This document shows, one piece after another, positions 1-30,338 of a DNA stretch of 30,338 nt. The stretch is from Paraspadella gotoi (Eukaryota; Animalia; Chaetognatha). How positions within the stretch are numbered: position 1 is the first letter of the stretch; each line of letters begins with the position of its first letter. The notes under the pieces were generated by a model that was not told the origin of the DNA, did no database searches, and saw only the letters and a program-made list of their open reading frames with translations. The position numbers and the translations under genes are program-made. The DNA lies in assembly GCA_051294375.1 (NCBI GenBank), contig JBJCIZ010000374.1, positions 2,760-33,097 of the forward strand, written 5' to 3'.

Positions 1-116
1 AGTTGTCATTATTGTTATTATAAATTGTACTAATTTTTAAAAGAGTAGTTTTTATTTAAAACGATTTTACCAATATTTCATGAGAATTTGTTTCATTTTT
101 ACATTATATTGAATAA

Positions 117-512
117 AAATTGGATAGATAAATTGAATTGAAATTTTGTGTATGGGTAGGAAAGTATGATATTAAGCTAGAAATTTTTGATGGAATCATA
201 GGAGTGGAAAAGAGTTTAAAATAGAAAACCAAAAGACACATTTTTTTGAATTTTTAAAAGTTTCCCTCTCTGATTGATTGATCGATTGATTGATTAACCA
301 AATTATGTCAGTTGACCAAATTATTCAACTGACCAAATTCTGCCAGTTGACCAAATTATTCAACTGACCAAATTATGCCAGTTGACCAAATTATGCCAGT
401 TGAGCAAATTATGTCGGTTGTCCAAATTATGCCAGTTGAGCAAATTATGCCATTTGAGCAAATTATGCCAGTTGACCAAATTATGTCAGTTGACCAAATT
501 ATGTCAGTTGAC
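117..512 (+). repeat. Internal fragment of the DINE-1/HINE-like element: core repeat, (GATT)n and 18-bp minisatellite GTTGACCAAATTATGCCA
   Basis: Co-linear with 21780-22265; ~12 tandem 18-bp units at ~296-512. Confidence 0.8.
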
Positions 513-642
513 CTTGGGAGAAGAGCATTGCTTAATTCGGTCAGGGAGGTAAATGTTGGACGTAACTAACATTTCCTCACAAATTTTGGCCTACGAATTT
601 AAACGATTAAATTATTTAAATTTTTTTCATTCGCTTTATTTC

Positions 643-1379
643 TATGAAATTGGTACAACCAATATAAAAATTAATCCATTCATTTAATAAATAAGCTATC
701 TTGCCCCTGACTTTGGACAGGCTTTGGTGGTTTAAGGCCTCCATCACTCTTACAAGATAATGACATAGCAGGTCCCTGCAAGCTTTCAATCAAAACTCTC
801 TCACAGTCCCGTTTATTCACTCCCAGAGTGCCTGGCTTCCCGATCAATGAAGTGGAAAAATATTTCAAAGAATGTTTCATTGTATGAAAAGACACTCCCT
901 TAAGTATTAGATCGGGGAATACTTATTGTACTCCGCACTAGCATCACAATACAAGGAGCTGAATTTTATGAAATTGGTACAACCAAATATAAAATTATCC
1001 ATTCATTTAATAAATAAGCTATCTTGCCCCTGACTTTGGACAGGCTTTGGTGGTTTAAGGCCTCCATCACTCTTACAAGATAATGACATAGCAGGTCCCT
1101 GCAAGCTTTCAATCTAAACTCTCTCACAGTCCGTTATTCACTCCCAGAGTGCCTGGCTTCCCGATCAATGAAGTGGAAAATATTTCAAAGAATGTTTCAA
1201 TTGTATGAAAAGACCACTCCCTTAAGTATTAGATCGGGGAATACTTATTGTACTCCGCACTAGCATCACAATACAAGGAGCTGAATTTTATGAAATTGGT
1301 ACAACCAATATAAAAATTATCCATTCATTTAATAAATAAGCACTATCTTGCCCCTGACTTTGGACAGGCTTTGGTGGTT
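643..1379. repeat. Tandem repeat, ~323-bp unit, ~2.3 copies
   Basis: TATGAAATTGGTACAACC restarts at 643, 967 and 1289; copies differ almost only by small indels. The minus strand reads roughly VFPDLILKG(C)LF(H), weakly like the MULE transposase VFP..GCxFH motif. Confidence 0.85.
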
Positions 1380-1543
1380 ATGTTATTCTTCCTAGCGGGA
1401 TTTTTTTTAAACAAAAGGCACTTGTTTTGCAGGCAAAAAATTTCTTATATTTCTGAGAATTTAGTTACGTAAACTTTTAGACAGACGTATTTTAGTTACA
1501 GCAGTTTAGCTAATAGTACTTTAGTGAAACATCATCGTAAAAA

Positions 1544-2500
1544 ATGCCTCCGGTGTTACGTTCGTCATGCGTTGTTCATCTTGGAGACGTAAAATTCATC
1601 GCTACGTTGGAATTTCCCCCGGGTGTTCTTCCTTTGGAAGTTAATGTGATACAAGTAAGATAATTAATTATCATTGGTAAATAAGTTACCATATATATTG
1701 TGAATCTATACTTTTTGTATTAAAATCCCAGGCATTGCTCTATTATCATCGACAAAAAGTAAATCTCGCCGAAACAACAAGAATGATCGCGCTCAACCTC
1801 ATCGACCATTAGATTTTTTGTAATGTTTATCCAAAATCGTACAAAAGTATCAAATTACAAATCTCAAAACTGTGGGACGAATTTCAAAACTTTCAAAAAA
1901 CTGCTACGTCAGGCGCGACGAAAAATGGAAATCGAACCTTCAATTTTTTTACGATCGTATCTCTGCCCATCTTGACATCTACTGCAAAGATAAGATTAGC
2001 AAGAATCGGCAGGAAAGTTTTTATGGCGTGACAATGACCAAAGTAGAGAAAAATTTTTTAGAAGACCAAAGAAATGAGAGAAAAATGTTTTGTGACAGTT
2101 TTGTTGACTTACAATGAAAGAAAAGTCCGGAGAGGAAGGAGAAAGAATTGAAGTCGCTGGAGAAGAGGAAAAAAGAGGTGGCTCACGAAGAAATGTTAAA
2201 AAAAGTTGAATTGACTGACGAAATAGTGGGTGAGTTTTCCCAGCCTTCAACTTCATCTGACAACTCTGACGAAATGTTTATCCTGGACGAAATAGAACAG
2301 CCATTTTCCAAGCGACGAAAGCTATCTAAAGAAACAGATGGCGAAAGTGAGATTCCATAAAAATTTAGCCATTTATGAAAATCAATAAACCGAGTAAAAG
2401 GGGAATATTATGATACAATTTTCACCTTAAAATCAAAATATCATTGTTTTAATGCACAAGCGGTAGCCGGAGTTATTTTAACTGCAAGACATCTCTTTAT
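1544..2500 (+). pseudogene. N-terminal remnant of an hATm-like DNA transposase with one intron
   Basis: ATG 1544; phase-0 GTAAGA..CAG intron 1655-1731. Reads GVLPLEVNVIQ|ALLYYH..LIDH*IFCNVYP..HLDIYCKD..FLEDQRNERKMFCD, matching the LP/LFDI/FLxDQRxxRKM pattern I recall for hATm-type transposases. Contains stops and a frameshift; no catalytic domain. Confidence 0.6.
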
Positions 2501-2620
2501 TTGCGCTCGATCAAATTGTCGAAAAAATAATTAATTCTGACTCTAAAACGTCAATCACCTACCATGAAAAAGCTCGAAAAAGCAGGGAACGGGTGCTTTT
2601 TCTGTCCAAGGAATATCTGT

Positions 2621-3010
2621 TGTAACGGATTGAGAGAGAGAGGGAGTTCCACAAGGGGGGACGGGGATAAAAGGAGGAGGGCGGGAAGCCATCCGTGAGG
2701 CGATTCTCCGAGAGTCGCCTTTTCCGCGAATCGCCTTTTTCCGCGAACTGTGAAGTTCGGAAAATAGAGAGAGGGAGAGAGACAGGGAAATAGAAGGAGG
2801 AGAAGATATATAAATTATAAGTCAAGGAGGAAAAGTAGAGAGAGACGTGAGAAATAAACTAGTAAAAAATTTTTAATGTTTTCACCTACTTGTAATAAAA
2901 AAAATAGAATCAAATAAACTCAAAACTACCTTCTTCTTTTTAAAACTTTCACGCTAAAGCCAAACGGTTCACGCCGAGCTAGCAAGTTGTTTGTAGCGTT
3001 AGATGCTACA
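2621..3010 (+). repeat. 5' LTR of the Gypsy element
   Basis: TGTAAC...GCTACA termini, TATA-like TATATAAA at ~2807, several AATAAA, and the CA end 4 nt before the PBS. The 5' boundary is inferred because there is no second copy. Confidence 0.7.
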
Positions 3011-3014
3011 AAAT

Positions 3015-3031
3015 TGGCGACCTTGCCAGGA
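3015..3031 (+). promoter_or_regulatory. Primer-binding site, tRNA-Arg type
   Basis: TGGCGACCTTGCCAGGA is complementary to a tRNA 3' end UCCUGGCAAGGUCG-CCA, close to metazoan tRNA-Arg(ACG). tRNA-Arg priming is known for 412/mdg1-group elements. Confidence 0.75.
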
Positions 3032-3033
3032 TA

Positions 3034-3537
3034 GTGGCGAACGCAACTCGCACTCTGGCTCCTGAGGAGACCAGCCTTCTCTACGCTTCCGTCATCAATT
3101 CCATCCTCGTTCTTTTGGAGATTTTTCTGGCGGGTCTGCTAATTCGATATGGCAGAAGGGTCGCCAGAGCCCCCAGTCCCTGGGGAGTCGCCTTTGTTGA
3201 GGCACCTGACATTGGAACCACACCAGTCCCCGCTGCCGGGAATCCATCAACTCCTATCAACCCAACCACGCCCACAGGAGCGGATAGTGAGAGAGCGGAG
3301 CCCATCATCCCAAGCTTCTCCACTCCCCGACGTCGTTCCCCACCACCCGAGCATTGCCTCACCATCCGAAGATCAAGGGGAACTTGTCCGCAGCCTTACC
3401 AGGCTTTCACTGTTAGTCGGAGACTTGGTTACGCGTCAGGAGAGCTTCAGCCAACAAATGGGGGTGGTGATGGAAGAACTCAACAACAACAATCGATCGG
3501 AGGTGAGCGAGGAGGTAGTGGTGGAGGAGCTGGTTGA
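3034..3537 (+). CDS. Single-pass transmembrane ORF upstream of and overlapping gag (GTG start)
   Basis: 14-aa N-terminus with NAT sequon, hydrophobic LLYASVINSILVLLEIFLAGLLI, basic RYGRRVAR, then a Pro/Thr-rich tail. Confidence 0.55.
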   Translation: MANATRTLAPEETSLLYASVINSILVLLEIFLAGLLIRYGRRVARAPSPWGVAFVEAPDIGTTPVPAAGNPSTPINPTTPTGADSERAEPIIPSFSTPRRRSPPPEHCLTIRRSRGTCPQPYQAFTVSRRLGYASGELQPTNGGGDGRTQQQQSIGGERGGSGGGAG

Positions 3538-3940
3538 TGAAGTGGACATGCCTGCGCCGGCGAGCAATCCGGCTGGGGCCGTCGCAGAGAGTGAGGAAAG
3601 AGCAGCTGGAGGAGCGCCGGTAGCCAAGGTAGCATCGGGGCAGCCGGTGGCTGCTGTGGAGGTTCCGGTCACCGCGGGAGGGAGCAGCGCAACCCTTCGT
3701 CTCACTGCGCCGGTGAAACCTGACTTTCCTCGTTATGCTGTTGGAGATTCCATTCGCTCCTTCTCGGCAGCGTTTGAGGGTAAAACGGGAAAACACCAAC
3801 CATTCAAACCACTTTGTGGGATGGAAAAGAAAAGTGGATTCGTCAAAAAGAAGATGGGCAAGAAGGGAGGGAACTTCAAAGGAAAGGAGAACATCCCTCC
3901 AAGGATGACAAATAATCACCAATCTCCGCCATCTGTTTAG
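3149..3940 (+). pseudogene. gag: Gag, internally deleted
   Basis: Lies between PBS and protease. A helical segment and the capsid-start-like DFPRYAVGDSIRSFSAAFE are followed abruptly (~3780) by a basic C-terminal part, so most of the capsid is missing. Confidence 0.65.
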
Positions 3941-4047
3941 GCAGAGAGGACTTGGGCGGGTCGACGGAAGATCTGCCCACTGGAGGTGGCGAGGAGAACG
4001 CGACTTCCGGATGTAGGGATCAACGTGGCGAGAGACTGTAGGAGGAG

Positions 4048-6498
4048 GTGACTGGCATTCGTTCGTCAACGGGATCGGTCGTGGAGGAGCCCATTACCAG
4101 ACATCAACCGGGTCACGATGTCAATCGATTGGCGCCCTCGACGCTGGAAGAAACTGTCCAAGGAATCTCTTTCACCTCGTGCCCAGACGAAGCCCAAACC
4201 GACTCCGAGGGATCTCGAATGTCTTCTCCAACTGTTTGTACAAAGGATTCCGGTGAGGGGAATGGGGAAACAATATATTTAGTAAAACCCGATATTCCCG
4301 GTCCATATCTGCCTATATCTTTTGGTAGTAAAAACTTGGACCCTGTGCATGTTATGTTGGATACGGGGAGTAATGTCAATATCGTTTCTATAAATATATT
4401 AGAAAAATCAGGGTTTCTGGTAAAACTATCACCAAGCCATTTAAATTTGGTAGGGATAGGGGGAGGTGGTTTAAATCTCCTTGGGGAGACCTCTTGTTTC
4501 ATAAACAATTATTCACAAAAAATTAGATTTCATGTTGTAAAGGAATTCGGTTTATGCATATTGGGTCTAACGGGTATGAAACGTTTTAAAATGCAAATTA
4601 ATCTTAATGTGGGTTTGGTCGTGTGCAATAATATGGCTATAAAATATAAAACAAATAATATCCAAATGGCTGAAACGGCAAGGATTCACGCTGTGACGAC
4701 GCGATCTGAGTGTAATCTCAAGTTAGAAGGGAAAGAGATGATAACTTACCTAAAGCTCACCGAAGGAGTCCAGGGTGATATTTGGAAGATTGACTGCGGA
4801 TTCGCCTGTAGGCGATATGGAATCATTATTTCCCGAGCAGTAATCAAAAGACAGGAATCAGGGATGGTACCTGTGGTCATAAAAAATTGGTATACACAAC
4901 CAATAAAATTATATCGAAACTGCACTATGGGAGTAGCTTCCCATAGTGAGATCATAATGGACCCGAGTGATGAAAAACCTTAGATCGATCTTAAGCCAGA
5001 TCCTGAGGATGGTGGGAATTGAAGTTAGCCCAGATGACCATCCTGTGGATAAGATCGACCCGAGCCATTTGAAAGGTAAACAAAAGGAGCATTGAGGCTC
5101 TGCTCAAGAGAAAATATAAAGCGGTATCAAGAGGAGAATGGGATTTAGGAAAACACATTTGTAGAGCATCACATTGAAATAGATAGACCAAACCAGGTCA
5201 TGAGGCTATTGTCGACCCTCCTAGACGTTACCCTTTAGAAAAACAAAAAGCCATCCGAGAGCATATTGAAAAACTTAGAACAATATAATTGAGGCATGTA
5301 AGAGTAGCCATTGTGCTTTTCCCATCTTGGCGAGCAAGCGGAAAAAGGATGGCACATTGGAAAAGAATGCTCGTATGGCTATCGATTATAGGAAATTAAA
5401 TAGCTATTCAATTCCCGTGTCCGCTTTAATACCAAATATGGCGGACGTTATCATGAGTGTTTCAGGGAATGGAAACCGTTGGTTTTCATCAATAGATCTT
5501 ACAAGTGCATTCTTTAATGTGGTTCTGGATGAGGCAAGTAGGCCATATACGACTTTCCAATCGCCAAATGGGGAGACATAGCAGTTTCTGAGATGTCCCT
5601 TTGGATTGATTAGTTCGCCAAGCACTTTTGCTTTGTTGGCAGCAAAGGTTCTGGCTGGAATTTCGTGGCAAAGTGCCTTGGCTTACCTTGACGTTATCAT
5701 TATCTTTTCGTCATCTTTTGAAGACCACTTGGAGCATGTTGAAGAGGTCCTGTGCCGCCTGGAATTGGCGGGTCTAAAGGCTAAGCCCTCAAAAATGACC
5801 TTGTTCAAAAACTCAATCCATATATTGGGTCATGAGGTCAGCCCCGAAGGGGTCAGGGCCGATGAGACAAAATTAATTGCCGTTAAGCACTGGCCAGTAC
5901 CAAAAACTGTTAAGCAGGTACAATCTTTTGTGGCCTTTGCCAATTTCTATTGGAGGTTTGTGCCACGGTTTTTGGGCATTACAAAGCCTTTGTATAGGCT
6001 CTCAGAGAAAGATGTTCCATTTGAATGGAATGAAAATTATCAACAGGCTTTTGAGGAGTTGAAAAGGTTGTTGTGCGCAGACACTTGTCTGGCGCCGCCT
6101 GACTTTGAAAAAGAATTCCATTTGTCCATAGATTGGTCAAATGTGGCTGTAGGATATGTATTGAGTCAGAAGTGTGATCGCACGGGAAAAATAAGACCGA
6201 TACTCTATGGGTCACAAGCCCATAAGGGAGTTCAGACTGATCCTAAAAGGGAAAGGAGTATTGATTCCTCCTATTTGGGAGAATATAAGGCTCTCCTCAC
6301 GGCTCTATCAGGATGTAAGGCATACCTTCTAGCTAAAGGGAACTTCACTGTCCATACCGACTGCGGTAGCCTTCTATATTTACTCCATTCTTGGTATTTA
6401 TTCTGCGATGTCTGGGGAAGATTGCCAAATTCGGAAAAGATTGGAAAATTGTCTGTTCAGGAATCCGAAATGTTGCTGCAGATGCAATGTCGCGCATC
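4048..6498 (+). pseudogene. pol: Pol: protease, reverse transcriptase, RNase H (disrupted)
   Basis: PR: MLDTGS, ILG. RT: PPRRYP, RMAIDYRKLN, IDLTSAF, CPFGL, YLDV (YLDD mutated), LGH. RH: IDWSNVAVGYVL, TVHTDC, NVAADAMSR (after a frameshift). Stop at 5579-5581 and several frameshifts. Confidence 0.95.
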
Positions 6499-6780
6499 GT
6501 GGAGGCGTGGGTTCGAATCCCACCGCTGCCACCAAGTGGAGGATAGTATTTTTAGTAGAAAATAATTCGACGCCAAGGTGAAATTGAAGGAGAATTTATT
6601 TAGTGTAACATCGAAGGGAAAGAAATAATAATAATGAGCGCGAGAATAAAATAACAATGACTTTTATATGAACTACTTTGTTTATCAAAGTAGGAATGTA
6701 AACGAGAATGGAATTTTAGGCCGAGAGAAATATTATTTACATTTTTGTAATTTACTGAATTCTTTCTCCCAATCTTCACT
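6499..6780 (-). mobile_element. Inserted LTR-like unit (6535-6780, AGT..ACT ends) plus tRNA-Leu-complementary tail, 5-bp TSD GCATC
   Basis: GCATC at 6494-6498 and 6781-6785; removing the insert restores ADAMSRIRLDVPPTG. Termini AGTGGAG/CTTCACT. Minus-strand AATAAA at ~6595-6600. Confidence 0.85.
6501..6534 (+). pseudogene. 3' fragment of mature tRNA-Leu including CCA
   Basis: GGAGGCGTGGGTTCGAATCCCACCGCTGCCA+CCA matches the T arm and acceptor 3' strand of metazoan tRNA-Leu(AAG/TAG type). Confidence 0.9.
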
Positions 6781-8282
6781 GCATCAGGTTAGATGTTCCA
6801 CCCACAGGGACTTGGGAGGAGATCTGTAGCAACAAAAAGAAAATCAGTGAGAGAATCGCGCCGGTAATCACAAGGAGCGCTTGGGAAGCTGAGAAGGCTG
6901 ACCCTGCAGCCGTCCTGAACCCTGATCAAGTTCAGGAGCCAGCAAAATTGACAGATTGGCGCAATTGGCAGGAAACGGACGAAGACCTGCTGGTATTGAA
7001 AAAATGGCTAACGGAGGGAGCTCCGGGAAGAGCCCAAGCCCGATGGAATAGTCCGGCTTTGAGATCATATTATGCATCGTTACCACAGTTTAGTCTGCAT
7101 GACGGAGTCATTGTCAGAAAATGGACTGACGCCATGGACCCAGATAAAGAGCTCAATTTACCAGTGGTGCCAGAGGATCGTGTGGTTGAATTATTATTCA
7201 ATGCTCATGAACTCCAAGGGCATCCAGGGGTCACTAGGATGCGGGATGTAATCAAGGATAAGTACTATTGGTACTCACGCGATGTCACCATAAATGAATA
7301 TGTGATGACATGCAACATTTGTGCCAGGAAAGCAAACCTCAGGGCACCCTTAGTCCAGGACAAAGCTTCGTTTTTCAATGAACGAGTAGCTATAGATATT
7401 AAGGTAATTGTATTGAACTAAGTTCGGAGAAGTGGCGTCTTTGAATTCTAACTGACTGGACTAATTCTGCGCATTGAAGACCAAATGGAATCGGGTATAA
7501 AATGGCGCAGAAGAGACGATGGCGCCGGTCCAGACGCCCTGGAGATGCTGACGACAAAGTCTCAGTAGACGACGTCGGCTAAGGCCGAAATGACGACTGT
7601 CTACGAAGCCCAGGACTTGACAAATGTTGATGTAAGTCTGAAGAAGAGTTTAAGTTAGAAGTCCTGGGCAAGAATAACAAAACATTTAGTACAAACTCAG
7701 CAAATATATAAATTTAAAGTGTCTTTCTTACTTGTTTCTGAAGCCAATAATAAACAAAATAGAGATGCTTCTCTTCATAGAAAAGTCCACCAAACCAGCG
7801 ATCACACAAAAATAAGATTCCGAGATATCTGAATAAGAGAATTTCTATGCTCTGAAAAGAACTAAAAACCCAGTGACAACTTTGAGATCTGAAGATGCCA
7901 CGTGGCCAAATTCGATAAGAATCTTAATCGAAATCCATCGAAATCACGGGCACCAATCAGAATCAGCTGTACACTGCCTTCGGAATTCTGTACTTAGGTA
8001 TAAACAAAAGAAAGAGCCTAAAGATGTCGTGTCGATCGCTAGAATGGAAGCATTTTCGATGTCAGTAATAAAGAGCAAAAGAGCAACGGGGAAAAGGTAG
8101 AGAAGCTGGATTTCCTCGTAATATTAGAGATAGTTATTTCGTAACAGTAATGACAAAACCATCGAGACATGGTTTTGTGGCAATCTTATTGATAGTAGAT
8201 TATTTCACTAGATTTGTGTCACTGACAAATCTAAAATCACAGACCGCAGAGGAAGTGTGGACGGCCTACATGGACAACTGGT
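6781..8282 (+). pseudogene. pol: Integrase N-terminal part, copy 1 (split by solo LTR, truncated)
   Basis: HHCC motif AHELQGHPG..CNIC; ERVAIDIK | VMTKPSRHGFVAILLIVDYFTRF; ends at MDNW. Confidence 0.9.
7409..8146. mobile_element. Solo LTR (738 bp) of another family, TSD GTAAT
   Basis: TGTATTGAA...TTCGTAACA termini; GTAAT at 7404-7408 and 8147-8151; removal restores the integrase frame. Confidence 0.9.
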
Positions 8283-8424
8283 CCTTGACACAAGCTTAAC
8301 TCATATAAATGTAAAACAAAATTTGAAGCAAACTTAATTAAAACGAACTTAACTTTAAAATGAATAAAAGATCACGTAAAAAAAATTCGAGTAGAAATAA
8401 AAATCATTAAGATCACCGTAAATA

Positions 8425-9032
8425 AAGGAGTCCGTGATGCCTAGTCTCTGAAATTCACGACGCGCGAATCGATGCTCCATCGCTGATTGCCGCGGGGAGC
8501 TCTGGCCCTCAATCTTTGTTGCCGCAATAGCATCGTTGCGGTGACGGCCGCGATCGGACGTCGGGGAACATCCCTTGCTTCTAAACCAAGTCGCGGCGGG
8601 CGCAGCATCAAGGACGCCGACGCCTCACTTTTGAGATGATCATCGCGTGTTAATCTTCCACTCGTTTGGATAAGACTCAGAGAACGGAGATGTGAAAAGG
8701 TCTTTTACTGTTAAGAGTTTGCCCACTCTGCGGGAGTCCCTCCGTCTTCCGCCCCGTCGCACACTACTTGGAGTAGCAGGAAGCTGGCGTCAGCCACAGC
8801 GTCGTCCACTTCACAAGACCGCATAACGGGAGGGCTGTGACCCAGTCATAGGGCCCGCAAGTTCAGCCTAGGCCTGAGGCCCGTGGCTTCGTCGTGGGCT
8901 CTTAGCCCTAAAGTCAATCTGAAAATGGTGACATAGTTGACGTGACTAATGACGTGACTAATAGCGTGACATCCTGCTTACTGCCGTCGTAAAAAGGCCG
9001 TTTGTGGACAGGTAGGAAGCCTATGGTCTACA
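8425..9032. other. Unclassified GC-rich island, possibly an LTR or retroelement fragment
   Basis: Sharp GC contrast with flanks; ends in ..GGTCTACA (TGTAG on minus); three tandem (GA)CGTGACTAAT-type units at 8938-8970. Confidence 0.3.
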
Positions 9033-9737
9033 TCTTTGGCCAACTAGTATTTGAACTGGAAGAGAAAACTGGAGGGAAAGTAATCAAAACGAACTATCAA
9101 AGCTATGAAAAAACTATAGAAAAAACTAAAGAGCAACGACAATATCTGTACATCATAAGTACAATCATTAGTTAGAGAACTACTGAACGTTTTTTTGTTT
9201 ATAAGTTTCAGTTCATTTTAATTTATTCTATATTTAAAGTTAAATTCTTTGCCCAACAGAGTAAAATTGACAAAAAAAGTCATTCTAAGCATGTTATTGA
9301 TAAACAGGACATAAATTTTATAACATAAGAAATCGCTAAAAATGTTTCAGTCAATGGCGTATCTGAATTCTCGTAACATTTTGTAAATTCTAAGTTTCTT
9401 TGCACAGTTCGTCGAAAAAAGTCGAAAAAAGCATGTTCTTAACTATCGTGAAAAATTATTTTATATCATATGAAATCCAAGTTAATGCTTTATTTAATGG
9501 TGTAAATGAATTCAATTGATACTTTTGAGGAGAAATTAATTTAGAATTTTTTAAATATAAAATACTTTTTACTGAAAATGAATTGGATGATCGTCAAAAA
9601 AGGTTTTTTTAAGTAAAGATTAAATTAATTTTAGAAAATTAGGATATAATAAACGTCTAGTAGATGGCTATAACTTATAGCAAGACATATAGTATAAATA
9701 TATATAGTATAAATAGAAGAGAAAAATTTGAAGATGT

Positions 9738-9968
9738 GAAGAGACAGTAATTAATGTTATGTGTTAGTGACAGAACCGTTCAATATAAGCAGTCCCTGAG
9801 CTTCGGATCAGGCTGTAACACCAATGTTACAGCGGGTTAAGCGCCCCGTCCTCCTTAACTGCTAGGCGGCCACCGGGCTACAACCCCGGACCTTTGGGTT
9901 GGGCGGCGAATGACTTGCCTCCGGCACCAATGCCGCTGAATGAACGGTTGGTGGATTTTAGTCCACCA
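9738..9968 (-). mobile_element. tRNA-derived SINE family 1, copy A
   Basis: Inverted homolog of 10638-10863; A-box-like TGGTGCCGGAGG, B-box-like GGTTGTAGCCC. Confidence 0.7.
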
Positions 9969-10322
9969 TAAAGTTCATTATGAGAAATGGTAAGCACTTT
10001 TTTTTTTGGTGTCACTAGCGAATGGACACATGGAAATCACAACAAGAAAACGTAAATATACTTATTCCAAAAAAAGTGCAATTAATTTAATAGATAGTTC
10101 AAGATAATAGAAGCAAGCTCACTAAATTTGTTTTAAAATATTTATAAAATGTAATACAAAAAATAAAATATATAATGACGAAATATATAATATAACTTGC
10201 CTAACTATATTAACTATGCCCTAAAAAGCTAAAAAAATTACATGGATCACAAACAACGCAATATTCAGCGTTTACAACGAAAATGAATTTTTTTAAAAGT
10301 TGAACAATGGTAAAAGCGCGAC

Positions 10323-10935
10323 GGCGATCCGGAGTTGAATTCGCTCTGGAGGCTATGGAAAAACGAAGAGAAAGAAGAGGAAAAAATAAAGTTTGTTTCT
10401 TTACGGAAAAAAAAATTTAAGACCGTAACAACCAATGATATTAAAAACATTTTAAGCTTTACGAGCTAAGGATTTCTTTTTTAATTCTTTAAAAAATTTA
10501 ATTATAATATTTTTTTTATTACCTTTGATAGATATTTATAAAATAAGTTTTTATTTGTGATAACCACGATTATTTAATAATTGGATATGTTTTTGGTTCT
10601 TGTTTTTGATCCTTCATCAACCAGTTTAATAGTTTTATAGTGGACTAAAATCCACCATTCATCAGAGGCCATTGGTGCCGGAGGCAAGTCATTCGCCTCC
10701 AACTCAAAGGTCCGGGGTTCTAGCCGGTGGTCGTCTGGCATGTTAAGAGGCACGGGGCGCTTAACCCGCCCTGTAACATGGTGTTACAGCTTGATCGAAG
10801 CTCAGGGACTGCTTATATTGAACAGTTCTGTCACTAACATATATCAATAATTACTGTTTCTTCAGTTTTAATAAATATTTGGATACTAACTTTGAGAGAT
10901 AGAGAGAGAGCAATTTTAACCTTGATATCTCTCAC
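10323..10935 (-). repeat. Interspersed repeat with Penelope pLTR-like segment, interrupted by a SINE
   Basis: Inverted homolog of 12352-12755; degenerate hammerhead-like motif at 10579-10627. Confidence 0.65.
10638..10863 (+). mobile_element. tRNA-derived SINE family 1, copy B, TSD AGTTTTA
   Basis: AGTTTTA at 10631-10637 and 10864-10870; the empty site is visible in the paralog at ~12418-12433; A and B boxes present. Confidence 0.8.
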
Positions 10936-11214
10936 TCTTTCCGAATTATTAAATGACCCTTGTAATCATAAATAAAATTCTGTTACTTAAATAAATATTA
11001 TTATTATATTTTTTATAAATTTATTAATATTTAAATATTCTTTTTTGAATATTAAATTATTATATACTTAAGAAAAAGGGTCATTCAATTCAACTTCAAA
11101 ATAGGCCAAAATGGAGTACAAATTCAGAAAGCAGAGCTCCTGGCGATTCCGAAAATGTATTCACTTTAAACATTTGATATCGGTTTTAATTTATAATATA
11201 AAAAAAAGAAACCT

Positions 11215-11490
11215 ATCTGAAGAGTTGCAGGTCAACGAAAAGGCCATCCATCTGATATTTTTTATGAATTTTTTATTACTGAATTAGAAAAATATAATAG
11301 AGAGACATTTTTAAATTCAACTTGTATCCTGGAAAATGAAATGTTTTTAAACTTTAACCCTGAATTCTTTCTAACTGGATCGCGTTTATCAAAATGTCTC
11401 TCTATTACATTTTTACAAATGTTTTTAAGATTGCTAATCAAATTTTTAATTCAATATTATTGCAGTCGTTTAGGCTGCAACTCTTCAAAT
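11215..11490. repeat. Degenerate foldback/MITE-like inverted repeat
   Basis: TGAAGAGTTGCAG pairs with CTGCAACTCTTCA; nested AATAGAGAGACATTTT pairs with AAAATGTCTCTCTATT. Confidence 0.5.
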
Positions 11491-11877
11491 TCAGTGTAGA
11501 TTCATTGTAGCTCGAATTTCTTACCATCTATTTAACTGAAGATTTTGTTCATGACTGGAAAACCAACGAGTAACGAGATTAATTGTTTAATTCTCCCCTT
11601 CTAAACTAACCCATACCGTGTTTTAACTTCTTACCTAGAATTTTTTAACAAACAGATTGAAAACAAATCTTTAAAAAATATGCTTACCCATTTAACTTAA
11701 CAGTTTTGTTATTTACCCATTTAAAAAAAATGATTAAAAACAGAATGTTTACATATAAATAAAAACTTATTTTTTTATTACTGATGATTATAATGTATTT
11801 CTCGATATATTAGCTCTAATACATCAATGATTACGTATTGGTTATGCTGAATGACCTTTCCTCTTAACCAAAAAATT

Positions 11878-12352
11878 AATTTTAAATTTAACTCTAATTT
11901 ACTCTTAACTTACCCTTAACCCTAACTTACCCTTAACCCTAACTTACCCTTAACCCTACCTTACCCTTAACTTATTTTTACCTTAATTTATTTTTTTAAT
12001 TAACTTACACTTATTCTTAATTTATTCTTTACCATAATTTATTGTAACCTTAATTTTTACCCAAATATATATTGGTTGTACCAATTTTATATAACAAAAA
12101 TAAAAAATATTTAAAAAAATTATGATATCTGAATTCCTTTATTTTTCCCGAAACATTATCCTCTTCCATTCCATTTTCGTTCTTTTTTCATTAATTCTTT
12201 AAGAAAAACCTTGCTCTTCGTTTTCCCATAGGCCTCCAGAGGGCATTGATCTCCAGGAATGCCCTATTCGGCATCAATGTAAGTAAGTTAGGGTTAGAGT
12301 TAAGTTTGGGTTAGGGGTAAGTTAGGGGAAATTAGAGTTAAATTTAAAATTT
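11878..12352. repeat. Inverted arms with a telomere-like 17-bp minisatellite (AACTTACCCTTAACCCT)
   Basis: AATTTTAAATTTAACTCTAATTT vs AAATTAGAGTTAAATTTAAAATT; CCCTAA-type units on the left, TTAGGG-type units on the right. Confidence 0.65.
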
Positions 12353-12755
12353 GGAGAGAGAAAGATATCAAGGTTAAAATTGCCTCTCTCTCTATCTCTC
12401 AAAATTAGTATCCAAATATTTATTAAAACTATTAAAACTGGCTGATGAAGGTTCAAAAAACAATAACCAAAACATATCGAATTATTAAATGATCGTAGTT
12501 ATCACAAATAAAAATTATATTTGTAAATATCTATCAAAAGCAATATAAAAAAATTACAATTATTAATATTTAAAAAACATTTTTTAAAGAATTAAAAAGA
12601 AATCCTTAGCTCGTGAAACTTAAAAAAGTTTTTAATATCATTGTTGTTACGATCTTAAATTTTCTTTTCTGTAAAGAAACGAACTTTTATTTTTTCCTTA
12701 CTTTCTCTTCGTTTTCCCATAAGCTCCAGAGCGTATTCAACTCCGGGATCGCCAT
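12352..12755 (+). repeat. Interspersed repeat with Penelope pLTR-like segment, uninterrupted copy
   Basis: (CT)n tract followed by CTGATGAAGGTTC..AACCAAAACATATC at ~12436-12483. Confidence 0.65.
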
Positions 12756-12873
12756 TAAAATTATAAATATTACTATAAAAAAATTTTGAAATCTTAAAAT
12801 TTTTTAATGTTAACAAGAAATTACAGCTTTTAAAAAATTCTTACGTTTTCTTAGTAAAATTTTTTTAAAAAAT

Positions 12874-13170
12874 TTTGGTGGATTTCCGCATCTCAATGGC
12901 GGCGGCAGGAGCCATGTCGGCTGAAGGATTATGGCCTCCTGGACAGGGGAGACGACGGATACATCGAAGGCTATTTTCCGGCCGTCTATCCAATTAGGGA
13001 TGTAGATATCGGCGGGTCGAGATAGGGATCAAGGGACGAGACCAGGAGCTTCCTTCTTCGGGTGAGGCAGGCGAGTTGTGCCTCTGAGTGGATTTTGTCC
13101 CGAATCCGGTCATGTCGGCCCCCCTGGACCCCGTGGTCGTCGCGGCAGTGCAGGGTGGTCCCCCAGGTCG
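12874..13170 (-). pseudogene. Restriction-like endonuclease fragment of a CRE-type non-LTR retrotransposon
   Basis: With frameshifts reads WGDH.LHCRDDHG..GRHDRIRDKI..KEAPGL..SRPADIYIPNWIDGRKIAFDVSVVSP..AAAIEMRKSTK: the CCHC end, RHD, RPAD and DVxV motifs. Confidence 0.75.
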
Positions 13171-13332
13171 AAAAGAAAAAGAAAAAGATAATCGAGGAAA
13201 AAGATAGGAAAAGAATTAAAAATTTAAAATTAAAAAATAAAATAAAAAGTGCGTTTTTTAAATGTTGCCATTGGTCCGTTGAATGTCGCTGTCTTTAGTC
13301 TTTGTTGCTTCGACAACAAAAGAACATACTCA

Positions 13333-13590
13333 AAAGCCATGGCTCGCGACCAGAACGCTCTACTCGTAACAAAGAGAGATATAATATATTATAATATAAT
13401 TATTAATATAATATAATTTATAATATAATATATAATATAATTTATAATATAATATATATATAATTTTTAATATAATATATATATAATTTATAATATAATA
13501 TAATTTCAGCGGGAATTATGTTTCACAATAAACGAGCCACAAAAATCCTCTTCCTGAAGCCGCGGTTGCTCGTCGCAAGCCATGGCTTTC
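13333..13590. repeat. Short inverted repeat enclosing an AT-only microsatellite
   Basis: AAAGCCATGGCTCGCGAC vs GTCGCAAGCCATGGCTTT (17/18); TATAA-type tract at 13379-13506. Confidence 0.55.
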
Positions 13591-14179
13591 GGATTTTGAT
13601 TCGCGATAGAGTCAATTAGCGCGTTTGGTCCAATATAAAATGTTAATCGAAGCAAAAGCCCTTTGTTTTCTTCGGATTTATTTAACGTTAGAATATTAGC
13701 CTCGCGCTCCACCTAAAAATGAAAGTAGAGACACTGTACTTTCTAACCATGTATTCAAAAGGGACATTCTTCATGGGCATGACGTTGGGAAATTGAGCTA
13801 AAAAAGGAGTTCATTTGATTACCAAACAAGCAATCAAGCTTGGAATTTTTTTACATTTTTTTTAGATCAATAGAGAGAGAAAACCATGGGCTTTTCATAT
13901 ATAAAGTCAAAATGAAGTATGGTTCTTTATTATTGAAGAACGAGCTGGTCTACGGAGAGTAAGTTACGAATGGGTCAAACCAGTCAACTTCAAATGCATT
14001 TAATACATGAAAAATGAAAATTCCGCTCGCGCTCCACCTCGATGCCCTGCCCAAGACCCTACACTTTCAGAATCTACCCATATTATTACTATTTTATAAA
14101 GGCTTGACCATGGGATTTTATATAGAATCGATTTCAAGCGAAACTTGATCCACCCGTCGACCGAAACGACTGACATCCC

Positions 14180-15839
14180 AATAATAATGAGCGCGAGAAT
14201 AAATAACAATGACTTTTAATGAACTACTTTGTTTATCAAAGTAGGAATGTAAACGAGAATGGAATTTTAGGCCGAGAGAAATATTATTTACATTTTTGTA
14301 ATTTACTGAATTCTTTCTCCCAATCTTCACTGCATCAGGTTAGATGTTCCACCCACAGGGACTTGGGAGGAGATCTGTAGCAACAAAAAGAAAATCAGTG
14401 AGAGAATCGCGCCGGTAATCACAAGGAGCGCTTGGGAAGCTGAGAAGGCTGACCCTGCAGCCGTCCTGAACCCTGATCAAGTTCAGGAGCCAGCAAAATT
14501 GACAGATTGGCGCAATTGGCAGGAAACGGACGAAGACCTGCTGGTATTGAAAAAATGGCTAACGGAGGGAGCTCCGGGAAGAGCCCAAGCCCGATTGGAA
14601 TAGTCCGGCTTTGAGATCATATTATGCATCGTTACCACAGTTTAGTCTGCATGACGGAGTCATTGTCAGAAAATGGACTGACGCCATGGACCCAGATAAA
14701 GAGCTCAATTTACCAGTGGTGCCAGAGGATCGTGTGGTTGAATTATTATTCAATGCTCATGAACTCCAAGGGCATCCAGGGGTCACTAGGATGCGGGATG
14801 TAATCAAGGATAAGTACTATTGGTACTCACGCGATGTCACCATAAATGAATATGTGATGACATGCAACATTTGTGCCAGGAAAGCAAACCTCAGGGCACC
14901 CTTAGTCCAGGACAAAGCTTCGTTTTTCAATGAACGAGTAGCTATAGATATTAAGGTAATTGTATTGAACTAAGTTCGGAGAAGTGGCGTCTTTGAATTC
15001 TAACTGACTGGACTAATTCTGCGCATTGAAGACCAAATGGAATCGGTATAAAATGGCGCAGAAGAGACGATGGCGCCGGTCCAGACGCCCTGGAGATGCT
15101 GACGACAAAGTCTCAGTAGTCGACGTCGGCTAAGGCCGAAATGACGACTGTCTACGAAGCCCAGGACTTGACAAATGTTGATGTAAGTCTGAAGAAGAGT
15201 CTTTAAGTTAGAAGTCCTGGGCAAGGAATAACAAAACATTTAGTACAAACTCAGCAAATATATATAAATTTAAAGTGTCTTTCTTACTTGTTTCTGAAGC
15301 CAATAATAAACAAAATAGAGATGCTTCTCTTCATAGAAAAGTCCACCAAACCAGCGATCACACAAAAATAAGATTCCGAGATATCTGAATAGAGAATTTC
15401 TATGCTCTGAAAAGAACTAAAAACCCAGTGACAACTTTGAGATCTGAAGATGCCACGTGGCCAGAATTCGATAAGAATCTTAATCGAAATCCATCGAAAT
15501 CACGGGCACCAATCAGAATCAGCTGTACACTGCCTTCGGAATTCTGTACTTAGGTATAAACAAAAGAAAGAGCCTAAAGATGTCGTGTCGATCGCTAGAA
15601 TGGGAAGCATTTTCGATGTCAGTAATAAAGAGCAAAAGAGCAACGGGGAAAAGGTAGAGAAGCTGGATTTCCTCGTAATATTAGAGATAGTTATTTCGTA
15701 ACAGTAATGACAAAACCATCGAGACATGGTTTTGTGGCAATCTTATTGATAGTAGATTATTTCACTAGATTTGTGTCACTGACAAATCTAAAATCACAGA
15801 CCGCAGAGGAAGTGTGGACGGCCTACATGGACAACTGGT
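14180..15839 (+). repeat. Near-identical direct copy of 6627-8282
   Basis: Starts inside the AGT..ACT LTR, includes the solo LTR; about ten differences, mostly 1-2-nt indels. Confidence 0.95.
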
Positions 15840-16570
15840 GTCATTTTTTGGCGCCAGTTTGCAATCCACACGGATTTCAGTGTGCAGTTTGCCGCTCAAA
15901 AGGCTACAGACCTTTTAAATTAATGNNNNNNNNNNNNNNNNNNNNNNNNNGGAATTCACAAGACCCATACTGTCTCTTTCCATCCTCAGAGTGATGGTTT
16001 AGCAGAAAGACAGATCCGAACCCTAAATAACACCTTATCTAAAATCCTGATGGAGGTTGAGGCCGAGCAGGAGAAATTAGGTGTGAAAGAGCAAACTGAT
16101 TGGGGAGATTTGACCCAGATGATTCAGTTTGCCATGAATGCCTTACCCTGTAAATTCACAGGGTTTAGTCCGTTTCGAGTCTTGACCGGACAAGGTATGA
16201 ATGTCCCGTTGTCATTGACCTTTCCATTGGAAGACTGACGACAGGTGCGTGAAGTTACCTAGGGCAATTAGCATTAAGCCCAATGACGTCCGATCGTTTA
16301 GCGCCCAATTCTACAAAGAGCCATTTGTCATCACTAGGAAACTGAGTGATGTCAACTATGTCATCTGCCCAGATGGCGAGTGACGGATTGGCGGAACATG
16401 GCCGAAAGGAATGCCGAGTGGTCCACGCCAATCAGTTCAAGTTGATCGAGGATTCCATCGGAATCCCTACCCGAGAGGTTGAGAAGCGAGATCAAAACAA
16501 AAGACCATTCCGAGAGAGAAAAGTCCCTGTTCATTTACAAGACTATGATCTAACTAATGAACGAAATTAA
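14333..16570 (+). pseudogene. pol: Integrase, copy 2, through to the C-terminus
   Basis: HHCC; AID | VDYFTRF; IHTD; FHPQSDGLAER; TGFSPF; GPY/F-like EPFVI..VNY..VVHANQFK; terminal RPFRERKVPVHLQDY. Frameshifts and an N gap at 15926-15950. Confidence 0.9.
14961..15703. mobile_element. Solo LTR, duplicate of 7409-8146
   Basis: Same termini; TSD GTAAT at 14956-14960 and 15704-15708. Confidence 0.9.
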
Positions 16571-16799
16571 CAGGATTTAGTATGAATGATTGCTGACTAG
16601 CCAATGAATAAAATAAGGTAAGAAGTTTGGAACAAAGTCAAATAGATATAAAAATACCAGGGGTAAAAACAAAAAACAATAAAAGGCAATGGAAAAAATT
16701 TAAGTTTGCCTAAAACTAACATAATAAACTGACTAATGTAACAGGAATGAATAATAAAATAATAATAATAAAAACTCGAAATGTTAAACAAATAAATTT

Positions 16800-19628
16800 C
16801 AAAGAGATGAGTAACGCTCCGGCGGAACTCCGGGGCGGGCGGTGGCGGCGACGGGTGGAGGTCTACCAGGACTTCGATGGTTCCACCCCCTCCTAAGGAG
16901 TCGTCCTCGCGGGAATCAACGGCCGCTGGGATCATTGAGATCTCGTGCGACTAAAAGCCGCTAAGATGACGAAAGAGAAGTGGCGTCGAGTGGAGCGTCT
17001 CAATGGCCGCTCGCGCTCGGCGCCGACAGCAGCGGCGGAGAAGGACGACGAGGAGGATGAGGAGTGCTGTTGAGGCCGCCCCCGCGGTGAAACAAATCAT
17101 TTTCTGGAAAAAAGATAAAATCAGTTTTAATTAAATAAAATAATAAAATAAAATAATAATAGACAAATAGAAATATTCAAAGAACTGTTCCAGGCTCTTA
17201 CCGAAAGAGATTCGGAGTGTCGGCGGGGATGGCGGTGTACCATGACGTGCGGCCACGGTGATCGGGAGAGCGGAGGGGGCGTGACGCCCGACGCTCTCCG
17301 GCGTTTCCGATGTCGATGTGTTTAGGGGGAGCGATGAATGGGTCATCATCGTCGTTGCCTCCGTCCGCTTCGTCTCCTTTGTGGTTTCCTTCGTCGTCCT
17401 CGTCGTTACGGTCGTCGTCGTCGAGACGGTCGTCGTCGTCGTCGTCGAGACGGTCGTCGTCGGGGTAGTGAGGGGGTCGACTAAGATGATCTGCAAGTCG
17501 TAACCCCATCCCCTCGCTGAACGGAAAAATAAAAAGAAAAAAAAAATAAAGGATCGGCGGAATAAAATAAGCTATGGTAATAGATTAACAAATGAGTAAG
17601 GACAAATTTTACCTTTCCTGTTTGTTGTCAGGGAGGAGACAAATTCTCCGGGGCCCCGTCAAGGAGTTGTAAAACTATGTCGTCGAGATCCCCAGGAGAA
17701 GAGGTTGATTCCCCTTCTAGGAGAAAAGGGAGATTCGCCACCAGGGTGTCAATTTCCCGAAAGGTGGGAGATGGTGGCAAGGTCAGGTGGAGGGGAGCGA
17801 TTATGGAAGCCTCCGCGGAAGCAGGTTGAGAGAAATCCTCCACCATCTCTTTGATCCAGGGGTCGGCCGCAGACGAACATGGAGTGGGTTCGGTGTCGTC
17901 GACCCAATGGACGAGGGGGGTGGCCAAAGGAAGAGACAGTCAGAAAAAATGGCCTCCGAAGAGGGGAGACTTTCTGGCGGATGAGGGGCCGGGAAAATGA
18001 TCTCCGGAACGGAAGTTTCGGGGTCTGGAGTGGACGAAGAGGACGGTTCCTGAAGGATGATATAGATGCGAGAGTTGGAAGCGTCCAGAGTCGTGGAGGG
18101 AGGCGGAACCGCCGCTTCCGAATGGAAAGTTAGAGATGGCTCTGGATGCGCAGGAGAGGAAGTGATTTCACTCTCCTGCCAAACAATCTCTGGGGCGGCG
18201 CGACGGCGTTTCGGGGGATTTTGGAAAAACGTCTCTTTAGGGGACGGAGCTCGGCGGCGGCGACAACCTCGCCCACCAGAGCCCGTGGAGACAGGTGAGG
18301 AAGTCCGAGTTGAGGTCCGAGTCGGGCGAGTCGGACCTCAGATCCCTTTCCAATTGGGGCTGATAAACGAAGGGCCGAGGACAGACCAGGGGATGGGTGG
18401 CGGGCATTTCCATTCCCGGTCCGAAGAAAATCCCTGGGAGGAAATGGGGATTAACAGTCTTGGACACCCAGCTCCTGTTTTGAACCAAGGTTCGAGCCGG
18501 GGCGCATGAGGCCCCTCGATGTAGAAGAAACTGGCGCCGGTTGGCCACTGGGGGCGTGGTGGGGCGCGAGATGGGGTCCGGGATGGCATGAGGCGGTGGA
18601 TGGTACCTATGAGTAAAAGGAAAGAAATGTGAAAAAAACTATACTAGATAAAAAAGTAAGAGAATTAGAGAATCAGCAAGAAAACATAAATGAGAATTCC
18701 AAAATAACCTACTGGTAAGGAGGATCCTCCGAGTGTAAAATAGTGCTGGGTTCCACTATCTCGAAGGTGCCACGTAGGGGGAAGGTGGAACGTTGTGCGG
18801 CAAAAGGGAGCGGAGAGTCATGACGGTACCCCGAGATCCAAGGGGAACCGCCGAATATCCACTGTTCCCATCGGACTTGGCGCTCAGCCTCCGACGGGAA
18901 CTGACGACGAGGATGAAGGAGCCGGACAACTAAGGCTTCGCACCAGGAGTGTTGGGAGCGCCGGGGAAGCACTCCCACGTAGTTCCCAGGGACTCTGATG
19001 CAACCCCGCAGATCCTCCGTGGCCCCGACAGGGGGATCCCGGTCAACTCGCCACCCCATGTGGGGAAAACGGGCAGCTGCGTCGACGGCCGGGTAGCTAA
19101 GCAAGCAAAAGGGAAATCGAGATAAAGGATTGGATTCAAAGCAAAATATAAATTTAATTTAAATTCAGGACAAAATATGTTTGAACTGCTGACAATTGAA
19201 CTGCTGACAACTGAACTGCTGACAACAGTCTATTATTTTGTTTTAAACAAAATATTAAGAGATGCTTACCAGTTCCAAAACGGTGTCGTGCTGAGGTGTA
19301 CAGAACCCTGGGAGGATCTCCGTACTCCAAGGTGTGCATTTCCTCTGACAAATAGAGGCGGATCGGTGCACTGGCAGGTCTGTCTCTCTCGGGCGGCGAA
19401 GATGCCGCGCCGCCTGACGCAGCTCGAGAGTCAGAACCTCCGTGTGAAGCCGAAGAGTGAAGGGAGCCAAGAGAGTGATGGGAGTGGGCCGGACGAAGCT
19501 TGAAAAGATGAGAGATAGGACCCAGCGGAGTTGGTTGGGGTCTTGAATCTCGACGGGCGTTGGTGAGAGACCGTTGGGAAGAAGTGTCGAGGGCCCGGAT
19601 AGCCAAGCCACCAACGAAAATGTATTCC
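16800..19628 (-). pseudogene. Antisense multi-exon cassette (5 GC-rich exons, 4 GT-AG introns)
   Basis: Minus-strand introns 19269-19097 (GTAAGC..TTAG), 18712-18607 (GTAGGT..ATAG), 17612-17517 (GTAAAA..TCAG), 17201-17104 (GTAAGA..CCAG), each T-rich with a pyrimidine tract; further acceptor TTTTAG at 19630-19629. Confidence 0.7.
19182..19226. repeat. 3 x 15-bp tandem repeat TGAACTGCTGACAAY
   Basis: Seen directly, inside intron 19097-19269. Confidence 0.9.
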
Positions 19629-21140
19629 CTAAAAGCCCCGCACGACGAACTGAAAGAGCAGAAGGAAAATGCGGGAACATTTAAAAAAGGAAAAAACCAA
19701 AAGAACATCGAAAAGGAGATGAGAAATAAAATAAGCACCAAAGTAACCCAGTATTGTATAAATACAAGTAAAAAACTGTAAATAAAACCGAATTCCTCAA
19801 AATAAATGTATGTACGATTATAACCCGAGTGGGTAATCGAAATTATTCCTATTTTAGATATAAAACATATTATCTAGTTTTTGGTTTTGGTTTTGGTTTT
19901 TGGTGTGACATAATAATCCCTTTATTTAGAATGATTTTGAATGAAGGAGAGTTTTCTCCAAAAAGGATTTCTCGCGCATTTCGTCTTTTAATCAATGTTT
20001 TACCGTGCTTATTATTATAGTAATATCCAAACATTGCCAAGTTTCTAAACTGGTATGGAAATTATTAAATATCCTAATCCTTATGTTGTATTTGATAACA
20101 CGTTCTTATGACATATATTGTAATACTGTAATGGATACGTATAAATGTACTGTACTTACATGAGTAGGGTCCCGAAAAATGCCAGGAGAAAAGCCATGGT
20201 TGGGGAGATATAGGAGAAAATCTTGCTTAAAAAAAATTCAACCTTTTTCTAATAGAGATTTCCGTTCGAATCTGACTGCCCAACTTTACAAACGAGCCTG
20301 CAATAAATTCCGGTAGAAAACAGTTGTAAAAACACCCGATTCCGACAGCTTTGCATCTCAAGAGCTTGTTCCTTTCTCCTTTTGGCATTTGATAAAGATT
20401 TTACTATCAAACAAGCCAGGGGAAATGGACTACTCGTCTCCTGAGGATTTTCATACCTCATTTTTACTATAGAAATGAAAGGGAAATTTCACTTTTTTAC
20501 AAACGGGATTAGGGTATGTTAGCATTATAAATGGTACTTAGAATTGTGAGATTCCAAAAGCCTTGTGTCCCTAGCGCTCATTCTATTTTTCTTTTTATTA
20601 TTGACCAATTTTTAGTCGGATCTGCTTATCAGACAGATCCCGACTCTATAACTCACTTTTTCGGTCCGTCGGTCCGCCCCCTCAATATTGTCGGGCACAC
20701 ACTTATATCATGTCAGAACATCGAATTATGATAAATTATGCAAAAAAATGATGTCCGTCCGTCCGTCTGTCCGTCCGTCCGTCCGTCGTCCGTCCGTCCG
20801 TCCGTCCCACCTTAGCAAAAAACTCCAATTACCGTGATTGGATGGATGGATTGGTATGAAATTTTGTGTGTGGGTAGGAAACTGTGTGATTGAAGATGGA
20901 TATGAAGTTTCGAGGGAATCGTGCGAGTGGAAATTGGTTAAATGGAAAAAACAAAAAAATATATTTCTCTATTTGACGCCAATTGCTCATGAGTGGATAG
21001 TGCAATTGACTTGAATTTTGTATGATGGTAGGAAAGTGTGATCTGAGCCGGATATAAAGTTTCGATGGAATCGAGCGAGTGGAATGAGTTAAAATGGAAA
21101 AAACAAAAGTCATATTTACTTGAAGTATTTTTACTTAAAT

Positions 21141-21746
21141 TAGGGGTAGCCCCACTCAATGGATGAGTCAAAATTTAGAATTATTAATGCTCAACAAAAA
21201 TTTATACATTTTGAAGTATACTTTCAATGGACAAAACATTTCTTATGTGGCTCTATACCCAAATAATTATTTTTTAATATTTTATTTATAAATAGGAAAG
21301 GCCAAATTTTTTTTCATAATTTTTAAATTTTACGACCAGATTCAGATAGCTCATAAAAAGTTGTCTACACAAAGTATAATTCTTTTTTAAATATTTTCAT
21401 GTTAAGTGAGTCAAAATAAGAAAAAACCGTAAAAAATCATCATCATCATCATCTTTCGATAATTTATCAGTTTTTTATATTTTCACATAGAAAACGTAAG
21501 AATTTTTAAAAGCTGTAATTATATTTCTTGTTTACTTTTTATGCTCTATCAGAATCCATCAAAAAATTTTAAGATTTCAAAAAAAAAATTTTATAATGTA
21601 AAAAAAGACAAGTAATATTTTAATGTATTAATCAGAACGTATAATGTAAATTTTTTTTGAAAATGATTGCTTAAATATTTAGTCAAGACAACTAAAAATA
21701 CTTGGCTAATAGTCGAAATTTTATATTATCTCTGAGTTGGTCCCTA
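21141..21746. mobile_element. Non-autonomous hAT-like MITE nested in the HINE
   Basis: TAGGG..ACTCA / TGAGT..CCCTA imperfect TIRs; CTTAAAT duplicated at 21134-21140 and 21747-21753 (8 bp if one terminal base is shared). Confidence 0.65.
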
Positions 21747-21974
21747 CTTAAATTTACTCATAATTATTTTGTTTATTAAAAATTGGATAGATAAATCGAA
21801 ATTGAATTTTGTGTGTGGGTAGGAAAGTATGTGATAAAGCTGGATAAAAATTTTTTGATGGAATCGTAGGAGTGGAAAAGAGTTCAAATTAGAAAACCAA
21901 AAGACCACATTTATTTGAATTTTTAAAGTTTCTCTCTCTCTCTCTGATTGATGATTGATTGATTGATTGATTGA

Positions 21975-22266
21975 TTGACCAAATTATGCTAATGACCAAT
22001 TATGCCAGTTGACCAATTCTGCAGTTAATCAGTTTTGCAAGTTGACCAAATTATGCCTGTTGTACCAATTAGGCTAGTTGATAAAATTATGCCGTAAACC
22101 AAATTATGCCGGTTGACCAAATTATCTTAATTGATCAAATTATGTCAGTTGACCAAAATTATGTCAGTTGACCAAATTATGTCAGTAGACCAAATTATGT
22201 CAGTTAACCAAATTAATGTCAGTTGACCAAATTATGCAAGTTGATTAAATTATGCAAGTTGACCAA
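21975..22266 (+). repeat. 18-bp minisatellite within the HINE
   Basis: GTTGACCAAATTATG(T/C)CA units. Confidence 0.9.
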
Positions 22267-23073
22267 GATAGCTTATTACCACTTAATTATCGATTGACCT
22301 GGAATTTTGTATGTGAGTAGAAAAGTGTGTGATTGAACAGGAAACAAGTTCGATGGAATCTTTGAGTGGAAAAAAACAAAAACCTGTTTCACTAATTGAT
22401 TATGCTTCTTTTTCCTTTTATATTAAATGTATATGCAGGATGTATTAATAAGTCAAATAATTAATCAGTTAATTAATCATTAGTCAATTAATTAATCAAT
22501 AATTAATTAATCAGTCAATCAATCCGCCATCCGTCCCACCTTAGCAAAAAGCTCCAATAACTCGTGATTGGCTGGTTGGATTGAAATGAAATTTTGTTGT
22601 GGGTAGGAAAGTGTGTGATAAAGCTGGATAAAAGTTTCGACGAATCGTGTGAGTGGAAATGAGTTTAAGTGGAAAAACATAAGTGCATTTACTAAAATCT
22701 TTTTACTTATTTTAACCATAAGTACTCTAATTAATCATAATTGGATGGATAGATTGAGTTCAAATTTTTTGTGTGGGTAGAAAAATGTGTATCGTGCTTG
22801 ATATAAAGTTTCGGTGAAACGTACGAGTGGAAAGGAGTTTAAATGAAAAAATATGAGTCACATTTACTTGATCTTTTTTACTTATTTTACCATAATAGAT
22901 TGAGACAAATTTTGTGAGCGGGTAGGAAGTGTGTGAAAAAGCTAGATATAAAGTTTTGACGGAATTGTCAGTGGAAATGAGTTTAAATGGAAAAAACTAA
23001 GTCACATTTACTTGAGCAGAAAAATGATACAAGTTAAAAAATCCTAAAAGCATAAGGATCGTCGCAATTGCAA

Positions 23074-23109
<36 letters not shown>

Positions 23110-23140
23110 AGTAAAATGAGCATAAGATCGTCGCAATTGC

Positions 23141-23179
<39 letters not shown>

Positions 23180-24511
23180 TAGAAGAGAGAGAGTCCGAGA
23201 TAAAAATTAGCGAATAAAAGTTGTTATTTTACTCGCTGAATAAAAATACTTAAAAATACTTACAAAATACATAAAATGATAAATTATTATTCCGATACAT
23301 TGTTTAATCACATGCAATATATCTAGTAAGGCTAATATTGTAAGGCGGGCCAAAATTGACACTTTTTATAACTTCTAGTTCTCTTTAAATTTTTTTTTTC
23401 CTTTTACTACTAAATCGATTTTCAATATACTTTTTGAATTAGTTCATTGGGTTGTTGCACTGAAGCTTTTAATATTTATTAATATATAATAATATATAAA
23501 GTATGACGGAATGTGCCAGGGAAATGAGTTTAGATGGAAAAAACATAAGTCACATTTACTTGAATCTTTAATATTAATGATTACTAATAAATGTTTTAAT
23601 TAATTAATGAATTAATTAATTAATTAATTAATGTGAAAAAAATGATGCAAGTTAAAAAAAACTGAAAAGGCATAAAGATCGTCGCATTGCAGAAAAGAAG
23701 AGAGAGAGAGAGAGAGTGAGTGAGAGAGAGAGAGAGAAGGAGACATAAAATAAAATAGAGGATTTTGTTTGTTTGATAAAATGTAACAAAACAATTTAAT
23801 AACTGTCCTACCCAATTTTTAAGGACATCGATGATATAGTTGAATATAAATTTAAAATTAATTATACATATTAAAATTAATTAATTAATTAATTAATCGA
23901 TTAATTAATTAATTAATATCGTAGGGCAGATCGACATTGTTTGCTCAAACTTGTTTTCATATTAAACTAACATGATGTGAATTGGTCCAGTTTTCATCGC
24001 AAATTTTTATTTAAAAAGAAATTAAAAGGAAGGTTAAGAGAAAAAAACTTATTTTTCCTAATATCTTTTGAAGGAACAAAGATAAAGGGATGGCAATTGT
24101 ACCAAAATGAAGCCATAATCATAGGCACATACAAGATACAATTTTAGAATTATTTTGTTGAAATCTCTTTACAGGGTGAGTGTCAAACTAAGTCAAAATT
24201 ATAATTAATTTTAAAACTAATGACACCCCATAAGAATAATAAAAATTAAATTCTTTTGAATGATTCTGAAAGAAAAAAAGCTAAATTGTACTCTGGTAAA
24301 ACTNNNNNNNNNNNNNNNNNNNNNNNNNATCGTGTTCTATTTCGCGAGTGGGGAGGTTTTTAAAGGACATAGTTGTATAATTACGAGATATTTAAGCCCC
24401 ATATAGCCCAAATAAATTTAACAAATTTTGGCGTCAATCGAATAAAAATACTTTAATATGCAAATGGGATTGATCGAAAACAAAATTTGTGAATATTAAA
24501 CAATTTGTTGA

Positions 24512-25155
24512 ATAAATAATAGATTACCACAAGGTTTAGTTAAAAACTATTTTAAAGTAATCTATACTTGCTAACTATCCCATTAACTAAAATTTTATAA
24601 CATAACTACTCTATAATTCTCTTACTAATTATGCTGTGGATAAGGCGATAAGTGGGCAGAAGATGACTATCCGTAACTTCTATAACCCCCTCTAGCAGAC
24701 ATGGAATGGATCCTGGGCTTGGAACCAGGCTTGAGGGTTTGCCACGCCCCCGAAAAGAGGCGAGGAAAAGAGATTTTAACATATTTTGTTAGGCGTCACT
24801 CTGGGTATAAATGAATACTTTAATTATGCACAAATCGGTAGAGTGTAAGTATATAGTTCGATGAGGAAACAAGAATCTTCTAGTTTAGAATTAAAAGACA
24901 TTGCTGTTTTGAGATGTTGATAAATAATAGATTACCACAAGGTTTAGTTAAAAACTATTTAAAGTAATCTATACTTGCTAACTATCCCATTAACTAAAAT
25001 TTTATAACATAACTACTCTATAATTCTCTTACTAATTATGCTGTGGATAAGGCGATAAGTGGGCAGAAGATGACTATCCGTAACTTCTATAACCCCCTCT
25101 AGCAGACATGGAAGTCCTGGGCTTGGAACCAGGCTTGAGGGTTTGCCACGCCCCA
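24512..25155. repeat. Direct duplication of ~235 bp (24512-24751 vs 24921-25154) containing a SINE-2 body segment
   Basis: TAAATAATAGATTACCACAAGG...GTTTGCCACGCCCC occurs twice. Confidence 0.85.
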
Positions 25156-25473
25156 AGGCGGTTTACGGCCGTCCTCACTCTTCCTGCAGGGTAGGTACCG
25201 GGTTGGGATTGAACCCGGTACCTAGTGGTCATGAGCTGATGGCTTTACTCAATGAGCCACCGGGTCACAACTGAAAGAGTCATGCTAATAGGCGGGTGAA
25301 CCTAGGCAATGCCCGACTACATGCCCCCCAGATTGTAACCCACCCTGCACTGCTTCCAGTGGAGGGAGGGAGCAATCTTTGGCACGTCCATGGGCCTGGA
25401 ATCAGGTTGGAATACGCTCGACAGGATGGGCTCACCAGTGTGGATAAGGCGCTAAGTGGGCAGAAGATGACTA
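25043..25473 (-). mobile_element. tRNA-derived SINE family 2 (Met-like head 25266-25194) preceded by the 3' part of another copy
   Basis: A-box-like TGGCTCATTGAG, CTCATGA loop, B box GGTTCAATCCC; the body motif ATAGTCATCTTCTGCCCACTT..CCTTATCCAC occurs three times. Confidence 0.6.
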
Positions 25474-25807
25474 TTAGAGTTCCCCAGCCTCATCAAACTC
25501 CTTACAAAGTTCTCACTCGTTCCGGTTTCCCATTATTTTTTGACTNNNNNNNNNNNNNNNNNNNNNNNNNTCAACTCATTTTGAAACCCTGTACAAGCAA
25601 AAAAGGTTTTTGTTAATGAACCCAATTGAGCGTCAAAGTCTATGAGTAGTGATGCAAAAAAATTGTTTAAAAATGAACGAATTTCATCTAATCAAGTGTT
25701 CTTACATGCTTTAATATAAAAGTTTTACACTATTAACTGCTAGAGAACTTAGCTGGCTGATTTTCCTAAGATCGTCATATTAGATTAAAAGAATATCTCA
25801 TGATTAT

Positions 25808-25831
25808 GGGGCGTGGCCTTAACCGGAAGTG
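25808..25831 (+). promoter_or_regulatory. GC-box plus ETS motif pair
   Basis: GGGGCGTGGC and CCGGAAGTG, 5 bp apart, upstream of a decayed reading frame at ~25890-26290. Confidence 0.35.
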
Positions 25832-26399
25832 AGGTTTTACGTCAAATTGTGTTCAAATTTTGACGAATTAATTTTAAATACAACAATAACAAAATGTCTA
25901 GTGCTTTTTAGTAATAAGATGGCATGTATTGGGATGATATTGAACTGTAAGAAGAGTGTTACAAAAATGTGTTCCCAAAATCTAATGAATTCTCCATACA
26001 CGACACGTCGGCTTTGGGAACGTCAACCTACCCGCCAAAAGAAAAGAAAATGCCATTTAGTCGGTCGCCATCTGTAATGGAAAACGAAAGTATTGATGAT
26101 CATGGCGATAATGTTAAAATCAAAGACTTATATAATTATTGTGACGCCACTAAAAATCCTCTTTCAAATTCAGAATATATTTTGACAGTGGAAGCAACCA
26201 CTGCGTAATTTTTTCTTGCCATCACTAGTTTATCCGTCTTAATTCAAATAATTTGGTTATAAATATTGCTTGAGAGTCATCGTATATGCGGTATGAGTAC
26301 ATAGTATTGGTGATTAACATCGTTTTATGAGGAAAACGCATATTATTTTTATTTAAGCAATATATTTCGGTTAACATTGCTTAACCATAGTTCATTAGA

Positions 26400-28930
26400 A
26401 ATCTTCGTTTGCGGATCGCCTTCGTTCAAGCGTTTCGTCGAAGTTTCTCTAATCCTCGGCGAATACTTCGGGTTCACCGAGAAGAAGTACCACCAGCGTC
26501 GGTCTCTGGGTGCCGAACGAATCGACGTTTCCATCATCGAAGGAACTAGCTATTCCTTCGACGGACGTAAGGGTCTAGCGGCGCCTTTGTGCATGACTTG
26601 CGACTAGGACCTCGACTAGCGACGAGATACGACGATCGTCTACGGGTATTACTTTCGTGGATAAATTCCGTCGCTCCTTCTGATACATTGCAGTGAGATT
26701 GAAGTTCGGTCTCGATTCGTTTTATTTCTTCAAACTTTGCGCCGCGGCTGCAATACGTCGTCGTGAAACTTTCTCGATTTCTACGCCGCTACGATCATCA
26801 GCGGCGACGAATAGGATTGTGAAGAAATAAGCGCACCAGTGATCATCAGCGTCGTCGAAGCTCGAGTGTCGAAATCCTTCTTTGGAATTCCCCTTTCAGC
26901 GTTTCTTGTTGATGTTACTGTTTCCTTTATAAGACGATATCGGGCTCGCTTAAGTTCAGTAAAAGAGAAATATCGATCACTTCGCGACGTTCGACAAACA
27001 ATTTTCCAGACCCCAAATTACCTTTCCGAATATCAGACTAAGCCTTCTTCAAAGCGGACATGGCTCATATCCCTGCGAGCCATACCCTACAGGAATGCCA
27101 CGTCTTCCTTCACGGCCTCAATGTCGAACAAGCGGTCGAGGCGCATGCGGTTTCGTTTGATCGCGCTAAGACCACTCCGACGCAGGAGAATATCGCGGAA
27201 GCCAATGCGGATAGGCACATTGTGAAAGCGACTTACGAACGCATTTGTTCTGCGATATCCGGAGGCAGTTGGAATGATAAGGCGATGGAAGTTTTGTCGG
27301 ACTTCCTCAATCGCCTCCACAACATCCTTGGGCAGCGCCGCTTACTTGATTCGCGGGCTAATTCAATGTCCACGCGTGCCTCATCGGTAGAAAGCATAGC
27401 ATCGACTGGACGCTCCGTTTCCGCCACAGCACGGATAACGCCGATGCCGGAGCTACCGGAGATTTCCGAGAAAAGGGAACCAGTTCTTCGGCTGTAAACG
27501 ATCCCGACGATGGCTTCGTGGCGTCCATCCCGGCCGTTCTCGCCTCCTCCGCCATCTCCAGAAGATGAAGTAGATGGAACACTGTCCGTCTTGTTCCCGT
27601 CTGACGTCAAGCCGGCATCAACAGAGGAACAGCGCACTGAGGGAAATAACAACGTCCCAACATTATCTTTCGCCAGAACCACTGGAGGATCCTTTGGGTC
27701 CGGAGAGTGAGACTGTCGCTGTAACCGGAACGACGAGAGCTCATAGCTTACGCTCGGACATCAACGCCGCCAACGATATGGACGATGAAGCATCTCACGT
27801 CGGCGTCAAAGGAAGTGCACCAGATTTTTCCGCCATCTTTTCGACTCTTCATGGAGTTTCGGATCAACTGAGAGAGATGCGTGATGAGACAGAGGACGAT
27901 ATACATAACGTCACCGCTGCGAATCGCGCATTACAGACGAGGACGGAAACAAACGAGAGGTCGGCAGAACGAGTTTTTGGCGAAGCCGAGAAACCTTTTT
28001 CGTCGCCTGACGCCCGCAACATCGACTCGAACGGCAGACTGGGTCGAGGCTCAGACAGCGTCCCCCCGTTTGGAGCCCTCTCTCCATCAGCTTGTAGCCG
28101 GCCTTCAACTACCAACGACTCCACCGCCAGCTTACGACATAACGATTCATCATCGTGAATCGTCGGCTCGTCTCAACGAAGTCGGCACGCGTGCGTCAGC
28201 AGCAGCAGCAGCAGATCAGCACGCGGGTTCATCGGAAGCGGATCCTCGATGAGGTGAGGCGGCGGGCGTGGGAGCGGGAGCCGATGACGCTCCGCCCATC
28301 GCCAATCCTCGATTGCATCCACCAGCAACTTTGGAGTCAATACGCGACGCTTTAAGGGAACTTTGTGAACAAGGACAGCATCGTGAGGCGGCGGGAGAAC
28401 GTGAGGCGGCGGGAGAAGGAGGAGCGGTCACTTCTCCGCCTCCCCCGCCAGTCGTTTCACACGGCGCTACTACCGCTGCGGCGATGAACGCCGAAGCGCC
28501 GGCTTTTACCCTCGAAGCGTGACGCCTCATTCGGCGGCGTCACACGCTTCACACGTTTCCGGCATCCGCGGCGCCATCTTCGATCCGGCGCCGTCTGAAA
28601 CGCCTTCGACCGCTCAGCTGCGATGGCGACGGGCTTTTTTGGAATTCAAGCCCAGACTCTCGCCTTCCAAATGCTTCAGCAGCAGCGCCCAAAGAACAAA
28701 GTCGACGAAAATCTCAGCATTGGACTTTGAGCGTCAACTTCGAGACTTTCAAGTGAGCGTCTGTGCGTTGGAGGGCGCCACGATCCCATGAAGTTGAAGG
28801 AGCTACCCACTGGTTCGACGGTCTTTCCAAGCGATCCGTCTGCACGCGTCTCCTTTCTTCGAGCGCTTTAACCGTCCCCATCGCGAAATAGTAACACGAT
28901 CGTTTATTTAGGGTATTGGCTCGCTCCCCT
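26400..28930 (+). mobile_element. Decayed retroelement 5' region: GC-rich leader plus frameshifted gag/ORF1-like sequence from ATG 27060
   Basis: Chain of overlapping + ORFs (27060-28900): helical N-terminus, S/P/A-rich linker, coiled-coil-like DQLREMRDETEDDI, ending ..AIRLHASPFF..EIVTRSFIR. No LTR, PBS or RT seen. Confidence 0.45.
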
Positions 28931-29531
28931 AGTTGACAAATTACGCCCCAGTTGACAAATTTGCCAGTTGAGCAAATTATGCCACTTGACGCAAATTATG
29001 CTGTTGAGCAAATTATGTTGGTTGACCAAAATTAATGTCAATTGACCAAAATGTATGTCAGTTGCCATATATGCCAGTTGGCCATATTATGCGGTTAGTC
29101 CATTTTGCCAGGTTGACCAAAATTGTAGCCAATTGACAAATACTGCCAGTTGACGCAAATTATCCAGTTGACAAAAATTATGCCAGTTGACCAAATAATG
29201 CAACTTGATTAAATTATGCAGTTGACCAAATTATGCAACTTGATTAAATTATGCAATGTTGACCAAATTATGCAAATTGACCAAATATGCAAATTTCCAA
29301 ATTATGCAAAATTTCCAAATTATGCAAGTTAGTATTGCGCAGCTACTGGCCAGAGTTATTTATTGATTTATGATTTTTTCATAGATTTATTAAGAAGTCT
29401 GTTATTTGTTATGTTACAATTTATGATTTTTTCGAATTGAAAATCAGAAAATACTACCGTGATTAATCATGTCGATTAGCTTATTATTGTTTAATTATCG
29501 TAGCAGATCTGACATTGTTTAGTCAAACTTG
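28930..29531 (+). mobile_element. 3' part of another HINE copy
   Basis: 18-bp minisatellite at 28930-29330; 3' end GCAGATCTGACATTGTTTAGTCAAACTTG matches 23926-23953. Confidence 0.75.
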
Positions 29532-29677
29532 TTGTTCAATAATCTTGCCTCGTTTTTCTCTTTTTCAGTCAATTTTTTTACTGGTCTATTTTTGGACTGT
29601 ATTCTATCCTGATTTTTAACTTTGATATTTAGAGGCAAATTGGTTTTTGTTTACAACGAAATTTTTATTTTCAGAGA

Positions 29678-29720
29678 AAACGTACATGTTTCGGCTTTAA
29701 TGCAAGCCACATCAGCGTTA
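29678..29720 (-). ncRNA. Minimal hammerhead ribozyme, second copy (A9 missing or substituted)
   Basis: AACG-CTGATG-T-GGCTT(GCATTA)AAGCC-GAAA-CATG-TA-CGTT. Confidence 0.7.
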
Positions 29721-29968
29721 AATGATTTATGAATTTTTGAACAGTTTTTTGTGTGAAAAGAAAGGGGAGGGAGAGAGAGAGACAGGGAAGGTTCCAACAC
29801 AACGTTGAGAAGAAACTAAATCTCTATCTTCCTCATTCTTAACTGTCATCACCACTTGACACATTATTCTTTCTCAACTCTGTGTTGGAAACTTTGCCCT
29901 GTCTCTCTCTGCTTCTCTCCCCCTTCTTTCACACAAAAAACTGTCCAAAAATATTCCTAAATTATATT

Positions 29969-30012
29969 AAGCGCTGATGAAGGTTGCATTCAAAGCCGAA
30001 ACATGTACGTTT
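29969..30012 (+). ncRNA. Minimal type-I hammerhead ribozyme
   Basis: AAGCG-CTGATGA-A-GGTT(GCATTCAA)AGCC-GAAA-CATG-TA-CGTTT: stem I AAGCG/CGTTT, palindromic stem III ACATGT, GUA cleavage triplet. Confidence 0.8.
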
Positions 30013-30338
30013 TCTCTGAATAAAAAAAATTAAAAAAATGTTGTAAAACGGCCAACCACAACTCTTCGCGCCTTCACAATCCGCTCTCACAACGACACAA
30101 CCACGCACACACGCGCTTACTTCCTCACACTTCTGACTCATCTGAATATATATTATAAACACAAAAATGTTTCGTTCAGAAAAACCTTGTATTTACAAGT
30201 TATTGATTCATTTTTGACTTTTATAAATACTAAACATTTTACAAATATAAGTTTTATTTGGCAACTCATGTTAAACAGTTTGATAGGGGCAAAAATCAAG
30301 ACACAGTGGAGGACGGAATTTTTAGTGAAAAGAATTCG

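Follow-up and report, generated by a model that had tools for sequence, protein, structure and literature searches.

In Drosophila, Ty3/gypsy elements of the MDG1 group carry sORF2, which lies upstream of gag, and a screen accepting proteins of 60-210 residues with an ectodomain of 10-50 residues yielded 105 sORF2/FAST-like candidates in insects (10.1101/2025.03.14.642691; PMC13486581). According to the preprint, this screen demanded an AUG together with a myristoylation motif, and non-canonical starts were outside the authors' search; the sORF2 of Stalker1/2 has no myristoylation motif, indicating that the motif is not universal in the family, and the authors were unable to reproduce fusion in heterologous assays (10.1101/2025.03.14.642691). 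A Culex family of the Mdg1 lineage is listed with an Arg PBS (PMC3286476). As for viral proteins, the aquareovirus FAST protein NS22 (p22) is started at a CUG ahead of a second ORF on one RNA (PMC3135578), three membrane-proximal basic residues are sufficient for p14 to leave the Golgi for the cell surface (PMC3952855), and the glyco-Gag of MLV starts at a near-cognate codon of the leader, ahead of the gag AUG and in frame with Gag (PMC7760323). The Oikopleura Tor elements were dropped from the comparison, since their env is a cysteine-rich glycoprotein encoded after pol (PMC4402516). So far, envelope-free passage of a retrotransposon from soma to germline has been shown only for the insect MDG1 group.

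Here, we analysed a stretch of 30,338 nt (hereafter the window), in which an AUG-less ORF with one predicted transmembrane helix (the membrane ORF) overlaps the start of a likely gag ORF. The membrane ORF resembles sORF2 in being a small sense-strand ORF that precedes gag at the 5' end of its gypsy element, with one predicted helix, a predicted N-out/C-in topology, a Tyr directly past the helix and a basic patch; its 167 residues also fit the 60-210 range of the screen. On the other hand, it has no AUG, no MGxxxS/T and no accompanying sORF1, is longer than the 63-107 residues given for sORF2, has a longer tail and overlaps the gag start by 389 nt, and the RT of its element was not placed in MDG1. 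Its ectodomain of 14-21 residues, which bears a sequon, falls within the 10-50 range of the screen and below the roughly 30 residues typical of sORF2/FAST proteins. The proposal of a FAST/sORF2-like fusogen, made in a preliminary description of this DNA, is thus a likeness of layout, with no MGxxxS/T from any candidate start, a short ectodomain and nothing that assigns the element to the mdg1/412 group. Because of the missing AUG and MGxxxS/T, the short sequon-bearing ectodomain, the longer tail and the gag overlap, we did not file the membrane ORF as a member of the sORF2/FAST group, although by analogy it may function like one.

The other systems were compared in the same manner. NS22 shares with the membrane ORF a non-AUG start (proposed for the membrane ORF) in strong context ahead of a second ORF, a helix, a basic patch and an Arg/Pro-rich tail, whereas it differs in its myristoylation motif, in the position of the helix (residues 35-57) and in its demonstrated fusion activity (PMC3135578); no sequence similarity between the two was found in protein and PDB sequence searches. 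Relative to the three basic residues of p14, the membrane ORF has four membrane-proximal Arg. The likeness to glyco-Gag lies in the near-cognate leader start and in a membrane form proposed to arise by leaky scanning, but the membrane ORF is in a different frame from gag in all copy types compared and has a stop of its own. Influenza B NB, paramyxovirus SH and coronavirus E are small hydrophobic accessory proteins of RNA viruses, which similarly combine a very short N-terminal ectodomain, a sequon or a polar helix residue and an overlap with a main ORF; in contrast, the membrane ORF has no sequence or structure match to them, and such proteins were not found described for retrotransposons in the literature searched.

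The element and its two 5' frames

The features of the 5' region and of pol are as follows, with the basis of each assignment.

2621-3010, + strand: 5' LTR (TG...CA), from the sequence; loose contig ends fall at 2621 in three of four runs
2807-2814, + strand: TATA-like box in the 5' LTR
2853, 2894 and 2913, + strand: AATAAA in the 5' LTR
3013-3057, + strand: candidate near-cognate starts in the membrane frame (ATT 3013, ATA 3031, GTG 3034, CTG 3055), all having an A at -3 plus a G at +4
3015-3032, + strand: PBS-like 18-mer beginning with TGG, from the sequence, 4 nt past the LTR end
3034-3537, + strand: membrane ORF, 167 codons from the GTG, in the -1 frame relative to the AUG-3149 ORF
3040-3048, + strand: candidate N-A-T sequon, from the sequence; residues 3-5, 12 residues ahead of the helix
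3076-3144, + strand: predicted single transmembrane helix, residues 15-37 (23 aa), by Kyte-Doolittle and AlphaFold2
3145-3168, + strand: juxtamembrane Tyr39 and arginine patch RYGRRVAR, predicted to be cytosolic by charge bias
3149-3940, + strand: likely gag ORF from the first strong-context AUG, named by position and presumed likeness to capsid starts
4042-7421, + strand: pol in pieces (protease, RT, RNase H and the start of integrase), by Pfam, translations and tblastn with the relative P0002

The LTR, the PBS, the order protease-RT-RNase H-integrase and the Ty3-like RT show that the element is a Ty3/gypsy LTR retrotransposon. The closest solved structure matching pol was the Ty3 RT (E 2e-29), and the nearest RT relatives share 45-47% identity. 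In an RT tree from a quick search (84 rows, without a named 412/mdg1 row), the window joined P0001 and P0002 with an SH-aLRT of 99, and the eight proteins of the sister clade were all pol-only products. The PBS may be of the tRNA-Arg type; neither a tRNA gene nor a second LTR was found in the 30,338-nt window. The pol pieces are interrupted by stops and frame breaks, as seen in the translations and by tblastn. The contigs of other copies depart from the window at 3781 (loose ends in three runs) and 3786 (two runs), indicating that the middle of gag is missing from the window copy. This copy is dead, with part of gag lost and stops in pol; the membrane ORF is nevertheless open.

The preliminary description had reported a GTG with G at +4 just past the PBS, followed by an N-A-T sequon, a 23-aa hydrophobic stretch, RYGRRVAR and a Pro-rich tail. 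All of these were found again, and the GTG at 3034 proved to have an A at -3 as well. The membrane frame is open from 2983 to its stop at 3535-3537 and contains no ATG. Its ectodomain, which includes N-A-T, has 14 residues when counted from the GTG and 21 from the start at 3013. The best 19-residue Kyte-Doolittle mean of the stretch 3076-3144 was 2.36, a value reached by 0.2% of 5000 shuffles (p 0.002) and, among 1487 overlapping segments taken from the + strand of the window, by 12; the hydrophobic stretch thus exceeds chance. AlphaFold2, given the single sequence of the membrane ORF, returned one confident helix at residues 10-44 (pLDDT 86-97 over 11-40), with everything outside it disordered (pTM 0.27). 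The helix is flanked by four Arg on its C-terminal side versus one Arg and two Glu ahead of it, and from this charge bias an N-out/C-in topology is predicted. Residues 45-104 contain 14 Pro. The hydrophobic moment of the ectodomain is moderate (0.64-0.77) and present only when the PBS-encoded residues are counted, while the high moment of the tail (1.0) sits on the basic patch itself; the WGVAFV after the patch is hydrophobic and its moment low. The myristoylation motif MGxxxS/T does not result from any of the four candidate starts; the start at 3013 yields Gly2, yet has Arg at position 6.

The leader was examined for possible starts. Its 2840-3148 part contains six near-cognate codons in strong context (purine at -3, G at +4), and four of these share the membrane frame and fall inside a 45-nt span. 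By resampling, such clustering had a P of 0.0006; when the element was scanned in 558 overlapping segments, 14 contained as many near-cognates, and two of the four candidates fall in LTR-end/PBS sequence that is fixed for other reasons. No strong-context AUG was found between the TATA-like box and 3149, the two leader AUGs ahead of 3149 (2876 and 3003) both being weak. A start at an upstream AUG was rejected, since AUG 3003 lies outside the membrane frame and the listed contigs show no length difference at that place. This arrangement of codons suggests that the membrane ORF is likely started at one of the near-cognates.

The membrane and gag frames overlap over 389 nt, and the gag frame is closed at 3140, ahead of its AUG. 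Since Pfam gave no gag match for the AUG-3149 ORF, its name leans on its position and on a resemblance to capsid starts that we presume; a disordered N-terminus and a long helix at residues 74-118 are predicted for it. The gag-frame piece 3347-3781 gave no match in the PDB and two weak matches among 1.84 billion representatives, both in long repeat proteins and judged spurious. Similarly, the membrane ORF had no match in Pfam or among PDB sequences, and a search of 5.8 billion proteins, covering lengths of 91-293, gave 334 candidates, none of them at E <=10. RT relatives for which DNA was available (80 metagenome and 6 viral loci, with 23-42% RT identity) were also searched, and neither the membrane nor the gag frame was matched in any of these 86; scans of viral and prokaryote contigs with the P0001 or sister-clade alignments found nothing. 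In the largely open-access literature searched, no direct precedent was found for a non-AUG, gag-overlapping transmembrane ORF in gypsy elements.

Copies of the element and constraint on the two frames

Contigs of public runs were aligned to the window in two comparisons, and the stretch was found in nine runs from three studies of one organism; one run, X8, yielded no aligned contig. Listed were 24 of the 72 contig pieces, eight of which span 3345-3350 with at least 31 letters on each side; indels were listed at a 25% threshold, and pieces of matching depth were assigned to one contig type. The eight spanning contigs carry 0, 15, 21-24 or 32 differences, that is, four sequence types. One indel near 3345-3350 had been suggested earlier as the means by which the membrane ORF would become the true N-terminus of Gag, but at this threshold none of the eight listed spanning contigs had a gap or length difference there. 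Seven of them were gap-free, and the eighth had five gap letters, all within 3251-3281, whose net effect of three letters retains both frames. Likewise, no gap was found in 3003-3032 among the five listed pieces covering it, so that AUG 3003 is out of frame in the covering copies too. Given the lack of gaps at both places, the AUG-less two-frame layout, which is common to the copy types compared, is a family property rather than a copy error or decay. Moreover, the hydrophobic frame was not lost while the ATG-3149 frame was kept: both were retained in diverged copies, which supports a separate membrane protein.

The helix region could be compared in one diverged contig (depth 42, 3003-3142) with seven differences, six of them within 3037-3148; the contigs of a more diverged subfamily stop at 3042 in three runs and hence lie outside this comparison. 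Four of the six differences are silent in the membrane frame and the other two are conservative (S14G, V20I). With a mutation-spectrum-weighted null, the BLOSUM loss was low (p 0.012), while the silent count taken alone was not significant (p 0.10). A contig of low depth (2.5) carries a 1-letter gap within 3092-3139. In the contig covering ATG 3149, six differences were found, all assigned to listed upstream sites, leaving the AUG unchanged.

In the overlap 3152-3345, the diverged type shows 16 differences, of which six are silent in the membrane frame only, nine in the gag frame only, and one changes both, as compared with expectations of 4.9, 5.2 and 5.8, respectively (p 0.006). In this interval, assuming constraint on both frames gave a better model than membrane-only (p 0.006) or gag-only (p 0.04) constraint; these values weakened to 0.02 and 0.14 when five sites of another contig type were added, and extending the two-frame test to 3380 gave p 0.07-0.26. 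Since the sites are few and incomplete (40 of 56 difference rows were listed; excluded were a second allele at 3296 and four sites in or next to the gaps of the contig) and the signal is weaker with more sites, we regard the two-frame selection as suggestive, not firm. Silent changes are in excess in the gag frame (9/16, p 0.04); its other changes include the harsh L>R, L>P and Q>L. Judged by BLOSUM loss, the membrane frame is better kept (p 0.024) than the gag frame (0.10). The differences cluster at 3350-3356.

The openness of the membrane frame was assessed by resampling synonymous gag codons and counting the stops that arose in the membrane frame. Over 128 gag codons, no stop was present versus 3.8-7.9 expected (P <0.0001 to 0.014, depending on the codon table), and the 62 codons past 3345 (3347-3532) were stop-free by themselves with a P of 0.001-0.046. 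Two downstream controls had stops roughly as expected (three, with ~4 expected, and one, with 1.6-3.3 expected). In other copies, the openness to 3537 was seen in part.

Proposed role and alternative readings

Overall, these results indicate that the feature is real and most likely represents a hidden accessory membrane gene; as an ORF translated separately from gag, the membrane ORF is probably genuine. Given such a separate ORF, a role in cell-to-cell transfer has slightly better than even chances. The specific reading that we tentatively prefer, although it falls somewhat short of an even chance, is that of a separate, overprinted, small single-pass membrane protein that helps capsids to reach or cross the plasma membrane. 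Of the ribosomes scanning the genomic RNA, some would initiate at a strong near-cognate codon at or just past the PBS, while the remaining ones would scan on to the strong AUG 3149 and make Gag, giving little membrane protein and mostly Gag. The helix, as predicted from the charge bias, would insert N-out/C-in without a signal peptide. By analogy with FAST and sORF2 proteins, the arginine patch may act in transport to the cell surface, while the tail, rich in Pro and Thr and facing the cytosol, could contact capsids or actin. A stronger version, in which a gag-overprinted fusogen of the sORF2/FAST type, non-myristoylated and started at a non-AUG codon, lets the element pass from cell to cell with no envelope, would be a new architecture beyond the reach of the published screen and is unlikely; such a fusogen may act together with another membrane protein, encoded antisense at the 3' end of the element.

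A non-fusogenic role is a close rival, considering the missing myristoylation motif, the short ectodomain with a sequon and the polar residues of the helix. The membrane ORF would then be a real, separate membrane protein but not a transfer factor, namely a small glycosylated accessory protein or a viroporin-like oligomer that alters membranes, trafficking or host defence, and we consider this somewhat less probable than a transfer role, though clearly worth weighing. Every point that favours a real ORF applies to it equally, no candidate start yields MGxxxS/T, and the sequon lies on a very short ectodomain; a p14 variant with an added ectodomain sequon was glycosylated and fusion-dead, which its authors attribute to the substitution itself (PMC3952855). 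Furthermore, a helical wheel places Asn22 and Glu29 on one helix face as a polar stripe, and the codon of Asn22 differs silently in the diverged copy, so that the residue is retained. However, the position after the PBS, the juxtamembrane Tyr, the arginine patch and the Pro-rich tail fit the sORF2/FAST layout, the Stalker1/2 sORF2 likewise has no myristoylation motif (10.1101/2025.03.14.642691), and no channel was matched by sequence or structure in Pfam or among PDB sequences.

The possibility that the ORF belongs to a membrane-anchored Gag was weighed as well. Here, a programmed shift or a splice from the membrane into the gag frame would give an N-out/C-in, glyco-Gag-like precursor beside Gag. 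This reading draws on the length of the frame overlap, on the membrane tail being a predicted disordered linker to ~3345 with a gag-frame helix predicted to start just beyond, on the harsh gag-frame changes and better-kept membrane frame of 3152-3345, on the concentration of differences at 3350-3356 and on one GTGAG donor-like site at 3287. It is nevertheless improbable: the listed contigs have no copy-specific indel, 3149-3537 contains neither a canonical slippery heptamer nor a familiar +1 motif in frame, and the pyrimidine-rich acceptors give frame-incompatible introns, the compatible one near 3416 being weaker when judged by eye. In addition, the membrane frame stays open for the 62 codons past 3345, and AUG 3149 has a strong context, shows no change in the diverged contig covering it and opens a frame with excess silent changes. 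Besides, the MLV glyco-Gag is in frame with Gag (PMC7760323), whereas the membrane ORF is out of frame.

A frame left open by chance where leader and gag start are GC-rich, whose U-rich stretch is kept as an RNA packaging or dimer signal and encodes no protein, could account for the missing AUG, for the missing homologues (Pfam, PDB, 5.8 billion proteins) and for signals drawn from few informative sites by several tests on a single locus, but it is equally improbable, since the hydrophobicity, the silent or conservative helix changes, the avoidance of double hits, the 128 stop-free codons and the clustered strong near-cognates all favour one frame, the RNA of 3030-3160 folds no better than shuffles (z 0.25), and Rfam gave two weak sub-threshold matches, both outside 3034-3490.

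If the membrane ORF is the separate membrane protein that we prefer, the presence of a conserved non-AUG ORF of this kind, overprinted on a gag start, in a distant gypsy lineage suggests that ORF finders miss such accessory proteins and that they are commoner than recognized. It is a short and directly testable candidate. Even if non-fusogenic, it would still be an accessory membrane protein encoded by a retrotransposon, of which the literature searched gave no example of this type.

Other features of the window

The flank ahead of the LTR (2541-2568) is itself repeated, and its eight listed differences share one triplet phase, resembling a coding sequence under selection; another mobile element was thus the likely target of the insertion. 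Two copies of a 1.66-kb part of pol, at 6627-8282 and 14180-15839, share 99.2% identity, and the second copy continues into the remainder of integrase. This doubling represents a duplication, a split insertion or an assembly artefact.

Past the end of integrase (~16560), a GC-rich region on the - strand (16950-19500) is broken by AT-rich, intron-like gaps, with GGTAA donors near 17201, 17612 and 19269. It contains a Thr-rich, mucin-like frame (~17210-17500) and, in its last exon, a hydrophobic helix at 17097-17041 (KD 2.44), after which come RRCC and further arginines; as assembled, these two frames do not join under an obvious intron, and Pfam gave no match for six frames of the region. This region could encode a second membrane protein of the element, as a candidate in a window that holds no 3' LTR.

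Elsewhere, an 18-bp minisatellite forms three arrays with shared flanking repeats (290-520, 21975-22270 and 28930-29330), and nested long inverted repeats of 240-335 nt with 85-88% identity, foldback- or MITE-like, occupy 9737-10864 and 10323-12753. A second GC-rich, broken coding region, on the + strand at 26800-28900 and with no clear Pfam match, is probably the first ORF of another retroelement.

Follow-up and report, generated by a model that had tools for sequence, protein, structure and literature searches.

A multi-copy, antisense and intron-shaped cassette behind pol of a decayed Ty3/Gypsy element in Paraspadella gotoi, likely an accessory module

Behind the pol region of a decayed Ty3/Gypsy element of Paraspadella gotoi, we found a multi-copy cassette that is shaped, on the opposite strand, like a gene of five exons separated by short introns, the second exon of which is protein code under selection. 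In our best explanation, the cassette is likely an accessory module of the Gypsy family, transcribed from the LTR and spliced from one leader onto alternative acceptors; taken as a whole, this explanation has in our judgement about an even chance of being right.

The locus, the cassette and its relatives

The window, meaning the whole stretch of 30,338 nt analysed here, is AT-rich eukaryotic DNA spanned by a decayed Ty3/Gypsy element. On the plus strand, a 5' LTR (TG..CA, 2621-3010) is recognizable from the sequence, as is, 4 nt behind it, a primer-binding-site-like stretch starting with TGG (3015-3032), which we take to match the end of an Arg tRNA and to be a primer-binding-site candidate. 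Further downstream lie a GC-rich gag-like ORF having no significant Pfam match (3143-3940) and the pol pieces, split over several frames (4042-6565): a weak protease (the Pfam match is only at E 0.025), reverse transcriptase (RT) and RNase H. The integrase zinc finger and the start of its core come twice, first at 6759-8282 and again in a broken copy (14180-16570) that is interrupted at 14961-15703 and runs up to the pol stop at 16568-16570; the duplicated integrase start (6627-8282 and 14180-15839) is 99.2% identical. The order of Pfam domains (RVT_1, RT_RNaseH_2, Integrase_H2C2) is that of Ty3/Gypsy pol, and in a comparison of 31 rows the RT/RNase H sequence clusters with two unnamed pol proteins, P0001 and P0002 (support 100/99). 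The window holds neither a second copy of the LTR 2621-3010 nor a polypurine tract (PPT), in line with the first-pass annotation, which had described the element as having no 3' LTR. This Gypsy copy is truncated and broken. The locus is also a nest of insertions, comprising a solo-LTR-like insert in the integrase, a tRNA-like piece near the RNase H and MITE-like inverted repeats.

The cassette is antisense to gag-pol and, according to the contigs, contiguous with the end of pol (16570) at this locus. Read along the minus strand, it is preceded by a T-rich block (19650-19850) with a strong acceptor at 19650, where relatives add depth to about 19850 and no PPT or LTR stands behind. Exon 1 (19270-19649), with two frames open over 126 codons, is followed by intron 1 (19269-19097; 173 nt, GC 0.30), in the core of which no relative aligns at 80% identity. 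Exon 2 (18713-19096) has a single open frame and is separated by intron 2 (18712-18607; 106 nt, GC 0.26) from exon 3 (17613-18606), a broken exon with three long open segments in two frames. Behind intron 3 (17612-17517; 96 nt, GC 0.27), exon 4 (17202-17516) has two open frames, one Asp-rich and one Thr-rich, and behind intron 4 (17201-17104; 98 nt, GC 0.20) comes exon 5 (16800-17103), with an ATG at 17100 and with relatives recognized by contig depth. A T-rich block on the same strand (16571-16800), to which relatives align only as far as about 16630, might be a 3' UTR or a further intron. All four introns run from GT to AG with a T-rich 3' end, and the GC content of the exons is 0.57-0.62.

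A filter for introns (GT-AG ends, a length of 60-200 nt, an AT-rich interior between GC-rich flanks; splice weights set without fitting), applied to the whole window, returned exactly these four introns on the minus strand and none on the plus strand. After base shuffling within blocks (5000 runs), no intron-like block appeared in 4937 runs, one in 62 and two in a single run, while three or more never appeared; four intron-shaped blocks exceed chance. The block with the 19650 acceptor is likely a fifth intron whose donor side has been lost. Near-identical contigs from three studies tile 16538-20067 almost letter for letter and without gaps; record 3 of run X1 covers 16538-18243 and record 27 of run X7 covers 16538-18434, each with 1 difference and 0 gaps. 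Since the contigs of three studies agree, the stops found in every frame of exon 3 (4, 4 and 5) are genomic breaks, and assembly error is ruled out as their source. A GC-rich intron inside exon 3 (18276-18142), considered by eye, was dropped, being unlike the four others. Overall, the minus-strand cassette of AT-rich GT-AG blocks that the first-pass annotation had placed behind pol is borne out by filter, shuffles and contigs alike. Its location within 16800-19628 was right as well; its end was not, given that the fifth strong acceptor at 19650 carries the cassette further.

Nine sequencing runs in three studies contain the stretch, none of them recorded as RNA. Contigs of relatives were aligned in four runs at 88% identity over 15960-20300 and in two (X7 and X5) at 80% over 18690-19868; their summed depth is no copy number. 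Relatives' contigs in several runs make the region multi-copy, and not single-copy, a state that the first-pass annotation had named as incompatible with its reading. These relatives match the exons and hardly the introns. At 80% identity, the depth of exon-2 bins is 58.6-189.4 in X7 and 116.4-302.2 in X5, against 13.0 and 21.4, respectively, for the core of intron 1, which is the locus contig alone. At 88% identity in X4, depth climbs to 816-1025 in exon-5 bins and to 391-670 in the 5' part of exon 3, compared with 227-367 where bins contain one of the four introns; towards its 3' end, exon 3 does not rise above baseline (226-240 in the 3' half). Across 17555-18134, which takes in intron 3 together with that half of exon 3, no relative aligns at 88% in the four runs. 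The depth of exon 4 was excluded, as a GTC repeat there draws unrelated contigs. That several copies are recent and nearly identical is suggested by a contig of 240 nt with 3-4 times the depth of the locus. All four runs also show a skip of 69 nt within exon 1. The listed exon-2 indel that is common to most relatives (18817) amounts to one codon, and a length difference from some relatives that is not a multiple of three (19070) lies upstream of the ATG at 19059; a gap of 2 nt at 18774, within exon 2, in one low-depth contig of X7 counts against our explanation. No joint at any cassette intron was seen in the four runs, all of which are probably DNA and have no bearing on expression; for X7 this is indicated by an unspliced contig across introns 3 and 4.

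Differences from relatives were listed as the best 40 of 118 and the best 40 of 124, chosen by support. In exon 2, the open minus frame has 19 of the 24 differences among those listed (best 40 of 124) at third codon positions, and 17 of the 24 are silent, whereas a silent fraction of 0.29 would be expected (p 2e-5); the plus frame that shares these third positions holds 3 stops. The integrase, taken as a control, has 11 silent differences out of 13 among those listed. Such an excess of silent sites means that exon 2, in the minus frame, is protein code on which purifying selection has acted between this copy and its relatives. Exon 1 is a different matter, lacking an ATG near its start and offering no single frame that stands out. 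Two frames open over 126 codons were matched by 34 of 2000 shuffles, and of the 12 listed differences five are silent in one frame and six others in the second, so that 11 of the 12 are silent in at least one frame (expected 0.61, p 0.024). This gives thin hints of dual coding in exon 1.

Exon phases and predicted products

Of the four junctions, only the one between exons 2 and 3 connects long frames in phase. To continue in exon 2, a reading frame would have to bring 2 bases across, but exon 1 ends with 1 or 0 left over; exon 3 cannot pass on its last long frame, which has its stop (17630) ahead of the donor; and exon 4 ends with 2 or 1 bases left over, although entry into the hydrophobic frame of exon 5 requires 0. 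As exon 3 has stops in every frame, part of this phase puzzle is decay. The first ATG behind the acceptor falls in the long frame of exon 2 (offset 37), exon 4 (offset 7) and exon 5 (offset 3), the chance of such an offset being 0.042 for exon 4 and 0.027 for exon 5 in a test chosen after the offsets had been seen. Because an ATG opens the long frame in each of these three exons, one leader joined to alternative acceptors fits better than exon skipping.

The minus strand of the LTR carries donor-like sites at 2929, 2889 and 2885 (scores 5-7), an acceptor-like site at 2748 and an ATG frame (2692) that is open to the LTR edge. When sitting as a 3' LTR, this strand would be a candidate antisense leader. 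Antisense introns survive reverse transcription of the sense RNA, and the orientation of the cassette would let its introns outlast that step. Transcription of the minus strand likely started from the 3' LTR that is now missing; the LTR leader would then be spliced to one of the acceptors 19650, 19097, 17517 and 17104, and behind 19097, 17517 and 17104 translation would begin at the first ATG, yielding a separate product in each case. If the cassette does belong to the Gypsy family, we are slightly inclined to believe this scheme, which we derive from sequence features.

The first-pass annotation had taken the phases as a sign of exon skipping. Both of its phase statements are arithmetically right: donor 19269 fits acceptor 17517, and donor 18712 joins exon 3 in frame. 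The argument built on the former is weak, though, since two of the three phases fit that acceptor (exon 4 having two open frames) and neither exon-4 frame enters the membrane-spanning frame of exon 5. Elaborated, exon skipping would join exon 1 to the Thr-rich frame of exon 4 and to the hydrophobic exon 5, giving a type I membrane glycoprotein with a mucin stalk (an antisense env-like protein), and would make exons 1-2-3 a second protein. The phase of donor 19269 does fit the Thr-rich frame, which contains 31% Thr and has a weak Mucin match (E 0.23, below the cut-off), and a comparison by features places exon 5 near MUC1, glycophorin C and similar single-pass proteins (0.85-0.87, a lead only). 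It also agrees with skipping that exon 1 has two open frames, with 11 of the 12 listed differences silent in either. Yet in the verified sequence the step from exon 4 to the hydrophobic frame of exon 5 is out of phase for both frames, and one more break would be needed; exon 1 has no signal peptide (hydropathy at most 1.5), and a phase that fits acceptor 17517 arises by chance two times out of three. We consider exon skipping unlikely.

Under the leader scheme, which we prefer, product A (exons 2-3) would combine a novel domain of 115 residues with a Pro/Ser-rich linker, a basic cluster and an acidic tail. Its exon-2 frame, Trp/Arg-rich, has its first ATG at 19059 and counts 115 codons. The open segments of exon 3 are 18605-18240, 18337-17804 and 17939-17631, the last being acidic (net charge -15) and ending at the stop 17630; the basic cluster at 18262-18200 resembles, as we take it, a nuclear localisation signal. 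The product of exons 2-3 is broken twice in exon 3 of this copy. From its motifs and by analogy, the intact protein is predicted to be a nuclear regulator of element transcription or RNA export. Product B (exon 4) would be an acidic peptide of 104 residues, read from the Asp-rich frame that opens at ATG 17509 and runs for 102 codons to the end of the exon, and its stop would overlap the ATG of exon 5; the Thr-rich, mucin-like frame offers itself as an alternative. Product C (exon 5) would be a small single-pass membrane protein. Its frame has 49 codons up to the stop at 16953, beyond which the same frame is open again, and encodes a hydrophobic stretch (17100-17038, Kyte-Doolittle 2.44) with two Cys and six Arg within the 15 residues behind it. 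Such a protein might anchor or move particles at the membrane, a prediction again drawn from motifs and analogy.

Searches for homologues of the exon-2 protein brought 10 and 285 candidates, none of which passed. The protein had no match among viral and metagenome contigs or in Pfam and PHROGs, a single match at E 1.8 among PDB sequences and a top score of 0.76 in the Atlas search. Single-sequence folds were unusable (pLDDT 34 for exon 2 and 50 for one exon-1 frame), and Foldseek found no match to the predicted folds at E 0.001. The exon frames, scanned with Pfam, contain no bZIP and no TRP28/Transposase_28. A likeness of exon 2 to dUTPase, perceived by eye, was rejected: a profile of 17 sequences scored 1.1 bits across 19 residues, a value reached by 2 of 1000 shuffles, and HHalign gave a probability of 3% over 22 columns, reached by 3 of 254 shuffles. 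In this comparison exon 2 did come first of 30 frames, on one short motif and after the fact.

At its most far-reaching, the reading would be of a unit like that of complex retroviruses, running antisense in an animal Gypsy family. A single leader from the 3' LTR would serve five alternative exons, exons 1 and 4 would be dual-coded, and a stop would overlap the start of exon 5; the three or four products would include a nuclear regulator built on a new domain as well as a small membrane protein able to carry particles from cell to cell in the absence of an envelope gene. So full a picture is speculative, and we would be somewhat surprised if it proved true in every part.

Linkage to the Gypsy family and rival origins

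We believe it quite probable that members of the family carry the cassette between pol and the 3' LTR. The depth of relatives at the integrase end is 54.6 in X7 (2 contigs) and 98.4 in X5 (2 contigs), and at exon 2 it is 60.2 in X7 (2 contigs) and 134.1 in X5 (3 contigs); such similarity suggests that both travel together. Three further observations were counted for linkage: relatives extend past the pol stop to about 16630, pol ends normally without a PPT or LTR behind it, and the sense A/G skew of the element persists through the cassette (purine 0.60) and ends after it (0.50). On the other side, no relative contig bridges the integrase and exon 5, the bin 16685-16829 being at single-locus depth in all four runs, and no LTR occurs beyond 19850 in the window or among the relatives' rows listed. 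It speaks against our best explanation that no AATAAA/ATTAAA is present on the minus strand over 15900-17110. The sense strand has six of these motifs at 16607-16791, which genomic RNA would need to read through, and this was counted against linkage. We also count it against our best explanation that the half with LTR, gag and RT is joined to the half with integrase and cassette only via the 1.65-kb duplicate, across 5.9 kb of other DNA. The first-pass annotation had proposed a spliced accessory module of a complex Gypsy element; what stands of that proposal is a cassette that is antisense, intron-shaped, multi-copy and, in exon 2, under purifying selection.

The missing family-level bridge and the missing 3' LTR would also suit a separate multi-copy element, be it a DNA transposon with introns or a mobile gene of another sort, whose insertion close behind pol displaced the 3' LTR, all the more so in a locus that is a nest of insertions. 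However, among the longest 25 of the 33 inverted repeats listed there are no terminal ones of at least 25 nt around the cassette, and no transposase or helicase match was obtained. Moreover, relatives of the integrase and of exon 2 have similar depth in two runs, and relatives continue beyond the pol stop. Such an origin therefore seems to us rather doubtful.

Spliceosomal introns and purifying selection are typical of host genes, and a small host gene family might have come to lie beside a truncated Gypsy copy by chance. We regard this as quite improbable: protein searches found no homologue, the deep 240-nt contig speaks of several near-identical recent copies, the GC content of the cassette is like that of gag (0.56) and unlike that of the flanks (0.32-0.34), and this copy is broken in exon 3. 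Finally, the notion that chance composition or an assembly error is at work and that nothing here is coded or spliced can draw on the stops in all frames of exon 3, but in view of the shuffle test, the contigs from three studies and the silent-site excess it is scarcely credible, and for exon 2 as code it is refuted.

Comparison with known systems

The layout that we describe is known from plant and fungal Gypsy elements and is here likely present in an animal. According to the accessible text of the sources, plant Ty3/Gypsy elements such as maize Grande (gene23), rice RIRE2, Silene Retand and bean PvRetro13 carry an antisense aORF-3R between pol and the 3' LTR; GENE23 of Grande is nuclear, and a nuclear role has been proposed for aORF-3R (PMC7264820, PMC11963269). 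The function of antisense accessory ORFs in LTR elements is described as open, and searches for antisense spliced transcripts are urged (PMC7264820). The cassette resembles aORF-3R in lying behind pol and antisense to gag-pol, in having no homologue outside elements and in being conserved like the proteins of the element: exon 2 is conserved like the integrase (17/24 and 11/13 silent, respectively, among the differences listed). It differs in its five exons and four or five short introns, in up to four predicted products, one of them membrane-spanning, and in having no TRP28/Transposase_28 match. The cassette is intron-shaped, whereas the word "intron" is absent from the accessible text of the Retand paper. 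In fungi, brtn of the Botrytis Boty-like Gypsy elements is likewise reported, in the part of the source available, as an antisense accessory gene behind pol (PMC8365987); the cassette, by comparison, is 3 kb long, and its closest pol relatives come without a chromodomain annotation.

As a model of mechanism, HBZ of HTLV-1 and APH-2 of HTLV-2 come closest, being nuclear regulators made from a spliced antisense transcript that starts in R/U5 of the 3' LTR, as far as the available text of the source goes (PMC3185765). The cassette departs from them in the absence of a bZIP match, in having several predicted acceptors and products against one, and in that the element at this locus is a Gypsy rather than a deltaretrovirus. 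Among animal elements, the mussel Steamer-like element has AS-SLE-1, an antisense ORF of 67 residues for which drive by the 3' LTR has been proposed; it is one short ORF, and the accessible text of its paper does not use the word "intron", while the cassette is multi-exon (PMC10974842). CERV of the C. elegans element Cer1 is a nuclear export factor made from a spliced mRNA and is described, in the available text, without an antisense unit, unlike our antisense cassette (PMC10309623). The antisense RNA of micropia, also an animal element, is non-coding, and further accessory genes of animal elements are presented, in the text covered, with no mention of antisense orientation. A multi-exon antisense cassette in an animal Gypsy element was not found in the literature covered, which stopped short of subscription journals and Repbase entries. 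Pipelines for transposable elements seek sense or six-frame ORFs and would overlook a gene divided among antisense exons of 300 nt.

Overall, we predict that the cassette works like an aORF-3R or an HBZ-type unit, and it is likely part of the Gypsy family. Selected, multi-exon and in a family with recent, near-identical copies, it makes such genes amenable to testing beyond plants and fungi, and its domain has no match in anything searched. For the exon-5 ORF, a parallel is sORF2 of MDG1-group Gypsy elements; according to the accessible text of the preprint, 105 of 105 candidates lie in the forward direction, and they have 63-107 residues, with an ectodomain of about 30 residues and an N-myristoylation motif (10.1101/2025.03.14.642691). 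Like sORF2 and the FAST proteins, the exon-5 ORF has a single membrane span, judged by hydropathy (2.44), with a polybasic patch behind it, six Arg in the next 15 residues where at least three K/R are expected. Unlike them, it is antisense, has 49 codons against 60-210 residues and almost no ectodomain against 10-50 residues, and lacks MGxxxS/T. If this membrane protein is real, the opposite strand would provide a second way of achieving what sORF2 achieves in insect elements.

Interruption and possible duplication of the integrase region

The integrase core of the Gypsy element is interrupted by a 743-nt TG..CA insert (14961-15703), which has a 5-nt direct repeat on both sides and a second copy near 7410-8150. 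This insert is likely a solo LTR from a different family. A duplicate of 1.65 kb (6627-8282 and 14180-15839) shows 99.2% identity between its two copies, which are separated by 5.9 kb of unrelated DNA; it might be either a true duplication or a mis-join.

Other insertions and repeats in the window

Between RNase H and integrase lies a tRNA-like piece (6455-6534) with a weak Rfam match to the tmRNA model (20 bits), which is probably a SINE-type insertion. Nested MITE-like elements with inverted-repeat arms of 69-176 nt occupy 9737-12746, and an 18-nt satellite is found at three sites (297-513, 21975-22266 and 28931-29330). A hairpin-shaped element with inverted ends of 40 nt (29659-30031) is matched weakly, below threshold, by plant miRNA models. 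The GC-rich block at 26400-28900 contains several frames of 100-190 codons and gave no significant Pfam match in the four frames scanned; it likely represents the first ORF of a further mobile element.

Pol relatives and antisense features

The nearest relatives of the element's pol, the proteins P0001 and P0002 (45% in RT/RNase H), are encoded on contigs of 9426 and 7842 nt, and both close with a similar C-terminal motif. Behind the pol stop, on the minus strand, the would-be stop of the acidic, Asp-rich frame of exon 4 in the antisense cassette overlaps the exon-5 ATG (17097-17100). Stop-start overlaps of this kind are used for translational coupling; this one could have arisen by chance.

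Within 2621-2929, the minus strand of the 5' LTR carries its own putative donor-acceptor pair, as well as an ATG frame (2692) that is stop-free up to the LTR edge. Together, these two features resemble the first exon of HBZ, the antisense gene of HTLV-1.

Follow-up and report, generated by a model that had tools for sequence, protein, structure and literature searches.

A decayed Ty3/Gypsy element in a chaetognath with a predicted spliced antisense gene for a stalked membrane protein

Just past the integrase of a broken Ty3/Gypsy element, the Paraspadella gotoi DNA examined here carries a series of coding-like blocks on the opposite strand, and the question raised by the locus is what these blocks encode and whether they belong to the element. 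The window, meaning the whole stretch of 30,338 nucleotides that was analysed, is repeat-rich eukaryotic DNA. An initial annotation had read two of the blocks as an antisense membrane protein of type I with a mucin-like stalk, and as a candidate non-canonical Env or adhesion factor.

Pfam matches above the cut-off (RVT_1, RT_RNaseH and Integrase_H2C2), together with protease and rve matches below it, give the domain order protease, RT, RNase H, integrase that is expected of Ty3/Gypsy pol. The pol sequence lies in two pieces with 5.9 kb of other sequence between them (Table 1), and we infer that both are parts of one element. Positions 6627-8282 and 14180-15839 are 99.2% identical and differ nearly only by 1-nt gaps (one mismatch, 10 gap openings), a pattern that makes an assembly duplicate possible; this 1.66-kb pair is possibly a recent duplication or an assembly artefact. 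Inside the integrase core, at 7410-8146 and 14962-15703, sits a TG...CA insert of 737 nt flanked by a 5-bp duplication (GTAAT), which is likely the solo LTR of a different element. For the candidate 5' LTR, no second copy was found in the window, and no 3' LTR is present. The closest reverse transcriptases are 45% identical; in a quick RT tree the element clusters with P0001 and P0002 (SH-aLRT 99), the latter showing generic RT families only, and joins no named Gypsy lineage. The integrase frame terminates in ...LQDYDL near 16550, just past the 3' end of the antisense gene, the exons of which stand tail-to-tail with the integrase.

The antisense region (16800-19649) is made of five GC-rich blocks (57-62%) parted by four AT-rich gaps (GC 20-30%) of 173, 106, 96 and 98 nt. 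All four gaps run GT..AG on the minus strand, with 75-90% pyrimidine ahead of the AG, and none does so on the plus strand; from these signals the splicing of four introns is predicted. One contig of X6, a data set that is RNA by guess only, reads straight across introns 3 and 4. Because block 1 opens at an acceptor, an earlier exon is probably absent from the window, and the first exon of the gene probably lies outside it. As had been reported, no signal peptide was identified, with no ATG plus hydrophobic leader in 19650-19900 or in the LTR; with neither a start codon nor a leader located for the Thr frame of exon 4, the type I topology is putative. The minus strand holds no canonical polyadenylation hexamer between 16300 and 16810. 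A plus-strand gene in the mirrored frame was rejected, since that frame meets three stops in exon 4 and three more in exon 5, splice signals occur on the minus strand alone, and 15 differences are synonymous against 18; a poly-Val plus-strand frame at 17285 was set aside as a by-product of the repeat.

Table 1. Coordinates of the antisense blocks and of the host element in the window
Feature	Position	Strand	Remarks
Candidate 5' LTR (TG...CA)	2621..3010	+	followed by primer-binding-site-like TGGCGACC
pol: protease-like, RT, RNase H, integrase	4042..8282	+	many stops and frameshifts
3' part of pol (integrase), broken	14180..16550	+	Pfam Integrase_H2C2 and weak rve
Exon-like block 1	19270..19649	-	starts at acceptor
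Exon-like block 2, Trp-rich, open frame	18713..19096	-	5/5 listed differences on third positions
Exon-like block 3, Pro/Ser-rich, PPKRRR motif	17613..18606	-	acidic end, TGA at 17630
Intron 3 (predicted)	17517..17612	-	96 nt, GT..AG
Exon 4	17202..17516	-	Ser/Thr-rich stalk; Thr frame and Asp-rich frame both open
Intron 4 (predicted from sequence)	17104..17201	-	98 nt, GTAAGA...TTTTTTCCAG, GC 20%
Exon 5	16800..17103	-	membrane helix 17097-17040, RRCCRRRAR patch, tail
TAG private to this copy	16951..16953	-	4-5 diverged contigs differ per run, in 4/4 runs

The anatomy of the last two exons is that of a stalk, a membrane helix and a tail. Exon 4, translated from 17516 to 17202 in its Thr frame, gives RGWGYDLQ...TTT as quoted in the initial annotation, with 41% Ser plus Thr (32% Thr), no Cys and one N-T-S sequon; Pfam Mucin scores 13.1 bits on it against a cut-off of 34.7. 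Read from 17100, exon 5 gives MICFTAG...LLRRCCRRRAR, and the membrane helix, basic patch and di-Cys described earlier were recovered in translation, with a best 19-residue hydropathy of 2.44 and, following the helix, 6 K/R within 15 residues. Helix plus patch did not recur in any of 3000 Markov shuffles of exon 5, with thresholds chosen after the sequence was known. A Ser/Thr-rich, Cys-free segment stands N-terminal to one helix, the layout of a single-pass protein with a mucin stalk, and it does so in phase in one sister copy. Beyond the single in-frame TAG, the reading continues as had been described (DSREDDSL...PSPPPPAPEFRRSVTHL) into a tail with acidic and polyproline stretches, where the best 11-residue amphipathic moment is 0.54 with X placed at the stop, a single value without a control. 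The proposal that VTHL, if terminal, would be a class-I PDZ ligand, which needs S/T-x-hydrophobic as the last residues, finds no support: in this copy the frame runs on through AT-rich sequence to 16597 with no stop after VTHL, and no contig aligned at 16790-16815.

The frame of the helix and tail is under selection. Among the listed differences between copies, 18 of 25 in exon 5 are synonymous in the membrane frame against 32% expected (p 4e-5), while the remaining two minus frames have 4 of 25 each, and length variants of 6 nt that preserve the frame occur at 16882 and about 17010. Past the TAG (16860-16960) the record is sparse, with five listed differences, two of them synonymous, in addition to the variant at 16882. 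These counts draw on 39 of 40 listed differences (of 73), that at 17203 being excluded as an allele of this copy, and on 24 of a further 40 listed (of 176) once duplicates, alleles and non-exon positions were excluded; the p-values, here and below, assume independent sites and are optimistic, related copies not being independent.

In this copy the two exons do not join. Once the 98-nt intron is removed, the Thr frame enters a non-membrane frame and the Asp-rich frame stops immediately, so that the earlier statement that the join needs an indel was correct; its placement at an A4 run by the acceptor was not, the break lying near 17216 inside the stalk exon, as a length difference from one sister copy in three of four runs. 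At the A4 run itself diverged contigs pass the acceptor by 6-11 letters without a gap, too short to serve as formal bridges, and a break there was rejected. Contigs X1 (16538-18243) and X6 (16538-18434) repeat the letters of this copy with one other letter and no gaps, as does X4 (16939-18434). Because these contigs come from three studies, one of which is possibly the source sample, and match this copy, both breaks are real, and sequencing error was ruled out. At the stop codon 4, 5, 4 and 4 contigs of X4, X3, X9 and X8 differ, and all aligned depth differs in X3, X8 and X9. Diverged sister copies, with a likeness of about 80-90% over the pieces listed, have a sense codon at this position, so that no copy but this one has the stop. 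No copy number was derived from summed contig depth. In the comparison among copies that the initial annotation had called for, a sister copy in X3, X8 and X9 crosses the donor and has a length difference near 17216 by which the Thr frame comes into register with exon 5; a similar piece occurs in X6, and another sister copy (X8 record 19) cannot be phased. Judged by what may be a single sister copy, stalk and helix may be joined in phase, and their union in working copies of the element is considered likely. The present copy is dead.

These findings support the central proposal that spliced antisense exons of the element make a membrane protein with stalk, helix and tail, and that the element encodes a membrane protein here is held with high confidence. 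The more specific reading, given an even chance, takes exons 4 and 5 as the conserved 3' portion of a spliced accessory gene that this Ty3/Gypsy family would carry in antisense; its stalk-helix product would serve as a surface tether or spacer for capsid passage and not as a fusogen. The antisense RNA would be driven from the element's missing 3' end, where its promoter and first exon would lie, and splicing would unite stalk with helix in a single-pass product of at least about 200 residues. The introns of such a gene would outlast copying, since the genomic RNA is of the opposite strand and is not spliced at these sites. The Ser/Thr-rich stalk, predicted to be O-glycosylated, would stand outside the cell, the basic patch would hold the tail inside, the two Cys would be palmitoylated, and host adaptors would be recruited by the polyproline run and by a conserved segment of the tail, the whole acting as a tether or scaffold that helps capsids cross between touching cells. 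Such a role is favoured over shielding or fusion because the element is Env-less and has a small membrane ORF ahead of gag, and it is put slightly short of an even bet.

Among known systems, the closest in position are the antisense ORFs between pol and the 3' LTR (aORF-3R), which the accessible portions of two reports describe in maize Grande (gene23), rice RIRE2, Silene Retand and Botrytis Boty (PMC7264820, PMC11963269). The gene described here is likewise antisense and 3' of pol (the 3' LTR itself being missing), its coding is kept across copies, and it has no known homologue. In contrast to the nuclear or predicted DNA-binding products of aORF-3R genes (GENE23, TRP28, Smc), a membrane protein is predicted here, in an animal host and with at least four predicted introns. 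HIV-1 ASP, in the part of the account available, is antisense in the env region, membrane-associated and without homologues, with a suggested aid to transmission or entry (PMC12568219); compared by description and not by sequence, ASP differs in that it overlaps a true env of an exogenous retrovirus, whereas the gene described here faces no sense env and combines several exons with a mucin-like stalk. In the literature covered, which left subscription papers and Repbase reports mostly outside, no animal Gypsy element with a spliced antisense gene for a membrane protein was found, and ORF-based screens would miss such a gene, as it is spliced and on the other strand. How Env-less LTR elements cross between cells is an open question that has so far been answered only for forward-strand insect sORF2. 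For the extra genes that Gypsy elements carry in antisense, either a nuclear role or no known function has been described, and a surface glycoprotein would extend their cargo to the cell surface.

The same protein might instead act as a shield, its mucin-like stalk reducing adhesion, contact with immune cells or the element's re-entry, in the manner of bracovirus Glc1.8, which is reportedly mucin-like. A Cys-free, Ser/Thr-rich stalk fits steric shielding, and an antisense promoter would decouple the protein from capsid synthesis. Where Glc1.8 is present, according to the section of the source at hand, host immune cells lose adhesion and phagocytosis (PMC13539141). Against this, the stalk is short, at about 105 codons unless more exons join, and conservation is strongest in the helix and tail, which suggests a signalling or scaffolding role; shielding is rather unlikely.

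Membership in Env can be rejected, and with it the Env candidacy raised in the initial annotation: the gene lies on the strand opposite to that required, yielded no signal peptide in the regions searched, and shows neither a furin site (R-x-K/R-R) nor a Cys in either frame of exon 4 (upstream exons not included), and no Env family was found in Pfam at E values up to 5. No sense env was found either, the sole hydrophobic frame among 11 plus-strand frames between the integrase and the end of the element being the poly-Val mirror of the repeat. The Env of Oikopleura Tor elements, as given in the consulted part of its description, is the third gene of an invertebrate Ty3/Gypsy element, a membrane glycoprotein with its own promoter in some classes, furin-processed and with features of a fusion protein, and antisense orientation is not described in that part (PMC4402516); in the present gene the stalk exon has no furin site and no Cys.

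A fusogen of the FAST type is another possibility, in which exon 5 alone, from the ATG at 17100 or after a short further first exon, would fuse neighbouring cells. The helix, the basic residues (6 K/R in 15), the di-Cys and the polyproline are FAST-type motifs, so far as the source is accessible (PMC12945298), and in this copy the Asp-rich frame would end in an ATGA overlapping that ATG. The overlap, however, stems from the break in this copy and is absent from the in-phase sister copy, and the ectodomain would have about 3 residues for exon 5 alone or more than 100 together with exon 4 (starting MICF or, in the Asp frame, MGLRLA) instead of the about 30 of FAST and sORF2 proteins or, more broadly, 10-50. 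The sORF2 proteins of MDG1-group retrotransposons, in the portion of the preprint available, are forward-strand products of 63-107 aa with an ectodomain of about 30 aa, chosen by MGxxxS/T and with a Tyr after the helix, and 105 of 105 candidates are in forward orientation (bioRxiv 10.1101/2025.03.14.642691). The present gene resembles them in its Env-less element and its single helix with a juxtamembrane basic patch (6 K/R, where at least 3 in the next 15 residues are expected), but it is antisense, reads LL-RRCC with no Tyr after the helix and has no myristoyl motif. Membership in FAST or sORF2 was rejected on orientation, ectodomain length, myristoyl motif and Tyr, although the basic patch fits, and a fusogenic role is improbable.

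It might also be asked whether the repeat half of exon 4 is in fact Asp-rich, read from the ATG at 17509 (MGLRLA), with a second frame break inside the repeat parting it from the Thr half. The Asp frame stays open and has a start ATG, the GAC/GAT/GAG/GAA variation suits an acidic tract, this copy carries many lesions, and over the (GAC/ACG)n repeat only unrelated contigs aligned, with no alignable diverged copies. On the other hand, no stop interrupts the Thr frame anywhere in the exon, and its Ser/Thr/Pro-rich style extends into the part under selection. In 17217-17310, third positions of the Thr frame hold 7 of the 10 listed differences (p 0.02) and those of the Asp frame 2 of 10; over 17217-17516, among 13 listed differences (two 3' of the break being excluded), 7 are synonymous in the Thr frame (p 0.058) and 4 in the Asp frame (p 0.43). 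The conservation of an overlapping Asp frame, which had been named as what would speak against the stalk, is accordingly disfavoured in 17217-17310, while at the 5' end of the exon 2 of 3 listed differences lie on Asp-frame third positions; the only difference listed within the 5' Asp ORF changes an amino acid in the Asp frame and is silent in the Thr frame. The substitution patterns support selection for the membrane frame, and more weakly for the Thr frame, over the Asp frame, and an Asp-rich repeat half has a low probability.

Searches for homologues found none. Exon 2 matched nothing in 1.84 billion representatives, exon 5, with its stop replaced by X, nothing among 70 candidates and exon 1 nothing among 28; viral contigs held no homologue of exons 5 and 2, and PDB sequences gave two weak matches only (E 0.34 and 1.6). 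Ten antisense or small frames, with gag and protease, had no match in 86 loci, and an antisense hydrophobic-basic frame, unrelated in sequence, was seen in 1 of 16 loci with at least 1.5 kb after the integrase. A single-sequence fold of exon 2 (pLDDT 34) was not used. With no homologue found, function is read from the anatomy. The host-like introns, the absent 3' LTR and the failure to find any diverged contig physically joining pol to the antisense exons might suggest a multigene family of the host, or a host gene captured recently, beside a Gypsy fragment. This is most improbable, as the gene directly adjoins the end of pol, the very place of antisense extra genes; in 4/4 runs diverged contigs extend over the integrase end and all the exon blocks, contig cover falls sharply at 19864, and no cellular homologue was found for three exons.

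The same RNA may also yield a separate, soluble product from blocks 1-3, a suggestion that follows from blocks 1 and 4 starting at acceptors and from the stop of block 3 lying 15 nt ahead of the donor. In block 1, 6 of 6 listed differences are synonymous in one frame within 19480-19560, a sub-range picked post hoc, and 8 of 16 over the whole block. At 17631-18337 (minus strand) block 3 carries the PPKRRR motif and an acidic, amphipathic end (WIKEMVEDF, DLDDIVLQLLD; moment 0.68), which give it a likeness to nuclear regulators that bear an activation domain.

A small ORF at 2983-3537 (plus strand), which follows the primer site and precedes gag, lacks an ATG (GTG at 3034) and encodes an N-A-T sequon, about 18 residues, a helix of hydropathy 2.36, RYGRRVAR (4 K/R in 15, with Tyr directly after the helix) and a proline-rich tail. 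Its position and Tyr are sORF2-like; it has no MGxxxS/T, no Pfam match above noise and no match in 86 loci. At its widest, and with quite unlikely odds of being right in full, the locus could be pictured as an Env-less animal Ty3/Gypsy element with a transfer kit: an antisense mucin-stalk tether in the env slot, a FAST-like ORF before gag, and a nuclear regulator from the upstream exons of the same, alternatively spliced RNA. If true, the element would rank as a 'complex' retrotransposon whose entry factor is encoded in antisense.

Some further features of the window may be recorded. On the minus strand of the LTR (2621-2692) there is a single antisense ATG (2692), the frame of which leaves via the outer end of the LTR; from a 3' LTR, this frame would enter the region of the antisense gene. 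Rfam gave no matches. A second GC-rich, coding-like stretch at 26800-28900, with broken plus-strand frames at 27042-27497 and 27574-28158 and no Pfam match above the cut-off, may be the gag of a different element. An 18-nt tandem unit forms three arrays, at 297-513, 21975-22266 and 28931-29330, within a dispersed repeat.
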